DNA of 64,000 bases from Candidatus Zhuqueibacterota bacterium (lineage in GTDB: Bacteria > Zhuqueibacterota > Zhuqueibacteria > Oceanimicrobiales > Oceanimicrobiaceae): NCBI GenBank assembly GCA_029262005.1, contig JAJDAG010000038.1, forward strand, positions 180 through 64,179. The letters are read 5' to 3'. Position numbers and translations under genes: made by a program. This document shows positions 1-64,000 of the stretch, in pieces. The notes beneath the pieces were generated by a model. That model was not told the origin of the DNA and made no database searches. It saw nothing but the letters and a program-made list of their open reading frames with translations. Within the stretch, counting starts at the first letter, position 1; each line of letters opens with the position of its first letter.

Positions 1-13
1 TCCAGAAAATCAG

Positions 14-566
14 GTCTTAATCGAACTATGGTAGGATTGAAATAGCAAAATACCGACGATTGTTTTTGATTTGATGAGTCTTAATCGAACTATGGTAGGA
101 TTGAAATGCAATTTCTTCTATAACCGTGAACCCTGCGGCCCTTGTCTTAATCGAACTATGGTAGGATAGAAATTTTGTCAATATCGTTGGTATTTACGTG
201 GAAAACAACAGTCTTAATCGAACTATGGTAGGATTGAAATTCTTTGTACCGGTCTTCAGACTGCGCCGTTGCCTGGTCTTAATCGAACTATGGTAGGATT
301 GAAATACCTTTTTTCTTCTCCTAGTGCCGCCATCCGAGCGGTCTTAATCGAACTATGGTAGGATTGAAATGCGGGTGAAGTCTTCTCGGTAGAGGGTATC
401 AACAAGTCTTAATCGAACTATGGTAGGATTGAAATTCGGAAAAAAGGAGCCGGAGGTTGCGGTTTGCGGCTGTCTTAATCGAACTATGGTAGGGTTGAAA
501 TACAAGAGCAAGCATCCGGTTGAGACGGTTGTTAGAGTCTTAATCGAACTATGGTAGGATTGAAAT
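14..566 (+). CRISPR. CRISPR array: 9 repeats GTCTTAATCGAACTATGGTAGGATTGAAAT (30 bp) and 8 complete spacers of 34-37 bp; probably continues left of the window
   Basis: Repeats start at 14, 78, 144, 211, 276, 341, 406, 472 and 537. Single variants at 168 (T>A) and 494 (A>G). The ATTGAAA(N) 3' end is typical of Cas6-processed type I-B/III repeats; orientation is inferred from that end. Confidence 0.98.
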
Positions 567-718
567 TTTTAAATTCTTATATTGATTTCATCTGTGATTG
601 GAATTGGGCTAAATTTAGGCCGGCGTGTAAGCAAAAAACAATAAGGAATACCCGGTTTTCAATCCACTCGTCACAATTCCTGCATGAGTTATTTATAAGC
701 CTTTAAATATTTCAAGAA

Positions 719-2947
719 ATGTTCAAGCTTTTAACAATTAGAAAATGCACTGTCTTGTTGTTCGTGTTGCTCATTTATGCTTGCGGCCTGCAAGCCGACG
801 ACAACCGGGAGACCGCAAGCGGCTTTCCAGCGTTGAGGCTTAACACAGATTCCCCGCAAAAAATTGTGGTCGATGGCCTGCTTACTGAAAAAGTGTGGCA
901 ACAGGCGCAGCCGGCAAGTGGTTTCCGTCAGCGTGAACCATTGGCAGGTGAAGCCGCGACTGAGCGGACGGAAGTGCGCATTCTCTATAATGATGAAATG
1001 CTCTATGTTGGTGTTCTGGCAATGGATAGTGAGCCCGACAAAGTCATTGCCCGCATTTTGCAGCGAGACAAATTGATGTTTAAGAATTTCGACGGCACAC
1101 CGCTTTTTGCCGGTGATGATGCTGTTGCTATTTTGTTTGACCCGTTTCATGATCAGAAGAACGGCGTTGTCTTTGCCACCAATCCGAACGGTGCGGAATT
1201 CGATGCTCTGCTAACCGATGAAGGCAGCGAATTTAATATTGACTGGCGTGCTGTCTGGGAAGTTTCCGCCAAACGGATCCCCGAAGGTTGGAGCGCTGAA
1301 TTTGCCATTCCATTCAGGTCGCTGCGTTACCCGGATGGTGACAACAATGCACCGTGGGGCTTCAATGTTTACCGAACGATTCGCCGCAAAAATGAAGAGG
1401 TTTTGTGGACGTCCTGGTCGCGCGACAACGCCGGTTTTAAGCGCGTCAGCCGGGCCGGACACATCCATGGCATGACAAATCTGCCGCGCTCCCGGGTTAA
1501 TCTTGAAGTCAAGCCGTTTGCCTTAACCGGTCTTGTGCGCGAAATGAACGATAACGATATTCTTGAATCAGGCCATAAACTGAGCAGCGGGTTTGATGCA
1601 AAGTGGGAAGTTCGGCCCGGACTAATGCTTGATTTAACTTACAACACAGATTTTGCCCAGGTTGAAGCGGATGATGAACAGGTGAATTTAACCCGCTTCA
1701 GTCTGTTTTTTCCTGAGAAGCGTGATTTCTTTCTGGAGAATGCCGGCATTTTTGACTTTGGCAGCCGGAGTATCGGGGAGGCGCCGCCGTTTCAACTCTT
1801 TTTTTCAAGAAGAATCGGCATTTCCGAGGATGGCGAAATTCCGGTCATTGGTGGCGCTCGTCTCACCGGGCGGGTTGGCAAGCAGACCGTCGGTTTCTTG
1901 AATATTGTAACGGAAGAAACGCTTGATGAGCCCGTGGCAAATTTTGCTGTTGCCCGTATAAAGCGCGATATTGGCAGGAACAACTACATCGGCGCGATGG
2001 TCACTGACAAGAGATCTGATTTGGCCGCCAACACCGGGCTGGGCCTGGATGCCTCTTTCTGGCTGTCCAACGCGCTCAATGTGCAGGGATTTTTCGTTCG
2101 CACTCAGACGGACACATCCGGCACAGGCATTGGCGACCAAGCCTTTCGGGTCGGGCTTAGTTATCAAACCGATCGCTTCGGAATTCGCGCACAACATTAC
2201 ACCATCGGTCCGGATGTCAGGGCAGAAATGGGATTTGTTACCCGGGAGGATATTCGCCGCACAGGGGGCTTTTCCCGCCTTAGTTTTCGTCCCGGCCGAT
2301 TCGGCGTGCGGGTGGTTAATCTGTTTTTTGGCGGCAATTATTTTACGGACTTGCGTGGTGAAGTGCAGGACTGGGATGTTGGCCCGGGTTTCATCATGGA
2401 TTGGAATTCCGGCGAGTCACTGGGGGCGTTTTTTTCACGCTCGTTTACCCGGCTGGATGAAGCTTTTGACCCGGACGACGATATCACAGTCCCGGTTGGC
2501 GACTATGACTATGGTCAGATTTTCTGGTTTGGCGGTTCCAGCAATAATCGTCCATGGCAGCTTGATTTGAGCGGAACCTACCAGGGCTACTTCGGCGGCA
2601 CTTTGTTGAGCGTGAACACCGGGCTGAACCTGGCCTTTAATTCCCGATTGGCAACGGGCGTTCAATACAGTCATAACCACGTTGAAGTGCCGGCCGGAAT
2701 GTTCAACGCAGATGTGTCTTCTTTACGTTTGTCTTATTCATTTTCAACCCGTCTATTTGCCAACGCTTTGTTGCAATATAACAGTTTGAGCAACACGCTG
2801 TCAGCCAACGTACGCCTGAATTATATTCATCGACCGGGTAGCGATTTGTTTATTGTATTCAACGAAGAAGATATTTCGGAACAGGGGAACTGGGTGCTTG
2901 AAAACCGGGGCATGGTTGCCAAGCTAACCTGGCTAAAACGGCTGTGA
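719..2947 (+). CDS. CBM9-like sugar-binding domain plus DUF5916 outer-membrane beta-barrel protein
   Basis: Signal peptide; 'IVVDGLLTEKVWQQA', 'WSAEFAIPFRSLRY' and 'NTDFAQVEADDEQVNLTRFSLFFPEKRDFFLE' motifs. Confidence 0.85.
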   Translation: MFKLLTIRKCTVLLFVLLIYACGLQADDNRETASGFPALRLNTDSPQKIVVDGLLTEKVWQQAQPASGFRQREPLAGEAATERTEVRILYNDEMLYVGVLAMDSEPDKVIARILQRDKLMFKNFDGTPLFAGDDAVAILFDPFHDQKNGVVFATNPNGAEFDALLTDEGSEFNIDWRAVWEVSAKRIPEGWSAEFAIPFRSLRYPDGDNNAPWGFNVYRTIRRKNEEVLWTSWSRDNAGFKRVSRAGHIHGMTNLPRSRVNLEVKPFALTGLVREMNDNDILESGHKLSSGFDAKWEVRPGLMLDLTYNTDFAQVEADDEQVNLTRFSLFFPEKRDFFLENAGIFDFGSRSIGEAPPFQLFFSRRIGISEDGEIPVIGGARLTGRVGKQTVGFLNIVTEETLDEPVANFAVARIKRDIGRNNYIGAMVTDKRSDLAANTGLGLDASFWLSNALNVQGFFVRTQTDTSGTGIGDQAFRVGLSYQTDRFGIRAQHYTIGPDVRAEMGFVTREDIRRTGGFSRLSFRPGRFGVRVVNLFFGGNYFTDLRGEVQDWDVGPGFIMDWNSGESLGAFFSRSFTRLDEAFDPDDDITVPVGDYDYGQIFWFGGSSNNRPWQLDLSGTYQGYFGGTLLSVNTGLNLAFNSRLATGVQYSHNHVEVPAGMFNADVSSLRLSYSFSTRLFANALLQYNSLSNTLSANVRLNYIHRPGSDLFIVFNEEDISEQGNWVLENRGMVAKLTWLKRL

Positions 2948-3059
2948 TTTTTCAGTTTGTGCTGGAATAACAGATGTTGTGGCGCTAACATTTCTGTGCG
3001 TAAAAATGCTGTTCGGATTGTGAGCAAAATCGCTACTTTAACTCCCGGGAAACCTGCTT

Positions 3060-6000
3060 TTGCCGTTGAAAATAATTACCAGCAATCGCCTTGAAAACCT
3101 TTCTGCGGTTTTGGCCTCGACATTGTCCATACCAATTGCCTCGCCGATGGCGCCCGAAATTATTGTGGTTCAGAGTGGCGGCATGCAGCGTTGGCTTTCA
3201 TTGGAATTGGCCAAAAAGCTGGGGGTTTGCGCCAACATTCGTTTTCCTTTTCCCAATGCATTTATTCATGAAATAACATGCGGCATTTTTCCGGATTTGC
3301 CGGAACATTCAACTTTTGAGCCGACCCTTCTAACCTGGCGCATCATGAAGTTGCTGCCTGACTGCCTCACCCGGCCTGTGTTTCAGCCGCTGCAAACTTA
3401 TTTACGGGAACCCGGTTCCGGCCTGAAACGGTTGCAGCTTGCTGTCCGCATCGCCGATCTTTTTGACCAATACCTGCTTTTTCGCCCGGACATGATTTTA
3501 AACTGGGAAAGAGGCAAGAATTCACACTGGCAGGCAGCGCTTTGGCGGGAATTGGTTGCAGAGGAGGAGGCGCTGCACCGGGCTGCATTGGGTAAAAGGC
3601 TGACCGGGCATCTCCTGTCTGCGAAAACCAGGATGCTGGATTTGCCGGAGCGCATTTCAGTATTCGGTATTTCGTCGTTGCCCGAATTCCACATGCAAAT
3701 ATTTGATGCATTGAGCAAGCACGTTGCGGTGAAACTTTTTCTGCTCAATCCTTGTCGGGAATATTGGGGTGATATTCGTACAAAAAGAGAGCAGCGATTC
3801 ACTGCCTCGGCTCAGGAAGTGGGGCAACTGTCAGTTGATTTTACAGCCGCGGATCTGCATTTTGACGAGGGCAATGCCCTGTTGGCTTCACTGGGAAAAA
3901 TGGGACGTGAGTTTTTTGATCTGCTTGAGGACAAACTTGAGTTTGCGAGTGAGGAGCATTTTGGTGAGCCGGACGAATCGTCGCTGCTGGCGTGTTTGCA
4001 GTCGGATATTTTAACGTTAACCAATCGCGAGGGGCTGCTCGAAGAACCGGGCGAAAACTTGTCTGAAAGCATGGAAGCAACTTTGATTTCGGACAAGGAT
4101 CGCTCTATTCAAGTACACGCCTGCCATTCTGAGAGGCGGGAAATCGAAGTGCTACAGGACCATTTATTGGCCATGTTTGCACAGGATGCCGCGCTTGAAC
4201 CGGGTGATGTTTTGGTGATGGCGCCGGATATTGAGCCGTACGTCCCGTTTATTCAGTCTGTTTTTGATCTGCCGTACCAGGATTCGCGCCGTCTGCCGTA
4301 TGGCATTGCCGATCGGTCGTATGGGCGAGAAAGTGAACTCGTGGTGACCTTTTTCGCAATTTTGAATTTGCACAACAGCCGCTGCAGTGCCACAGAAATT
4401 TTTGGTATATTGGAAAATTCCGTGGTGCATGAAAATTTCGGAATTGAAGCAACTGACCTGGAAATCATTCGCAATTGGCTGCAGCAAACGCACATTCGCT
4501 GGGGAAAAGATGCGGCGCATCGGGCACAATTAGGTTTGCCTGGGATTTCGCAAAACACGTGGCGCAGCGGCCTGGAGCGTCTGCTGCTCGGCTACGCACT
4601 TGGCAATGATAACGAAGAAATTTATGATGCGAAAATATTGCCGTTTGCCGGTGTCGAAGGCGGACAAGCTGAGGTGCTTGGATTTTTTGTCGAATATGTA
4701 GAGCGTCTGTTTTCGTTAGTTGAAGCGCTTGAGCAAGATCGCACCCTCGTAGAATGGTCTGAGACGCTCACACAAATCCTCACACTCTTTTTTATGGATA
4801 ACGCCGAGACGGGCCCGCAGCTACAAATCATGCGGCAGGCGATTGCTGAACTATCAGTTTTTCAGGATGTGGCCGGTTTTGATGAGAAGCTCGAACTCCG
4901 TGTGGTCCGGCAGTATTTGCAGAACAAATTGCAACGCGAAGGCCATGGCTTTGGATTTCTATCCGGCGGTATCACGTTCTGTTCAATGCTGCCAATGCGC
5001 AGTATTCCTGCCAAAGTCATCTGTCTCATCGGCATGAATAATGACGCCTACCCACGTAGTGTCCAGCCGCTGGGTTTCGATTTAATTGCCCAAAATCCAC
5101 GTAAAGGTGACCGTTCGCGCAGAAATGATGATCGCTATCTGTTTCTGGAAGCGTTGTTTTCAGCGAGAGGCGTCCTGTATCTTAGCTACATTGGGCAGAG
5201 CACACAAGACAATTCAATTATACCGCCCTCTGTTTTGGTCAGTGAATTTATTTCTTATTTGGACAGCAATTATCAGGTATCGGGAGCAAGCAAGGCCAGC
5301 GACCAGATCTGTGTCAAACATCGGCTGCAGGCTTTTAGTCCTGACTATTTCCTCGAAGATCAGCACTTGTTTAGTTACTCCCGTGAAAACCTTGAAGCCG
5401 CGGTTGCCATAAGCAGCGGCGCTAAAAAGTGGCCTGCCTTTTTTGATTCTAAGGCACTGCCGGAACCTGGCGATGAATTCCGTTCACTCAGACTCGAAGA
5501 CTTATGCCTGTTTTTTAAGTCCCCGGTGCAGTACTTTTTCAACAAGCGGCTGGGCGTGCGGTTTAACGAAAATGTTGATTTGTTGGAAGATAGCGAAATT
5601 TTTTCATTGAGTGGTCTTGAGCGCTATTTGGTTGCCGCTGATTTACTGACAGATGCAAGAAGTTTGGCGCAGGTTGAAGAAATCAAAGCAAAGAAGCGAC
5701 TGGCAGGGCAACTTCCGCATGGCGCTGTGGGAGATGTGACCATTGATGCGTTAGAAAAAAATGTAAAAAGATTTGCCGACAAATTGCAGGCTCTCGATTG
5801 CAAGGAATTGTTGCCACCAATTGAAGTTGATTTGAGTTTGGCCGGCTTTAATCTTTCCGGCAAACTTGCTCCGGTTTATGACACCGGCCTCGTTTTACAT
5901 CGTTACGCCAAAGTTAAGGCGCGCGATCATTTGCAGATTTGGATTCATCACTTGTTACTAAATTTGTGCAATGAGAAAGACTCTCCAAACGAAAGTATTT

Positions 6001-6374
6001 GGGCCGGCCTCGATAGTTTGAACAAAGGCAATTGGTCTGCCTGGCGATACTTGCCCGTGCCGGAGGCGGAGAAGTATCTCGCTGAATTGCTGCAACTTTA
6101 CTGGCTGGGTTTGCAGAAGCCGTTCCGTTTTTTTCCGGAAAGTACTTATGCTTATTGGGATAAGTTTGTCAGTTCAAAGGGGGAGGAAAGCGCTGCACTG
6201 CGAGCGGCCGGCAAAGCGTGGTATGGCAGTGATTATGCTCAGGGTGAGTTGCAGGATCTGTATTTACAGCGCTGCTTCAAAAGAGATGAGAATCCTTTTA
6301 CCGCTGAATTTATGACGTTGGCCGAACAAGTTTGGGAGCCGATTTTCAAAAATCGGCTGGCGCTGGAAGGCTGA
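3060..6374 (+). CDS. recC: Exodeoxyribonuclease V gamma subunit
   Basis: 1104 aa; 'SNRLENL', 'PEIIVVQSGGMQRWL', 'LFDQYLLFRPD', 'HSERREIEVLQD', 'LPMRSIPAKVICLIGMN', 'GDRSRRNDDRYLFLEAL'. Confidence 0.97.
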   Translation: MPLKIITSNRLENLSAVLASTLSIPIASPMAPEIIVVQSGGMQRWLSLELAKKLGVCANIRFPFPNAFIHEITCGIFPDLPEHSTFEPTLLTWRIMKLLPDCLTRPVFQPLQTYLREPGSGLKRLQLAVRIADLFDQYLLFRPDMILNWERGKNSHWQAALWRELVAEEEALHRAALGKRLTGHLLSAKTRMLDLPERISVFGISSLPEFHMQIFDALSKHVAVKLFLLNPCREYWGDIRTKREQRFTASAQEVGQLSVDFTAADLHFDEGNALLASLGKMGREFFDLLEDKLEFASEEHFGEPDESSLLACLQSDILTLTNREGLLEEPGENLSESMEATLISDKDRSIQVHACHSERREIEVLQDHLLAMFAQDAALEPGDVLVMAPDIEPYVPFIQSVFDLPYQDSRRLPYGIADRSYGRESELVVTFFAILNLHNSRCSATEIFGILENSVVHENFGIEATDLEIIRNWLQQTHIRWGKDAAHRAQLGLPGISQNTWRSGLERLLLGYALGNDNEEIYDAKILPFAGVEGGQAEVLGFFVEYVERLFSLVEALEQDRTLVEWSETLTQILTLFFMDNAETGPQLQIMRQAIAELSVFQDVAGFDEKLELRVVRQYLQNKLQREGHGFGFLSGGITFCSMLPMRSIPAKVICLIGMNNDAYPRSVQPLGFDLIAQNPRKGDRSRRNDDRYLFLEALFSARGVLYLSYIGQSTQDNSIIPPSVLVSEFISYLDSNYQVSGASKASDQICVKHRLQAFSPDYFLEDQHLFSYSRENLEAAVAISSGAKKWPAFFDSKALPEPGDEFRSLRLEDLCLFFKSPVQYFFNKRLGVRFNENVDLLEDSEIFSLSGLERYLVAADLLTDARSLAQVEEIKAKKRLAGQLPHGAVGDVTIDALEKNVKRFADKLQALDCKELLPPIEVDLSLAGFNLSGKLAPVYDTGLVLHRYAKVKARDHLQIWIHHLLLNLCNEKDSPNESIWAGLDSLNKGNWSAWRYLPVPEAEKYLAELLQLYWLGLQKPFRFFPESTYAYWDKFVSSKGEESAALRAAGKAWYGSDYAQGELQDLYLQRCFKRDENPFTAEFMTLAEQVWEPIFKNRLALEG

Positions 6375-6474
6375 TTTTCAGTGTTAATATTCATGGCGTC
6401 AAAGTTAAACCGTAAAAAGCCAAAAGCTGAATTGTCATTAGTCTAATAATATTTACTGGTGATACCGTAAAATT

Positions 6475-9400
6475 ATGCTCCTGAAAGAATTCGATCCCTA
6501 TTCCGGTCCGTTGTCCGGACGAAACCTCATTGAGGCCAGCGCGGGTACCGGCAAAACATTTACCATCAGCCGGATTTTTCTCCGGCTGATGCTTGAGAAG
6601 GGGCTTAACGTTGATGAAATTCTTGTGGTGACATTTACTGAAGCCGCAACAAATGAGTTGAAGCTGCGCATTCTTGATACGTTGAATCAAGCGCTTTCAG
6701 CCTTTCTGGGACGGGAAATTGATGAGGATTCGCTGCGGACTTATATTGCCTCACAAAAAAATGCTTCGATGGCAATCCAGCGATTACAAGCTGCGATTCA
6801 AAGCTTCGACAGGGCCGCGGTTTTTACCATTCATAGTTTCTGCAAACGTGTAATGCAGGAGAACGCGTTTGAAAGCGGCAGCATGTTTGATACTGAGCTG
6901 GTTACAGAACAAACCAGCCTGCTTCGGGAGGTTGTGCAGGACTATTGGCGCACTCATTTTTACCAGGCGTCCCCACTGTTCCTGCAGTTTGCACTGAGCA
7001 AAACCAGTCCGGCAGAACTTATGAAAATGCTTGGAAATAGCAGGTTGGTACGGTTGCATTTGCGCATTTTGCCGGAAAAAGCCGAAGTCAGTTCTTCTGC
7101 GGCTGAAGCGGCTCTGCAAAGCTCCTACGAACACGCCCGAAAATTGTGGTTTGATGCCAGGGGGGAAATAGTCAAGCTGCTGGAAAATTCCAGTCTGCAC
7201 AAAAGTAAATACAAGCGGGAAAAAATTCCATTCTGGGCGGAGGAAATGGATGCCTGTTTCGACACGAAATTGGCTGGAGCTGTTTTAAATAAAAACTTTG
7301 AAAAGTTCACATCGGCAAAAATTGCGGACGCTGAAACAAAAGCCGGGCCGCCACCAACACACCCATTCTTTGATGCCTGTGAGCTTCATTTTGACAATCA
7401 CACCAAATTGATGGCATGTTATAACGGGCAGCTTTTGCAGTTAAAGTCCGGGCTGTTTGACTACGCCCGAAGTGAATTACAGCGCCGCAAAGAGGCCCGA
7501 AATGTCTTCTATTTTGATGACGTCTTATTGAGCTTGCACGCTGCTCTGGAGACTCAGGGTGATGTTTTTGCACGCAGTATTCGCAAGAAATTCAAAGCCG
7601 CACTCATCGATGAATTCCAGGACACGGACCCGGTTCAATACGAAATATTCAATGGTATTTTTTCTCATGAAGAAAGTGCATTGTTTCTTATTGGCGATCC
7701 AAAACAGGCAATTTACGGTTTTCGTGGCGCGGATATTTTTGCCTACATGCAGGCGAAGGCCGATACCAGACCCGACAGCCGTTACACCCTCACCACCAAT
7801 TATCGCTCAGCGCCAGGATTGATTTCTGCGTTCAATGCGCTTTTCGGTAATGTTGACAGGGCTTTCCTTTACGAGGATATTCCTTTTCAGAGCGCAGTGG
7901 CGGCAGAGCGTAAAAGTCCGGCTGAGCTAAGAAGCACAGGTGAGTTGTCGGAACCGTTGCGGCTCTGGTACCTGGACCCGGCAGAACATAAAGTTGACGC
8001 AAAACCGATGAATCGTGCGGATGTGGACGCGGCCATTGTTGAGGCAACTGCGTCGGAAATTGTGCGGCTATTAAATCTGGCCAAAGCGGGAAAAGTACAT
8101 TTGGGTGAGCGTCCGCTTAAAGAAGAAGATATTGCGGTTCTGGTGCGCCGAAATTCGGAGGCCGTCAAAGTCCAGGCGGCGTTGACAGCAAGAAATGTAA
8201 ATAGTGTTGTTTATGGTTCCGGCAGCTTGTTCCACTCTCAGGAAGCGCAGAATTTGCAACATATTTTGGCCGCCATTGTTGAGCCTGAGAACCGAGGATT
8301 GTTAAAAACCGCCCTGGCAACTGAAACCCTTGGTGTGAGCGCTGCTGAATTGTTTGCATTTGAGCAGGATGATGCCGGGTTGGAGGTTTACCGTTTGCGT
8401 TTTGCGAGGTACCATCGGCTTTGGCAAAATGTCGGTTTTATGCGTATGTTTAAGGAGTTGAGTACGCAGGAAAATTTATTACCCCGGCTCATGATGTTTC
8501 AGGGTGGCGAGCGCTGCGTGACCAACTTTTTGCATCTTTCTGAAGTGTTAAGCACCGCGGCAGTGGAGTCCAGGCTTGGCATGACCGCTTTGCTCAACTG
8601 GCTTATTTCACAGCGCACCAGCGAGGATAAGCCCGGCGATGAATTTCAATTGCGTTTGGAAAGCGATGAGAAGGCAATAAAATTGATAACTGTGCACAAG
8701 AGTAAAGGCCAGGAATTTCCAATTGTTTTTTGTCCATTCATGTGGACAGGTGCTAATTTGCAGATGAATGAGTTGCCGGAATTTCATGATGAAGTAGATG
8801 GTTCCCTCATTCTGGATCTTGGGTCGGAAGATCTGGCCCGGAGCAAAACCTTGGCAAAAAAGGAGAAACTGGCAGAAAATCTCAGGCTGTTTTATGTGGC
8901 GGCTACCCGGGCGCAACATCGATGTTATTTTGTCTGGGGGCCGTTAAATTGGAGCGGGCGCCCGCAAGCCGCAAGTTCAGCTCTGGCTTATTTGCTGCAT
9001 CACCCAAGCCCGTTTGATGAACATCAGCCGGTTGAGGCGCTCGAAAAAGCTTGCAAATCTTTGCCGGCCGAGGGCTACAAAAATACCGCGAAGCAACTTG
9101 CCGATGCCTCCGCCGGTGCCATTGGCTTGCAATCCATGCCGGAGAATTCACCGCAAAAGATGATTTTAGCGAAACATGGCAAAGAAGCTTTGTCGTATCG
9201 TCAATTCAACAATTTTGTGGATGGCTCGACGCGAATTTCAAGCTACTCTTCGTTGATTTCGCGGCAGCCACATGCTGCGGAACTAGCCGATCATGATGTG
9301 GCAACTGTTCTGCCGAGAGCAAGCCGTGAACACCGGCTGCAACCATCGGACGATGTTTTTTCGCATTTTCGCTGGTTTCCCCGTGGTACCCGGACAGGGC

Positions 9401-10110
9401 TTTTTGCACATGACCTGCTCGAACATCTCGATTTTACTGCACTTGCTGCGCCTGAAAGCAGTACCGCTGTTCGGCACATGCTGCAAAAATACGGGTTTGA
9501 TAGCGCCTGGTCCAACGCTGTCACAGACATGCTCAAGCAGGTTCTGCAAGTCCGGTTAAGCACACCGGCCGCCGCGCCCTTTTCTCTTTCTGAAATAAAA
9601 CAGAAGCAGCGCCTGAATGAATTGGAGTTTTATTTCCCCCTGAAGTCAATCACCCCGGACACGTTTGCGGAGGTTTTCGGCAAACATGCTACCGGCCGTT
9701 TACCGGCAGGACTACCGGAAAAAATAGAAACATTGTCTTTTGCACCGCTTAAGGGATATATGAAAGGGTTTATCGATCTTGTTTTTGAACACAGGGGCCG
9801 GTATTATTTGCTCGATTGGAAGTCAAATTTCCTCGGTTCTAAAATCGAAGATTACGCTGCTGCCGGGCTTACCGAAGCCATGGTGGGGCATCAATATGTT
9901 TTGCAATATCACATTTATGCAGTTGCTTTGAATCAATATTTGAAAAGTAGAGTCTCCGGCTATGATTACAACTCGCATTTTGGTGGCGCTTTGTACATTT
10001 TTCTGCGTGGCGTTGAGCTGGAAAAGGGTAGCGAGTTTGGTGTTTTTTTCGCTCGGCCGGAGGCCGGTCTCATTGCAGAGTTGACAGCAAAAATGCTGTG
10101 TCCGGCATGA
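6475..10110 (+). CDS. recB: Exodeoxyribonuclease V beta subunit (SF1 helicase plus PD-(D/E)xK nuclease)
   Basis: 'IEASAGTGKT', 'DEFQDTDPVQY', 'IGDPKQAIYGFRGAD', 'TVHKSKG', nuclease motif 'GFIDLVF...LLDWKSN'. Confidence 0.97.
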   Translation: MLLKEFDPYSGPLSGRNLIEASAGTGKTFTISRIFLRLMLEKGLNVDEILVVTFTEAATNELKLRILDTLNQALSAFLGREIDEDSLRTYIASQKNASMAIQRLQAAIQSFDRAAVFTIHSFCKRVMQENAFESGSMFDTELVTEQTSLLREVVQDYWRTHFYQASPLFLQFALSKTSPAELMKMLGNSRLVRLHLRILPEKAEVSSSAAEAALQSSYEHARKLWFDARGEIVKLLENSSLHKSKYKREKIPFWAEEMDACFDTKLAGAVLNKNFEKFTSAKIADAETKAGPPPTHPFFDACELHFDNHTKLMACYNGQLLQLKSGLFDYARSELQRRKEARNVFYFDDVLLSLHAALETQGDVFARSIRKKFKAALIDEFQDTDPVQYEIFNGIFSHEESALFLIGDPKQAIYGFRGADIFAYMQAKADTRPDSRYTLTTNYRSAPGLISAFNALFGNVDRAFLYEDIPFQSAVAAERKSPAELRSTGELSEPLRLWYLDPAEHKVDAKPMNRADVDAAIVEATASEIVRLLNLAKAGKVHLGERPLKEEDIAVLVRRNSEAVKVQAALTARNVNSVVYGSGSLFHSQEAQNLQHILAAIVEPENRGLLKTALATETLGVSAAELFAFEQDDAGLEVYRLRFARYHRLWQNVGFMRMFKELSTQENLLPRLMMFQGGERCVTNFLHLSEVLSTAAVESRLGMTALLNWLISQRTSEDKPGDEFQLRLESDEKAIKLITVHKSKGQEFPIVFCPFMWTGANLQMNELPEFHDEVDGSLILDLGSEDLARSKTLAKKEKLAENLRLFYVAATRAQHRCYFVWGPLNWSGRPQAASSALAYLLHHPSPFDEHQPVEALEKACKSLPAEGYKNTAKQLADASAGAIGLQSMPENSPQKMILAKHGKEALSYRQFNNFVDGSTRISSYSSLISRQPHAAELADHDVATVLPRASREHRLQPSDDVFSHFRWFPRGTRTGLFAHDLLEHLDFTALAAPESSTAVRHMLQKYGFDSAWSNAVTDMLKQVLQVRLSTPAAAPFSLSEIKQKQRLNELEFYFPLKSITPDTFAEVFGKHATGRLPAGLPEKIETLSFAPLKGYMKGFIDLVFEHRGRYYLLDWKSNFLGSKIEDYAAAGLTEAMVGHQYVLQYHIYAVALNQYLKSRVSGYDYNSHFGGALYIFLRGVELEKGSEFGVFFARPEAGLIAELTAKMLCPA

Positions 10111-10244
10111 TGCTCCAGGCGTGGTAATGGTGTCGTTTGCGTAAATGGAACTCACCGTAGAAAATAGCGTTGAGGCTAAATGTGCAATCAGGATAGCTTA
10201 TTCACTCGTTAGTTTGTACCCCAATAAAGGAGTCTTAATTTCAA

Positions 10245-11618
10245 TTGACAGAAATTGCAACGTGGTTTAATACCCCAATTCGTTCTATGATTTTGCTGTT
10301 TTGTACTCTGCTGCTTTTGTTTGGTTTTTCGGCACATTCGGGGCTAGTCGAAGAGGAGCCATTTTATTTGGGCGGTATTCAGATCAATGAACCTGATGAC
10401 TCTGAGTGGGTAAAAACGCTGGATGCGGCAGGCATGAATACGGTTTCAGTCACTGTATATGCACGCCAGGAACAGTGGGATAGTGAGCACCTTTGGTTTG
10501 ATCCAGTCGATACATCTGTGGTTCAGGAAATAAGGGAAGCAAAGAAGCAAGGTCTGAATGTCACGCTGATTTTGCGGACTTTACTGGACTGGAAATTCCC
10601 TGAAAATCATTTTCTCTGGCACGGCATGATTATGCCCAAAACAGATGAGCAAGTGAAAATCTGGTTTGACGTTTACAGTCGCTATGCTCGTAGGTGGGCG
10701 CAAATTGCTCAGCAGGAGGCCGTAGACATTTTCGTGATTGGCAGCGAGATGAATGCGCTTTCCGCCAGTGCTCCGGTTGACTCTTTGCCTGTTCTATTAG
10801 AATATTATCTCAACTCGCAAAAGCTGGAGCGGACAAAGCGCAAGCTGCTTGCATTCTCTGATTCGTTGGAAGAACGGCATTTGTGGGTGCGCGGCCGTGA
10901 CAATTACCAATCATTGGTGGAATATGTTGATGCCCAACAGGCCGCCAATATCGCCTGGGCCAGGCAGGTTTCATGGTACGACACGCCCGATAGTCTATCC
11001 AGGATAAATCAGCGCCGCAAGTTGATCAATGCTGAATGGGAAACGCTTATTCATGAAGTTCGCGGTGTTTACGGCGGTAAATTGAGCTATGCAGCCAATT
11101 TTGATAATTATTTGGAAGTAGATTTCTGGCAACATCTCGACTATATTGGTATTAACGCATACTTTAAACTTCGCGATGACATGCAGTTTGCCGATAACGG
11201 AGCGCTGTTTGACTCGCTGCGGGTTGGCTGGCAAAATGTTTTTGATGAAATCGCTGCTTTCCGCATAAAGAAACAACTTGAGGGTAAACCGGTGATTTTC
11301 ACCGAACTTGGTTATACTTACCGCAAGAACTCCACTCTCGAACCGTGGAATGGCGCTGGTTTTTCAATCGTTACACGTGATAGTACTGAGCGTCTGCTGG
11401 TTTGGGAAGATCAGCCCATTGATTTGGTTGAGAGGTCGCTGGCAGTTGCTGCACTTTATGATGCGCATTTGACCTACGACAAAAGACTGCTACAGGGGCT
11501 TCTTTACTGGAAATTATCCACAAAAAAATATCACATGGTGCACGAACCGTTTATGCTGCACGTTTCCCGGGACTCCAAAGATCCATTGCTTGAAGAGTTG
11601 GCTAAATTTGCGAGATAA
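10245..11618 (+). CDS. Glycoside hydrolase family 113-like TIM-barrel protein, exported
   Basis: 'IGSEM', 'YGGKLSYAANFD', 'LDYIGINAYFKL', 'KPVIFTELGY'; hydrophobic N-terminus. Confidence 0.75.
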   Translation: MTEIATWFNTPIRSMILLFCTLLLLFGFSAHSGLVEEEPFYLGGIQINEPDDSEWVKTLDAAGMNTVSVTVYARQEQWDSEHLWFDPVDTSVVQEIREAKKQGLNVTLILRTLLDWKFPENHFLWHGMIMPKTDEQVKIWFDVYSRYARRWAQIAQQEAVDIFVIGSEMNALSASAPVDSLPVLLEYYLNSQKLERTKRKLLAFSDSLEERHLWVRGRDNYQSLVEYVDAQQAANIAWARQVSWYDTPDSLSRINQRRKLINAEWETLIHEVRGVYGGKLSYAANFDNYLEVDFWQHLDYIGINAYFKLRDDMQFADNGALFDSLRVGWQNVFDEIAAFRIKKQLEGKPVIFTELGYTYRKNSTLEPWNGAGFSIVTRDSTERLLVWEDQPIDLVERSLAVAALYDAHLTYDKRLLQGLLYWKLSTKKYHMVHEPFMLHVSRDSKDPLLEELAKFAR

Positions 11619-11771
11619 AAGGACTTGTAAAGTCGTGAGTGCAGGAAAAATTTCTCCTTTGTAGAAAAACGCGCTCGTTTGGGTGCCGGTGTCTGTTGAA
11701 TATTAAGCATTTTTTCTCTACATTAAACGGCACCACGCTTATGTTTACTACAATGAGACAGAGAAACAAAA

Positions 11772-12404
11772 ATGTTAAGGGCAAAAAATACAATCGATTT
11801 GTACACGGTTCATCCTTCTGTTCGCCATGCTCAATCCATCCTGAAAAATCTTTCAGAAAAAACAGGCAAGCCACTGGCTGCCTGGATTTCATTCTTGCAC
11901 AAGGCAGGACCAAAAGATGAAAAAGAACAGCGAGTCTGGCTCAAACAAAAGTACCGTTTGGGTGGCACAACCGCAGCACTGATTGCCGAGCTGGCTGCGG
12001 GCAGAGGTAGAGAAAAGACAGATGGGGATGGGTATTTGCAGGCCGCTGTGCAGTATGTCGAGAATATGTATTCAGGAGCAAAGTCAGGGCTCCGCCCCCT
12101 GCATGACGTGCTGATTGATTTGGGTCTATCGCTGGGCGATGATGTCAAAATCAGTCCTTGCAAAACCATTGTTCCGTTTTATCGCAACCATGTTTTTGCC
12201 GAAATTAAGCCGGCAACCCGCAGTCGCATCGATTTGGGCCTTTGTCTGAGACACGCCGAAAGTCCGTTGGCCGGGCGCCTCATCGCTAGCGGCGGCCTGG
12301 CTAAAGGCGATCGCATCACGCATCGTTTTTCCATTTGCGCGTTGCAGGAAATTGACCACGAAGTAAAGCGCTGGTTGAAAATAGCCTACGAAATGGATGG
12401 TTGA
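11772..12404 (+). CDS. DUF4287/DUF5655-like protein
   Basis: 'NLSEKTGKPLAAW', 'WLKQKYRLG', 'VFAEIKPATRSRIDLGL', 'IDHEVKRWLKIAYE'. Confidence 0.75.
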   Translation: MLRAKNTIDLYTVHPSVRHAQSILKNLSEKTGKPLAAWISFLHKAGPKDEKEQRVWLKQKYRLGGTTAALIAELAAGRGREKTDGDGYLQAAVQYVENMYSGAKSGLRPLHDVLIDLGLSLGDDVKISPCKTIVPFYRNHVFAEIKPATRSRIDLGLCLRHAESPLAGRLIASGGLAKGDRITHRFSICALQEIDHEVKRWLKIAYEMDG

Positions 12405-12457
12405 ACTCAGCCATGAAGCGTCAATTGTTTAATCACTATACTAAATAAGGAGAAAAA

Positions 12458-14605
12458 ATGGACCGGTATAAACGTTATGTTTTTTTCTCGCTTGTCTTTA
12501 TTTTTGCTTTTGTCGCAAATGGCAGCGCTCAAACAGAGTCGCTCATTTTGCACGCTCCGGATGGCACGGATGTTTCCATAAATCGTGATGCCTACGGTGT
12601 GCCACACATTTCTGCAAAGTCGGAGGTCGGTGTTTTTTTCGGCCAGGGTTTTGCTGTGGCGCAGGATCGGCTGGCGCAACTGGATTTGCACAGACGTGCT
12701 GCCGAGGGTAAGCTTTCAGAGTCTCTGGGAATTTTAGCGCTTTCAATGGATCAGGAGAGAAGGGCAGTAACTTACACTGATAATGAACGGCAGCAACAAT
12801 TCGCCGCGCTGCCTGTGGCGTTTCAGCAGATGTTGACCGCTTACACTGCCGGCGTGAATACTTACATCGATTCAATGGGGCGAAATCCTGAAAAATACCG
12901 CCCGCTCGAATTTGTCGAATCGGATATGGAGCGCTGGACCGTTTACAAAAGCGTTGCAGTGATACAATTTTTAATCCGTATTTTTGGCCAGGTTGGTGGA
13001 GAAGAACTTGACCGTTTGATGGAGTTGCAAGACAACGGCCAGCAGTGGTTGGATGAAAACAGACCCATAAACGATGCCAATGTGCCGACAACCGTCAAAG
13101 GTGGCAATAATGGACAACCACAGAAATGGCATTATTCGGGCCTGAGCATTCGACCCGAAGTGATTCGGACTCTTGACGGCAAGGCGCAGCAATTGCGAGA
13201 GAAGTCAGCACAATTGGGTATTCCGCAAAAGTTCGGTAGCTTTGCTGCACTTATTTCAACCGGCAAATCCGCCACCGGCAATGTCATGCTGCTGGGAGCG
13301 CCGCAGATGGGTGCGCCAACTCAGGAGGAGCCTGCGGTTACACACGAAGTTGAGTTGCAGTGCCCGGCTTTTCACGTTGGGGGCATGACGGTGGCGGGCA
13401 TCCCGCTGGTCATTATCGGCCACACGGAAACGCATGCCTGGACCATGACAAGTGGCATTAGCGACAACAGCGATGTTTATATCGAGACAACTCAGGACGA
13501 TTCTTTCGGTAAATATTTCCACGATGGCCAGTGGCTTGATTTCGAAGTTGTACAGGATACAATTCCTGTGCTGGGCATTGCAGGCGGCTTGCCGTTTACC
13601 CGGCGTCGGACCATCCACGGTCCGGTTTTCGCAGATGACCTGGCCAGTCACCAGGTTTTTTCCATGAAAATGACGTTCTGGAACCAGGAGTTGGACATGA
13701 TTAATTTTGTGCTTGGTGTTATAAAGGCGAAAACTCTGGAAGAATTCGAAGCTGCCGCCGCACTCAATCCAATGTCATTTAACTTGTTTTACGCGGGTAA
13801 AGATCAGAAAATTAAGTACTGGCACATTGGCAAATATCAAGACCGAAGCGATGGGGTAGATCCCAGGCTGCCACACAACGGTGATGGCAGTGAAGAATGG
13901 GGTGGTTTTATTCCGTTCGACCAGCTTCCAAGCGCCGATGTTGGCGCGCAAGATTATTTTGTCAATTGGAATAACAAGCCGGTAGCCTGGTGGAATAACG
14001 GCGACAACATCGCCTGGACGGTGAATACCAATTTTGGCACGCGCGTGCAGGCGATGCAGGATTTCGTCGGGCCGATTAGCGAATTTACTTACGAAAATCT
14101 TAAAGATATACCGCGGCAGATTGTTGATCACGGAACCTACCAACAGGCGATTGAACTGTCACCAGCTACAATTCGTGATGAAAATGTCGTGCCGCCCGGA
14201 CAAAGTGGATTTATCAGCATGCTCGGCGTGAAGAGCCCACATTTTGACGACCAATGGCCGCTGCATATCAATTGGCAATTTAAAGACATGTCTTTTGGCG
14301 AGCTTGTGACAGGTATTGATGCAGGAACAACAAGCGTTCCTAACAGTTTTGTTTTGCATCAAAATTATCCGAACCCGTTTAACCCGGAGACCACAATTGT
14401 TTATGATTTGCCGGAAACCGGCCATGTTCGTTTGCAGGTTTTTAATATTAAAGGGCAACTGGTTGCTACCTTGCAGGATGGGACACAGTTGGCGGGTACG
14501 CACAAAACTGAGTTGAATGGCGCCGCTTTGAGTACCGGTGTGTACTTTTATAAATTAACAACAGGCAGAATTTCGCGTATTGGCAAGGGCTTGCTTTTGA
14601 AGTGA
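12458..14605 (+). CDS. Penicillin acylase family (Ntn-hydrolase, peptidase S45) with C-terminal T9SS/FlgD-type secretion domain
   Basis: 'INRDAYGVPHI', 'GQGFAVAQDRL', putative Ser nucleophile in 'KFGS', 'GAPQMG', 'VNWNNKP', 'VVPPGQSGF', 'LHQNYPNPFNPETTI'. Confidence 0.9.
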   Translation: MDRYKRYVFFSLVFIFAFVANGSAQTESLILHAPDGTDVSINRDAYGVPHISAKSEVGVFFGQGFAVAQDRLAQLDLHRRAAEGKLSESLGILALSMDQERRAVTYTDNERQQQFAALPVAFQQMLTAYTAGVNTYIDSMGRNPEKYRPLEFVESDMERWTVYKSVAVIQFLIRIFGQVGGEELDRLMELQDNGQQWLDENRPINDANVPTTVKGGNNGQPQKWHYSGLSIRPEVIRTLDGKAQQLREKSAQLGIPQKFGSFAALISTGKSATGNVMLLGAPQMGAPTQEEPAVTHEVELQCPAFHVGGMTVAGIPLVIIGHTETHAWTMTSGISDNSDVYIETTQDDSFGKYFHDGQWLDFEVVQDTIPVLGIAGGLPFTRRRTIHGPVFADDLASHQVFSMKMTFWNQELDMINFVLGVIKAKTLEEFEAAAALNPMSFNLFYAGKDQKIKYWHIGKYQDRSDGVDPRLPHNGDGSEEWGGFIPFDQLPSADVGAQDYFVNWNNKPVAWWNNGDNIAWTVNTNFGTRVQAMQDFVGPISEFTYENLKDIPRQIVDHGTYQQAIELSPATIRDENVVPPGQSGFISMLGVKSPHFDDQWPLHINWQFKDMSFGELVTGIDAGTTSVPNSFVLHQNYPNPFNPETTIVYDLPETGHVRLQVFNIKGQLVATLQDGTQLAGTHKTELNGAALSTGVYFYKLTTGRISRIGKGLLLK

Positions 14606-14749
14606 TTTGACGGTTTATTTTGTTGCTTTGAATGTCTTTGTTTAGAATTTTTTGCCGTAAAGTCTTAGTCTCCATTTGGAGGCCAAAACTCCCTTTTCGG
14701 TGGATATTGTGAATCAAATTGTCGGGATTGTAAAACTGAAAGGACAACG

Positions 14750-16021
14750 ATGAGTTTTTCTGCCGCACGCATCATGGTTTTGGGTGCCGGCGCCAGCATG
14801 CAAGGCGTTTTGCATGCCCTCAAAACACAAGGCGCAGAGGTTTACGCTTACTTTACGAAAGAGAGTGGCAATTACAGTCCGGGCCTGGAAGTTGAGTCAT
14901 TTGCTGCAACTGTACATCCCAATTTGTGCTCCTTGTTGAAAGACAGGGAAATCGATTTTGTTATTCCCATGTCCATTGATTGGCACACGACAGATTGGGT
15001 AGCTGAGTTTCTGGAAATGGGCATCCCCATTTTGTCGCCCACCGGCCAGGGCATGCAACTGGAACGTTCCCGTGATTTTGCCAGAGAACTGTGCGTTGAA
15101 TATGACATTCCGTTCCCAAAAGCCTTTGTGGCGCAGAGTCGTTTGCAAGCAGAGCATATTCTCAATCAACATCCAGGCGGTTACGTGATCAAAAACCCTT
15201 TGTGCTCACCCCAAAGTCCGGTGCACACAATATTGTGCGAAACTGAAGAAGATACCAGAAGCTGGCTGCATCAGATCAATTACGAGGAAGGTATTTTTTT
15301 GCAGGAATTTATGGGACAAGCCGAGGCTGGGCACATTGCTTTTGTTAGCGGTGGCGAAATCTATTCGCTGATTAGCAACCAGGAATACAAGCGAGCGCAT
15401 GACGGCAACATGGGTGTTATCACCGGTGCGCCGCTGGGCGGTCTGGTGGAAAAAGATCCGGGTGATAAATACGGACTTGCCCGCCAGCTCTTGCAGCCTC
15501 TTTTGCCCTGGTTCCGAGAGGTTGGGTTTCATGGACCTGTACAGGTGACAGCCATGCAGCGGGATGGCCTGTGGTATGTTTTGGAGTACAATGTTCGCAT
15601 CGGCGTAACTTGTGGGCCGATTATTATGCGCCTTCTAAAGGACCCTGTTCGTGTACTCCGCGATGTGGTCAACAACCGAAAAACACAAATTGAATTTCGC
15701 GAGGAACTGAATTTTGGCTGTTCTTTGACCCTGGCCGGGTACGGTTATCCGTACAGCACAGTGCAATGCCCGTCCTTTCCGGTTCGTGTTCACGGAGAGT
15801 TTGACTGCGACGTCTGGTGGAATGACGTATCATTAAATCAAAACGGCGACTTGTATACAAGCGGTCAGCGTATTGCTGATTTGGTTGCGGTGGAAGCGAC
15901 GCTTGAAAAAGCAATTGCAAAAGTATACGCCAACGTGAGTAAAATTCGCTGCACAAACAGTTATTATCGTACAGATGTTGGCCGGAGTTTGTGGCCACCG
16001 GGGACTGTCGGAAAGAGATGA
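14750..16021 (+). CDS. Divergent PurD-like (GAR synthetase fold) ATP-grasp ligase
   Basis: 'MQLERSRDFA', 'QEYKRAHDGNMG', 'LEYNVRIG', 'YYRTDVG' align with PurD, but the GGREHA, KADGLAAGKGV and GDPE motifs are replaced. Confidence 0.75.
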   Translation: MSFSAARIMVLGAGASMQGVLHALKTQGAEVYAYFTKESGNYSPGLEVESFAATVHPNLCSLLKDREIDFVIPMSIDWHTTDWVAEFLEMGIPILSPTGQGMQLERSRDFARELCVEYDIPFPKAFVAQSRLQAEHILNQHPGGYVIKNPLCSPQSPVHTILCETEEDTRSWLHQINYEEGIFLQEFMGQAEAGHIAFVSGGEIYSLISNQEYKRAHDGNMGVITGAPLGGLVEKDPGDKYGLARQLLQPLLPWFREVGFHGPVQVTAMQRDGLWYVLEYNVRIGVTCGPIIMRLLKDPVRVLRDVVNNRKTQIEFREELNFGCSLTLAGYGYPYSTVQCPSFPVRVHGEFDCDVWWNDVSLNQNGDLYTSGQRIADLVAVEATLEKAIAKVYANVSKIRCTNSYYRTDVGRSLWPPGTVGKR

Positions 16022-16108
16022 TTTTCTGTTCGATTAGAAAAATATAGTTTGCTTCTTCACTCTATATTACATAAATTAACCTTGAAAATTGTAATTGGAA
16101 CTTTCAAT

Positions 16109-17281
16109 ATGCAAGGTTATTTGATTCCACGACGTATTCGCAATGATGTTTTAGCATATCTTGATAACTTTCCGGTTGTTGCGATTCTCGGCCCACGACA
16201 GGCAGGCAAATCTACTTTAGCCCAAAAAATTGTTCAGGATAGAAAACAGACCGTCTATCTTGATCTCGAAAAACCATCAGATTTACGGAAACTGAGTGAA
16301 CCGGAAATGTTCTTCCAATCCCAGGGAGAGCGAATGATTTGTCTGGATGAGATTCAACGGACCCCGGATTTATTTACTGTTTTAAGAAGCGTTGTAGATC
16401 AAGACGGCCGCAATGGCCGGTTTTTAATACTTGGCTCGGCATCTCCGGATTTAATTAAACAAAGTTCAGAGACATTGGCAGGCCGGATAGTTTATCTTGA
16501 ATTGTCACCGTTTGATTTAACCGAAATTCAGAATGGCCATGATAAAAGCCTGACTTCTCTTTGGTTAAAGGGCGGGTTCCCTCGCAGTTTTCTTGTGAAA
16601 AACAATAATATTTCAGTTGCATGGAGAGAAAATTTCATCCGTACTTTTCTGGAACGGGACATTCCGCAACATGGGTTCAAAATTCCTGCCGAATCGTTGA
16701 GAAGGCTTTGGTTGATGTGCGCCCACAATCATGGCCAACTGTTGAATGCCTCACGCCTCGGAGAATCATTGGGGGTCAGCCATTTAACGGTTCGCTCTTA
16801 TATCGATTTATTCAAACAGACTTTCATGCTCAGGGTTTTGCCGCCAATGGAAGTTAATTTGAAGAAACGGCTTGTTAAATCCCCTAAAATTTATGTTCGT
16901 GACTCAGGAATTCTGCATGCTCTTCTTGAAATTGAATCATTTGATGGTCTCATCGGACACCCGGTTTATGGGGCTTCGTGGGAAGGCTTTGCGCTGGAAA
17001 ATATTTTATCTTTGCTGCCACGCTGGCGCGCCGGATTTTATGGAACTTCTTCCGGGGCTGAATTAGATTTAGTGTTAGCAAGAGGGCAGCGGAAAATCGG
17101 CGTCGAATTTAAGGCGTCTAAAGCGCCTAAACTGACGAGAGGCTTTTGGAATTCTATTGATGATTTGGAATTGTCTGAAGTATGGGTTATCGCGCCAATT
17201 GAAGATGAGTATCCGATAAAAGAAAATGTTCGGGTTTCAGGCTTAATGAATTTCCTGGATTACCTTCGGTCGCTTTCTTGA
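16109..17281 (+). CDS. AAA_14 ATPase with DUF4143 domain
   Basis: Walker A 'GPRQAGKST', Walker B 'ICLDEIQ', 'SETLAGRI', 'GGFP', 'KSPKIYVRDSG'; start chosen at MQGYL. Confidence 0.9.
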   Translation: MQGYLIPRRIRNDVLAYLDNFPVVAILGPRQAGKSTLAQKIVQDRKQTVYLDLEKPSDLRKLSEPEMFFQSQGERMICLDEIQRTPDLFTVLRSVVDQDGRNGRFLILGSASPDLIKQSSETLAGRIVYLELSPFDLTEIQNGHDKSLTSLWLKGGFPRSFLVKNNNISVAWRENFIRTFLERDIPQHGFKIPAESLRRLWLMCAHNHGQLLNASRLGESLGVSHLTVRSYIDLFKQTFMLRVLPPMEVNLKKRLVKSPKIYVRDSGILHALLEIESFDGLIGHPVYGASWEGFALENILSLLPRWRAGFYGTSSGAELDLVLARGQRKIGVEFKASKAPKLTRGFWNSIDDLELSEVWVIAPIEDEYPIKENVRVSGLMNFLDYLRSLS

Positions 17282-17313
17282 TCGGTTGATCTATCGAGAG
17301 GATAATTGATTAA

Positions 17314-18459
17314 TTGAAGATGAATGCAAGTTATCGTCCGGCCTGGGTTGAAATTGATCTCAGCCGTTTGCGACAAAACTTTTCGCTTTTCCTAAAGGAT
17401 AAGCCGGCTGCGCTCGGTTTCATCAGCGTTGTCAAAGATCAGGCCTACGGACACGGCATGGTGCAGATTGCAAAAGTGGCGCTTGAGTTTGGCGCTAAAA
17501 GTCTGGCGGTTGCCACTGTTGATGCCGCTATTGAGCTGCGCCAAAGTGGTATCAGTGCACCTGTCCTGGTTTTCGGAGAACGTACGACAGAAGAACTGGA
17601 ATTATGTGTCGCGCAGAATCTGACCTGTTTTGTCAATGACATGGCTCAAGCTGATAATTTAAAAAAACTGGCTGTCTCTGTAGGACAAAAAATGCCTGTT
17701 CACGTAGAAGTCGACTCCGGGCTCAGCCGCTATGGCGTACGCTGGACTGAGGCCCTACCAGTTATCGAATACGTTGCCGGCCTGGAGGGCCTTGTGCTGG
17801 AAGGCGTGATGAGCCATTTCGCCATGTCTGATGAGCTGGATAAGACTTTTGCTTTGGAGCAATTGAAACGATTTAATCTTGTCCTTGCACAAATGGCTGA
17901 GCGTCAAGTCCGGGTTAAGTGTCGGCATATCTGTAATACCGGGGGGTATCTTGATCTGCCTCAGGCACATTTAGATTTTGTCAGAATCGGTATTTTGCCG
18001 TTGGGTGTTTACCCTTCCCAGGTTTGCAGACGAATCCCCGGATTGGAACCGGTACTTTCGGTTAAAACCCGTATTGTCGGCATTCGTGAGTTGCAGGTTG
18101 GGGATTACGTGGGGTATGGTATGCGCTACCTGGCCACAGAGCCGCGCCGAATTGCCGTGCTGCCAATTGGTTATGGTGATGGCTATCCGCGCGTGCGTAA
18201 TCAAGGCGAAGTGCTGCTCGCAGGCAAGCGCGCACCGATTGTTGGCGGCAACGCCATGGATGCCATGATGGTGGACATTTCCAATATTCCACAAGCGAAA
18301 GTGGGGGATGAAGTTGTTTTGCAGGGCTGTCAAGGCGACGACGAAATTGACGTACACGAAATAGCCGGTTTAAAAGGCAGTGTAAGTTATGATATTCTCA
18401 CCGGTTGGCGTTCACGGCTGCCGCGGTTGTACCTGAATGCCGAAAACGTGCGGTCGTGA
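17314..18459 (+). CDS. alr: Alanine racemase family PLP enzyme
   Basis: 'AWVEIDL', PLP lysine in 'VVKDQAYGHG', 'EVDSGLSRYG', 'MSHFA', catalytic Tyr in 'VGYG', 'IGYGDGYPR'. Confidence 0.9.
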   Translation: MKMNASYRPAWVEIDLSRLRQNFSLFLKDKPAALGFISVVKDQAYGHGMVQIAKVALEFGAKSLAVATVDAAIELRQSGISAPVLVFGERTTEELELCVAQNLTCFVNDMAQADNLKKLAVSVGQKMPVHVEVDSGLSRYGVRWTEALPVIEYVAGLEGLVLEGVMSHFAMSDELDKTFALEQLKRFNLVLAQMAERQVRVKCRHICNTGGYLDLPQAHLDFVRIGILPLGVYPSQVCRRIPGLEPVLSVKTRIVGIRELQVGDYVGYGMRYLATEPRRIAVLPIGYGDGYPRVRNQGEVLLAGKRAPIVGGNAMDAMMVDISNIPQAKVGDEVVLQGCQGDDEIDVHEIAGLKGSVSYDILTGWRSRLPRLYLNAENVRS

Positions 18460-18584
18460 AGAGTGTTTCCGGATGCAGGTTGCGAGAAGTGCCGCAGAAT
18501 TCATCGTTCTTTCACATCCGGGCCCAGCACAAGATGCTTTATTTTAAAACTGTAAGGTGTTAGAATTGAATAACTCCGGCTGTT

Positions 18585-18767
18585 CTTTGCGTCTCTGCGT
18601 GAGAAGTTTTTTATGAGTAGATTTGCCTTGTAATAGATTAACCGACATAGGAAAAGATGTTGGCTTGATTCTGAATTGTAGCGAGATACAAGTAGAGATT
18701 AAACGAGAAGTTAGAGAACTGAACGACTGAATTACAGAATAAGAACTCTGAAAATCCTGTTATCCTG
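18585..18767. repeat. Degenerate REP-like/short palindromic element remnants
   Basis: CTTTGCGTCTCTGCGTGAG (18585-18603) and AATCCTGTTATCCTG (18753-18767) resemble short repeats often seen in FCB/PVC intergenic regions; each occurs once in the window. Confidence 0.3.
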
Positions 18768-18827
18768 AGAACAAAGATAGACCGTGGCCCACGTAAATCG
18801 ACCTAGAATCAAACAAAGGTAATCCCA

Positions 18828-19631
18828 ATGAAACTCGTGTTTTCCGAATACAAGTCTGATTACCAGAATTACATATTTCCGTATGCCATTTGGGCCGTTC
18901 CGCAACCGGGAGATACGCCGGCAATGATTTTCGCGCGTGGATTCCTACCGTCTTCAAGTGATTTTGCGCGGTTCTACATGTGCCGACACCTGCGGGTTGA
19001 GCTTAGTAAATTCACCTGTTCGTCTGAAAATCGGCGTATCCTTCGCAAGTGTGATGGCATTGATTGCCGCCTGGTTCCGCGGGCAGACTTTGAATTCACG
19101 GGCGCGTGGCGGGATTTTTGTAAGAATTATGCCGACATCAAGTTTGGCAAAGATGTCATGACATATGAGCGGCTCGATGCCCTTCTGAGCTCGAAACTGG
19201 TCACGCATTTGCTGGTTTTCACTGATAGAGCCTCTGGTAAAGATGTCGGTATTGTCACCCTTTACGTCGAGGAAGAGCAGCTCGCTTATTTCTATTATTC
19301 TTTTTATGACTTGAATTACTATTCACGCAATCTTGGCATGTTTATTATGACTTCTGCAGTTGAATGTTTTGCGCAGCTTGGGAAGCAGTACATGTACCTC
19401 GGAACGTGCTATTCACGCAATGCGCTTTACAAAACGCAGTTTTCCGGCGCTGAATTTTTTAACGGATTTCGCTGGTCGGACAATTTAAATGAGTTGAAAT
19501 ATATTATCGAACGTGACGCCGGTACCGTCACCCAACATCTGGTAGAAACAGACGCGTTTTCCCAAAAATATTACGGTGGCAGTCTGACGAACATTCTTGA
19601 GTTCGATCAGTTTGTGCTGCCTTTTGAATAA
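18828..19631 (+). CDS. ATE1/Bpt-like aminoacyl-tRNA-dependent transferase (GNAT fold)
   Basis: 'RVELSKFTCSSENRRILRK', 'YYSFYDLNYYSRNLG', 'YMYLGTCY...LYKTQF' match the arginyl-tRNA-protein transferase C-terminal pattern. Confidence 0.75.
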   Translation: MKLVFSEYKSDYQNYIFPYAIWAVPQPGDTPAMIFARGFLPSSSDFARFYMCRHLRVELSKFTCSSENRRILRKCDGIDCRLVPRADFEFTGAWRDFCKNYADIKFGKDVMTYERLDALLSSKLVTHLLVFTDRASGKDVGIVTLYVEEEQLAYFYYSFYDLNYYSRNLGMFIMTSAVECFAQLGKQYMYLGTCYSRNALYKTQFSGAEFFNGFRWSDNLNELKYIIERDAGTVTQHLVETDAFSQKYYGGSLTNILEFDQFVLPFE

Positions 19632-19642
19632 AGGAGGTGTCT

Positions 19643-21457
19643 ATGAAATTTCCCTCAGTTAGACTTTTGCTCCAAAATGCCGGGCAGACATTTGTTCGTT
19701 TTCCTTTTTCACTATTGAGCGCAGCGCTTGGCACAATCGTGTGTGTGGTTCTTCTGCAAGACAATGACTTTCGCCACGAACACATACTAGTAAAACTCTT
19801 GATGATCGCTGCACTTGGGCTGCCTGTTTTTACTGTTTTTAGCGTGTTTGCTGAAAAGACTGGCCGTTCAAAGTCTATGTGGTTTGCTATGCACGGAGTG
19901 GTTGTTCTTGTATTCGTAGCCTATTTTTTTTCTCTGCCGGAGTCGATTGAAAAAGCGCCAAGGCTCCATCTTATCCGCTTCATACTATTGATTGTCGGCT
20001 CGCATTTTTTAGTGGCGTTTTTGCCATACTTGGATAAAGGTGAGGTAAATGGCTTCTGGCATTTCAACAAAACGCTTTTCCTCCGTTTTTTGACATCGGT
20101 GTTCTATTCCGGGGTACTTTTCGTTGGACTGGTCATTGCGCTGCAGGCAATAGAACATTTATTTGGCCTGAAGGTTGCGGAGAAACGTTATGGCCAACTT
20201 TGGGTTGTGATGGCGGGCTTGTTCAACACGTGGTTTTTTCTGGCCGGTGTGCCGAAGGATTTTTCGCGTTTGAATTCTGCTAAAGGGTACCCAATCGGGC
20301 TTAAAGTATTTACACAATATATCCTCTTGCCTCTGGTGGTGCTTTATCTTGCAATTTTATATACTTACGAAGCAAAGATTGCTTTAAGTTGGAACTGGCC
20401 TAAAGGCTGGGTTGCGCAGTTGGTACTTTGGTTTTCTGTGACTGGCATTTTTTCTCTGCTGTTGGTTCATCCGGTGAAAGACAGCAAGGAAAACCGCTGG
20501 GTCCGCACGTTTTCAACATGGTTTTTTCGCGTCCTCATCCCGTTGATTGCTATGTTGCTATTGGCTATTTTCCGTCGGATTTCCGACTACGGCATTACAG
20601 AAAATCGCTATTTTGTTTTGGTGCAGGCAATTGCTCTGACAGTGGTGGTGCTCTATTTTGTTTTCAGTAAATCCCGGGATATTCGAATCATTCCGATTAT
20701 TCTTTGCTTTCTGGCTTATTTTTCGACCTTCGGTCCCTGGGGCGCTTTTGCAGTGTCAAAAGCCAGCCAGAAAGACAGGCTGCAAACGATACTGACTGAG
20801 CACAACATTCTCGTGAATGGTAGAGTGCAAAAAGCGCCGGCCGAGGTTCCTTTTGCGGACAGTCGAAATATCAGCAACATCGTGACTTATCTTGTCGATG
20901 CACATGGCATTGAGTCGATTCAGCCCTGGTTTGTTAATGATTTACAGGTTGCGAAAGAAGAAACGACTGCTTATGACCTGAGGCAGCAGAGGCTCAGTGA
21001 CATCGTTGCATTGATGGGGCTTTCCTATGTTGATCACTTTCAGACAAGTCCAGATAGTTCGTTTCATTTTAATGCTGAAGCAAACGAGCCTTTGGTGATT
21101 TCTGGGTATGACTATTTGGTTCAGAATGTTTACCTTGGGAAAGAGGGGCAGACACCCACTTTTAAAATTGGCAGGAAGGTGCTTGTCGTTTCCCTCGATC
21201 TGAAAACTGCATCACTACAACTTGATATTCAGGGCTCTATTGCGGGAAGCACAGAGATTCCGCTTGAAGATGTGATGGTTGATCTGATTTCCCGCTATGA
21301 GCGGGGCGTTGTTCCGTCGCAAAATTTGACATTCAGCCGGGTTGTCTCCGGGCATGAAGTTAAAGTTTTAATCACCAATCTTTCCGGCCTGATAAAAGCG
21401 GATGGCGTTCATTTGAACGATCTGAAATGCCGCTTGCTAGTTAAGAATCGCAATTGA
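19643..21457 (+). CDS. DUF4153-family polytopic membrane protein
   Basis: About 11 TM segments; 'YILLPLVVLYLAILYTY', 'RRISDYGITENRY', 'GPWGAFAVSKASQ'; RBS AAGGAGG upstream. Confidence 0.85.
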   Translation: MKFPSVRLLLQNAGQTFVRFPFSLLSAALGTIVCVVLLQDNDFRHEHILVKLLMIAALGLPVFTVFSVFAEKTGRSKSMWFAMHGVVVLVFVAYFFSLPESIEKAPRLHLIRFILLIVGSHFLVAFLPYLDKGEVNGFWHFNKTLFLRFLTSVFYSGVLFVGLVIALQAIEHLFGLKVAEKRYGQLWVVMAGLFNTWFFLAGVPKDFSRLNSAKGYPIGLKVFTQYILLPLVVLYLAILYTYEAKIALSWNWPKGWVAQLVLWFSVTGIFSLLLVHPVKDSKENRWVRTFSTWFFRVLIPLIAMLLLAIFRRISDYGITENRYFVLVQAIALTVVVLYFVFSKSRDIRIIPIILCFLAYFSTFGPWGAFAVSKASQKDRLQTILTEHNILVNGRVQKAPAEVPFADSRNISNIVTYLVDAHGIESIQPWFVNDLQVAKEETTAYDLRQQRLSDIVALMGLSYVDHFQTSPDSSFHFNAEANEPLVISGYDYLVQNVYLGKEGQTPTFKIGRKVLVVSLDLKTASLQLDIQGSIAGSTEIPLEDVMVDLISRYERGVVPSQNLTFSRVVSGHEVKVLITNLSGLIKADGVHLNDLKCRLLVKNRN

Positions 21458-21652
21458 TTTTCTGAAATATACATGGAAGTACATGGTTCAGATGTGTTTT
21501 ATTGAAAATAAATACGTATTGTTGCAACGACCAATTCAAAGGTTTGATCTCGCGGATAACCGCTTTGTTTTTTATTTCTTATGGGTGAAGCCGGAGTTTG
21601 AACCAACCAACCCTTTTTTTGAAATTTTGTAGAGTATTCTTCCAATCAAAAT

Positions 21653-23239
21653 ATGAACAATATATTTTTCTCTTTCAGTGTTTTAGTCTCACTTGTATTT
21701 TGTCAGTCGAATATAATTTTTGCCCAAAGCGCCAATGTGCCGATCGAACACTGGGTTTACCGGTTTGTCGATCGATTGGAGACGAAAGGTCTGTTCATGC
21801 GTGCGGAGTTTCACACGCGCCCATTTCCGCGTTTGGCTGTAGCTAAAATGCTGCAACAGGCGGCCAAAGTCGAGCAGGCTGGGCAGTTGACCTTTGAAGA
21901 AGTCGGGTTGTTGCGGCAACTCGAAGGGGAATTTCACGATGAGCTTGCTGAGCTGGACCCCGGCTTTCAGCTAGAAAAAGTTGAGCCGGAGCGACATTTG
22001 TATGCCTTGCGGACCGATGATTTGCGTTTCCTTTTCGATGGGTTCATCGATCAGCGTTTTCGTTTTAATTCAAAGAAACGCATCGAGCGGGGTGTTTCGA
22101 AATCAAGTACATCCTGGGGCGTACAGGCCCGGGTTAAACTGCATAATAGCATGGTGATCGATGTTGAGGGCCGCGGCTTTATTCTAAGTGACATCGACAG
22201 TCTGAGCAACACCGCTTTTGATCCGTCCGCGGGTCTGCCGGTCACTGAAAAAGCACTGGTGGATATTACGGTCACCGACAACGTGCGTTCCGTTCTCAAA
22301 TTTAATTTACCCTGGTTTGACCTGGAGTTGGGGCGTGACTTGCTTGAATGGGGCCCGGGATTTCGTGGCAATCTACTGGTGTCACGCAATTCAAACTATT
22401 ATGATCTTATCAAAACAACATTCCGTTACAAAAAAATCAGGCTTATTTACGCCCACACTTTCCTGAATTCTAACAGATCAAAATATCTGGTGGCTCACCG
22501 GCTGGAATTTCAACCGGTTGAGAATTTGTTGATTTCGGTTTCTGAGTCCGTTGTTTACGGCGGGCGCGATGTTGAGCCACTCTATTTGAACCCGTTTGTT
22601 CCAATGATAATATCAGAGCGGCATCTCGGCAATCAGGACAATAATCTGATGGCCTTTGATGGCTCTTATTATTTGCGTAATTTGCGAATGAAACTTTACG
22701 GCGAAATCTTGTTTGATGATTTCAGTTTTGCCAAGGATATTTTTCGAAGCTGGGGCAACAAATGGGGAATACTATTGGGAGGCTACTGGGTCGATCCGTT
22801 TGGTATACAAAACACGGATTTTCGTGTTGAAGCTGTTCGATTGCAACCATTTGTCTATTCGCATCGGAAGTTGCAGAACACTTACTCGAATTACAATAAC
22901 GCGATTGGGCACTGGCTTGGACCTGATGCCGATGATTTATATTTTGGTTTGGAGCATCGTCTGCACAAAAATTTAAAAGTCGGGATTTCCTGGGAGCAGC
23001 GTAGACGCGCACAAAATGACTTTACCAAAGGCGCTCGTCCCGTAGATGGCCGGATAAAATTTCTCGACGGTGTTGTTGAGAAAAATCGTTTCTATGGTGT
23101 TATACTAGAGTGGCAGGTGTTACGTGATTTGTTTGTGAATGCAAATTATAATTTTATTCAGACACAAAATCTGCATCGCAAGGAAGGAAATTCACAAAAA
23201 AGTCACCGCCTGCTTTTGAACATAGGGTTGAACTACTAG
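21653..23239 (+). CDS. Capsule-assembly Wzi-family outer-membrane beta-barrel protein
   Basis: Signal peptide; 'VPIEHWVYRFVDRLET', 'GRDLLEWGPG', 'AHRLEF', 'YLNP', 'YGEILFDDF', 'IGHWLGPDAD'; C-terminal Tyr. Confidence 0.8.
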   Translation: MNNIFFSFSVLVSLVFCQSNIIFAQSANVPIEHWVYRFVDRLETKGLFMRAEFHTRPFPRLAVAKMLQQAAKVEQAGQLTFEEVGLLRQLEGEFHDELAELDPGFQLEKVEPERHLYALRTDDLRFLFDGFIDQRFRFNSKKRIERGVSKSSTSWGVQARVKLHNSMVIDVEGRGFILSDIDSLSNTAFDPSAGLPVTEKALVDITVTDNVRSVLKFNLPWFDLELGRDLLEWGPGFRGNLLVSRNSNYYDLIKTTFRYKKIRLIYAHTFLNSNRSKYLVAHRLEFQPVENLLISVSESVVYGGRDVEPLYLNPFVPMIISERHLGNQDNNLMAFDGSYYLRNLRMKLYGEILFDDFSFAKDIFRSWGNKWGILLGGYWVDPFGIQNTDFRVEAVRLQPFVYSHRKLQNTYSNYNNAIGHWLGPDADDLYFGLEHRLHKNLKVGISWEQRRRAQNDFTKGARPVDGRIKFLDGVVEKNRFYGVILEWQVLRDLFVNANYNFIQTQNLHRKEGNSQKSHRLLLNIGLNY

Positions 23240-23252
23240 CAGCCTGGTTTCC

Positions 23253-23516
23253 TTACTTCATAAATTGCCGATATTTTTTTCTGATATGTTCCGGGTAGAC
23301 GCCTTCTCCGCTTAACCGCTGGATAGAAATGATGCGGTCTTCTTCAAGGTTGATATGGATTTTGTATTGCTGGTTTTCCACATTTTCGACCAAAATGGCC
23401 TGGCGATTGGGTGTGAAGAATTCTATTTTCAGTTTGTCCGGGTCCAGACCAAATTTTTTGGCCATTTCAATAAGGTGTTTTTTGAACTTCTTGTAGTGCG
23501 TCAACTCAAATTCCAT
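23253..23516 (-). CDS. Hypothetical protein (87 aa)
   Basis: Fills an intergenic gap, has a purine-rich RBS and a natural charged composition. Confidence 0.65.
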   Translation of the reverse strand: MEFELTHYKKFKKHLIEMAKKFGLDPDKLKIEFFTPNRQAILVENVENQQYKIHINLEEDRIISIQRLSGEGVYPEHIRKKYRQFMK

Positions 23517-23750
23517 CAGACATTTCCTTCCGGTAAGGATTAGGCGAGTCCGTCATGGCTCTCTGTATTGACTGTATCCACTTTGTTGGACGATTGCAGA
23601 ATATTAAATTGAATGTACAGGGAAGCAGTGCAAGAAGCAAAATAACAAGAAAAAGGCATGTGAAATAATACGGTTTTGTAGCAAAAAAGTCAACACTAAA
23701 ATCGCTATTTTTGTCGAAAACAGCAAGATAGTAGCGTTATGTGCTGTTTA

Positions 23751-24380
23751 TTAAAGTTTTCCCAGATTTTCCTCGAACCGGCGAATTGTCTCTTCAATAT
23801 TTTCAGCCTTTAGTATTGCACTTATGGCGGCAACACCGTAAGCGCCGTGCTCTAAACACTGTTTGGCACCTTTCGGTCCAATACCGCCGACGGCAAAAAC
23901 CGGGAGGGCGGTTGACTTTGTTACGGTCTCAAGCTTGGCCAGACCTTGCGGCCGGCCATAGTTTATTTTTGCAGGTGTTGAAAAAACAGGGCCGAACAAA
24001 ATAAAGTCGCACTGCTGTAAGGTTGCTTGTTCAACCTCAGCAAGCGAATGGGTGGAAACGCCAATTAAACTCTGTTTTTTTAGAACAGTCCTGGTTGCAG
24101 ATATAGGCAGGCTTGTTGCAGTTAGCTGCACGCCACACGCTGAAATGGCTCTGGCAATATCTACTCTGTCATTGACGAAAAGACGGACTTTTTCGGGAGG
24201 GCACAATGAACGCAATTCCTTGGCAAAGTTATAAAGTTGCCTGCTGGCCAGATCTTTTTCTCTTAGTTGAATTGCCTTGACGCCGGCGCTTTGGGCCTGT
24301 TTCAGAACATCGACCAATTGACGCTTGTTGCACAAATGCCGATCTGTAATCAGGTATAATTTGAAATCAACTTTGCACAT
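23751..24380 (-). CDS. thiE: Thiamine-phosphate synthase (ThiE/TenI family)
   Basis: 'LYLITDR', 'IQLREKD', 'FVNDRVDIA', 'IGVSTHS', 'GPVFSTPAK', 'AVGGI'. Confidence 0.88.
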   Translation of the reverse strand: MCKVDFKLYLITDRHLCNKRQLVDVLKQAQSAGVKAIQLREKDLASRQLYNFAKELRSLCPPEKVRLFVNDRVDIARAISACGVQLTATSLPISATRTVLKKQSLIGVSTHSLAEVEQATLQQCDFILFGPVFSTPAKINYGRPQGLAKLETVTKSTALPVFAVGGIGPKGAKQCLEHGAYGVAAISAILKAENIEETIRRFEENLGKL

Positions 24381-24463
24381 ATTCGTACTTGAGAGTGAAC
24401 AGGCTCAATTTTCATCCATTGCTTTGCCGAACCGGTCGATTGTTATCACGGAATCACCGGGAC

Positions 24464-25288
24464 CTATTTATCGCCTAAACGAACAACGCCTTCCAGCGGG
24501 CTTGAGGCTGTAGCGTAAAGCTTTTTTTCTATGCGCCCTGCCTGGTATGCAAGCCTGCCGGCCTCAACGGCTTTGCGCATGGCTTCTGCCATTTTTACCG
24601 GGTCTTTTGCACCGGCAATAGCAGTGTTCAGGAGCACTGCATCGCAGCCTAATTCCATAGCAATTGCTGCATCGGAGGCTGTGCCGACACCAGCATCAAC
24701 AATAACCGGGATGCTGATTTGCTCCAATATTATCCTGAGATTATACGGATTGCGAATGCCGAGGCCAGACCCGATTGGAGCGCCTAACGGCATAACCGCA
24801 GCGCAGCCAATGTCCTGAAGCTTCTTGCAGAGCACAACGTCGTCGCTGGTGTATGGTAAAACGATAAAGTCTTGTTTTGTCAGTTCGCGGGCAGCTTCTA
24901 ACAAAGCTTCGTTATCTGGGAAAAGCGTTTTTTCATCCCCAAGCACTTCCAGTTTTACCAGATTGGTGTTCAGCGCTTCACGGGCAAGCTCGCAAGTGAG
25001 AATGGCATCCCTGGCATTATAACATCCTGCTGTGTTGGGAAGCAGTTCAATCTTGCTCTTATCAATGTGGTCGAGGAGTGATTCCCCTGACTTGTCATTA
25101 AGGTCAATCCGGCGAATGGCCACCGTTACCATTTGCGTGCCACTTACTTCATGGGCGCGTTTCATTGTTTGATTGTCCGGATATTTCCCCGTTCCAAGAA
25201 TGAGGCGGGAGGTGTAGGTCTTGTTACCTATTTTCACGGATGAGTCCATTGGTATAGCTGCTCCTGGCGCGATAGATTTGTTCATCAC
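24464..25288 (-). CDS. thiG: Thiazole synthase
   Basis: '[10 protein letters not shown]', 'LPNTAGC', 'KLEVLGD', '[11 protein letters not shown]', '[11 protein letters not shown]'; true start may be ~25249. Confidence 0.97.
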
Positions 25289-25467
25289 AAATCAGGTTAA
25301 TAATTTAATTTGAATTATTTTCGAACCCCACATGATGTGCACGACTAGAGATTGTTTTCTTGTTTTTTTTTGAGAAGCGGCAAAGGTTTGAGGGGGAAAT
25401 CATATTGGTCGAGCTGCAACTGACTGTAAGTAATTATTCGGCTGTGTTGTCTGAAAGATAGTCGTTT

Positions 25468-25674
25468 CTAACCCCCGGCGGTTGCGTGGATGACCTCTAT
25501 CTTGTCCCCATCTTCCAGGTATGTGCTAGCAAATGTCTGCCTGGAAAGCACAGAATGATTGAGCGCAACCGCAATGCCATTGTCTCTGCGAATGCTTAGA
25601 TCTGTGAGCACTTTTTCCACGTTGGGCTTGGCGTCGTATTCGTGAATTTTGCCGTTGATGGTGATGCTAATCAT
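25468..25674 (-). CDS. thiS: Sulfur carrier protein ThiS
   Basis: 68 aa, 'MISITING...IAVALN...DGDKIEVIHATAGG' with C-terminal GG. Confidence 0.93.
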   Translation of the reverse strand: MISITINGKIHEYDAKPNVEKVLTDLSIRRDNGIAVALNHSVLSRQTFASTYLEDGDKIEVIHATAGG

Positions 25675-25794
25675 GCGCTGTTTCCGTAAAATCCTTATGA
25701 ATATAAAGAGAAATCGTTCCCGATGCAAGAGTTTATTGCTGCAACAAAAACTTGTTTCTGCGACGAGAATATCGGCTATTCCTAATCATAGATC

Positions 25795-25810
25795 AGCAAT
25801 ATGCTTGCCG
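25795..25810 (-). promoter_or_regulatory. Candidate sigma54 (-24/-12) promoter upstream of thiS-thiG-thiE
   Basis: Minus strand CGGCAAGCATATTGCT versus consensus TGGCACG-N4-TTGCW, with exact GG-N10-GC spacing. Confidence 0.5.
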
Positions 25811-26048
25811 TTCATTGGCTAGCTGTATGAGGGTAGACAACGTTGATTAAATCTGCTCAATGTCAAAAAAGTTACCCATTTGGATATTTTGCAAGTAATA
25901 TCCTTATTACTAGCCTGCATTATTCAGGTAAATGTCTTTTTATGAACGTTGGTTTAGTGGTTTTAGAAAATGAGCTGTTTATTTAGTGCTATGAGTTCGG
26001 GAAAGTTCTTGTTGGGGTGGGACTGGACTAATTTTGATTATGGCCATG

Positions 26049-26079
26049 AAAAAGCTCGCCAAATCATAACGAGCTTTTT
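26049..26079. other. Perfect inverted repeat (10-bp arms) in the divergent thiS/kinase intergenic region
   Basis: AAAAAGCTCG-N11-CGAGCTTTTT. Confidence 0.55.
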
Positions 26080-26295
26080 CTTATTGGAGGTGATGGGTTC
26101 CCGGATAACCCCAAGCTTGTGGGCTGAAATGACAAAGACGAGCGTTTTTGGTCAATTAACAATTAATTTATCGAACGGGTGGATTACACAGAAGCAGGCA
26201 GCTTTTGTTTAGGTTTCAACAATTATTTAAAAAAGTTTAAACTCACTATAAAACTGTTATACAAAAGAGGCCCTTGCGGTCAGCCTGAATAGTCG

Positions 26296-29007
26296 ATGCA
26301 ATTAGAAGATTTTCAAATTGGCAGTCTCGTTTTTCAAGACGTCTTGGGGAAAACCCATAACGCCCGCCGCCGAAATACGGGTGAATCTGTTCATTTAAAG
26401 ATCCTCCATCCAACACACAACAAAATTCCACATTTTTCCGAAACGTTCAAAGGCAACCTGGCAACTGCAACACTGGAGAATCATCATGTTGCGCGAGTGC
26501 TTGCCTATGAGGAGGGTGGATATTCGAATTTTGTCGTTTCTGAGGTAGCCGATTTGGTCCCACTGGAAGTTCTGCTTTCTGAGGGTATTTCACTATCTAT
26601 AATAGAATACACCGCATTTATTCACAAAGTCGCCTCTGCGATTCGTTCCGTTCATATTGACGGGAAAGTGCATGGGGCTTTGTCGCCTCAAACGATTTTC
26701 ACCGACCGAAAGCTTGGACAGGTGCAGATCGGCAGTTGGGGTTTCGAGGATGTGTTCCGCCTGCTTCTTGCGCACCAAGCTGAAGAGTTGCGGCCGGTGC
26801 TGCCGTATCTTTCGCCGGAAATGACCACCCATAGTGTCAGGCTGCAACGACAAAGTGATATTTATTCTATGGGTGTGCTTTATTATCGCCTACTTGTTGG
26901 CAATACGCCATGGCAGGGAACGGATTTAGGTAAGTTTTATCACAGTGGGGAGAGGCTTCCAGTCATTCCACCGAGCTTACAGAGACTTGAAATTCCTGAA
27001 TTGCTCGATACGGTGATCCAGAATGCACTTGAATTGGATGTGGCTTGCCGTTGTCCCAATATGAGCATGTTTATTAAAAGCCTTAGTGAGGCCAGGACTG
27101 ATTTGCTTGCTTCTTTTACGCCAACGTCGTCTTTCCTTTTTGAGGCTGAGCCCGTTGGCGGTAAATATGAGGAAATCATCGACACGGTGGAGAAAAATGG
27201 CGAGGCGAAGCCGGCGGTGAGTTCAAATCGAGTTGAACCACACTTGACTGATGATATTGTTGATGCCCCTGCTCAAGTTAGCGCTGCAGAGTTGCCTCCG
27301 TCTTCTCATGATGAATTCGAGAAGAAGACGGGTGGCAACGCGACTAACAATGGCCACTCATCTGAACAGGGTAGTGACTATAAGCAGCAGTTATTAGCGC
27401 ACGAGGGGGATTTTTTCGCTGATTTGTCCAACCCGCCTTCGTCTGAGCCGGAGCCACCAGCAGCCGAAGTGACGAAGGGGCCGGATGCAAAGACTGCCGG
27501 GAATGGTCAAGCGGCTTCCGGTACGATTACATTGGAGTCACTGGACTTAATGGTGGATCAATCCCCGCTGCCTGGGCCGCAAAAAACTGAACTAAAGCAG
27601 TTAGAAGTCAAGCAAGAAGGTGATGCTGCGGAGATCTCTGCAAATCGTCCGTTTACAAACTTGCAGGCAGAAGAATTTGATGATGGTGGCGCTGTGAAAG
27701 CTCCGATTGCATCTAGCGCGCAGTATGGCAACAGACCAGTGCAACGCTCGACCCCTATTCCCATTAGACAGCCGGTGCCTGGAAACATAAACCGGCCGGA
27801 TCAAAATATTGCACCACAAGCGCCGCCGCAGACTTACCATGACAACGATGTCTCTTTTTTAGATGAGGAGGATTTTGACGAGCGCACGGCGACACAAACC
27901 CAGGATTTCGCGACAACGAACACGGTTGATTTAAAGCGTGTCCATTCGGGCTGGTCCGTTAATGGGCTGTTTAAGACCGCTGCCTTAACGGTTTTGCCGT
28001 TAACTTTTCTGTTATTGATTGTCATCTATGCATTTAATCTAAAGCTTGAGGTCCCCGGGGGTGCTTTCTGGCAGAGTTGGGTAAGCAGCCAACCGGTTGA
28101 GTCTATTGCACGTCGTGCTGAGTCGCCTCTGCAGAAAAAGTCGGCTGCTGTCAAACGGCGCTCACCAAACGTCGCGAAAGGTACAACGCAATCCGCCACC
28201 AGGCAGCGTTCAGGCTCAAAGCCCGTGAATTCGCAGAACAAGGCCATACTCAAAAAGGGTCAGTCACAGCCTGTACGCCAGGTTGTACAGAAGAGGCAAA
28301 GGAACCTCGCCAATGGCCGGGCCATTCAGAAAAATCAAATTTTGCCTTCAGCCCAGGCGGTCAACGCAACAGTATTGGATATCAATGTAGTGATAGCGTC
28401 TGGCGATGTTGCCCAGATCGCTGATGTCTATTTGGATGGCCGTTTGCTTGGTTCAACGAACGGAAGGGGTAGAATTGACATCTTGAATCTGAAACCCAAT
28501 CGCGGGTATTTGTTGAAGGTGAAAAAGGCGGGGTTTAAGATGTGGGCGCGCGAAGTCTCTTTTCCGGCAGGAGGCCGCAGATCATTGTCGGTGCAGCTTG
28601 AACCTGTAACGCAGGTTCAGAAGTCTGTGCCGGCGAAAGTGGTGACCGCAGATAGAAATAATGTTCTTGAAAAGAATATCGGACCGCAAAAAATGAAGCC
28701 GTTGTCAAAGCAAGCGAGCCGCAAAACCACCAGTAAAACTGTGGGTGATCGGAATTCTCAAGCGGCTTATGGCATTGTTGATATTGTTCTGGACAATGTT
28801 GAAAGATTAAATGATGTTTATATTTATGTTAATGGCGCTTTGTGGAACGGGCAAAATTACACTGCCCCGGCCCAAGTTCAGCTTCCAGCAGGCACATACA
28901 TGATTGAGATCCGAAAAGAAGGTTATTTTTCTGCACCGGCTTCGCGTTCTGTTAACATTCTTAACGGTGAAACAGAGACATTGCATTTTATTTTAACAGC
29001 TCAATAG
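26296..29007 (+). CDS. Membrane-anchored Hanks-type pseudokinase with low-complexity linker and C-terminal PEGA domains
   Basis: Kinase subdomains 'YLSPE' and 'SDIYSMG' kept, but HRD>HGA and DFG>SWG; one TM helix; PEGA-like 'VYLDGRLLG', 'LPAGTYMIEIRKEGY'. Confidence 0.8.
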   Translation: MQLEDFQIGSLVFQDVLGKTHNARRRNTGESVHLKILHPTHNKIPHFSETFKGNLATATLENHHVARVLAYEEGGYSNFVVSEVADLVPLEVLLSEGISLSIIEYTAFIHKVASAIRSVHIDGKVHGALSPQTIFTDRKLGQVQIGSWGFEDVFRLLLAHQAEELRPVLPYLSPEMTTHSVRLQRQSDIYSMGVLYYRLLVGNTPWQGTDLGKFYHSGERLPVIPPSLQRLEIPELLDTVIQNALELDVACRCPNMSMFIKSLSEARTDLLASFTPTSSFLFEAEPVGGKYEEIIDTVEKNGEAKPAVSSNRVEPHLTDDIVDAPAQVSAAELPPSSHDEFEKKTGGNATNNGHSSEQGSDYKQQLLAHEGDFFADLSNPPSSEPEPPAAEVTKGPDAKTAGNGQAASGTITLESLDLMVDQSPLPGPQKTELKQLEVKQEGDAAEISANRPFTNLQAEEFDDGGAVKAPIASSAQYGNRPVQRSTPIPIRQPVPGNINRPDQNIAPQAPPQTYHDNDVSFLDEEDFDERTATQTQDFATTNTVDLKRVHSGWSVNGLFKTAALTVLPLTFLLLIVIYAFNLKLEVPGGAFWQSWVSSQPVESIARRAESPLQKKSAAVKRRSPNVAKGTTQSATRQRSGSKPVNSQNKAILKKGQSQPVRQVVQKRQRNLANGRAIQKNQILPSAQAVNATVLDINVVIASGDVAQIADVYLDGRLLGSTNGRGRIDILNLKPNRGYLLKVKKAGFKMWAREVSFPAGGRRSLSVQLEPVTQVQKSVPAKVVTADRNNVLEKNIGPQKMKPLSKQASRKTTSKTVGDRNSQAAYGIVDIVLDNVERLNDVYIYVNGALWNGQNYTAPAQVQLPAGTYMIEIRKEGYFSAPASRSVNILNGETETLHFILTAQ

Positions 29008-29029
29008 AAATGGCACCGTCGGAATCCAC

Positions 29030-29058
29030 TTGACATAGTAGATTTATATATCTATATT
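29030..29058 (+). promoter_or_regulatory. sigma70 promoter upstream of proS
   Basis: TTGACA-N17-TATATT. Confidence 0.7.
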
Positions 29059-29095
29059 AGTCCCGATTTGGTTAATTTACACTGCTTTAACATTG

Positions 29096-29126
29096 GACCC
29101 CTATCTGGAGGAGGATAGGGGTTTTT
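29096..29126 (+). terminator. Intrinsic terminator-like hairpin upstream of proS
   Basis: ACCCCTATC/GATAGGGGT stem, GGAGGA loop, T-tract. Confidence 0.65.
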
Positions 29127-29154
29127 GTTATTCCACACAGAGGAAATTGAATAG

Positions 29155-30585
29155 ATGGCAAAGGGCATTACAAAACGTTCTGTTGATTATTCCCGCTGGT
29201 ACCTGGATGTAATAGCCGCGGCACAGATGGCAGACTATGGGCCGGTCAAGGGGTGCATGGTTATCCGCCCGACCGGGTATGCGATATGGGAAGCCATGCA
29301 GAGTGAGCTGGATGCGATGTTCAAGGAAACAGGGCATGTCAACGCCTATTTTCCTCTTCTTATCCCGGAAAGTTTTTTGCAAAAAGAGGCCGAGCACGTT
29401 GAAGGGTTTGCACCGGAGTGTGCAGTGGTTACGCACGGCGGCGGCAAAAAACTTGAAGAGAGAGTTGTGATCAGGCCGACTTCGGAAACGGTAATTTGGT
29501 CGATGTATAAAAACTGGATTCAATCTTATCGTGATCTGCCTCTGCTCATTAACCAATGGGCAAACGTGGTTCGCTGGGAGATGCGTACAAGATTGTTTCT
29601 GCGTACAATGGAGTTTTTGTGGCAGGAAGGTCACACTGCTCATGCAACCTATGACGAGGCTGAAGAAGAGACGCTAAAGATCCTCGGCATTTACAAGAAT
29701 TTTGCCGAGGAATATATGGCCATGCCGGTGCTCACTGGCCTCAAAACCGAGAAAGAACGTTTTGCCGGTGCCGTGAAAACATACGCCATTGAAGCGATGA
29801 TGCAGGATCGGCGTGCTTTGCAGGCTGGAACTTCACATAATCTTGGGCAGAATTTTGCCAAAGCATTTGATGTTACCTTTCAGACAGAAAATGGTAAGTT
29901 GGAACATGTTTGGGCTACCAGTTGGGGTGTTTCCACCCGGCTGATTGGTGGCCTTATTATGACCCACAGCGATGATAATGGATTGGTTGTGCCGCCAAGA
30001 CTTGCACCTGTGCAGGTAGCGATTGTTCCTATCTGGCGAAGCGATGACGAAAAAACAGCCGTGCTGGAGCGGTTGCATGCGATTACTGCCGATTGGCAGG
30101 GCAAGATTCGCTTTAAGTTGGATGATCGCGATAACTATCGCCCTGGCTGGAAGTTCAATGAATGGGAAAAACAAGGCGTGCCTATTCGACTGGAGATGGG
30201 GCCGAAGGATTTGGCGAGCGAGGAACTGGTTATGGTTAAACGCCACTCCGGAGAAAAGGAACGCATTCCACAAAGTGCGGTTTATGAAAAAGTAAATGAA
30301 GCCCTTGAACAGGTACAACAAGAGCTTTTCGAGCGTGCGCTTGCTCACCGTGAAAAAAATTCACATTATGTGGATAGCTACAGTGAGTTGAAGGAGCGGC
30401 TCAAGGATGAAGGCGGATTCTACTATGTTCACTGGAATGGTAAGCGCGAAAGCGAGGACAAACTCCAGGAAGAAACCAAGGCCACAATCCGTGTCATTCC
30501 TTCTGACCAACCAGAAGAGAACGGACAGTGTATTTTCACCGGCGAAGCTTCCAGTCGCAGGGTTGTTGTGGCAAAGGCATATTAA
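29155..30585 (+). CDS. proS: Proline--tRNA ligase (archaeal/eukaryotic type)
   Basis: 'RPTSET', '[10 protein letters not shown]', 'EFLWQEGHT', '[12 protein letters not shown]', C-terminal 'AKAY'. Confidence 0.98.
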
Positions 30586-30677
30586 TGGGACGAAAGAAGT
30601 TTGTTGTTGAGCATTGATTTTTCATCTTTGGCAGTTCTCCATTCTGAGTTCATCACATCTTTTGGCACATCGCAACG

Positions 30678-31586
30678 ATGAGTACCTCAATCGAAAAAAA
30701 CGTTTTTAAATCGGGCTATGTAGCCATTGTTGGCCGGCCGAATGTCGGCAAGTCAACGCTGCTGAATAATCTACTTCAGTTTAAATTGTCGTCAGTGACG
30801 CGCAAACCGCAAACGACCCGGCATCAAATTCGTGGTATTTTGCACGGTGATAACTATCAGGTCGTATTTGTAGATACGCCGGGCCTGTTGCAGCCAAAAT
30901 ACAAGCTGCAGGAAGCCATGCTCCGCGTTGCCCACAGAGCTTTGGCTGAAGCTGATTTGGTGCTTTTTATGGTGGAGGCCAGCGCCAAGCCCGATGCCAC
31001 AGACTTGAAGCATCTTGATGAGATCGTCAAGCTGACACCGCGTTTGCTTCTTGTCATCAACAAGATCGACATGATTCACAAAGAAGCCATCCTGCCGCTG
31101 ATGCAATTTTTTCATGAGAGCAAAAATATAGAGACAATTTTGCCGGTGTCAGCGCTCAAGTCTGACGGTCTGGACAGTTTGACCAAAGAAATTGTCGCGG
31201 CTTTGCCGGTAGGGGTTCCTTATTACAGCAAAGACCAAATCACCGATCATCCTGAGCGTTTTCTTGTCGCAGAAATCATTCGCGAAAAGATATTCCTCAG
31301 ATATGGTGATGAAATCCCTTATTCGACAACCGTTTCAATTGAAGAATTCAAAGAGCGTGGCAAGCATAAGGACTATGTTCGAGCCTCAATTTACGTTGAA
31401 CGCAGCAGTCAGAAGGGCATCCTGATTGGGAAAAATGGGGCGGCCCTGAAAGAAATTGGGCTCCTCGCCCGTAAGGATATTGAGGAACTAATTGGTCGCA
31501 GTGTCTATCTCGATCTGTGGGTGCGGGTTAAGGAAAAATGGCGGCAAAATGAGCTGATGTTAAAGGACTTTGGCTACTATAAGTGA
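30678..31586 (+). CDS. era: GTPase Era
   Basis: 'GRPNVGKSTL', 'PQTTR', 'DTPG', 'NKID', KH domain 'SQKGILIGKNG'. Confidence 0.97.
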   Translation: MSTSIEKNVFKSGYVAIVGRPNVGKSTLLNNLLQFKLSSVTRKPQTTRHQIRGILHGDNYQVVFVDTPGLLQPKYKLQEAMLRVAHRALAEADLVLFMVEASAKPDATDLKHLDEIVKLTPRLLLVINKIDMIHKEAILPLMQFFHESKNIETILPVSALKSDGLDSLTKEIVAALPVGVPYYSKDQITDHPERFLVAEIIREKIFLRYGDEIPYSTTVSIEEFKERGKHKDYVRASIYVERSSQKGILIGKNGAALKEIGLLARKDIEELIGRSVYLDLWVRVKEKWRQNELMLKDFGYYK

Positions 31587-31718
31587 GAGATGGCCGGCAG
31601 GAGTTGCATCATAAATAAACGGCAGGTCGCAATTCTCAAAATTATTGCTCTTGTTTCTTGGGTTCGCACATAAGTTGATTTTTCGACTTTCACAATTCCG
31701 CCTTAGGACACGGATAAA

Positions 31719-33368
31719 ATGGTCTTGCAAGCTAAGCGCATAAACAAAAAAAATATGCTTATATCGCTGTTGTTATTGTTTTCAGTCCCTCTGGTAAATT
31801 GTAAGGCACCACTCCCCAGATTGGGAATGAGCCGTCAGCCTGTCGTGCGGGTCGGCATTGTTGAACAGCGCACAAGGGTAGATTTTGCAGTGGGTAAACC
31901 GGTTGCCTTCCGTCGTGCGAACGGTGGGTATGCGCTGCGCAATGCACAAAAAGGACGCTGGAAGGTGGAGGCGTTCAACACAGTATCGGCAGAAGTTGAA
32001 TATCGATTGGTTGTTAGCACATCCAAGAACCGTTTTTCCGCTGAAGAGAGCAGAGACTCGGTTATGGATAAAGGTGTGGATGTTGTGGTGAAAAAGCGGG
32101 AGCTCAACACCCCACTGTCTATTTCTTATGCACATGATGCAGTATATCAGGTTTTGTTGAGTAAGAAGTTTAAGTCTGAAGCTGAAGCAAGGGCCCATCA
32201 GAGTAAAATTGCAGACAAAACCGTTACAGAGCTGGCTGCGCTGCCCATGGTGCAGGCTCGTGGGTTGCTTCGTTTCACGAATATAAACACGGGCCAAAGT
32301 TTTGAATCCCGGCAGCCAATCCGAATTCAAATGATGGAAGTTGAAATCGCTGACGTCGATGTTGGCAGCGGCTTCCACTGGGAAAGCAGTGAGACACGTC
32401 GTTATGACGGTATTATTGAATTTGTCCTCGATCATGCGGGAAAGGTTACCGTTGTAAACCATTTGCAGTTGGAACATTACATAAAAGGTGTTGTGCCATC
32501 TGAAATGCCTGCAAGTTTCCCGGTCGAGGCGTTGAAAGCGCAAGCAGTCACTGCCCGGGTTGAGGCGTTGGCTAAAGTAGGGCTGAGGCATCCTCAGGAT
32601 TTGTTCGACCTTTGCGATGACGTCCATTGCCAGGTGTTTAGCGGCCTGTCCAAAAGGGCTGAGGTCACGGATCGTGTTGTCGAAAGCACACGTGGGATTT
32701 TTATGATTTATCGTAACAAATTTGCCGAGGCTTTTTATGCCGGCCTTTGTGGAGGGCACACTGAAAACAATGACAATGTTTGGATGATGAGTCCCGAGCC
32801 ATATTTGCGAGGTGGGTTGGATATGTCCGGCAAATCACTTCGTACATCCCTGACACGTGAAAACAACGTCAAAAAATGGATTGATAGTAAGCCCGATGTT
32901 TATTGCAATGCGAACCGTAAAGACATCCCGAAATCAGTGAACTACGGCAAACGTTACTTCCGGTGGCAGGTTGAATATTCACGCGAGGAACTTGAAAAGA
33001 TAATTCGTGAAAAAACCGGTGAGGAATTCGGCGATTTACTCAATCTGAAACCCATAAAGCGCGGTGTCTCCGGGCGTTTGATCGAACTGGAAATTATTGG
33101 CAGTAGGCGGCATTTCCGAATTGGTAAGGAGTTGGCGATTCGCCAGGCCCTTTCTAATCGTACGCTGTACAGCGCATGTTTTTATGTGGAAAAAATAGGT
33201 TCGCAACGCGGACGGCCTGCAAAGTTTCTTCTCAAGGGTGCGGGCTGGGGGCACGGTGTAGGCATGTGTCAGGTTGGGGCTGCTGTAATGGGGCACCGCG
33301 GCAAGAAATATGATCAAATATTAACGCATTATTATAAAGGTGTTTTTCTTGAAAAACTCTATAGGTAG
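31719..33368 (+). CDS. SpoIID/LytB-domain lytic transglycosylase, probable lipoprotein
   Basis: 'VVPSEMP', 'EALKAQAVTAR', 'DDVHCQVF', 'GAGWGHGVGMCQ', 'ILTHYY'. Confidence 0.9.
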   Translation: MVLQAKRINKKNMLISLLLLFSVPLVNCKAPLPRLGMSRQPVVRVGIVEQRTRVDFAVGKPVAFRRANGGYALRNAQKGRWKVEAFNTVSAEVEYRLVVSTSKNRFSAEESRDSVMDKGVDVVVKKRELNTPLSISYAHDAVYQVLLSKKFKSEAEARAHQSKIADKTVTELAALPMVQARGLLRFTNINTGQSFESRQPIRIQMMEVEIADVDVGSGFHWESSETRRYDGIIEFVLDHAGKVTVVNHLQLEHYIKGVVPSEMPASFPVEALKAQAVTARVEALAKVGLRHPQDLFDLCDDVHCQVFSGLSKRAEVTDRVVESTRGIFMIYRNKFAEAFYAGLCGGHTENNDNVWMMSPEPYLRGGLDMSGKSLRTSLTRENNVKKWIDSKPDVYCNANRKDIPKSVNYGKRYFRWQVEYSREELEKIIREKTGEEFGDLLNLKPIKRGVSGRLIELEIIGSRRHFRIGKELAIRQALSNRTLYSACFYVEKIGSQRGRPAKFLLKGAGWGHGVGMCQVGAAVMGHRGKKYDQILTHYYKGVFLEKLYR

Positions 33369-33664
33369 GGTTTTATTATTTGACCTTTTAGCACGATATA
33401 CTAATAGGTATTGACAAAGTCTGTCGCTCCTGCGTACTCCGGAGCCGGAATGGACGAATTATTCGAGTCTTTGTCATACTTGAATCCGACCCGTTCAGCA
33501 CATGCCTTCATTTGGCTGTAAATGTAGTTGAGTTTGCCGGAGCCGCATTGACGGCGCTTCATCATGTTTCATATTTAGCTTGATTGTATTGCATTATTTA
33601 TTTATTTTTATCGAAGGGCGCTGGTGAAAAGAAATGCCGTGCCCAAAATTGCGGAGAAAACAAG

Positions 33665-34222
33665 ATGTTGATCGCGGTTCGAGTCGACAGAGTAACACTG
33701 GACGCACATACCAACAGATTTGTTGTTATACTTAGAGACGATGTACATAATCGCTGGTTACCGATTGTTGTTGGCAACACGGAAGCACAAGCAATTGCGC
33801 TTCAGCTCGAAAACGTGGCCCCACCGAGACCGCTTACGCATGACCTCATAAAAAATCTTATAGAATCAATCGAAGCGAAGATTTCCAGGGTGATCGTGAA
33901 TGATCTGCGGGAAAATACTTACTATGCTCTGATCAGCTTGAAACTTAACGGAATCAACACTGAAATCGATGCTCGCCCGAGCGATGCCATAGCGCTTGCT
34001 TTGAGAACACACGCTCCCATTTTCGTTTCTGAAGATGTGATGGAGCGCGCCTCCGTTACTGATAAAGAAACTGAAGGTGAAAAAGGTGAGGCCACGACAG
34101 CGCCCATGCCTATGAACGATCTTGACCGGCTGCAGTTAGATATGCAAAAAGCAATCTCCGATGAACGTTACGAAGATGCAGCCAGGCTGCGTGATAAAAT
34201 TAACAACCTGAAGAACACATAA
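33665..34222 (+). CDS. Bifunctional nuclease (DUF151) with C-terminal UVR domain
   Basis: 'LPIVVGNTEAQAI', 'PPRPLTHDL', 'IDARPSDAIALALR', 'ERYEDAARLRDKI'. Confidence 0.92.
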   Translation: MLIAVRVDRVTLDAHTNRFVVILRDDVHNRWLPIVVGNTEAQAIALQLENVAPPRPLTHDLIKNLIESIEAKISRVIVNDLRENTYYALISLKLNGINTEIDARPSDAIALALRTHAPIFVSEDVMERASVTDKETEGEKGEATTAPMPMNDLDRLQLDMQKAISDERYEDAARLRDKINNLKNT

Positions 34223-34519
34223 TTTTTGTAATAGATGTTTAATTTGAAAAGGCAGAGCCTCATAGTAATGCTTGAATTATAATGAATTGCTTTGTCACTT
34301 TGTTCAGGCCGGGTAGTTACCGTTTACAATCCAATAAATTATTATATTTCCCCCGTTACACTGAGTTTCTGTTTTCCCGTCAAACTTATTCCCGGCGTTT
34401 GAGATTTACTTAAGTCTTCATATCCTGTATCTGGGTGCCTGTCACTACATAGCACGGATTCAATTTTTCCCGGAAAGCTTTAGAAACATTCACCTTCAAC
34501 CAACGGAAAAGGATTAACA

Positions 34520-36256
34520 ATGCATTTGTCAAGCATCGACTGGCTCATCATAATTGCATATATGCTATTTGCGCTCGGTGTTGGTGTGTATTTTTCCCGC
34601 AAGGCAGGCAAGAGCATTAATGAGTTTTTTGTTTCCGGGCGTAACCTTCCGTGGTGGATCGCCGGCACATCGATGGTGGCGACCACTTTCGCCGTGGATA
34701 CACCGTTGTTTGTGGCGGGTGTTGTGGCAAGGGAAGGAATTGCCGGAAATTGGCTTTGGTGGAATGTCGCTGCTACGCACGTTATGGCGACTCTGTTTTT
34801 CTCCAAACTCTGGCACCGTGCCGGTATCATTACCGATCTGGAATTGCTTGAAATTCGTTACTCAGGTAAACCTGCCAGAATATTGCGGGGATTCCGGGCT
34901 CTTTGGGAGGGTATTTTACTCAATTGTATTATTATGGGTTGGGTGATGCTGGCCATGATCAAAGTCACAGGTGTTTTTGTGGATTGGCCAAAATGGAATG
35001 TGCTTTTGGTTTTGCTCAGCATCGCCTTTACCTATTCTGTGTTGTCCGGTTTCTGGGGTGTGGTCATGACGGATGTTATTCAGTTTATCATCGCAATGGC
35101 TTCAGCAGTGGTGTTGGCTGTCATTGTTGTGAATGAAAACGGAGGTATTGCCACCATTAAACTGAAACTGCATGAAATTTACGCTGATAAAACCGACCAG
35201 GTTCTCAGTTTTGTCCCGGAACTGGGATCGACTTTTTTGCCCGTCACAACATTTATTGCATTTATCACCGTGAACTGGTGGGCTGCGAAAACCGCAGATG
35301 GCGGTGGCTATCTTGCTCAACGGATGTTTTCTACCAAAAACGAAAAACACTCTTTTCTTGCTACGCTTTGGTTTACGATTGCAAACTACTGTCTTCGCCC
35401 CTGGCCGTGGATTTTGGTGGGGCTTGTGGCGTTGATTGTTTATCCCAATTTGGACGATCCCGAGCTGGCTTACCCAATGATGGTGCTGAAATATTTGCCC
35501 AGCGGTTTGCTCGGTTTAATGCTGGTTTCCTTTCTGGCTGCTTTCATGTCGACTATTGATACGCAAGTTAACTGGGGAACCTCCATTATTGTAAATGATT
35601 TTTACAAGGCATTTATACGCACCGATGGATCTGATAAGCACTATGTACAGGTTTCGAGAGTCGTAACTTTTCTGATGTTGGCGCTCGGCACATGCACGAC
35701 CATGTTGATGACTTCAATTAAAGGAGGGTGGGAGCTTTTTTACGGGATGTCCGCCGGAATTGGTGGTGTTTATATCGCGCGTTGGTTTTGGTGGCGTGTA
35801 AATGCATGGTCCGAGATTTCAGCCTGGCTATCTGCGGCGTTGGCTTATTTCACGCTCTATTTTATTCATCAGAGTCAACCCACGGAATTTTACTCTGTTT
35901 ATGGTTGGCGTTTGATCATTGTTACCGGGTTCTCCACTGTTTGCTGGTTGACCGCTACATTTCTCACCGCACCGGTTGCAGAGAAGAAGTTGATTACTTT
36001 CTATGAAAAAGTTAAGCCGGGCTCGCCATTCTGGAAGCCCATTGCTGCGAAGGCAAAGGTGGGACACGTTGCAATGTATGGCTTCAAGGATCTGTTGTCC
36101 TGGCTGGCCGGTATCATTGCAGTTTATGCCTTCCTGTTTGGAATCGGAAAAATAGTGCTTGGCTTTCCGGGAACAGGTTTAATTTATCTGTTAGTCGGCG
36201 GCCTTGCCGGGGCCTGGGGTTTTCGCTTGCTGTCGAAAGACATTGTCACGGAGTAA
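34520..36256 (+). CDS. Sodium:solute symporter family transporter
   Basis: 'FFVSGRNLPWW', 'SMVATTFAVDTP', 'YLAQRM', 'AAFMSTID'; about 14 TM segments. Confidence 0.92.
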   Translation: MHLSSIDWLIIIAYMLFALGVGVYFSRKAGKSINEFFVSGRNLPWWIAGTSMVATTFAVDTPLFVAGVVAREGIAGNWLWWNVAATHVMATLFFSKLWHRAGIITDLELLEIRYSGKPARILRGFRALWEGILLNCIIMGWVMLAMIKVTGVFVDWPKWNVLLVLLSIAFTYSVLSGFWGVVMTDVIQFIIAMASAVVLAVIVVNENGGIATIKLKLHEIYADKTDQVLSFVPELGSTFLPVTTFIAFITVNWWAAKTADGGGYLAQRMFSTKNEKHSFLATLWFTIANYCLRPWPWILVGLVALIVYPNLDDPELAYPMMVLKYLPSGLLGLMLVSFLAAFMSTIDTQVNWGTSIIVNDFYKAFIRTDGSDKHYVQVSRVVTFLMLALGTCTTMLMTSIKGGWELFYGMSAGIGGVYIARWFWWRVNAWSEISAWLSAALAYFTLYFIHQSQPTEFYSVYGWRLIIVTGFSTVCWLTATFLTAPVAEKKLITFYEKVKPGSPFWKPIAAKAKVGHVAMYGFKDLLSWLAGIIAVYAFLFGIGKIVLGFPGTGLIYLLVGGLAGAWGFRLLSKDIVTE

Positions 36257-36359
36257 AGGCATTGTGTCTACCTCTTTTTAGTGCAAGGCAGCCAATTTAT
36301 TGTTATGAACGGGCTTTTCAAGCCCATGAAATTATTTTAATTTAACGAGATATAAATTT

Positions 36360-38555
36360 TTGAAAAAGAATATTCTAAAAAAAGTTCAGGGTCTCCTGGA
36401 TACTTATCCACATCGCACTTTCAAGCCGAAGGAAATGGCCCGAAAACTCGGCGTCACAAAAGCGGAATACCAGGATTTTCGCGACTTGATAAAACAGGCG
36501 GCTCGTGAGGGGAAAATTGCCAAACATCGCGGCAACAATTTTGGCGCGACTAATCAGACAACTATGGCTGAAGGTGAGCTTCACGTAAAAACGCAAGGGT
36601 ATGGGTTTTTAATTACCGAAGACGGCGAGGAAGACGTTTTTATCAGTCAAAGAAATATGGGTACGGCTTTGAATAAGGACATTGTCCTGGTTCAGCTTTA
36701 CGCACAATCCAGGGGGAAAAGCCATGAAGGTCGGGTGGTTGAGGTTGTGAAACGAGCCCGCCAACAAATGGTTGGCACTTACCAGAAAAGTCGCAACTAT
36801 GGGCATGTTGTGCCGGACGACATAAAAATGCAGCGCGATATTTTTGTTCCGGAGGGCATGGATTTGAAGGCAAAGTCCGGGCATAAAGTCGTCGTAAAAT
36901 TAACATTTTGGGAAGACGAGCGCAGCAACCCTGAAGGGGAAATTGTTGAAGTTCTCGGTTTTCCGGACGACCCGGGAGTGGATGTCATGTCCGTGATTAA
37001 GGCGTTTGATTTACCGACGAGTTTTCCGCAGGAAGTGGAAGAAGAGGCAGGTGCCATTTCCGAGAAAATTCCGGCCAAAGAAATTGCACGCCGTCTTGAC
37101 CTGCGCGATGATATTTGTATTACCATTGACCCGGATGATGCCAAAGATTTCGATGATGCTGTTTCGCTGCGGCAACTCAAAAACGGCAACTGGGAGCTGG
37201 GCGTGCATATCGCTGATGTCAGTTATTACGCAACCCCCGGCACAAAACTCGATCGAGAGGCGCTCAGGCGGGGAACATCTGTCTATTTGGTTGATCAGGT
37301 TGTGCCCATGTTGCCGGAGAAACTTAGCAACCATATTTGCAGTTTACGTCCAGAAGTAGATCGCCTGACATTTAGTTGCATTATGGAAGTGACACCCGGG
37401 GGCCGTGTTGCCGGTTATAAAATAGCGGAAACCGTCATTCACAGCAAGCGCCGGTTTACTTATGAAGAGGTGCAAACCATCATTGATGGCGGCGGCGAAG
37501 ATTTGCCATTTACCAGTGAAGTCAAGGCCATGCATAAGCTCAGCAAAATATTTATTAAGAAGCGAGCACAGCTTGGTAGCCTCGATTTTAACTTGCCGGA
37601 GGTCAAGGTTGAGCTCGACAAGGAAGGTGTTCCCATCGCCATTAAAAAACGTGAGCGATTGGACAGTCATCGCCTGGTCGAAGAATTTATGTTGCTGGCA
37701 AATCAAACCGTTACGGAGCACGTAACGCTCAAACTCGGCGAAAAAGGCAGAGTGCCGCCATTTATTTTTCGTATACATGAAGAACCAACGCATGAAAAAA
37801 TAGAAGATTTCCGCAAGTATGTAAAGACGTTCGGACGCCCGCTTGACCCCGGTAAACAGGTGACGGCCAAACTCCTGGGTGCGTATCTAAAGAGTTTGAA
37901 AGGCGAGCCGGAAGAAGCTGTTGTGCAAAAATTAATGTTGCGCTCAATGATGAAAGCCAAATATTCCATTGATAATTGTGGGCACTTTGGTCTTGGGTTC
38001 AAGCATTATACCCATTTCACTTCACCGATCCGGCGCTATCCTGACTTGGAGGTGCACCGGCTGTTGAAAGAGTACTTGCTCCCTTATGACTTCAAGGATG
38101 TGACGGCCGAAAAGAAGCGCATTAGTCAGATTGCTCAAATATCGTCAGATCGTGAGTTGGTGGCATTGGAAGCAGAACGCGAGTCAATTAAGCTGAAAAA
38201 AGTTGAATTCATGCAGCGGCACCTTGGCAGTGAATTCGACGGTGTTATTTCGGGTGTGGTTGCATTTGGTATTTTTGTTGAATTGTGCGATCTTTTAGTG
38301 GAAGGTCTGGTGCATATTTCCGACCTGGAAGATGATTATTATATGCATGATGAAAAAAATCATCAGCTTATTGGACAGACGAACCAGCATACTTATCGTC
38401 TAGGCGATACGGTGCGCGTAAAAGTCGTGCGTGTTGCTGTTGATGAACGTGTGATTGATTTTGTTCTGGCTGCAAAGAATGAAGAGGAAAAGCCGGAAAA
38501 GAAGCGTCTCCAGGGCTCGCCGTGGCGAAGCAGTTCTAAGCGGACAGGTAGATGA
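36360..38555 (+). CDS. rnr: Ribonuclease R
   Basis: N-terminal HTH and CSD; RNB 'TIDPDDAKDFDDA', 'LVEEFMLLAN', 'YTHFTSPIRRYPDL'; S1 domain; basic tail. Confidence 0.96.
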   Translation: MKKNILKKVQGLLDTYPHRTFKPKEMARKLGVTKAEYQDFRDLIKQAAREGKIAKHRGNNFGATNQTTMAEGELHVKTQGYGFLITEDGEEDVFISQRNMGTALNKDIVLVQLYAQSRGKSHEGRVVEVVKRARQQMVGTYQKSRNYGHVVPDDIKMQRDIFVPEGMDLKAKSGHKVVVKLTFWEDERSNPEGEIVEVLGFPDDPGVDVMSVIKAFDLPTSFPQEVEEEAGAISEKIPAKEIARRLDLRDDICITIDPDDAKDFDDAVSLRQLKNGNWELGVHIADVSYYATPGTKLDREALRRGTSVYLVDQVVPMLPEKLSNHICSLRPEVDRLTFSCIMEVTPGGRVAGYKIAETVIHSKRRFTYEEVQTIIDGGGEDLPFTSEVKAMHKLSKIFIKKRAQLGSLDFNLPEVKVELDKEGVPIAIKKRERLDSHRLVEEFMLLANQTVTEHVTLKLGEKGRVPPFIFRIHEEPTHEKIEDFRKYVKTFGRPLDPGKQVTAKLLGAYLKSLKGEPEEAVVQKLMLRSMMKAKYSIDNCGHFGLGFKHYTHFTSPIRRYPDLEVHRLLKEYLLPYDFKDVTAEKKRISQIAQISSDRELVALEAERESIKLKKVEFMQRHLGSEFDGVISGVVAFGIFVELCDLLVEGLVHISDLEDDYYMHDEKNHQLIGQTNQHTYRLGDTVRVKVVRVAVDERVIDFVLAAKNEEEKPEKKRLQGSPWRSSSKRTGR

Positions 38556-39051
38556 TTTCCGGTGTAAAAGAACCGTTTTCGAAGATGTGGATCAAGCCAA
38601 CTGCCGGGCGTAATGAAAAACGACGTTTTCCAGCCGAACCGGGATTAAAAAGGTAAATATCTTCTAAACGTTCCAGTTTTGCTGAGTGTGTGTGCCCGTA
38701 AATGAGTATGTCGAGCTTGCCGTTTAACTGTCCGTTTACTGTGTTCTGAATGTTTGATGTTTTCAGGCTGACAAGCTGGTGCAACATGCAAATGTGAACA
38801 TCATTAATTGCCACCGCAAAAACTTCCGGATATCGGGTTGTTAGTGGAAAAGTATCGACGTTGCCATACACGGCATATACCGGAGCCAGTGCTTCTAACG
38901 CAGTGATCACATCTTCGTTACCGATGTCACCTGCGTGAAGAATCATGTCCACGTTTTCGAACACAGGAAACACCTGTGGGTTGGTGTAGCCATGATTGTC
39001 TGAAATAACACCTATTGTGTGCACAATGTTTGATGTTTTTGATTTTGTCAT
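38536..39051 (-). CDS. YfcE/MJ0936-family metallophosphoesterase
   Basis: 'ISDNHG', 'HAGDIG', 'GNVD', 'GHTH', 'NPGSAG'. Confidence 0.9.
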   Translation of the reverse strand: MTKSKTSNIVHTIGVISDNHGYTNPQVFPVFENVDMILHAGDIGNEDVITALEALAPVYAVYGNVDTFPLTTRYPEVFAVAINDVHICMLHQLVSLKTSNIQNTVNGQLNGKLDILIYGHTHSAKLERLEDIYLFNPGSAGKRRFSLRPAVGLIHIFENGSFTPEIIYLSA

Positions 39052-39089
39052 CTTGGTTTAGTGGAATAGAGTCGCTGCAAAATTGATTC

Positions 39090-39404
39090 TTGAAAATGTC
39101 TAAAAATAAGCAGTCATCTGATAAAGACGAACAAATTCCAGACTATGTTGTTATCACCGATCGGCTTGATTTACATGGGTTTTTCCCGGAGCAAATCGCA
39201 GAGGTCGTAGATGAGTTTGTCAGAAATGCGGTTGAACTCAAGCTGGACCAGGTTCAGATAATTCACGGCAAGGGCAAAAGCAAGCTGAAATATTTGGTGC
39301 GAAAGCAACTGCAAAAGAACCCGCATGTGTTGGAATTTGCTGATGCGCCGCCTGAACTCGGTGGCTGGGGTAGAACCCTGGTGCTTCTCAAATTAGACGC
39401 CTGA
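39090..39404 (+). CDS. Stand-alone Smr/MutS2 C-terminal domain protein
   Basis: 'LDLHG', 'IIHGKGK', 'GGWGRTLV'. Confidence 0.88.
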   Translation: MKMSKNKQSSDKDEQIPDYVVITDRLDLHGFFPEQIAEVVDEFVRNAVELKLDQVQIIHGKGKSKLKYLVRKQLQKNPHVLEFADAPPELGGWGRTLVLLKLDA

Positions 39405-39457
39405 CACCTCCATATTGCTTGCGTAACATACTCTGAATTTATTCCCGAAGCATAGAT

Positions 39458-39982
39458 TTATTCCATTGCGTTAAGCGTTTTAGCAAACAGCTCAAATGTG
39501 CTTTGGTCAAACAAGCAAAAAATAACGCGCTCCAAAGTTGTCCTTCCTTGCAAATATTCAACCGTTTGCACAAGCATGATTCCGGCGCATTTTTCAACTG
39601 GATAGCCAAAAATTCCGGTGCTGATTGCTGGAAAGGCAATGCTTTTCAGGTTGTTTTCATTGGCTACGCGCAAACTGCTCATCGTGGCATTTTTCAGCTT
39701 TGTATCCTCGTCCCCTTCGCCAATTCTTGGACCGACAGCATGTATGACATGCCGCGCCGGCAATTCTCCTGCAGTCGTGATAACTGCGCCGCCAACGGGA
39801 CAGCCGCCAATACGGTCACATTCGGCTTGAATTTTTGGACCTCCTTTTTTGTCAATTGCACCCGCTACACCCGCTCCAAGGATCAGCGCAGAGTTTGCAG
39901 CATTGACAATGGCGTCGACAACCTGCTCAGTAATATCACCTTTGACAAGCTGAATCAGCTTGCCATTAACTTCCTTTTGCAT
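39458..39982 (-). CDS. Macro domain protein (YmdB-like ADP-ribose deacetylase/hydrolase)
   Basis: 'GDITEQVVDAIVNAAN', 'GAGVAGAI', 'VIHAVGP', 'AFPAISTGIFGYP'. Confidence 0.93.
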   Translation of the reverse strand: MQKEVNGKLIQLVKGDITEQVVDAIVNAANSALILGAGVAGAIDKKGGPKIQAECDRIGGCPVGGAVITTAGELPARHVIHAVGPRIGEGDEDTKLKNATMSSLRVANENNLKSIAFPAISTGIFGYPVEKCAGIMLVQTVEYLQGRTTLERVIFCLFDQSTFELFAKTLNAME

Positions 39983-40140
39983 TTATTGTGCTATTTTTTT
40001 TATATCTGCGTAGCCACCGGCATTTGTTACATGAATATATTCCATATTCGGCAAGTATCTGCAGCGTTTTCCGTCCTTCCAATGCTATTCCGGGCGGTAA
40101 ATTATTATACAAATGACATTTGTGAAATGCAAGTTGTGCG

Positions 40141-40959
40141 ATGGGGGAAGCGCTGCACCACCCCGGGTTTTATTCTTTCAGTTCAGCAAAAAGTAATTTG
40201 ACTTTGTTCGCGGAAATGTTACTCTCTTTGAGAATGGACATGGATAAACTTGAAAAATACTACTCCGGATTTTGGCTTGACTGCCCACGCGGGAACAATG
40301 CATTTTCCTATGAGGAACGCAGCAATAAACGTATTTATGTTGCCCCGGTTGTCCAGGCGGGACCGGCGGCGCTGCAAACTTCTGACAAGACAGCTTTTAG
40401 CGAAATAGAAGGCGGGCTGGAGTACAACAGGAAAGGTCTGGAGAATTTCTTGATTTTCGAACACGAGAACAAAGTTGTCTCGATTTTTGATAACCACAAC
40501 CATGCTTTTTTCTTTTGGATGTGGGGACTCAAGACTGGCAGGGTGCAGTTGAATTCCACGCTTGTGCATGTGGATCAACACACCGACATGCGCAAGCCGG
40601 AAGATTATTTCGCGATTTCGAACGACGGCGATATTGATTTGCAGCTTGCTTTTGAATACACAAACTATGATTTGAATGTTGGTAATTTCATTCAACCGGC
40701 GCTAAAAGCCGGCATCTTTTCTGATATCCATATCATAGATAGCCAAGCTGCCTTCGAAAAAGTTTTACCAGAAAAATACGTGCTTGATGTCGATCTCGAT
40801 ATTTTTGCTGACGATATGTCCTACATTGACACCGACTTTAAGATTGAACGAATCCGCAGTTATATTAAACAAACAAGCTTCATTACTTTTGCAACCAGCC
40901 CTTATTTTGTCGAGCAGGAAGTTGCCATTCAGATGGTAAAGAGGTTGCTTGCGCCATAA
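40141..40959 (+). CDS. UPF0489 family (arginase/HDAC-like fold) protein; start uncertain
   Basis: 'IFDNHNHAF', 'LVHVDQHTDM', 'NVGNFIQPA', 'LDVDLDIF', 'ATSPYF'. Confidence 0.8.
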   Translation: MGEALHHPGFYSFSSAKSNLTLFAEMLLSLRMDMDKLEKYYSGFWLDCPRGNNAFSYEERSNKRIYVAPVVQAGPAALQTSDKTAFSEIEGGLEYNRKGLENFLIFEHENKVVSIFDNHNHAFFFWMWGLKTGRVQLNSTLVHVDQHTDMRKPEDYFAISNDGDIDLQLAFEYTNYDLNVGNFIQPALKAGIFSDIHIIDSQAAFEKVLPEKYVLDVDLDIFADDMSYIDTDFKIERIRSYIKQTSFITFATSPYFVEQEVAIQMVKRLLAP

Positions 40960-40963
40960 CTTT

Positions 40964-42049
40964 TTATCGCAAGTGCACAGCGGCGCCCAGGGTTACGCCA
41001 GGGTAGTCTGCCATGGTGTAGCTCGCGTAGGCAGACAATAAATAGAAGTCCAATCGCAAACCGATACTGGCTCGCATCTTGTTGGGACCTGTAAACGACA
41101 GAGCAACAGGGTCTTCTAAGTCATCAATTATTGTCTTTCCAAAATTTGGGCTCGCGAGATTTGTTTCTATTGAAGTAGCCGGATAAGTGCCAGTCAGGTT
41201 CAAGTCCAGGCTTGAAGTTTCGATACCAATCCCCCCGAACAATGTAAAAATAGCCAGTTTTTTAGATGCCAGCAGGTTGAAAGTAAAAGCGTTGGCTTCA
41301 ACCTTCACCTTTTGATTGTCATAGCTGGCTCCGGATGGGATAGCAGTCTGATCCGGAGCGACATCCAGATCGGCCTGTGTCTGCAAAGTGGTGACACCAG
41401 CCAAAACAGCCAGGTCCAGAGGGAAGTTACTGCCACCGGGAATCCATTGGTTGAGACTATGTTTTACGCCAAACCCCAGCATTTTTACGCTGCCGACATC
41501 CTTTTCAAATTCTGTTTCAGGGAAGAAACGCAAAATGAAATCAGTATTCAGCGGCAGACCTACGGACGCCTGAATCATAGGCGCCGGCACATAATTTATA
41601 CCTGTGCCCTTTGGCAGTTGCAGCGTTGAAACCACCTCATCCTGGCGGGTCAGTGGATTCTGTAAAACAAGGTCGAGAAGCGGTCCTGCGACATCATCGC
41701 CAACAATGGTAGGTGCAATGGTGTTATTTGGGTCTTGTGGACGCATAAACTGCAAGCCAAGCGTAGAAACATCAAAAGTTTCGTCGCTGGAAGGAGCAGT
41801 AGCAGCGCTCGCAGAAACGGTTAAATCAAACCCGAGGAATTTATGTGTTTTTGCCGTGTAGTACCAGCCGTTGTTCAGGTCTGCGCCGAAACCATTACCC
41901 AACGGCCGCAAATATTCATTGATAAGGATTTGGGCATCGCCAACACCGCCGCGGATTAATTCACCGGCATTTTCAATTTGTGCATTACCAGGCTTCGCGT
42001 AAAAACAGCAAAGGGAAAATAGCAGCGTGATTTTGATTAATTTATTCAT
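40964..42049 (-). CDS. DUF6588-like outer-membrane protein
   Basis: Signal peptide; 'FGADLNNGWY', 'PMIQASVGLP', 'GFGVKHS'; beta-rich C-terminus; RBS AAGGAGG. Confidence 0.75.
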   Translation of the reverse strand: MNKLIKITLLFSLCCFYAKPGNAQIENAGELIRGGVGDAQILINEYLRPLGNGFGADLNNGWYYTAKTHKFLGFDLTVSASAATAPSSDETFDVSTLGLQFMRPQDPNNTIAPTIVGDDVAGPLLDLVLQNPLTRQDEVVSTLQLPKGTGINYVPAPMIQASVGLPLNTDFILRFFPETEFEKDVGSVKMLGFGVKHSLNQWIPGGSNFPLDLAVLAGVTTLQTQADLDVAPDQTAIPSGASYDNQKVKVEANAFTFNLLASKKLAIFTLFGGIGIETSSLDLNLTGTYPATSIETNLASPNFGKTIIDDLEDPVALSFTGPNKMRASIGLRLDFYLLSAYASYTMADYPGVTLGAAVHLR

Positions 42050-42200
42050 GTTACCTCCTTGCGTGGTCCGCGTGTGTCAGAACTTCACATGAAGTCGGGA
42101 TGGTTTTTGATTTGCTCTGTTTGTGTCTGCAGTATTTTTAATGTGCAAAAATATTAGCTTTTGTGCAAGGGTTAGTTGGCTTTGGTGGTTGCAAAACCGC

Positions 42201-42305
42201 TTGCATCTTTCCTGCAAATATCCTATTTTTTCTGCCTGGTAACAATTTTGACTGAACAAAATTTAGAACGCGCCTTCAACGGTTGAGCCTTGAAGGCATT
42301 TTTTT
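42201..42305 (+). promoter_or_regulatory. Candidate promoter plus two-hairpin leader ending in a T-tract upstream of the GMC operon
   Basis: TTGCAT-N17-TATTTT; AATTTTG/CAAAATT hairpin (42244-42263); GCCTTCAA/TTGAAGGC stem (42272-42297) followed by ATTTTTTT. Confidence 0.45.
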
Positions 42306-42323
42306 GTATGGATTTCTGAAACA

Positions 42324-43892
42324 TTGACTACGAAGACTGACAAACAAAATGAATACGACGCTATCGTCATTGGTAGCGGTTTCGGTGGGTGCATGACCGC
42401 GCATGCGCTGGTCAATGCCGGTAAGAAAGTGCTTATGTTGGAGCGCGGCGACTGGGTAGAACGCGGCGAGCACAATTGGTCGATGGCTGGCTCCCTGGAT
42501 TTGACGCCACATTATTCAAAAGAAATTCCATATCGCGTTTTGGCCGGCGGTAACAGTCCGGTGATGGGTGCTTGTACTTGTGTTGGCGGCCCGTCTGTTT
42601 TTTATGGCGCAGTTTCAATGCGATTTCGCGAGGCGGATTTTGCGCCTACCGATGAAATTGTGGCTGAATCGGGCGCAGAGTGGCCGTTAAAATATAAGGA
42701 CTTGGAGCAGTACTACACACGCGCTGAAGAGATTGTCGGTATTGCGGGTGATGCCGGGGCAGACCCAACTGAACCCCCGCGTTCAAAGCCGTACACGCAA
42801 GGCGTTGGCCCACTTGCAGATACATCTAAAATGATTCAGGCCGCGGCCGAGTCTTTGAACTTGCACCCGTTCAGAATGCCGCTTGCAATCAACTATGCAA
42901 ATAATAATGGTCGCGCCGGGTGCACGGCTTGCCCGACTTGCGATACTTTTGCTTGTGCGATTCAAGCGAAAAATGATTTGGCCACCACGGTTATTCCGAG
43001 GCTGCTGGAAAAGGGCATGACGCTCAAAACCAATACCATTGCCACTCATTTACGCCCTGAAAATGATGCAATCTCCGAAGTGGTTTGTTTCGATAGAAAT
43101 AAAAATACGGAAGTTCGCTATTCAAGTAAAGTCGTGATTTTATCTGCCGGCGCGTTGGCCTCTCCGCATTTGTTGCTTGCCTCCGGACTTGAAAAATTGA
43201 ATCCTGGCGGACAGAATGTTGGCCGTTATCTTATGCGTCACTGCAATGCGATTGCATTTGGATTCTTCATAAAACAACCAAATCCCAAAGACGAATTTCA
43301 TAAACAACTGGCTGTTCATGATTATTATTTCGGGCACGAAACAGTCGAAAGCCCAAAAGGCAAGCTTGGCAGTATGCAGCAGTTGCAGACGCCGCCCATC
43401 GGCCTTGTGCAATCCATGGTTCCCTGGCCGTTTGGAAAATTGTTGGGACTGGGGGTGCCACATCTCACCGGGCTGTTGGTGATGGCTGAGGACCAGCCTC
43501 GTTTTGATAACAGACTCACACTGGATGCAAGTGCAGTCGATAGATTTGGCTTGCCGCAACTTTTGGTTACGCACAATCACACTGAACGGGACTATGCTGC
43601 CAGGGAAGCGCTCTTGCAAAAAGCCGGGACGATTCTGAAAAAAGCCGGCGCGCTTTTTTGTTACAACCACAAAATTAAAACGTTTTCACACGCAGTGGGC
43701 ACGGTGCGAATGGGCAACGATCCGCAAAACTCTGCACTTGATGAGAATTGTCAATTCCGCGGGTTGAAGAATTTATTTGTTGTTGATGGCAGTTTTATGC
43801 CGACCTCTGGCGGGCTGAACCCGAGTCTGACCATTTCTGCAAACGCGTTGCGGGTCGGAGATTATCTCACAAATGCGTCGAACCTCTTCTAA
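42324..43892 (+). CDS. GMC family flavin oxidoreductase
   Basis: 'IVIGSGFGG', 'VGGPS', 'WPLKYKDLEQYY', Cys cluster 'CTACPTCDTFAC', 'HAVGTVRMG', 'NPSLTISANALR'. Confidence 0.93.
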   Translation: MTTKTDKQNEYDAIVIGSGFGGCMTAHALVNAGKKVLMLERGDWVERGEHNWSMAGSLDLTPHYSKEIPYRVLAGGNSPVMGACTCVGGPSVFYGAVSMRFREADFAPTDEIVAESGAEWPLKYKDLEQYYTRAEEIVGIAGDAGADPTEPPRSKPYTQGVGPLADTSKMIQAAAESLNLHPFRMPLAINYANNNGRAGCTACPTCDTFACAIQAKNDLATTVIPRLLEKGMTLKTNTIATHLRPENDAISEVVCFDRNKNTEVRYSSKVVILSAGALASPHLLLASGLEKLNPGGQNVGRYLMRHCNAIAFGFFIKQPNPKDEFHKQLAVHDYYFGHETVESPKGKLGSMQQLQTPPIGLVQSMVPWPFGKLLGLGVPHLTGLLVMAEDQPRFDNRLTLDASAVDRFGLPQLLVTHNHTERDYAAREALLQKAGTILKKAGALFCYNHKIKTFSHAVGTVRMGNDPQNSALDENCQFRGLKNLFVVDGSFMPTSGGLNPSLTISANALRVGDYLTNASNLF

Positions 43893-43901
43893 CCGGAGGG
43901 T

Positions 43902-44900
43902 ATGAAATTGAGCCAAGAAAAAGTCTTGAACCTTGCGTTTCTCGGTTGTGGTTTTGCAACACATCTTCATAGTAAAACGTTGTCTGGTTTTGGTGGTCGT
44001 GTGCATTGCCACTATGCCAGCCGGGATATTGCCAAGGCAGAATCTTACAACATTAAATATAAAGGAGATGGTGCATTTGCATCCTACGAGGCTGCCATAC
44101 AGTCCGATAGAATTGATGCCGTCCTGGTTGCCACACCGCCGGTTCAGCACCTTGGCCTGACTTTGTCGGCGCTGCGGGCTGGAAAACATGTTATTGTAGA
44201 AAAGCCACCTTTTTTAACTACCAGAGATTTTGACAGGGTGATTAATGAGCAGAAGAAAAGTGGCAAACAGGTTTTTGTTGCAGAGAATTATTTTTACAAG
44301 CCGCTACTAAGGCAATTGCGTCAACTCATCCAGTCTGGCATTATCGGGGATATTCTTTTTGTGAATGCCAACGCGCTCAAGGAGCAAAAAATTACAGATT
44401 GGCGTGATAATGCCGAACTTTCCGGCGGCGGTGCCTTGTTTGAAGGCGGTATTCATTGGGTCAACTTCGTTGCAAATCTTGGTTTGACCCTTGATTCGGT
44501 GCATGGGTTTCGGCCTGGCTCGCATGCAGGTATGGACAGAAGCATGCTTGTGGGCTTGCGCTATGCCGAGGGCGCTGTTGGCACACTTTTTTATTCGTGG
44601 GAAACGCCATCTCTTTTTAAAGGGCTGCGAATGTCCAAGATTTACGGTAGAAAAGGCAGCATCACATTTGAGTCCAATGGTATTTTTATGATTGTGCGTG
44701 GCACGAAGAAGCGGTTTATCCTGCCTGGATTCAAAGATATTGCCGGCTACAAAGGCATGTTCAGTGATTTTATCACAGCTATGCAGGAAGGCCGACCGGC
44801 CGTGTTTACACTTGAAATGGCGCGTAACGATCTTCAAACAATAGAGCAAGTCTACGCTTCGGTTAAATCGGCAACAAAAGAAAAGAAAACTTCCAATTAA
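43902..44900 (+). CDS. Gfo/Idh/MocA NAD(P)-dependent oxidoreductase
   Basis: 'LGCGF', 'VLVATPP', 'GKHVIVEKP', 'GGGALFEGGIHW'. Confidence 0.9.
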   Translation: MKLSQEKVLNLAFLGCGFATHLHSKTLSGFGGRVHCHYASRDIAKAESYNIKYKGDGAFASYEAAIQSDRIDAVLVATPPVQHLGLTLSALRAGKHVIVEKPPFLTTRDFDRVINEQKKSGKQVFVAENYFYKPLLRQLRQLIQSGIIGDILFVNANALKEQKITDWRDNAELSGGGALFEGGIHWVNFVANLGLTLDSVHGFRPGSHAGMDRSMLVGLRYAEGAVGTLFYSWETPSLFKGLRMSKIYGRKGSITFESNGIFMIVRGTKKRFILPGFKDIAGYKGMFSDFITAMQEGRPAVFTLEMARNDLQTIEQVYASVKSATKEKKTSN

Positions 44901-44966
44901 GGAGTTCTGCCGGCGTTGCAAGCGCTTGTTCATTTTTATTTAGACTTCAAATATCTGGAGGGATGA

Positions 44967-45788
44967 ATGGAGTATATTATTGCTTTAATTGTTGGTTTGT
45001 GTGCGGGCCTGCACACATCGACATGGGGAATGTACAAAGATGTGCCGTATGAAGGTTTTACCTGGCCGAGATATTTTCGCAGTACAGTCATCAGCGCTTT
45101 GGCTGCCATGGCTGTGGTGAAATTCACAGACCTGGATGTGACTATGGCTTCAGGCATGATTGTTTTGTTCGCCTTTACCTATGTTATCGAGCGTGCTTTT
45201 GTCGAATATTGGAAAACGTTTCTGCGTGTACAGGATCAATCAAAGTTTTTTATTCCAATGCAATTTAGTGTTGGCGGTAATGTGGTTAAAAGTAATGCAG
45301 TTAGATTGGCGGCCGCGGCGGCTTATTTGGCAGGTGTGGTTCTCGTCGTTTGGGGTGTCTCGTATTTGCAGACAGCCAACTTTGGCTTAAACGGACTTAT
45401 GACTGTTTTGGTTCTCGGTAGTATTGGCGGCTGGATTTCGGCGTTTGGCGGCGCATGGAAGGATGCGCCAAAAGAAGGTTTTGAAACGCTGAAGTTTTTC
45501 CGCAGCCCCGGCATGGCTTTGTCTTACGCTTTCGTGCTGGCAAATTTTACAGATAATTATTTATTCATTGTGTTTGGTGCGCTAGGCATGACCATTGCCA
45601 CCATTGAGACTTATAAAACATTTTTCTTTCCGAGCAGGCCGCGCGGTAAATTTTCCGGCAAGGAAATTCAGTTTCCCGGCATGCTGAAAAAGAGGCAGCG
45701 CTTTGTGCCGCTGTATGTGGTAATCTGGATTGCGATTATTGTGACAACGATTGTGGCTTTTGTTCAGCCGCATCAGGGGTTGGTTTAG
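44967..45788 (+). CDS. Hypothetical membrane protein with internal duplication
   Basis: About 8 TM segments; the motif KDxPxEGFxxxxxFRS occurs twice; RBS GGAGG. Confidence 0.8.
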   Translation: MEYIIALIVGLCAGLHTSTWGMYKDVPYEGFTWPRYFRSTVISALAAMAVVKFTDLDVTMASGMIVLFAFTYVIERAFVEYWKTFLRVQDQSKFFIPMQFSVGGNVVKSNAVRLAAAAAYLAGVVLVVWGVSYLQTANFGLNGLMTVLVLGSIGGWISAFGGAWKDAPKEGFETLKFFRSPGMALSYAFVLANFTDNYLFIVFGALGMTIATIETYKTFFFPSRPRGKFSGKEIQFPGMLKKRQRFVPLYVVIWIAIIVTTIVAFVQPHQGLV

Positions 45789-46156
45789 CTCGCCTCAGGC
45801 ATTAGTTGCGGATAGACCATCAGTTTTTTTGCTTGTTTTATTGTAACCGAACCTGGTTTTGCTTTTGGTGGTTTTGCGACCTGCTTAATCAGGCAGTGGT
45901 GTACCGCAACTTTGCCGCCATCCCGCATTTTGGAAAAATAGGCTGCGAGCCCCGCTGCCTCTAGCAGGCTCCCTCGATCGGGTTTGACTTTTGCTTCGCC
46001 GCAACGCAGGACAACATGACTTCCGGGCGCACCATTTACATGCATCCAAATATCATTGGGATGACTGACGCGAAATGTAAGTTCATCATTGCTGAAGTCA
46101 TCCTGACCTACCAGTATTTCAATACCTGTGCTACTTATGAATTTTTTTATTTTCAC
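45785..46156 (-). CDS. NFACT RNA-binding (DUF814) domain protein
   Basis: 'ILVGQDDFSNDELT', 'DIWMHVNGAPGSHVVL', 'AAGLAAYFSK', 'KPPKAKPGSV'. Confidence 0.9.
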   Translation of the reverse strand: MKIKKFISSTGIEILVGQDDFSNDELTFRVSHPNDIWMHVNGAPGSHVVLRCGEAKVKPDRGSLLEAAGLAAYFSKMRDGGKVAVHHCLIKQVAKPPKAKPGSVTIKQAKKLMVYPQLMPEAS

Positions 46157-46351
46157 TTGACTGATTCGGTAACCGTGAAAATTAATTGTTGTAAATTCAA
46201 CAAAAGAAACAATAAGTTATGTTTAGCCGAAAATTCTGAGTTTGCTGTTAGTCCAAACCCATTTTTCAGGGAGCGGAACTGAAGCGTGACTATTTATCTG
46301 AAATAAAAACAACTGTTGATGTCAAAGTGTCGGAATGCTTCCAGATGTTTT

Positions 46352-46939
46352 TTATTTTTTGCTTTCAGTGTGCATCATTTGGACCCGCTGCTTCACTGTG
46401 TTCAGGTGATGCAGGTTGTGGTAAATTGTGAAAAGGAGCATCTCACGCACGGACAATTTGCCGAGTAATGGGTGTGGCAGCAGATGTTTGTCCAACTGGC
46501 GATTTGACCATTTCTGTATGACTTTGCTAAGATTATGTCCTGTCTTTTGCCATTTCAGCAGGAGGTCTTTGCGTACAGCTTCAGCCTCGGCCTGTGATGC
46601 TGGAAGTTCTTTAAGGGGTGGTGCAAAACGGCCTGCCCCGGCTCCCTGGCTGAGTACCGTCAAATATGCCTCCTGAATTTGGTGGTATTGCTTCGAAGGC
46701 AGATCTGATTTACCAAATGCTGCTGCCAAAATAAATTTGGGTAATCGCATTGCCTGGTACAATGGCCCGGCTGATTTTATCAAATGCTGAAGCGTGTCGC
46801 AGGCTGACCACTTCCCCTGCGGACGAGTAAAAAAATCGTCAAGAGATAATCCTTTCATTGCTATCCTGAATTCCTGAGTCACTTTATCGAGCGCTACAAG
46901 AATTTTTTTACGCGAATATAAATTCTCGATTTGTTCCAA
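46352..46939 (-). CDS. DinB family protein
   Basis: 'GKWSACDTLQHL', 'LPHPLLGKLSVREMLLFTIYHNLHH'. Confidence 0.88.
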   Translation of the reverse strand: MEQIENLYSRKKILVALDKVTQEFRIAMKGLSLDDFFTRPQGKWSACDTLQHLIKSAGPLYQAMRLPKFILAAAFGKSDLPSKQYHQIQEAYLTVLSQGAGAGRFAPPLKELPASQAEAEAVRKDLLLKWQKTGHNLSKVIQKWSNRQLDKHLLPHPLLGKLSVREMLLFTIYHNLHHLNTVKQRVQMMHTESKK

Positions 46940-47299
46940 AACGGCATTCTCCTTTCCTCCCCTTTTCTTGACGTTAAGTTAACTTTGTAACATATTCAGC
47001 GAATGTGAGATTGTCAAGAGGAAAAAAGCAGACATTGCGGAGGACTTCGCCTCAATCTTGGAAAACGTGCAAATAAGTACCTAAGAGTGGTGTTCTATTG
47101 TAATTTGATTTTGTTTCTTTCGAAGGCGTTAGAGAATACCGCCCGGGGTACAGTCGGTTATGTTGTCACGGGATTGGTTTGCCGTTCGAGAGTCTGTTTA
47201 TTTGCAGATGAAAAGCAAAAACGGGTTGTAGATATGCGCTTTTGTGGATGGGAAATGCGGGGTCGCTTCTGCAGGAAGTGGCCTGAAGAGTGGCGGGCA

Positions 47300-47653
47300 T
47301 CAGCGCCCGTACGCCGCAATCAAGGATTCAATCGCCCGAGTGGTTTCGTTTTGTGTCTGTTGAATTTTGAAGCCTGTGTTGTAAAAGCCTGGGTCAAATT
47401 TTTTAGCACTCCAGAGGCTTTCTGCTTCAAACGTGATACTATCTGTTTCAGGGATATCTTCCGGAAGCTGTATTTTCATTGTGTAAGTGCGTTTGGTTGC
47501 AAGATTTTCCTCGTTCATCAGCAGGAATCCTTCTACATGAATATCGAGAACTTGTCCCATGAGTTCGTCATTGTCGGCGCTGTGCACATTGAGAAAACAG
47601 GAAAGCCGGTTGCGTTTTAGGCGTCTTTTCTCAAGCATTTTGACGCTCCTCAA
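47300..47653 (-). CDS. PilZ domain protein
   Basis: 'EKRRLKR' (RxxxR) and 'DIHVEG' (D/NxSxxG-like); 'GFYNTGF'. Confidence 0.75.
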   Translation of the reverse strand: MRSVKMLEKRRLKRNRLSCFLNVHSADNDELMGQVLDIHVEGFLLMNEENLATKRTYTMKIQLPEDIPETDSITFEAESLWSAKKFDPGFYNTGFKIQQTQNETTRAIESLIAAYGR

Positions 47654-47778
47654 TATAGGTATGTGTGCTTGATTGAAAACATATCGACAATGTGGCGCGG
47701 TACCTCAACCTGCATTTCTAATTTTTCACAAGTAAAAACAAAGAGCCGTATTTTGAACCCTGCACAGCGAGCCTGTTC

Positions 47779-48195
47779 TTATTCCGGATCTGTTTTTTCA
47801 GAAGAAGAAATGCGAGCATCTTCCCATTGCAAAAAAAGGACAATATCGCGCTTTATGGATTTTAGAACAAAGCCAATAACGGTGGCGTCGTCGAGGTAAC
47901 CGCTACCAGGTATGAAATCGGGGACAATATCGAATGGATTAACAAAGTAGACGATGGCGGCAATTACAAACAGGAGTGTTTGCCAGGGAATGGCATAATC
48001 TCCGCGAATCCAGACTTTCATTAAGCGAAACAGCGCCTGCAAATCTTCCCAAATATTTTTCAGTGTGGTTTGATGTCGTTCTGCTTTGGCAATTGCCGCG
48101 CTAAGGAGGTGCTCGGCCTTGTCCTTATCTTCAATGTATTCTTGTGCGGTCCTGCTCGCAGTGTCGAACCCGTCTGGCTTGCTGTTTTTTTTCAT
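47779..48195 (-). CDS. YkvA/DUF1232 family protein
   Basis: 'YFVNPFDIVPDFIPGSGYLDDA'. Confidence 0.9.
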   Translation of the reverse strand: MKKNSKPDGFDTASRTAQEYIEDKDKAEHLLSAAIAKAERHQTTLKNIWEDLQALFRLMKVWIRGDYAIPWQTLLFVIAAIVYFVNPFDIVPDFIPGSGYLDDATVIGFVLKSIKRDIVLFLQWEDARISSSEKTDPE

Positions 48196-48332
48196 TGTCG
48201 TGTTCCACCATGTTTAAAGGTGCTGCATTTCACTGTCCTGTCAGGTTTGAATAACCGGGTGCTCAGCATATTTGTGGTTCTGTGTGGCTCCAATTGTTAT
48301 CAATCACGCGCCAAGGGCTTTTTGTTTTACAA

Positions 48333-48524
48333 CTACCGCCTAAGAGCCAACGCCATTAAACCAATATAAAGGTTCACCTCCGCAAAGTAAAGAATTTCAT
48401 GCGCCGCCATATTGCCGTCCGGCTGATAATCATCAATCTCGTTTGTTTCAGTGTAAATGAAATTGACTTCTTGCAATTCTCCGGATCTTTTTTGGACATG
48501 GTGAAACGATGTCTGTAAAATCAT
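48333..48524 (-). CDS. Possible small hypothetical protein (63 aa)
   Basis: Lies in a non-coding gap; plausible composition is the only support. Confidence 0.35.
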   Translation of the reverse strand: MILQTSFHHVQKRSGELQEVNFIYTETNEIDDYQPDGNMAAHEILYFAEVNLYIGLMALALRR

Positions 48525-48658
48525 ACATTTGGGTAAAGTGTTATTCGTTGTTATTCGATATTATAATTGGATGTAAGCACAATGGCTGCGGCGATAATAA
48601 GGGTTGGATGCCTTGTAGTCACCAACAAACTGACGTGTATGATTTTTACCTTTGATAT

Positions 48659-49546
48659 GTGGTTTCCATGGACCTGACAGAGATAAGAGATTACCAGGTA
48701 GACGGAAAAATATGCAATAAGCTCTGCTTCAGCCTTTATGAGGGAATGAGCCGTTTGACAGGAGAAAAACGCTTTCTCAAGGTTCTTGACGAAGCCCTGA
48801 GTAAAGATGAAACCTGTGTTTTTGATTACCTGAACGGAGCTCGTTTAAGCAGCTTGCTTGAGTGCAATCAGGTCTGCAGGGTGTACCATTACGGCAAGGA
48901 AGCCGGCCATTATGTGATCGTTTCGGAGCACGTAGCTGAAAAATCGCTGAGTTTGTTTCTACAGGAGCAATTCCCTCTGGACATGAAGCATGTGACGGAT
49001 ATCATCAACAATATTGCCAGGACGCTGAGAGAGGTTCACTTGCGTGGCCTGGTGCACAGTGTGCTTAACCCGAGTTGTATTTTTGTCAACGAAGAAGGGT
49101 ATGTTAAACTTGATGATTTTGGCTACAATTGGGCTGTGCCGTATTTGTTCCAGCGAGAAGAACCGGAATCTACTTACCTTTCACACTATCTTTCACCCGA
49201 AGTCTATTTTCATCGTGGTAGAATTGATGGCCGGGCTGATATCTACTCGCTTGGTGTTGTTTTCCTGCAACTCCTCACAGATAATTTTAGTCTCAACGGA
49301 CATGTTAATGCCACTTTTAAACACTCTTTACTGTTGGCCACCATGCATAAAGCAAAACGGATTTACCCGAAAAACGCAGAGCAAATCGAGAAAATTCTCA
49401 CAAGAGCGTTAAGTCTTAATCCGGGAGACCGGTATCAAAACATGAATGAGTTTGCTGCTGCCATGAAGGTGCTTAAACCTGAAATGCCGGCGGTTGGTGC
49501 CATCTACCTAAAAGTAAAAAAAAGCCCAAAGAGACCCGGTTCATGA
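48659..49546 (+). CDS. Soluble Hanks-type pseudokinase (kinase domain only)
   Basis: 'RFLK', 'HSVLNPSC' in place of HRDxKxxN, 'DDFG', 'YLSPE', 'ADIYSLG', 'PGDRY'. Confidence 0.8.
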   Translation: MVSMDLTEIRDYQVDGKICNKLCFSLYEGMSRLTGEKRFLKVLDEALSKDETCVFDYLNGARLSSLLECNQVCRVYHYGKEAGHYVIVSEHVAEKSLSLFLQEQFPLDMKHVTDIINNIARTLREVHLRGLVHSVLNPSCIFVNEEGYVKLDDFGYNWAVPYLFQREEPESTYLSHYLSPEVYFHRGRIDGRADIYSLGVVFLQLLTDNFSLNGHVNATFKHSLLLATMHKAKRIYPKNAEQIEKILTRALSLNPGDRYQNMNEFAAAMKVLKPEMPAVGAIYLKVKKSPKRPGS

Positions 49547-49567
49547 CCCTTTGAGCCCGCTCCCGGT

Positions 49568-51076
49568 TCAGTTATTCAAAGCAAAACCACGGCGGTCTTT
49601 GCGGCACTTTTCTTCCTCAATCAGTTTTATCAAGCCGGCTTGGAGTGATTGTTCGGCCAAAGGCCACAAATCAACATTGACATCGTTGTACACAGTCTGA
49701 ACCAGTTTTTTTATTGCTTGTGGTTTGCGTGTTAGTGAAGTCAGTATTTTGTCTTCGCGTTCCTGTCTGTGTTTGATGAAATGTTGTACCAGGAGTTTGC
49801 CTGTTTTCACAGCAGAACCGTGACTGGGATATATCGTCCCATCCGTGATGGTTTCGAGAAATTGCAGCGAGCGCATGTAAGTTGCCATGTGCCCCTCAGG
49901 TGGTGCAATTATGATTGTTGAGAGAGTGGAGAGCAGGTCCCCGGCGATGACGGCGCCATAGCGGCTTTCCCGAAATGTAAGGTGACCGGCTGCATGTCCC
50001 GGCGTGTGATAAATGTTCAATTTCCACTCAGGTTCGCCATCCGGGGTTTTACCCAGCTCTAATTCATCGCCATGGTTAAGGGGCCGTTCAAAGTCGATAT
50101 CGGTAAGGTGAGCGATCGTGTTTTTATGCGCGAAAACAGGCAGTCCGTACTTTTCCTGGCATGCCGACACAGCACCAACATGATCAGCGTGATGATGCGT
50201 GAGGAGAATCCCTTTCAACTGCCTGCCTTCAGCAACTCGTTTTTCCAGATAATCCCAAAGGCGCTGTTGTTCAGCAGGTTCCGTCGGGGCAGGGTCGATG
50301 ATGTAGAGTTGTTCATCTCCAACAAGATAGCAGTTCGTGTGGGTCGCCGGGGCCAATGTCCGGGTTTTTAATGGCAGCATGTGCACGCCCGGAGTAAAAT
50401 AGATTTCGTGAATCGCACCTTGCTTGTACGCCTCCGCCTGGACCCTGACGCTGTGAATGCAATGCTCCCAGGTTTGCCCAAGAAGCTCGCGCAGCATAAA
50501 GATGACCGGTGGAACAATAGACATTTCACCCTTTTGCCACAGGTTGAATGCGCGCTCGGCAGTATAAAAATCACCGCTGATCAGCTCCCCCTCGAGTATG
50601 GTTGGCTCTTGTCCTGCAGGCATTTGCACCTTATAAAATTGTGTGTCATAACGAATTGGCGCAAATTCGGGTGTCAGCAGCGATACCACAAAGTGAAAAT
50701 CTCGTGCATCAATTACCAGGCCCTCTTGCTGTAGAATTTCATTGAACCCTAGTTCTTCAGACAGTAAGTCTTTGCGGTACAGTGCCAGACGTTCTGCTGA
50801 AATAGCGGCCGAAGCACGCGCGAGAAGTACGCCGGTTTCTTCGAAAGTTTCCCTGACAGCAGCGGCTATGTACGGCAATGACTCCGCTGGTACGGCTTCA
50901 CTGTGTTCAATCCTTACTTCCTTGTCCGGCAAATCAAGGGTACCGCCGGGATAGGCAAAATAGCCACCAAAAAATTTTAGCTTCGGGTTACGCTCAACCA
51001 GGTATATTTTTTTTGGGTCGCTTCTGTGGGTCAGGATAATAGTGACTGCTTTGCGTTCAGCCATATAAGCATCCAT
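49568..51076 (-). CDS. NUDIX hydrolase fused to LACTB2-like metallo-beta-lactamase and winged helix
   Basis: 'YPGG...AAVRETFEETG'; 'LTHHHADHVG', 'TPGHAAGH', 'AGD', 'PSHG'. Confidence 0.9.
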   Translation of the reverse strand: MDAYMAERKAVTIILTHRSDPKKIYLVERNPKLKFFGGYFAYPGGTLDLPDKEVRIEHSEAVPAESLPYIAAAVRETFEETGVLLARASAAISAERLALYRKDLLSEELGFNEILQQEGLVIDARDFHFVVSLLTPEFAPIRYDTQFYKVQMPAGQEPTILEGELISGDFYTAERAFNLWQKGEMSIVPPVIFMLRELLGQTWEHCIHSVRVQAEAYKQGAIHEIYFTPGVHMLPLKTRTLAPATHTNCYLVGDEQLYIIDPAPTEPAEQQRLWDYLEKRVAEGRQLKGILLTHHHADHVGAVSACQEKYGLPVFAHKNTIAHLTDIDFERPLNHGDELELGKTPDGEPEWKLNIYHTPGHAAGHLTFRESRYGAVIAGDLLSTLSTIIIAPPEGHMATYMRSLQFLETITDGTIYPSHGSAVKTGKLLVQHFIKHRQEREDKILTSLTRKPQAIKKLVQTVYNDVNVDLWPLAEQSLQAGLIKLIEEEKCRKDRRGFALNN

Positions 51077-51176
51077 GTTTTTTTGAAGTAATGTAATAAA
51101 TATTGTTGCTCGTGGTTTGTAGAAAAAGGTGATGATGAATATAGAATAAAAGGAGCAAATGAAAAGGGGAAAATGA

Positions 51177-51205
51177 TTGACTTTAACAATGTCAGCATAT
51201 ATATT
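51177..51205 (+). promoter_or_regulatory. sigma70 promoter
   Basis: TTGACT-N17-TATATT. Confidence 0.7.
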
Positions 51206-51211
51206 AAAACT

Positions 51212-51430
51212 AATTCCTAAAGCCGGGTATTTAACCAGGGGAATGCCGGGTGATTGTTGTAACGCCCTGAAAAAGGAGGTGATTCTATTTCTAGCAAATT
51301 AGATATAGAGACCTCCGCAAGAACCTGCTAAACCAGTTGGTCAATCAATCGATCTGAAGCTAAATAGGAAAGCAAAGTTCTTCGGAGTTTTCTGAACGGT
51401 ATAGCCCCGCTATTTGGCGGGGCTTTTTTT
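51212..51430 (+). ncRNA. Candidate structured small RNA (or sORF mRNA), family not recognised
   Basis: Bounded by a promoter and an intrinsic terminator; several predicted helices; extended SD AAAGGAGGTGATTC with no canonical start codon at normal spacing. Confidence 0.6.
51403..51430 (+). terminator. Rho-independent terminator
   Basis: AGCCCCGC...GCGGGGCT followed by TTTTTT. Confidence 0.88.
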
Positions 51431-51572
51431 GTTTGATCAATTTATAACATAGTTTCCGTGAGTTGAACTGAGATATAAACAAAAAAATGCTTTATTTTGT
51501 AACATCATCTCGATATATTAACCTTCTTTTTAAGGTGTTCTGTTATTGAATTTTGCTTGTTAATCTGGAGAA

Positions 51573-52079
51573 TTGGAAATGATCAACAAAAATGTAGAAG
51601 AAGCCCTGAATGTGCAAGTTCAAGCCGAGTTTTCTTCGGCCTATCTGTATCTTTCAATGGCAGCCTATTGCGAATCAATAAGCCTGCCCGGCTTTGCGCA
51701 TTGGATGCGTTTGCAACATGAGGAAGAGACTGCACACGCATTGCGGTTGTTTAATTTTGTCATCGATCGCGGTGGTCATATTGATTTGCGTGCCATAGAA
51801 AAACCGGTAGGATCTTTTGAGTCACCGCACAAAATGTTTGATGAAGTTTTGGCGCATGAGCAGTTGATAACGGAAAAGATTCACAATTTGTATGCGCTAT
51901 CGGTTAAGGAAAACGATTATCCGACTCAGGTTGAAATGCAGTGGTTCATTAGTGAGCAGGTTGAAGAAGAAAAGAATGCGGGTGGCATTGTTGAGCAGTT
52001 AAAATTTGTCGGTGACAGCAGCTCGGCGCTGTTAATGCTCGATAGAGAAATGGGAGTCCGCCTGACAGAGGCCAAGTAG
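51573..52079 (+). CDS. ftnA: Non-haem ferritin
   Basis: 'EFSSAYLYLSMA', 'EEETAHA', 'HEQLIT', 'QWFISEQVEEE'. Confidence 0.93.
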   Translation: MEMINKNVEEALNVQVQAEFSSAYLYLSMAAYCESISLPGFAHWMRLQHEEETAHALRLFNFVIDRGGHIDLRAIEKPVGSFESPHKMFDEVLAHEQLITEKIHNLYALSVKENDYPTQVEMQWFISEQVEEEKNAGGIVEQLKFVGDSSSALLMLDREMGVRLTEAK

Positions 52080-52309
52080 GGATAGCCTCTAAGTGTATTC
52101 TGTAAAAACGGATGCAGAGTTTTTATAGATTGAGGTACAGTATTTTTTGGCATGAAAGGCCATTTCATACGTCAAAAGAAGCCGCTAACATTTTATAAAG
52201 TATACAATTGACCATACTGAAAGGTCTTGCTTGCTGTAACTCAAGGTGACGAAATCCAACACCCAATCTTTCAATATAGATAAGACTTGAGTCTATGGAG
52301 AATTAAATA

Positions 52310-53059
52310 ATGATCAAACTTGTATTGCTCAGACATGGTGAAAGCCAGTGGAACAAAGAGAATAGATTTACCGGCTGGAAAGATGTCGATTTGTCTGCAA
52401 AAGGTGTTGAAGAAGCAAGGGCAGCCGGCCGGATTCTCAAGGAAAAAGGATTTGTTTTTGACATTGCTTTTACTTCGCTCTTGAAGCGTGCTATTAAGAC
52501 GCTGTGGCTGTCGCTTGAGGAGCTTGAGCAAATGTGGATTCCTGTGCATCGTTCCTGGCGTTTGAACGAACGCCATTATGGAGCCTTGCAGGGACTCAAC
52601 AAGGCGGAAACTGCAGCAAAATATGGAGATGAGCAGGTACTCATCTGGCGTCGTAGTTATGATACGCCACCACCAGCGCTGGAGAAATCCGATAAGCATT
52701 ATCCTGGCCATGACCCACGTTATGCTAGTTTAAGCGAACATGATTTGCCGGTGGCAGAGTGTTTGAAAGATACGGTTGAGCGTTTTCTGCCCTACTGGTA
52801 CGATACCATGGCCCCGACCGTTCGCCAGGGTAAACGTGTCCTCATTGCCGCACATGGAAACAGCCTGCGTGCTCTGGTGAAATATCTTGATGAAGTTTCG
52901 GATGAGGAAATCGTCGGCTTAAATATACCAACTGGTATGCCGTTGGTATATGAACTTAATGATGCCCTGAAACCGCTTAATAAATACTATCTTGGCGATC
53001 CGGAGAAAGTAAAAAAAGCTATGGATGCAGTGGCCCGGCAAGGGCAGGCCAAAGGTTAG
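52310..53059 (+). CDS. gpmA: 2,3-bisphosphoglycerate-dependent phosphoglycerate mutase
   Basis: '[17 protein letters not shown]', '[11 protein letters not shown]', 'AHGNSLR', 'NIPTG'. Confidence 0.97.
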
Positions 53060-53104
53060 TATGCGACTTTTCAACCGATTTTTACTGCACCACAGCATGG
53101 TTAA

Positions 53105-53896
53105 TTGATGTCAGGTGACTATCAATCTTCATTGTTTTTCTGGACTTTTGCGACCGGTGTCGTGAGCGCTTTGGCTACCGGACTGGGAGCGATCCCGGTG
53201 GCATTTATCAGCAGCAGCTCGAAGTGGATGCGTGCATTCTCCGGGGCTATTGCTGCCGGCATGATGATTTCCGCCTCTGTATTTTCATTGGCTCAGGAAG
53301 GGATTGCACTCAAAGCCACAAGACCATCAGCGCCTTACGAAGTGATTTTGGGCTTGATGCTCGGGGCTGGATTTTTTTGGCTTGTTGAGAAGAGGCTAAG
53401 CGGCCGTGAGTTTGAATGGGCTAAGTTCAGCGGCGATTCTTCAAAGCGCAGTTTCTTGATTTTTTTGGCCATGTTCATTCATTCTTTTCCAGAAGGCGTG
53501 GCCATCGGTGTTGGATTTGCTACCGGAGATTTTAATTTCGGCCTTCTCATGGCCATCGCTATTTCAGTTCATAACATCCCGGAAGGTATGGCGATTTCAC
53601 TGCCGCTGCGCACAGAGGGAGCTACTTTCGGCAAGTGCTTTTGGATGTCTGTTCTCTCAAGCGTTCCGCAACCCCTGGCGGCTGTACCCGCCGCTTTTGC
53701 AGTTTGGCTATTTCGACCGTTGCTCGCAACGGGCCTCGGATTCGCTGGTGGCGCAATGATTTATCTTGTTGTGCTTGAGCTAATTCCGGAAGCGCTTGAA
53801 GAGGGTGGCAGGTCACTAACTGCATGGGGCGTCATGGTTGGCCTGGGAGGCATGTTGTTGATTACGACACTGCTGGGGATGATTGAAGTGTCGTGA
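53105..53896 (+). CDS. ZIP (ZupT/GufA) family metal transporter
   Basis: 'IHSFPEGVAIG', 'AISVHNIPEG', 'AGGAMIYLVVLELIPE'. Confidence 0.92.
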   Translation: MMSGDYQSSLFFWTFATGVVSALATGLGAIPVAFISSSSKWMRAFSGAIAAGMMISASVFSLAQEGIALKATRPSAPYEVILGLMLGAGFFWLVEKRLSGREFEWAKFSGDSSKRSFLIFLAMFIHSFPEGVAIGVGFATGDFNFGLLMAIAISVHNIPEGMAISLPLRTEGATFGKCFWMSVLSSVPQPLAAVPAAFAVWLFRPLLATGLGFAGGAMIYLVVLELIPEALEEGGRSLTAWGVMVGLGGMLLITTLLGMIEVS

Positions 53897-53954
53897 ACAC
53901 GAAAAATCGACCTCATTGATCACATGAAGCATCGGTCTTACAAAGTGAAAACAG

Positions 53955-53995
53955 AGCCCCTTTCAGGATTTTTCTATTACCCGGAGGGGCTTTTT
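53955..53995 (+). terminator. Intrinsic terminator after gpmA-ZIP
   Basis: AGCCCCT/AGGGGCT stem followed by a T-run. Confidence 0.55.
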
Positions 53996-54039
53996 CTGTC
54001 CTCATTTTCTGTCGCGCCAAGCGCCAATGTTGGATAATA

Positions 54040-55140
54040 ATGAATACTCTGCATAAATTGGTTTTCACTGACTCAAGAAACCTGTCAACCATTGAAACAG
54101 AATCAATTGATTTGGTTGTGACTTCACCGCCTTATCCCATGATTGAAATGTGGGATGCCTTATTTGCTGAACTAAACTCGGATATTGGTAGTGCGATAGC
54201 TGAGTCTGATGGAAAATCAGCATTCAATTTGATGCATGCCGAGCTGGACAAAGTGTGGCTTGAGCTGGAACGAATCGTTCGGCCCAGTGGGTTTGTTTGT
54301 ATCAATATCGGTGATGCAACAAGAACGCTTGGCGATGAATTTGGTCTTTATTCGAATCATTCGCGCATTATTAACAGCATGACTAAAATGTCGTTTTGTG
54401 CGCTCCCACTTATTCTCTGGCGCAAAACGACCAATGCACCCACCAAATTTATGGGTTCCGGTATGCTGCCCGCAGGCGCTTATGTGACTCTTGAACATGA
54501 GTACATTTTGATTTTTCGCAAAGGTGGCAAGCGGCATTTTAAGACTGAGGAAGAAAAGGGTTGCAGGAATGCAAGCGCCTTATTTTGGGAAGAACGCAAC
54601 AAATGGTTTTCCGATTTGTGGGATTTGAGCGGCGTTAGACAGACATTGAATAATTCGAAATTGCGAGAGCGAAGCGCTGCTTATCCGTTTGAGTTATCTT
54701 ACCGGTTGATAAATATGTATTCAGTAAAGGGAGACATGGTTTTAGACCCTTTTCTCGGCACCGGCACGACCATGTTTTCGGCCATGGCTTCTGAGAGAAA
54801 CAGCATCGGCGTTGAATATGATTCTGACTTCAAAAATACAATTATTGAGAATATGGGGGCTGTTGCAAGGACTGCGAATCAGCGTATGTTGCAACGGCTA
54901 CGCGAGCACCAGGCCTTTATGGATGACTATATCAAATTGAAAGGGGAACCAAAATATAAGAACAACCATTTGGGTTTTCCCGTTGTCGCCAGACAAGAGC
55001 GGGAGATGCTGCTGTCCACGATTGCCAAATGCAAGTTCGATGGTGAGTCATCTTTTGCTGTGGAATACAAAAAAGTTGACATGGCGAATCTGAATTCAAA
55101 TAGCGACGTAACAATTCAAGGGGACGTACAGGCGGTGTAA
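54040..55140 (+). CDS. Orphan beta-class N4-cytosine/N6-adenine DNA methyltransferase
   Basis: Catalytic 'TSPPY' precedes the SAM-binding 'DPFLGTGTT'; no endonuclease adjacent. Confidence 0.9.
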   Translation: MNTLHKLVFTDSRNLSTIETESIDLVVTSPPYPMIEMWDALFAELNSDIGSAIAESDGKSAFNLMHAELDKVWLELERIVRPSGFVCINIGDATRTLGDEFGLYSNHSRIINSMTKMSFCALPLILWRKTTNAPTKFMGSGMLPAGAYVTLEHEYILIFRKGGKRHFKTEEEKGCRNASALFWEERNKWFSDLWDLSGVRQTLNNSKLRERSAAYPFELSYRLINMYSVKGDMVLDPFLGTGTTMFSAMASERNSIGVEYDSDFKNTIIENMGAVARTANQRMLQRLREHQAFMDDYIKLKGEPKYKNNHLGFPVVARQEREMLLSTIAKCKFDGESSFAVEYKKVDMANLNSNSDVTIQGDVQAV

Positions 55141-55166
55141 CAGAGTTTGTTCTAATCGCCCTGGTG

Positions 55167-56726
55167 TCACAACAAGTATTCCTTCGCCAACTCCACATAG
55201 GCGCTCAGTTGCTCCTTTTCCCAGTCCACATCTTTTTTCAGTTCTGCGCTCATCATTCTGGCAACATCGGGTGCGATGGCCATGCTCGCACGTGCATCTA
55301 ATAGCAGTGCCCGGGTGCGGCGCGCCAGTACATCTTCAAGGGTTCGGGCCATTTCGTGACGGACGGCCCAAATCACTTCTGCTTTGATGTAAGGTAAATT
55401 TGCATGCAGTTTTTTCCCCAGTTCAGACTCAGTCTGAATGAGCCTGCGAATATGGCCCGAGTCGCTGCCATAATATTGCAAAGGGTCGTCTTCTCGAACA
55501 TGATTGGTCCAACCGTGGATTTTCATGGTCTCGGTTTTACTGGGCCTGGGTGTAATGCAAGCGACCATGCATGCGTGATTAATGGCATCCTCGCCCATTT
55601 TTCGATAGGTTGTCCATTTGCCGCCGGTAATGGTCACCAGTCCCGAGCGTGAAGTCAGAATGGTGTGGTCCCGGGAAATGGCTGCGGTGTTTTTTTCGTC
55701 ATTTGCTCTGACTAGGGGGCGGAGGCCGGCAAAAGCGCTGAGTACATCTTTTCTTTGTGGATCTTTGGTTAAATACTGTGCCGCATGTTTAAGAATAAAC
55801 TCGACTTCCTCATCCAATGGGCGCGGCTCAAGCGATGGCTTGTCGATTGGCGTGTCTGTGGTACCAACGACCACGCGGTTGCGCCACGGCACAGCAAACA
55901 ACACGCGGCCATCTTCGGTGTGTGGCACCATAACCGCTGATTCGCCCGGCAGAAAAGATTTGTCCAACACCAGGTGTACGCCTTGACTCGGTGCGATGAT
56001 GGGCTTTGCGTCAGGGTCGTCCATTTGCAGAATGCTGTCGGTAAACACACCAGTGGCATTTACGACAACGGCGGCGTGGATTTCAAATTCCTTCCCCGAT
56101 TCAAGGTCTGTCGCCACAACGCCATTGGTAACATTTTGGCTTTTCAGCAAGCTTTGAACCGGCATGTAGTTAATGGCCGTTCCACCCGCTTCGAGCAGAG
56201 TTTGGGCCAGATTTATGGCCAGGCGAGAATCGTCGAATTGACCATCATAATAAATCACGCCTCCATGTAGCCCTTCGGGTTCCAGCGTTGGAATTTGTTC
56301 CAGCGTTTCCTCCCGCGAGAGAATTTTGGAGGGCCTGAGGCCAAGTTTACCTGCGAGCATGTCATAAACTTTGAGGCCGATGCCGTAGAAAGGGCCCTCC
56401 CACCAATCATAGGTCGGCACAATAAATGACTGGTGCCGCACAAGGTGGGGTGCGTTGTCAATAAGCAGGCCGCGCTCATGCAGCGCTTCCAGCACCAGCG
56501 AAATATTGCCTTGCTGGAGGTAGCGCACGCCACCGTGAATCAGTTTGGTGCTGCGGCTTGAGGTGCCTTTGGCAAAGTCGTGCCGTTCCAGAAGCAGTGT
56601 TTTAAAGCCTCGGGATGCCGCTTCAAGAGCAGTACCAAGCCCTGTGGCACCACCTCCGATTACAATAAAATCCCAGTTTTCGGAGGACATGTCCTGCAGC
56701 ATTTCAAGTTGTTGGTTGCGGTTCAT
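55167..56726 (-). CDS. glpD: FAD-dependent glycerol-3-phosphate dehydrogenase
   Basis: 'IGGGATG', 'GTSSRSTKLIHGGVRYL', 'FAGLRPL', 'TGGKWTTYR'. Confidence 0.95.
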   Translation of the reverse strand: MNRNQQLEMLQDMSSENWDFIVIGGGATGLGTALEAASRGFKTLLLERHDFAKGTSSRSTKLIHGGVRYLQQGNISLVLEALHERGLLIDNAPHLVRHQSFIVPTYDWWEGPFYGIGLKVYDMLAGKLGLRPSKILSREETLEQIPTLEPEGLHGGVIYYDGQFDDSRLAINLAQTLLEAGGTAINYMPVQSLLKSQNVTNGVVATDLESGKEFEIHAAVVVNATGVFTDSILQMDDPDAKPIIAPSQGVHLVLDKSFLPGESAVMVPHTEDGRVLFAVPWRNRVVVGTTDTPIDKPSLEPRPLDEEVEFILKHAAQYLTKDPQRKDVLSAFAGLRPLVRANDEKNTAAISRDHTILTSRSGLVTITGGKWTTYRKMGEDAINHACMVACITPRPSKTETMKIHGWTNHVREDDPLQYYGSDSGHIRRLIQTESELGKKLHANLPYIKAEVIWAVRHEMARTLEDVLARRTRALLLDARASMAIAPDVARMMSAELKKDVDWEKEQLSAYVELAKEYLL

Positions 56727-56798
56727 TTTCTATATTTTGATTTGGGGTTGAGCCAGCTGATATTTGTTTGATTATTGTTTGCGAATTATCGACCCACG

Positions 56799-57398
56799 CT
56801 AAAAAATGAGCACAGGACGATCAAGCGGATTGATTTCTAGTTCCGGCGGCACACCGAAATATTCATTCATAAAGCCGCCAATTTCTCCGAGAGTCTCATT
56901 GGATAGAAGTTGCATCATTTCATCCATGGCCTCGCCGCCAATCATGAACGGCATATAGGCAAAAATCAATTGCGTGCCATCACACTGACAGTAAAGTTGA
57001 TACTCTGAGAATTCATGTGCTCTTTTCCCCTTAATAATGCAGTGTGACAGCCATTCTTTTGGGTCAAACTCTTCGGCCGCGATTAAACGTTCTCGTCGTT
57101 GGACAAGATCGACCCTCTCAGCAAAATAGATGTCGATGCGTGCGCGGGATGTGTCGGAGATTTTTCCTCTGAACTTCTCCACACAGGCAAAACACATGGC
57201 ATACTCAAATATGGTATCTGTAGTGTTGAAATCTTTGTAATTCTTTACGGCCTTTTCAATGATGTAAAGCGTCCCTGGTGTGAGCAGGTCACATTTACAG
57301 AGCAGGCAGCTTGAAAAAGGTTTGCCCGTTGCGTCGGAGTAAAGCTCCGGCGGAATATCGGCGTATTCGCTTGTGATGTAAAGATCCGGTAGTTTCAT
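56799..57398 (-). CDS. Hypothetical Cys-rich protein inside the glp operon
   Basis: CLLC, CFAC and HC...CQC motifs; starts 5 nt after the glpK stop. Confidence 0.75.
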   Translation of the reverse strand: MKLPDLYITSEYADIPPELYSDATGKPFSSCLLCKCDLLTPGTLYIIEKAVKNYKDFNTTDTIFEYAMCFACVEKFRGKISDTSRARIDIYFAERVDLVQRRERLIAAEEFDPKEWLSHCIIKGKRAHEFSEYQLYCQCDGTQLIFAYMPFMIGGEAMDEMMQLLSNETLGEIGGFMNEYFGVPPELEINPLDRPVLIF

Positions 57399-57403
57399 TT
57401 TAG

Positions 57404-58957
57404 TTAACCTGAGTTAGTCCAACCTTTTGCGCGTTCAAGGGCCGCATGCCATGACCGGGTTAGTCGGTCAATATCCCCCTGTTTCATACCACAATGAAAT
57501 TCACTTTCCTTTTGCCATTGCTGTTGAACGGCATCCAGATCTTGCCAAAATCCCACTGCCAGTCCGGCAAAATAAGCGGCGCCAAGGGCCGTTGTTTCAG
57601 AAATCTGAGGACGGATTACCGGCACGCCAAGTATGTCTGCTTGAAATTGCATGAGCATGTTATTAGCCGTGGCACCACCGTCCACACGCAGTTGTTCTAT
57701 TTTAATACCGGAGTCGGCTTCCATGGCACAAAGGACATCTCTGGTTTGAAAGGCGATGCCTTCGAGCGCGGCCCTGGCAATGTGCCCGGACGTTGTGCCG
57801 CGGGTCAGGCCAACGATGGTGCCGCGGGCAAATTGATCCCAATGCGGTGCGCCGAGACCAGTAAATGCCGGTACTAGAAAAACGTCACCATTGTTTTTGA
57901 CAGTGTTGGCTAACGCCTCAATTTCTGCTGAGGATTTGATTATTCCCAGGCCATCCCGCAACCATTGAACAACTGCACCGCCGATGAAAACACTGCCTTC
58001 CAGGGCGTAAGTGACTTTGTCATTTCTTTGCCAGGCAATGGTGGTGAGCAGGTTGTTTTTGGAGGCAACCGCTTTTTCACCTGTATTCATGACGATGAAA
58101 CAGCCGGTGCCGTAGGTGTTTTTTAACATGCCTGGTTCGGTACACATTTGCCCGAACAACGCGGCTTGTTGATCACCCGCCACTCCGGAGATTGGCGTTG
58201 CGGCACCCATGAATTCGGAGTCAGCTTCGGCATAAAATTCACTGCAGGAACGAACTTCCGGCAGCATGTTTTTCGGGATGTTGAGCAACGTGAGCAGCTC
58301 GTGGTCCCACGCACATGTGTGAATATTAAAAAGCATGGTTCGGCTGGCATTGGTGATATCGGTGGCGTGGCATTTACCTTTTGTGAGGTTCCATATCAGC
58401 CAGCTGTCGATGGTGCCGAAAGCAAGTTCGCCTGCTTCTGCTTGAGCGCGGGCGCCCCGGACATTGTCCAGAATCCACCTTATTTTGGTTGCAGAAAAAT
58501 ACGCATCGAGAATCAGGCCGGTTTTTTGTTGAATCAGCGGGGCAATCCCGTCTGCTTTGAGTTGCTGGCAAAATTCAGCCGTGCGTCTATCCTGCCAGAC
58601 AATGGCGTTCGAAATGGGCTTGCCGGTTTTTCGTTCCCAAATGACGGTGGTTTCCCGTTGATTGGTGATGCCGATGGCCGCGATTTCAGCCGCTTCAATA
58701 TTGGCAGTGACAACTGCCTCTTTTGCCACAGCAGCCTGTGTTGTCCAGATTTCCGTCGCATCGTGTTCCACCCAGCCGGGCTGTGGGAAATATTGCTGAA
58801 ATTCCTGTTGTGCAATCGAAACAATGTTGCCTGAGTGGTCAAATAGAATGGCGCGCGAACTGGTCGTTCCCTGGTCGAGAGCAAGAATGTGTTTTTTTAA
58901 TGTCACTTTCACAGATTCCTTTTGCTTTAAGTTAGTGATCACAAAATTAAATGTCAC
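57404..58957 (-). CDS. glpK: Glycerol kinase (true start probably a few codons downstream)
   Basis: '[10 protein letters not shown]', 'GITNQRET', 'WQDRRT', '[10 protein letters not shown]', 'KNTYGTG', 'VDGGA'. Confidence 0.97.
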
Positions 58958-59030
58958 TATAAATAATGTTTGAAATCTGTAAAAAATTGGCTATTATGCC
59001 ATTTGAATTTCTGACTGGAGCAGGGAGACT

Positions 59031-59468
59031 ATGTTGACAAATGTCTTGTTTTTTGTAATGGCCGTAATGGTTTCAATCTATGTGATTTTACCGATTGTGC
59101 AGGCTCGCACCGGAGCATTGCGCAAAACTTCACATAAGGGCAATCATCGTGCAGCCGACCTGGAGGATAGAAAGAATTCTATTTACAGTGCGATCAAGGA
59201 AATTGAGTTTGATTACCAAATGGGCAAACTTTCTGAAGAGGATTATGATGAGTTGCGTCAGCAGTATAAAAACGATGCGGTTGGCCTCATGAAGCAGTTG
59301 GACAAAGTTGCGCCGAAGGCTGCTGTTGGCAAGAAAGGCACCCGTCAGGCTGCCGGCAAAAAGAGCAATGGGGCCGTAGAATTCTGTTGGCTTTGTGGCA
59401 CAAATGTCACAGCAGACGACCATTTTTGTCCTCAGTGTGGTAATACACTTGGAGAGGTTTCAAACTGA
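59031..59468 (+). CDS. CcmI-N-terminal-like membrane-anchored protein with C-terminal zinc ribbon
   Basis: TM helix; 'IKEIEFDYQMGKLSEEDY'; 'CWLCG...FCPQCG'. Confidence 0.75.
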   Translation: MLTNVLFFVMAVMVSIYVILPIVQARTGALRKTSHKGNHRAADLEDRKNSIYSAIKEIEFDYQMGKLSEEDYDELRQQYKNDAVGLMKQLDKVAPKAAVGKKGTRQAAGKKSNGAVEFCWLCGTNVTADDHFCPQCGNTLGEVSN

Positions 59469-59511
59469 GTGCCTGGTGCCTCCGGACCGATAAAGTTCGG
59501 AGGGAGAGTCA

Positions 59512-60249
59512 GTGAAAGCAGAAGGCTCTTTTGCGATCACGGTAGCCGGGCTGACCAAGTGTTTCGGCCACATGTACGCGCTCAGACAAGTTGACCTTGC
59601 AGTGAAGACAGGTGAATTTGTGACCATTTTCGGGCCGAATGGCGCGGGCAAGACGACTTTGATTCGTATCCTTTCTACACTCAGCAAATCTTCCTCGGGT
59701 GAAGTTTCTATACTTGGCTCCTCCCCGGCTAAAGAGCCGGAATCAATTCGTCGCCAGATTGGCGTTATCGGGCACAATACTTTTCTGTATGAAGAATTGA
59801 CGGCAGCCGAAAATCTCAAGTTTTACGGAAAACTTTACAGCGTTTCTAATCTTGGGCAACGCATCGAGGAAAGCCTTGCTGAGGTTGGTTTGAGTGCGAG
59901 GGCGGCGGATCGCGTCCGCACGTTTTCTCGTGGTATGCAGCAACGTTTGGCCATTGCAAGAGCCATGCTGCATGATCCGTCGATTTTGTTGCTGGATGAG
60001 CCGTATACTGGTCTTGATCAACATGCCGCACATGTGCTTTCCGAATGGCTGAGCAGACTTCGAAAAGAGAGCCGAACAACACTGATGGTTACTCACAATA
60101 TCGAACGGGGAATTGAACTGGCTGACCGCATTGTTGTTCTGAGAAATGGTGAATTCGTTTACGATCATCTGCGTAAAGGTGTGAGCGCTGAAGATTTCAA
60201 GCAGATTTACAACGACCTTGTTGAAGGGAAACCCGGGAAACATGCATAG
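59512..60249 (+). CDS. ccmA: Haem ABC exporter ATP-binding subunit
   Basis: 'GPNGAGKTT', 'FSRGMQQR', 'LLLDEP'; directly upstream of ccmB and ccmC. Confidence 0.9.
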   Translation: MKAEGSFAITVAGLTKCFGHMYALRQVDLAVKTGEFVTIFGPNGAGKTTLIRILSTLSKSSSGEVSILGSSPAKEPESIRRQIGVIGHNTFLYEELTAAENLKFYGKLYSVSNLGQRIEESLAEVGLSARAADRVRTFSRGMQQRLAIARAMLHDPSILLLDEPYTGLDQHAAHVLSEWLSRLRKESRTTLMVTHNIERGIELADRIVVLRNGEFVYDHLRKGVSAEDFKQIYNDLVEGKPGKHA

Positions 60250-60916
60250 CAAGATCACCGCAATTTTGTGGAAAGATTTGATCACTGAATTCCGCAGCAG
60301 GGAAATGATATTTTCCATGCTGGTTTTTAGTTTGATGGTCGCGGTTATTTTTAATTTTTCATTTCCACCCGGCAGCGAATTTATTGATGATGCTGCAGCC
60401 GGCATTATTTGGATGACCTTTATTTTTACCAGTCTTCTAGGCATGAGCCGTTCATTTGTTCGGGAAGTCGATAAAGGTTGCATGCAGGGGTTGTTGCTGG
60501 CACCTATCGACAGGGTCGATATTTACATCAGTAAAATGTTGATCAATCTGATTTTTATTATCATGGTGGAAGTTGTGGTTGTGCCGCTTTTTTCAGTTTT
60601 TTTTAAGATAAACCTGTTTGACTCAATTGGCGCTCTGAGCGCCGTGCTGTTGCTCAGCACACTCGGTTTTGCCATAGTGGGCACTTTGTTCTCTGCCATC
60701 GCGGTCAACACCAGAACACGGGAAGTTATGCTGCCTATTCTGCATTTTCCTGTTTCAATTCCACTGATCATCTGTGCAGTGCAAGCCACCAATGCCGTCA
60801 TGGCCGGTCAGGCATGGAGTGTCATTTGGCCCTGGCTGAAAATCATAATTGCATTTGATTTGATATTTTTTCTTGTTGGATATCTGACTTTTGAATATAT
60901 TGTTGAGGATTCGTAG
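60242..60916 (+). CDS. ccmB: Haem exporter permease
   Basis: 'KDLITEFRSRE', 'RSFVREVDKG', 'REVMLPIL'; 6 TM segments. Confidence 0.92.
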   Translation: MHSKITAILWKDLITEFRSREMIFSMLVFSLMVAVIFNFSFPPGSEFIDDAAAGIIWMTFIFTSLLGMSRSFVREVDKGCMQGLLLAPIDRVDIYISKMLINLIFIIMVEVVVVPLFSVFFKINLFDSIGALSAVLLLSTLGFAIVGTLFSAIAVNTRTREVMLPILHFPVSIPLIICAVQATNAVMAGQAWSVIWPWLKIIIAFDLIFFLVGYLTFEYIVEDS

Positions 60917-60963
60917 CCATACAAGACTGGTGATGAATCTGTTTACTGGTACTGGAGCATACT

Positions 60964-61659
60964 ATGGAGCAAAATAACCGTAAAGATATTTGGGGCAGCT
61001 TATTAAAGATCGGTGTCTTTGTCTGCATGACTGTAAACATCTATCTGGTGTTTCAATTTGCGCCGCAGGAGCAGTCCATGGGGCATGTGCAGCGCATATT
61101 TTATTTTCATGTACCATCTGCGTGGATAGCGTTTCTGGCATTTTTTGTGGTTTTTGTCGCCAGCATCGGTTATTTGTGGAAACGGGAACGCAAATATGAT
61201 CTCGTGGCCGGTGCTGCTGCTGAAATTGGGGTCCTATTTGCGACTCTTGTCTTGATAACCGGGCCGATTTGGGGCCGTCCGGTCTGGAATACTTGGTGGG
61301 AATGGTCGCCGCGTCTTACACTGTTTTTGGTGCTGTGGTTTATCTATATTGCCTATTTAATGCTGAGAAATTTTGTTGAAGGAGAGGAGAAAAGCGCACG
61401 ATTTTCAGCCGTGTTTGGTATTTTTGGTTTTGTAGATGTGCCCATTGTTTATATGTCAATTCGTTTGTGGCGCGATATTCATCCAAGCCCGGTTGTTGGC
61501 GGTGGTCAAGGTTCAGGGCTTCACCCGGATATGACGTTCACGTTGTTGTTTAGTGTGCTCACGTTTACCTTGCTTTTTCTTTTTCTGCTCAGCAATAGAA
61601 TGAAACTGGAAAAAAGCAGAATCGCTCTGGATGATTTGAAAAGACAGATAGCGTTTTAG
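60964..61659 (+). CDS. ccmC: Haem exporter/cytochrome c biogenesis protein CcmC
   Basis: 'RIFYFHVPSAW', WWD motif 'TGPIWGRPVWNTWWEWSPRLT', 'WRDIHP'. Confidence 0.93.
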   Translation: MEQNNRKDIWGSLLKIGVFVCMTVNIYLVFQFAPQEQSMGHVQRIFYFHVPSAWIAFLAFFVVFVASIGYLWKRERKYDLVAGAAAEIGVLFATLVLITGPIWGRPVWNTWWEWSPRLTLFLVLWFIYIAYLMLRNFVEGEEKSARFSAVFGIFGFVDVPIVYMSIRLWRDIHPSPVVGGGQGSGLHPDMTFTLLFSVLTFTLLFLFLLSNRMKLEKSRIALDDLKRQIAF

Positions 61660-61706
61660 AAAACGATACTTAAAAACAGCCTATTCAGAAGGAAGGATTT
61701 GACAAC

Positions 61707-62201
61707 ATGAAAATTAGGAAATTGAGCTTTGTTACCAGTTTTGTGCTTTTTTTTGGGGCGACTGCCCTGCAAGCGCAAACGCCTCGCCTGATGCATTACG
61801 AAGGTCAGCTTAAAGATGAGCAGGGTCAGCCCTTTGTTGGTGTCACGGATTTGGTTTTTAATATTTATAAAACGGCAAATGGTGAATCGCCTATTTGGTC
61901 TGAATCGCATGTGGGCGTCCAAATCGAGAATGGCAACTATGGCGTTCTCCTGGGCAGCAAAACACCGTTGAAATTATCCTTTTTTGAGTATTATCTTGAG
62001 GTGAAAACAAGCACAGTGACGGCGGGGCAACCAAGGCGGATGATTGTTGGTTCAGGCTATAATTTTCGTCTCTGGTTTCTTTTTGCAGCATACACGATTG
62101 TTTGGGTTGCAATTTTTATTTATGTACTGAGCATTGGCCGGCGGCAAAAGAAAATTGCTGCAGAACTCGCTGCCCTGACCCGGGATACAGGCTCAGCTTA
62201 A
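61707..62201 (+). CDS. CcmD-like C-terminal module fused to a signal peptide and an exported beta-rich domain
   Basis: C-terminal 'FLFAAYTIVWVAIFIYVLSIGRRQKKIAAEL' has the CcmD pattern; N-terminal 'AQTPRLMHYEGQLKDEQGQP...VLLGS'. Confidence 0.75.
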   Translation: MKIRKLSFVTSFVLFFGATALQAQTPRLMHYEGQLKDEQGQPFVGVTDLVFNIYKTANGESPIWSESHVGVQIENGNYGVLLGSKTPLKLSFFEYYLEVKTSTVTAGQPRRMIVGSGYNFRLWFLFAAYTIVWVAIFIYVLSIGRRQKKIAAELAALTRDTGSA

Positions 62202-62246
62202 GGAAGTTTGAAATTTAAATTATTAAACAACCCCTTGGAGGATTCG

Positions 62247-62786
62247 ATGTTCCGTTATTTGAAAATGATAATTGTACTGGGTCTGTTTTCGGCAGGTCTC
62301 TTGTTCACAGCCTGTGGCTCAAAGTCGGATGGAGATGCTCGGAAAAAGGCAGCGGTAGAGTCGGTATTGCCGGCCTTCTCACTATTGAATATGCAAGGAG
62401 AGTCGGTGGATTCTCAGCAATTTGCCGGCGCTGTTTTGGTTGTAGATTTCTGGGCAACGTGGTGTAAGCCGTGCATACATGAAATTCCGGCTTATAATAA
62501 GCTCTACGAGAAGTATCGTGACAAAAATTTTAAACTGATTGGCATCACTATGGACTCGGGTGATTTGAGCCAGATTCTGCCCTTTGCCGAAAAGAACAAT
62601 ATGGCATATCCTATTTATTTGGGGAACCAGAGCGCAACAGTTCCTTTCGGTGGTGTTGAGGGTTACCCTAAGACATTTGTAGTCGATCAGAAGGGTAATA
62701 TCCTGAAGAGCTTTCTTGGTGCAGGGGAAGGGAAGGTCGAAGAAATTGACCAGATGGTTGAAACTCTGCTAGGTGAGGGAGTTTGA
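62247..62786 (+). CDS. TlpA/ResA/CcmG-like thiol-disulfide oxidoreductase lipoprotein
   Basis: Lipobox 'FTAC'; 'DFWATWCKPC'; 'YPKTFVVD'. Confidence 0.92.
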   Translation: MFRYLKMIIVLGLFSAGLLFTACGSKSDGDARKKAAVESVLPAFSLLNMQGESVDSQQFAGAVLVVDFWATWCKPCIHEIPAYNKLYEKYRDKNFKLIGITMDSGDLSQILPFAEKNNMAYPIYLGNQSATVPFGGVEGYPKTFVVDQKGNILKSFLGAGEGKVEEIDQMVETLLGEGV

Positions 62787-62885
62787 AAAAAAGTGTGAGG
62801 TGTGTGGCCGAGTGCTGCGCGTTTGCCACTGTTTGATTATACGGTATCTGCTTATGATGTCAGGTTTACAGCGGCAGCCTCTCTT

Positions 62886-63542
62886 TTATTCTGCAAGTTT
62901 TGGGTGTGACCTGTTTCGGAGCGTAGAAATGAGGCTCACCCCGCCTTTAATCATCAGTAAGAGCACGGCTGGGAACAAAAACACAGCCGCCAGAAACCAT
63001 ACTGAATTCACATAATCCTTACCATAATAAGCCAATAGATAATACCGTGGAATTCGACCCACAAAACCGGCTAACATAAACAGAATCCGTGAGTACTTTT
63101 GCGTAATTGCATAAATGCGCAAGGGTTCGGATGGAATAGGCAGGAAAGAAGTGAAAGCAAGTACGAAAAAACGGTTCTTGTCGAATAATGGCGCGGCTTT
63201 CTGGTAGATCCAGTTGTTTTTAAAATTGGCTATTTTGTTGAATTTGAATATAATGGTAAAGACGATGTATTCGGCAAGATACGCAACCAAAGTCGCAAAG
63301 CCGCTGACAAGAGCAACCGTTAAGACGTTGGCATTTTTTGCTGCTCCAAGCACGATGATGTTTGCAGGCAGCGGGAAGAAAGCCGTTGCCATAGATATGA
63401 GAACAAACAAACCGGTCAAACCGAATGCGTCACCCGTATCCGAGATAATACGCTGATTGACCCAGTACCAGTATCCCCCGACAATGGTGAGTGCGACGAT
63501 GGGTTTGAGAAGGGAGCGAGGGTTTACTTTAATTTTTTTCAT
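62886..63542 (-). CDS. DedA/VTT (SNARE-associated, YqaA-like) membrane protein
   Basis: 'FFPLP', 'SFLPIPSEP', 'GRIPRY'; start placed at MKKIK because the longer frame overlaps the ArsR gene. Confidence 0.8.
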   Translation of the reverse strand: MKKIKVNPRSLLKPIVALTIVGGYWYWVNQRIISDTGDAFGLTGLFVLISMATAFFPLPANIIVLGAAKNANVLTVALVSGFATLVAYLAEYIVFTIIFKFNKIANFKNNWIYQKAAPLFDKNRFFVLAFTSFLPIPSEPLRIYAITQKYSRILFMLAGFVGRIPRYYLLAYYGKDYVNSVWFLAAVFLFPAVLLLMIKGGVSLISTLRNRSHPKLAE

Positions 63543-63634
63543 GGGTGAATATACGAAAGATACAGACAGCGCGCAAGTCGTGTGAGAAACAACCGATTTG
63601 TTCAATTTGGGTAAAGATCGAAAGGCAATGCAGT

Positions 63635-64000
63635 ATGAGTGCATCTCAAAAGGCTTCCGGCGAATTTGATGTCGAACAATTTTTCCCCGATGCTTACATC
63701 AAGCGGGCGGTAAAAGTGCTTAAACTAATTAGCGATGAGAGCAAGCTGCGAATCATGTTACTGCTGGCCAAAGAAGGGCCCTGCAGGGTCACAGATATTG
63801 CTGAAATATTGCACATGAATCAAACGACGGTCAGTCATCATCTTTCGCTGCTGCGGAATGCTGATCTGGTGACACCGGATCGTGACGGTAAAAATATCTA
63901 CTACGATGTCAACGATGCTTGTTGGCGTGAAATCGGCCGGGACTTTTTCGAGTATCTCAATAAGGGCGATGACATTCATTTTCTCGGCAAATTTATTTTG
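63635..64000 (+). CDS. ArsR/SmtB family transcriptional regulator, cut by the window end and absent from the ORF track
   Basis: Manual translation: MSASQKASGEF...LKLISDESKLRIMLLLAKEGPCRVTDIAEILHMNQTTVSHHLSLLRNADLVTPDRDGKNIYY. Confidence 0.9.
   Translation, partial: MSASQKASGEFDVEQFFPDAYIKRAVKVLKLISDESKLRIMLLLAKEGPCRVTDIAEILHMNQTTVSHHLSLLRNADLVTPDRDGKNIYYDVNDACWREIGRDFFEYLNKGDDIHFLGKFIL

Follow-up and report, generated by a model that had tools for sequence, protein, structure and literature searches.

What could a free-standing RNA of some 220 nt do in a bacterium when it carries a long complement to the 3' end of 16S rRNA, a fold that can hide this complement, and a short open frame starting at AUU? 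This question is raised by a locus in the last part of the window, by which we mean the whole 64,000-nt stretch of DNA that was analysed. The reading that we favour, with a probability of roughly 0.5, is that the locus encodes a ribosome-engaging bistable RNA whose mini-ORF would be translated from an IF3-discriminated AUH start codon. Transcription of the RNA, 30S binding, translation and IF3 sensitivity are all what we infer from the sequence and its relatives. The best reading of the locus is that the RNA would serve as a ribosome substrate and not as a leader of an adjacent gene. The argument draws on the following features:

51177..51205, plus strand: sigma-70-type promoter TTGACT, N17, TATATT, with the -35 box TTGACT at 51177-82 and the -10 box TATATT at 51200-05 (letters checked in the window); 10/12 matches, the best promoter-like site found
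51212..51431, plus strand: RNA gene of ~220 nt; 5' end predicted from the -10 box
51221..51252, plus strand: P2 hairpin, 51221-32 with 51241-52, its loop carrying AACCAGGG
51236..51269, plus strand: pseudoknot PK1, loop CAGGG 51236-40 with CCCTG 51265-69, seen by covariation
51273..51285, plus strand: SD box AAGGAGGTGATTC (family consensus AAGGAGGUGAUCC), complement of the 16S 3' tail
51275..51316, plus strand: SD-sequestering hairpin of state A, 51275-80 with 51311-16 and 51283-88 with 51305-10
51287..51331, plus strand: mini-ORF, ATT (51287) plus 13 codons plus TAA (51329-31), I/M-SSKLDIETSARTC
51312..51316, plus strand: CCTCC anti-SD strand within the ORF, common partner of both helices
51317..51382, plus strand: 3' domain with closing helix, GCU/AGC and the CCAGUUGG/CUAAAUAGG hairpin
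51377..51393, plus strand: state B partner GTTCTTCGGAG plus TTTTCT, pairing with 51307-51324 in the SD-open state
51403..51431, plus strand: intrinsic terminator, stem 51403-51424 (9 pairs, 7 of them G-C) followed by a T run

On the sequence evidence, the locus is a structured RNA gene that stands alone, is present once in the genome and belongs to an uncatalogued family. The covariance model matches window positions 51210-51431 (L001:1541-1762) with 170 bits, and a paralogue search of the source genome returned one copy of the RNA and no paralogue. Promoter and terminator had been placed at the correct coordinates by the initial annotation; both are predicted from sequence, and as a prediction they make the RNA an independent transcript. 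In the alignment of 13 long-type relatives, 12 show the -35 element TTGACTTT, and L010 has TTGCTT; a simple pattern scan finds an upstream -35/N16-18/TAnnnT arrangement in 35 of 65 members. The terminator stem covaries (alignment pairs 223-251), and a run of at least four T is present at the 3' end of 57/65 members. A lone promoter-like site on the nearby minus strand (51165-51138) lies upstream of the RNA. The full RNA has a minimum free energy (MFE) of -70.1 kcal/mol (z = -2.94), and 2 of 200 shuffled sequences fold equally well. The features of the RNA go beyond chance because they are conserved in relatives. That the RNA does not resemble tmRNA, SRP, RNase P or a recognisable riboswitch, as had been stated before, is in line with the Rfam scans. 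At gathering thresholds Rfam 15 gave no match in the 64-kb window, and the RNA was likewise unmatched in 15 homologue loci. A permissive scan of 51050-51600 returned sub-threshold matches only, driven by the terminator, with Phe_leader and Trp_leader at the top (24.9 bits vs a threshold of 55, and 16.7 vs 41). 6S RNA, tmRNA, SRP, RNase P, riboswitches and named sRNAs were rejected, all being below the Rfam gathering threshold. An unrelated TPP riboswitch at the L036 locus was the lone true Rfam match among the homologue loci scanned. No published description of the RNA family was found in a literature search at abstract level.

We gathered 66 distinct homologues of 173-252 nt, mostly one copy per genome, from Calditrichota and Fibrobacterota (Chitinivibrionales/Chitinispirillaceae) genomes, MAGs included. 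Duplicated loci were merged into one before counting, and L024, where the match is cut short by an inserted hairpin, was excluded from alignments and counts. The member sequences are related, so that all counts given here exceed the number of independent events. In the window's phylum, a strong match is present in 38 of 151 sampled genomes, a tally that includes the unpublished genome G105, and in the second phylum 18 of 151 genomes match at E<=1e-8. The family was not seen in 113/151 and 133/151 of the genomes searched of these two phyla, hence the RNA is either dispensable or divergent past the reach of the model. The RNA is independent of its neighbouring genes. Carriers hold one strong match per genome, which speaks for an independent gene, and the genes downstream are unrelated to each other (UbiE-type methyltransferase, TetR, DEAD-box helicase, penicillin-binding protein, Na/Ca exchanger, Lnt, AMP-binding enzyme). 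The neighbourhood survey also revealed no conserved gene able to modify, export or sense a peptide.

The source organism uses SD sequences; an SD 4-mer at -18 to -5 precedes 37% of 2152 long ORFs, compared to a background of 5%. In the RNA, the SD stretch AAAGGAGGTGATTC at 51272-85 can pair to the 16S tail with one G-U. This complementarity, already recognized in the window, is borne out by the relatives, most of which carry a perfect 13-mer: 36 of 64 boxes are perfect, and 51/64 allow 13 contiguous pairs including wobble (n = 64 here and for the frame lengths below, L100, L098 and L099 being mis-parsed or unparsed). Because the 16S of the own genome is unassembled and five relatives gave a 5' fragment only, the tail was read in two other carrier genomes, where it is GGATCACCTCCTTTCT. 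Substitutions in the box are mostly wobble-compatible transitions, also at the G-A that is unpaired inside the internal hairpin, and the comparison supports that the box is under selection for pairing to the 16S tail. A divergent AT-rich subgroup of Fibrobacterota has lost the GAUCC extension of the box. The sequence AAGGAGGTGAT occurs nine times in the own genome, mostly without a long frame behind it; thus, a long SD is not peculiar to this RNA.

The box can be hidden or exposed by two helices that compete for the same anti-SD strand, and both helices are conserved and covary in relatives, a point on which the initial annotation had staked its proposal. In state A of the window sequence, GGAGGT (51275-80) is buried by ACCTCC (51311-16), with TCTAT/ATAGA in addition. 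The letters are as had been described, and across 33 sequences every cell of the helix (100%) is paired. Alignment pair 82-107 is CG in 31 sequences and UA in 2, and CUUAU/AUAAG and CCCAU/AUGGG are further compensatory variants. The alternative that had been suggested for the anti-SD strand, pairing of CTCCGCAAGAAC (51313-24) with GTTCTTCGGAG (51377-87), corresponds to state B, where the partner is a downstream GGAG(G) box (the 3' box). Pairing in this helix reaches 90.7%, and compensatory changes occur, for example at the B-specific alignment pair 111-202, which is AU in 5 sequences and GC in 4. The shared CCUCCG strand is invariant across the 33-sequence alignment; changes in all three strands are found in L069 and L075 (AGAGG, CCUCU and CAGA) and in L088 (GGGGG, CCUUU and GAAGG), with one case in which the changes of all three match. 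With the SD constrained to stay open, CCUCC finds a downstream partner for at least 3 of its 5 bases in 31/33 sequences, and for 4/5 bases in the window sequence; in the state-B fold of L034 it pairs with loop Gs. In nested folding models, which contain neither pseudoknot nor protein, state A is ~1-10 kcal/mol stabler than B, the difference (B minus A) being +5.7 kcal/mol for the window sequence and +5.6 kcal/mol in the median of the 33 sequences. Unconstrained MFE folding of the same 33 yields state A in 19, a B-like fold in 13 and another fold in 1. In the 3' domain the stop codon sits at the hairpin base, and the short-type relatives have a simple hairpin here, its loop being GCUAGCAC.

Upstream of the switch, all 11 pairs of P2 show changes on both sides in the 33-sequence alignment, and PK1 is 97.6% paired. 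Alignment pair 31-64 of PK1 is AU in 28 sequences, GC in 2, UA in 1 and GU in 1, with the A-U to G-C change in L033 and L017. The 5' domain has the form of an H-type pseudoknot whose AACCAGGG loop is conserved; 4-6 nt lie between this pseudoknot and the SD box downstream. A helix at 51248-51267 (GGGTG/CGCCC) had been proposed for this region. It is specific to the one sequence and overlaps CCCTG 51265-69, which covaries with CAGGG 51236-40, and we rejected it in favour of PK1 on grounds of covariation. More tentatively, a second pseudoknot may join the 5' end to the loop of the 3' hairpin. It would have 6-7 bp in L028, L021, L032 and L042 and merely 3-4 bp in many members. Own pairs have a mean of -5.0 kcal/mol vs -4.1 kcal/mol for swapped ones, with 0/2000 permutations equal, a comparison that left out L091, L094 and L100 and that is inflated by relatedness.

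The frame of 14 codons from the ATT at 51287 to the stop at 51329-31 was confirmed in the letters, and its unusual start is a trait of the family. An AUH codon, that is AUU, AUA or AUC, follows GGAGG at 5-8 nt in 66/66 members (64 parsed, L069 and L075 by eye), while AUG, GUG or UUG occupies this place in 0/66. Frame length is 13 or 14 codons in 59/64 members. The 51 distinct variable segments contain 0, 41 and 46 stop triplets by frame and have a length of either 13 or 16 nt, i.e. they differ in steps of 3 nt. On a tree from the non-ORF parts (~150 columns, weakly resolved), at least nine switches between 13 and 14 codons and eight start-codon changes are counted, the latter all inside AUH, and the spacer upstream of the start varies by single bases. 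Despite differing loop sequence the stop codon keeps a constant structural place, whether it is UAA, UAG or UGA. Comparison of the members strongly supports that the frame is kept open and that the reading frame is under selection. The mini-ORF lies almost entirely within conserved helices, and structure may therefore explain part of the constancy of the frame. The predicted peptides follow the pattern fM-S-S-x-x-x-I/M-G-A/T-S-G-x-x-C/R. They have 13-14 residues, are hydrophilic and rich in Ser, Gly, Arg and Asp, and are predicted to be without signal sequence, hydrophobic segment or membrane helix. Positions 2-7 and 12-13 are highly variable, and the Ser of position 2 is encoded as UCU/UCA and AGU. 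The stretch GGAGCCUCCGG is invariant even at synonymous positions, which shows a constraint on the RNA and not on the peptide.

Several known systems share parts of this design. The gene infC is the classic site of IF3 discrimination against a weak start, and in 6/6 carrier genomes examined it has an SD followed by an AUU or AUC start. The RNA family resembles it in SD, 5-9-nt spacer and AUU/AUA/AUC start (66/66 members). However, infC is a true protein gene, while the frame described here has 13-14 codons and lies in a stand-alone structured RNA, and the SD of the RNA family, with 13 nt, is far longer. A closer kinship to infC was considered on the basis of a 9-nt identity, CUAUUAGUA, between the infC of the own genome and the short-type consensus; this fails elsewhere and was put down to chance. 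In Staphylococcus aureus, AUA and AUU starts, that of infC included, are all reported to have an extended SD and to be modulated by IF3 (Kohl et al., 2026; PMC13009471). These sites share with the RNA family an extended SD combined with an AUA/AUU start, a combination by which their initiation is lowered and becomes tunable; they belong to the ordinary genes infC, cvfC1 and ccpN, however, and none of them is a stand-alone switch RNA (Kohl et al., 2026). Attenuators such as trpL and pheL likewise place a short frame in mutually exclusive helices ahead of an intrinsic terminator, but the RNA family has neither a conserved co-oriented downstream operon nor a run of regulatory codons, and an antiterminator was not seen by eye in L028 and the long-type sequences. 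In hok-type type I toxin mRNAs the SD is also masked by long-range pairing and an alternative fold activates translation. Toxins are usually longer than 20 residues and hydrophobic, whereas the family's predicted peptide of 13-14 residues is hydrophilic and has no membrane helix, and its RNA is chromosomal, single-copy and vertically conserved. From the initial suggestion of a non-AUG mini-ORF with toxin-like control, the open frame has gained strong comparative support, and the type I toxin analogy is weak because of the size and hydrophilic nature of the peptide. SgrS/SgrT, RNAIII/hld and SR1/SR1P are similar in being independent small structured transcripts with a short frame; their peptides have at least 26 residues, canonical starts and known base-pairing targets. 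In contrast to these dual-function sRNAs, the RNA family has a frame that begins with AUH and coincides in part with the switch. For base pairing in trans, its invariant single-stranded candidates would be the SD box and the 3' box. Finally, the rpsO/S15 and alpha-operon/S4 operators are pseudoknots that adjoin the ribosome-binding site and trap the 30S subunit. The RNA family shares the pseudoknot beside the ribosome-binding site, but those operators act as 5' leaders of ribosomal-protein operons and their protein ligand is known, and the RNA described here has no operon.

An untranslated 30S-binding RNA might act as decoy or sponge for free 30S, or it might protect or chaperone the 3' tail of 16S; AUH would then keep binding from leading to productive initiation, and the switch would govern how available the RNA is. 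Such a function would account for the 13-nt tail complement being the most conserved element with wobble-compatible substitutions, for the lack of AUG, GUG and UUG starts in all 66 members, for the bistable fold and for the lack of a cis target among the neighbours. Yet a pure decoy has no need of an open frame, and the stop counts of 0, 41 and 46 by frame, the segment lengths that shift by 3 nt only, the stop that is kept at one structural place as UAA, UAG or UGA, and the fact that carrier genomes themselves use an AUH behind an SD as a functional start of infC all make it unlikely. From the gated 30S-binding RNA proposed initially, the gating (both helices covary) and the selection for 16S-tail pairing are retained. 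If, conversely, the 13-14-residue peptide were functional and the RNA structure merely regulated its synthesis, the open frame would be explained, and the coding of Ser 2 by UCU/UCA and AGU hints at selection at the amino-acid level. This regulated micropeptide gene seems rather unlikely to us, because positions 2-7 and 12-13 vary widely, G-A/T-S-G is fixed in nucleotides including third codon positions, as pairing demands, no conserved neighbour would modify, export or sense the peptide, and a signal sequence or hydrophobic segment is missing.

The CCUCC strand could also be read as the business end of the molecule. sRNAs with C-rich or CU-rich seeds against SD regions are a known kind, and a trans-acting sRNA might use CCUCC as anti-SD seed to repress mRNAs, with the SD-like box as autoinhibitory lid. 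The invariance and alternate masking of CCUCCG fit this idea, which we nevertheless hold to be improbable, since it leaves unexplained the conservation of UGAUCC including the hairpin-unpaired G-A, the wobble-compatible substitutions toward the 16S tail, and the AUH codon at SD spacing with the frame constraint. An orphan riboswitch-like sensor, in which the 5' pseudoknot binds a small molecule or protein and thereby sets the SD hairpin, draws on the compact H-type pseudoknot with its conserved loop just before the SD box and on L034, where state B pairs CCUCC with loop Gs. No Rfam riboswitch matches, however, and the neighbours give no clue to a regulated gene or ligand, the mini-ORF being the only candidate; such a sensor is therefore quite improbable, though it could be combined with the preferred explanation as its input, with a ribosomal protein or translation factor among the candidate ligands. 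Least credible is an action in cis on the gene downstream, here ferritin, for which the RNA would be a leader or attenuator, with the mini-ORF as leader peptide and the terminator as attenuator. A short ORF does lie upstream of a terminator, and the ferritin gene begins ~150 nt after the terminator in this window and is found downstream in 9/34 loci, of the long and intermediate types. However, it lies beyond the terminator each time, 25/34 loci have other neighbours, the downstream gene being convergent with the RNA in 10 of them, and inspection of L028 and the long type by eye showed no pairing of the 3' box to the terminator stem. The ferritin leader put forward by the initial annotation was rejected for want of conserved neighbours.

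For the bistable RNA translated from an AUH start, the following course of events seems plausible. Folding from 5' to 3' would put the RNA in state A with the SD closed, and the box could then be captured by a 30S subunit through strand exchange. The freed CCUCC would re-pair downstream to give state B, which would cover most of the opening cost. Initiation would occur at the weak AUH codon and is expected to be IF3-sensitive. The ribosome would subsequently translate through CCUCC and on along the 5' strand of the 3' hairpin, to stop in the loop of this hairpin or at the loop's base, so that the fold would be remodelled or reset. Most likely, the key product would be ribosome engagement and the fold change, reading out or buffering initiation capacity or fidelity, and the peptide is probably not the product that matters. 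That the RNA is a free-standing, ribosome-operated device which senses the free 30S pool and IF3 fidelity, with the fold change acting in trans, is a tentative and rather doubtful extension of this scheme.

If true, this would be a gene-less RNA sensor of translation-initiation capacity that is conserved over two phyla of the FCB superphylum. Taken singly, its parts are known from cis-acting leaders: a switch that masks the SD, a leader-like mini-ORF and a weak start sensitive to IF3. The novelty would lie in their combination in a stand-alone, vertically conserved RNA gene without a gene to regulate. Should the ribosome indeed dock and translate, the RNA would offer a compact natural system in which to study 30S invasion of structured sites, the compensation of a weak start codon by a very long SD, and the way in which cells might monitor initiation capacity. 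The uncatalogued family adds to what is described from two poorly studied, mostly uncultured phyla. Caldithrix abyssi is a cultivated species, and one member (L033) is found in a genome that bears this name, which makes the idea testable.

We describe here a predicted stand-alone structured RNA gene at about 51212-51431 (+) that we read, with a probability of roughly one half and from patterns of sequence conservation, as a bistable RNA that engages the ribosome and is translated. The initial annotation had located a promoter, a terminator, a 16S rRNA complement, an ATT frame, an SD hairpin and a competing helix at this locus, and each of them is found in the sequence.

51177-51205 (+): promoter TTGACT-N17-TATATT, top-ranked promoter-like site of the region, 10/12 matches
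51272-51285 (+): 16S-tail complement AAAGGAGGTGATTC
From 51287 (+): mini-ORF with ATT start, 14 codons, TAA at 51329-51331
SD hairpin (+): pairing of GGAGGT with ACCTCC plus TCTAT with ATAGA
51313-51324 with 51377-51387 (+): competing helix, CTCCGCAAGAAC with GTTCTTCGGAG
51403-51424 (+): predicted terminator, 9 base pairs then a T run
Neighbours: MBL-fold protein (-); then ferritin, gpmA and a ZupT-like transporter (+)

A 223-nt stretch containing the RNA has a folding energy of -70.1 kcal/mol, with z = -2.94 relative to shuffled versions. A 41-codon TTG frame at 51177-51302 (+) begins within the promoter and is not conserved.

The initial annotation saw no resemblance to tmRNA, SRP, RNase P or a recognised riboswitch. 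Rfam 15 at gathering thresholds gives no match in the whole window, a permissive scan of 51050-51600 gives weak matches only, all resting on the terminator, and no family was matched at the RNA in 15 homologue loci. The gene is single-copy in its own genome. A DNA search of 20 further genomes from the same family recovers it in 12, every one of another genus; 20 genomes from outside the family gave no match. A pattern scan of a species-level genome collection yielded 29 loci, titled as Calditrichota, Caldithrix or Calditrichaceae MAGs and Fibrobacterota MAGs (Chitinivibrionales, Chitinispirillaceae), a few being titled Bacteroidetes, Cytophagia or plain 'bacterium'. A first covariance model (R1) matched 42 loci, with one full-length match apiece. 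A second (R2), built on 33 sequences, was run on 151 genomes from each of two phyla. In the window's phylum, 38 of the sampled genomes have a strong single match (>70 bits); the unpublished genome G105 is among these 38 but contributed no sequence. In the phylum around genome G159, 18 have matches at E<=1e-8, four of them with two copies. In total, 66 distinct members were collected. A long type of 221-240 nt, found in the window's family, has an extra hairpin inserted directly 3' of the stop codon; one intermediate form (L026) has about 200 nt, the short type outside the window's family mostly 173-206 nt, and the outlier L096 252 nt. No published description of the RNA was found in a literature search or in Rfam 15. 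Its parts are known from cis-acting leaders; a free-standing gene assembled from such parts and common to two phyla is new, and a categorically new function is possible.

The fold is well conserved. On an alignment of 33 sequences, the specified structure is 94.0% paired, compared with 39-56% when partners are slid by 1-3 columns. All 11 pairs of the 5' hairpin P2 show two-sided changes, and its loop CAGGG forms a pseudoknot with CCCUG just 5' of the SD box (97.6% paired), in which an A-U pair is replaced by G-C in two sequences and by U-A in one. The SD hairpin is paired in every cell of the same alignment; eight pairs are invariant and one, C-G in 31 sequences, is replaced by U-A in the other 2, while distant members add the variants CUUAU/AUAAG and CCCAU/AUGGG. 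The terminator stem covaries as well. A candidate second pseudoknot between the 5' end and the 3'-hairpin loop is convincing in some members only.

The CCUCC strand, which lies within the frame, can pair either with the SD (closed state A) or with a downstream GGAG(G) box, leaving the SD open (state B). When the SD box is forced to be unpaired, at least three of the five CCUCC bases pair with the downstream box in 31 of 33 sequences. State A is predicted to be the more stable by a median of 5.6 kcal/mol (range 0.9-10.1; 33 sequences), and the unconstrained minimum is state A in 19, B-like in 13 and different in 1. Among the aligned long-type sequences, 90.7% of the state-B helix is paired; sliding the partners lowers this to 32-68%. 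Its pair 111-202 is A-U in five sequences and G-C in four, and the 5' base of this pair merely opposes an invariant U in state A. The homologues L069 and L075 have the SD core AGAGG, the anti-strand CCUCU and downstream CAGA, the change in the shared strand being matched in both partners at the cost of one 16S mismatch; homologue L088 has the linked changes GGGGG, CCUUU and GAAGG. Linked changes of this kind in two lineages indicate that selection acts on both helices. A lack of conservation of the SD and of the competing helices in relatives had been named as refuting the initial reading; the SD hairpin and the state-B helix are both conserved and covary.

No 16S rRNA is assembled in the RNA's own genome; in two other carrier genomes the 16S 3' end is GGATCACCTCCTTTCT. 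The perfect 13-nt Watson-Crick complement AAGGAGGUGAUCC is present in 36 of 64 parsed boxes and 13 contiguous pairs, wobble allowed, in 51, the usual variants being A to G facing U and C to U facing G. In UGAUCC, the G-A has no partner within the internal hairpin; it is conserved all the same, and in canonical members the A is replaced only by G, which suggests an external partner. SD sequences are in use in this organism: an SD 4-mer lies at -18 to -5 in 37% of 2152 long ORFs, compared with 5% at -45 to -32. Since the 11-mer AAGGAGGTGAT occurs 9 times in the genome, so long an SD is unusual, not unique. Several of these copies directly precede TTG or ATT without a long frame behind, and may be further mini-ORFs.

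All 66 members have AUU, AUA or AUC (AUH) 5-8 nt after GGAGG, with a spacing of 7 nt in 52, and none has AUG, GUG or UUG at this position. Among 64 parsed starts we count ATT 50, ATA 9 and ATC 5; the remaining two, L069 and L075, have AUU by visual reading. Of the 64 frames, 24 have 13 codons and 35 have 14; the exceptions (15, 15, 16, 19 and 26 codons) have lost the usual stop. UAA, UAG or UGA serves as stop at a constant structural place, the loop or base of the 3' hairpin, also in Fibrobacterota members with the loop GCUGAAG instead of GCUAGCA. The segment from the start to R-G-R-R-C-C-U-C-C exists in 51 distinct versions, exclusively 13 or 16 nt long, and its 87 stop triplets are distributed over the three frames as 0, 41 and 46, none being in frame. 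On a quick tree from non-ORF parts only, the fewest changes are 9 between 13 and 14 codons, 8 between start codons, every one within AUH, and 4 single-base steps in the length of the spacer upstream of the frame. These counts are indicative only, given a short tree of weak resolution and the relatedness of the sequences. Such a pattern would be hard to obtain without selection for an open frame. The peptide is poorly conserved except for G-A/T-S-G; there the nucleotides themselves are fixed, even at third codon positions, as pairing demands.

From E. coli, an SD followed by AUU or AUC at infC is known as the classic arrangement for autoregulation by IF3. The RNA shares it with infC of its carriers: in its own genome (L101:1460-1490, contig C59), infC has the SD AAAGGA, 6 nt and then AUU, and in five other carrier genomes (L102-L106) infC starts at AUU or AUC behind an SD. 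The distance in these six genomes is 6-9 nt, and AUG, GUG or UUG starts of infC are absent from them. Thus, the start site of the RNA is of a kind that these cells use, and a response to IF3 is expected. A report on S. aureus describes extended SD motifs at the infC start, AUA, and at two more starts (AUA/AUU); the output of these starts is about 10% of that of AUG, and IF3 modulates them (Kohl et al., 2026; PMC13009471).

Our preferred reading is that the RNA would adopt state A during synthesis and that a 30S subunit would dock at the exposed flanks of the box and then invade the hairpin. The freed CCUCC strand and the 3' box would form state B, offsetting the cost of opening. Initiation at AUH would be inefficient and IF3-sensitive; once it occurs, the ribosome would unwind the CCUCC strand together with the 3' hairpin's 5' strand and terminate in or at the base of the 3'-hairpin loop. 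The functional output is probably engagement itself or the fold change, not the peptide. That the RNA reads or buffers initiation capacity is a more speculative step, to which we give rather low odds. Sensing of a ligand or protein by the 5' pseudoknot is compatible with this scheme as a possible input.

The 30S-binding or decoy RNA of the initial annotation agrees with the conserved gating helices and 16S-tail match; however, an untranslated decoy, or a protector of the 16S tail, leaves the constraint on the frame unexplained. The frame, kept open throughout, favors the non-AUG micropeptide mRNA that was also suggested, but a micropeptide gene explains neither the variable peptide nor the nucleotide-level constraint nor the absence of partner genes. 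An sRNA with an anti-SD seed and an autoinhibitory lid would leave the conservation of UGAUCC and the AUH frame unaccounted for. A leader for ferritin, the remaining proposal, is largely refuted by the lack of conserved neighbours. Ferritin is the downstream gene at 9 of the 34 loci examined, which are all long or intermediate in type, and it always lies past the terminator; of the 34 downstream genes, 24 are on the same strand and 10 are convergent. Ten other downstream genes are mutually unrelated; three have no Pfam family and seven are a UbiE-type methyltransferase, TetR, a DEAD-box helicase, a class A penicillin-binding protein, a Na/Ca exchanger, Lnt and an AMP-binding enzyme. A -35/N16-18/TAnnnT pattern precedes 35 of 65 members, a 3' T run is found in 57 of 65, and the -35 TTGACTTT is aligned in 12 of 13 long-type loci. 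On this sequence evidence we conclude that the RNA is not a leader of a neighbouring gene.

Two divergent copies are present in each of the genomes G219 (L088/L097), G250 (L092/L100), G256 (L095/L099) and G270 (L093/L098), and a single one in all others. In L024:5994-6200 (-), a palindromic, G+C-rich sequence is inserted into the linker that joins P2 to the pseudoknot strand; the model match of this member is therefore truncated, and it was excluded from the counts. L037:2230-2302 (+), cut off by the contig end, is a second, partial match that covers the model's 5' third (31 bits); it lies on the strand opposite the full copy, some 100 nt away, and may be a diverged or duplicated copy. The Fibrobacterota-side locus L036 has a TPP riboswitch (RF00059, 75.3 bits) at 4300-4396, unrelated to the RNA at 1764-1954. 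Upstream of the RNA in the window lie a Ser/Thr-kinase-like ORF (48659-49546, +) and a 502-residue protein (49568-51076, -) whose C-terminal half contains an MBL-fold hydrolase domain; an MBL-fold protein is found upstream in three long-type loci in total (the window's own, L001, as well as L002 and L027).
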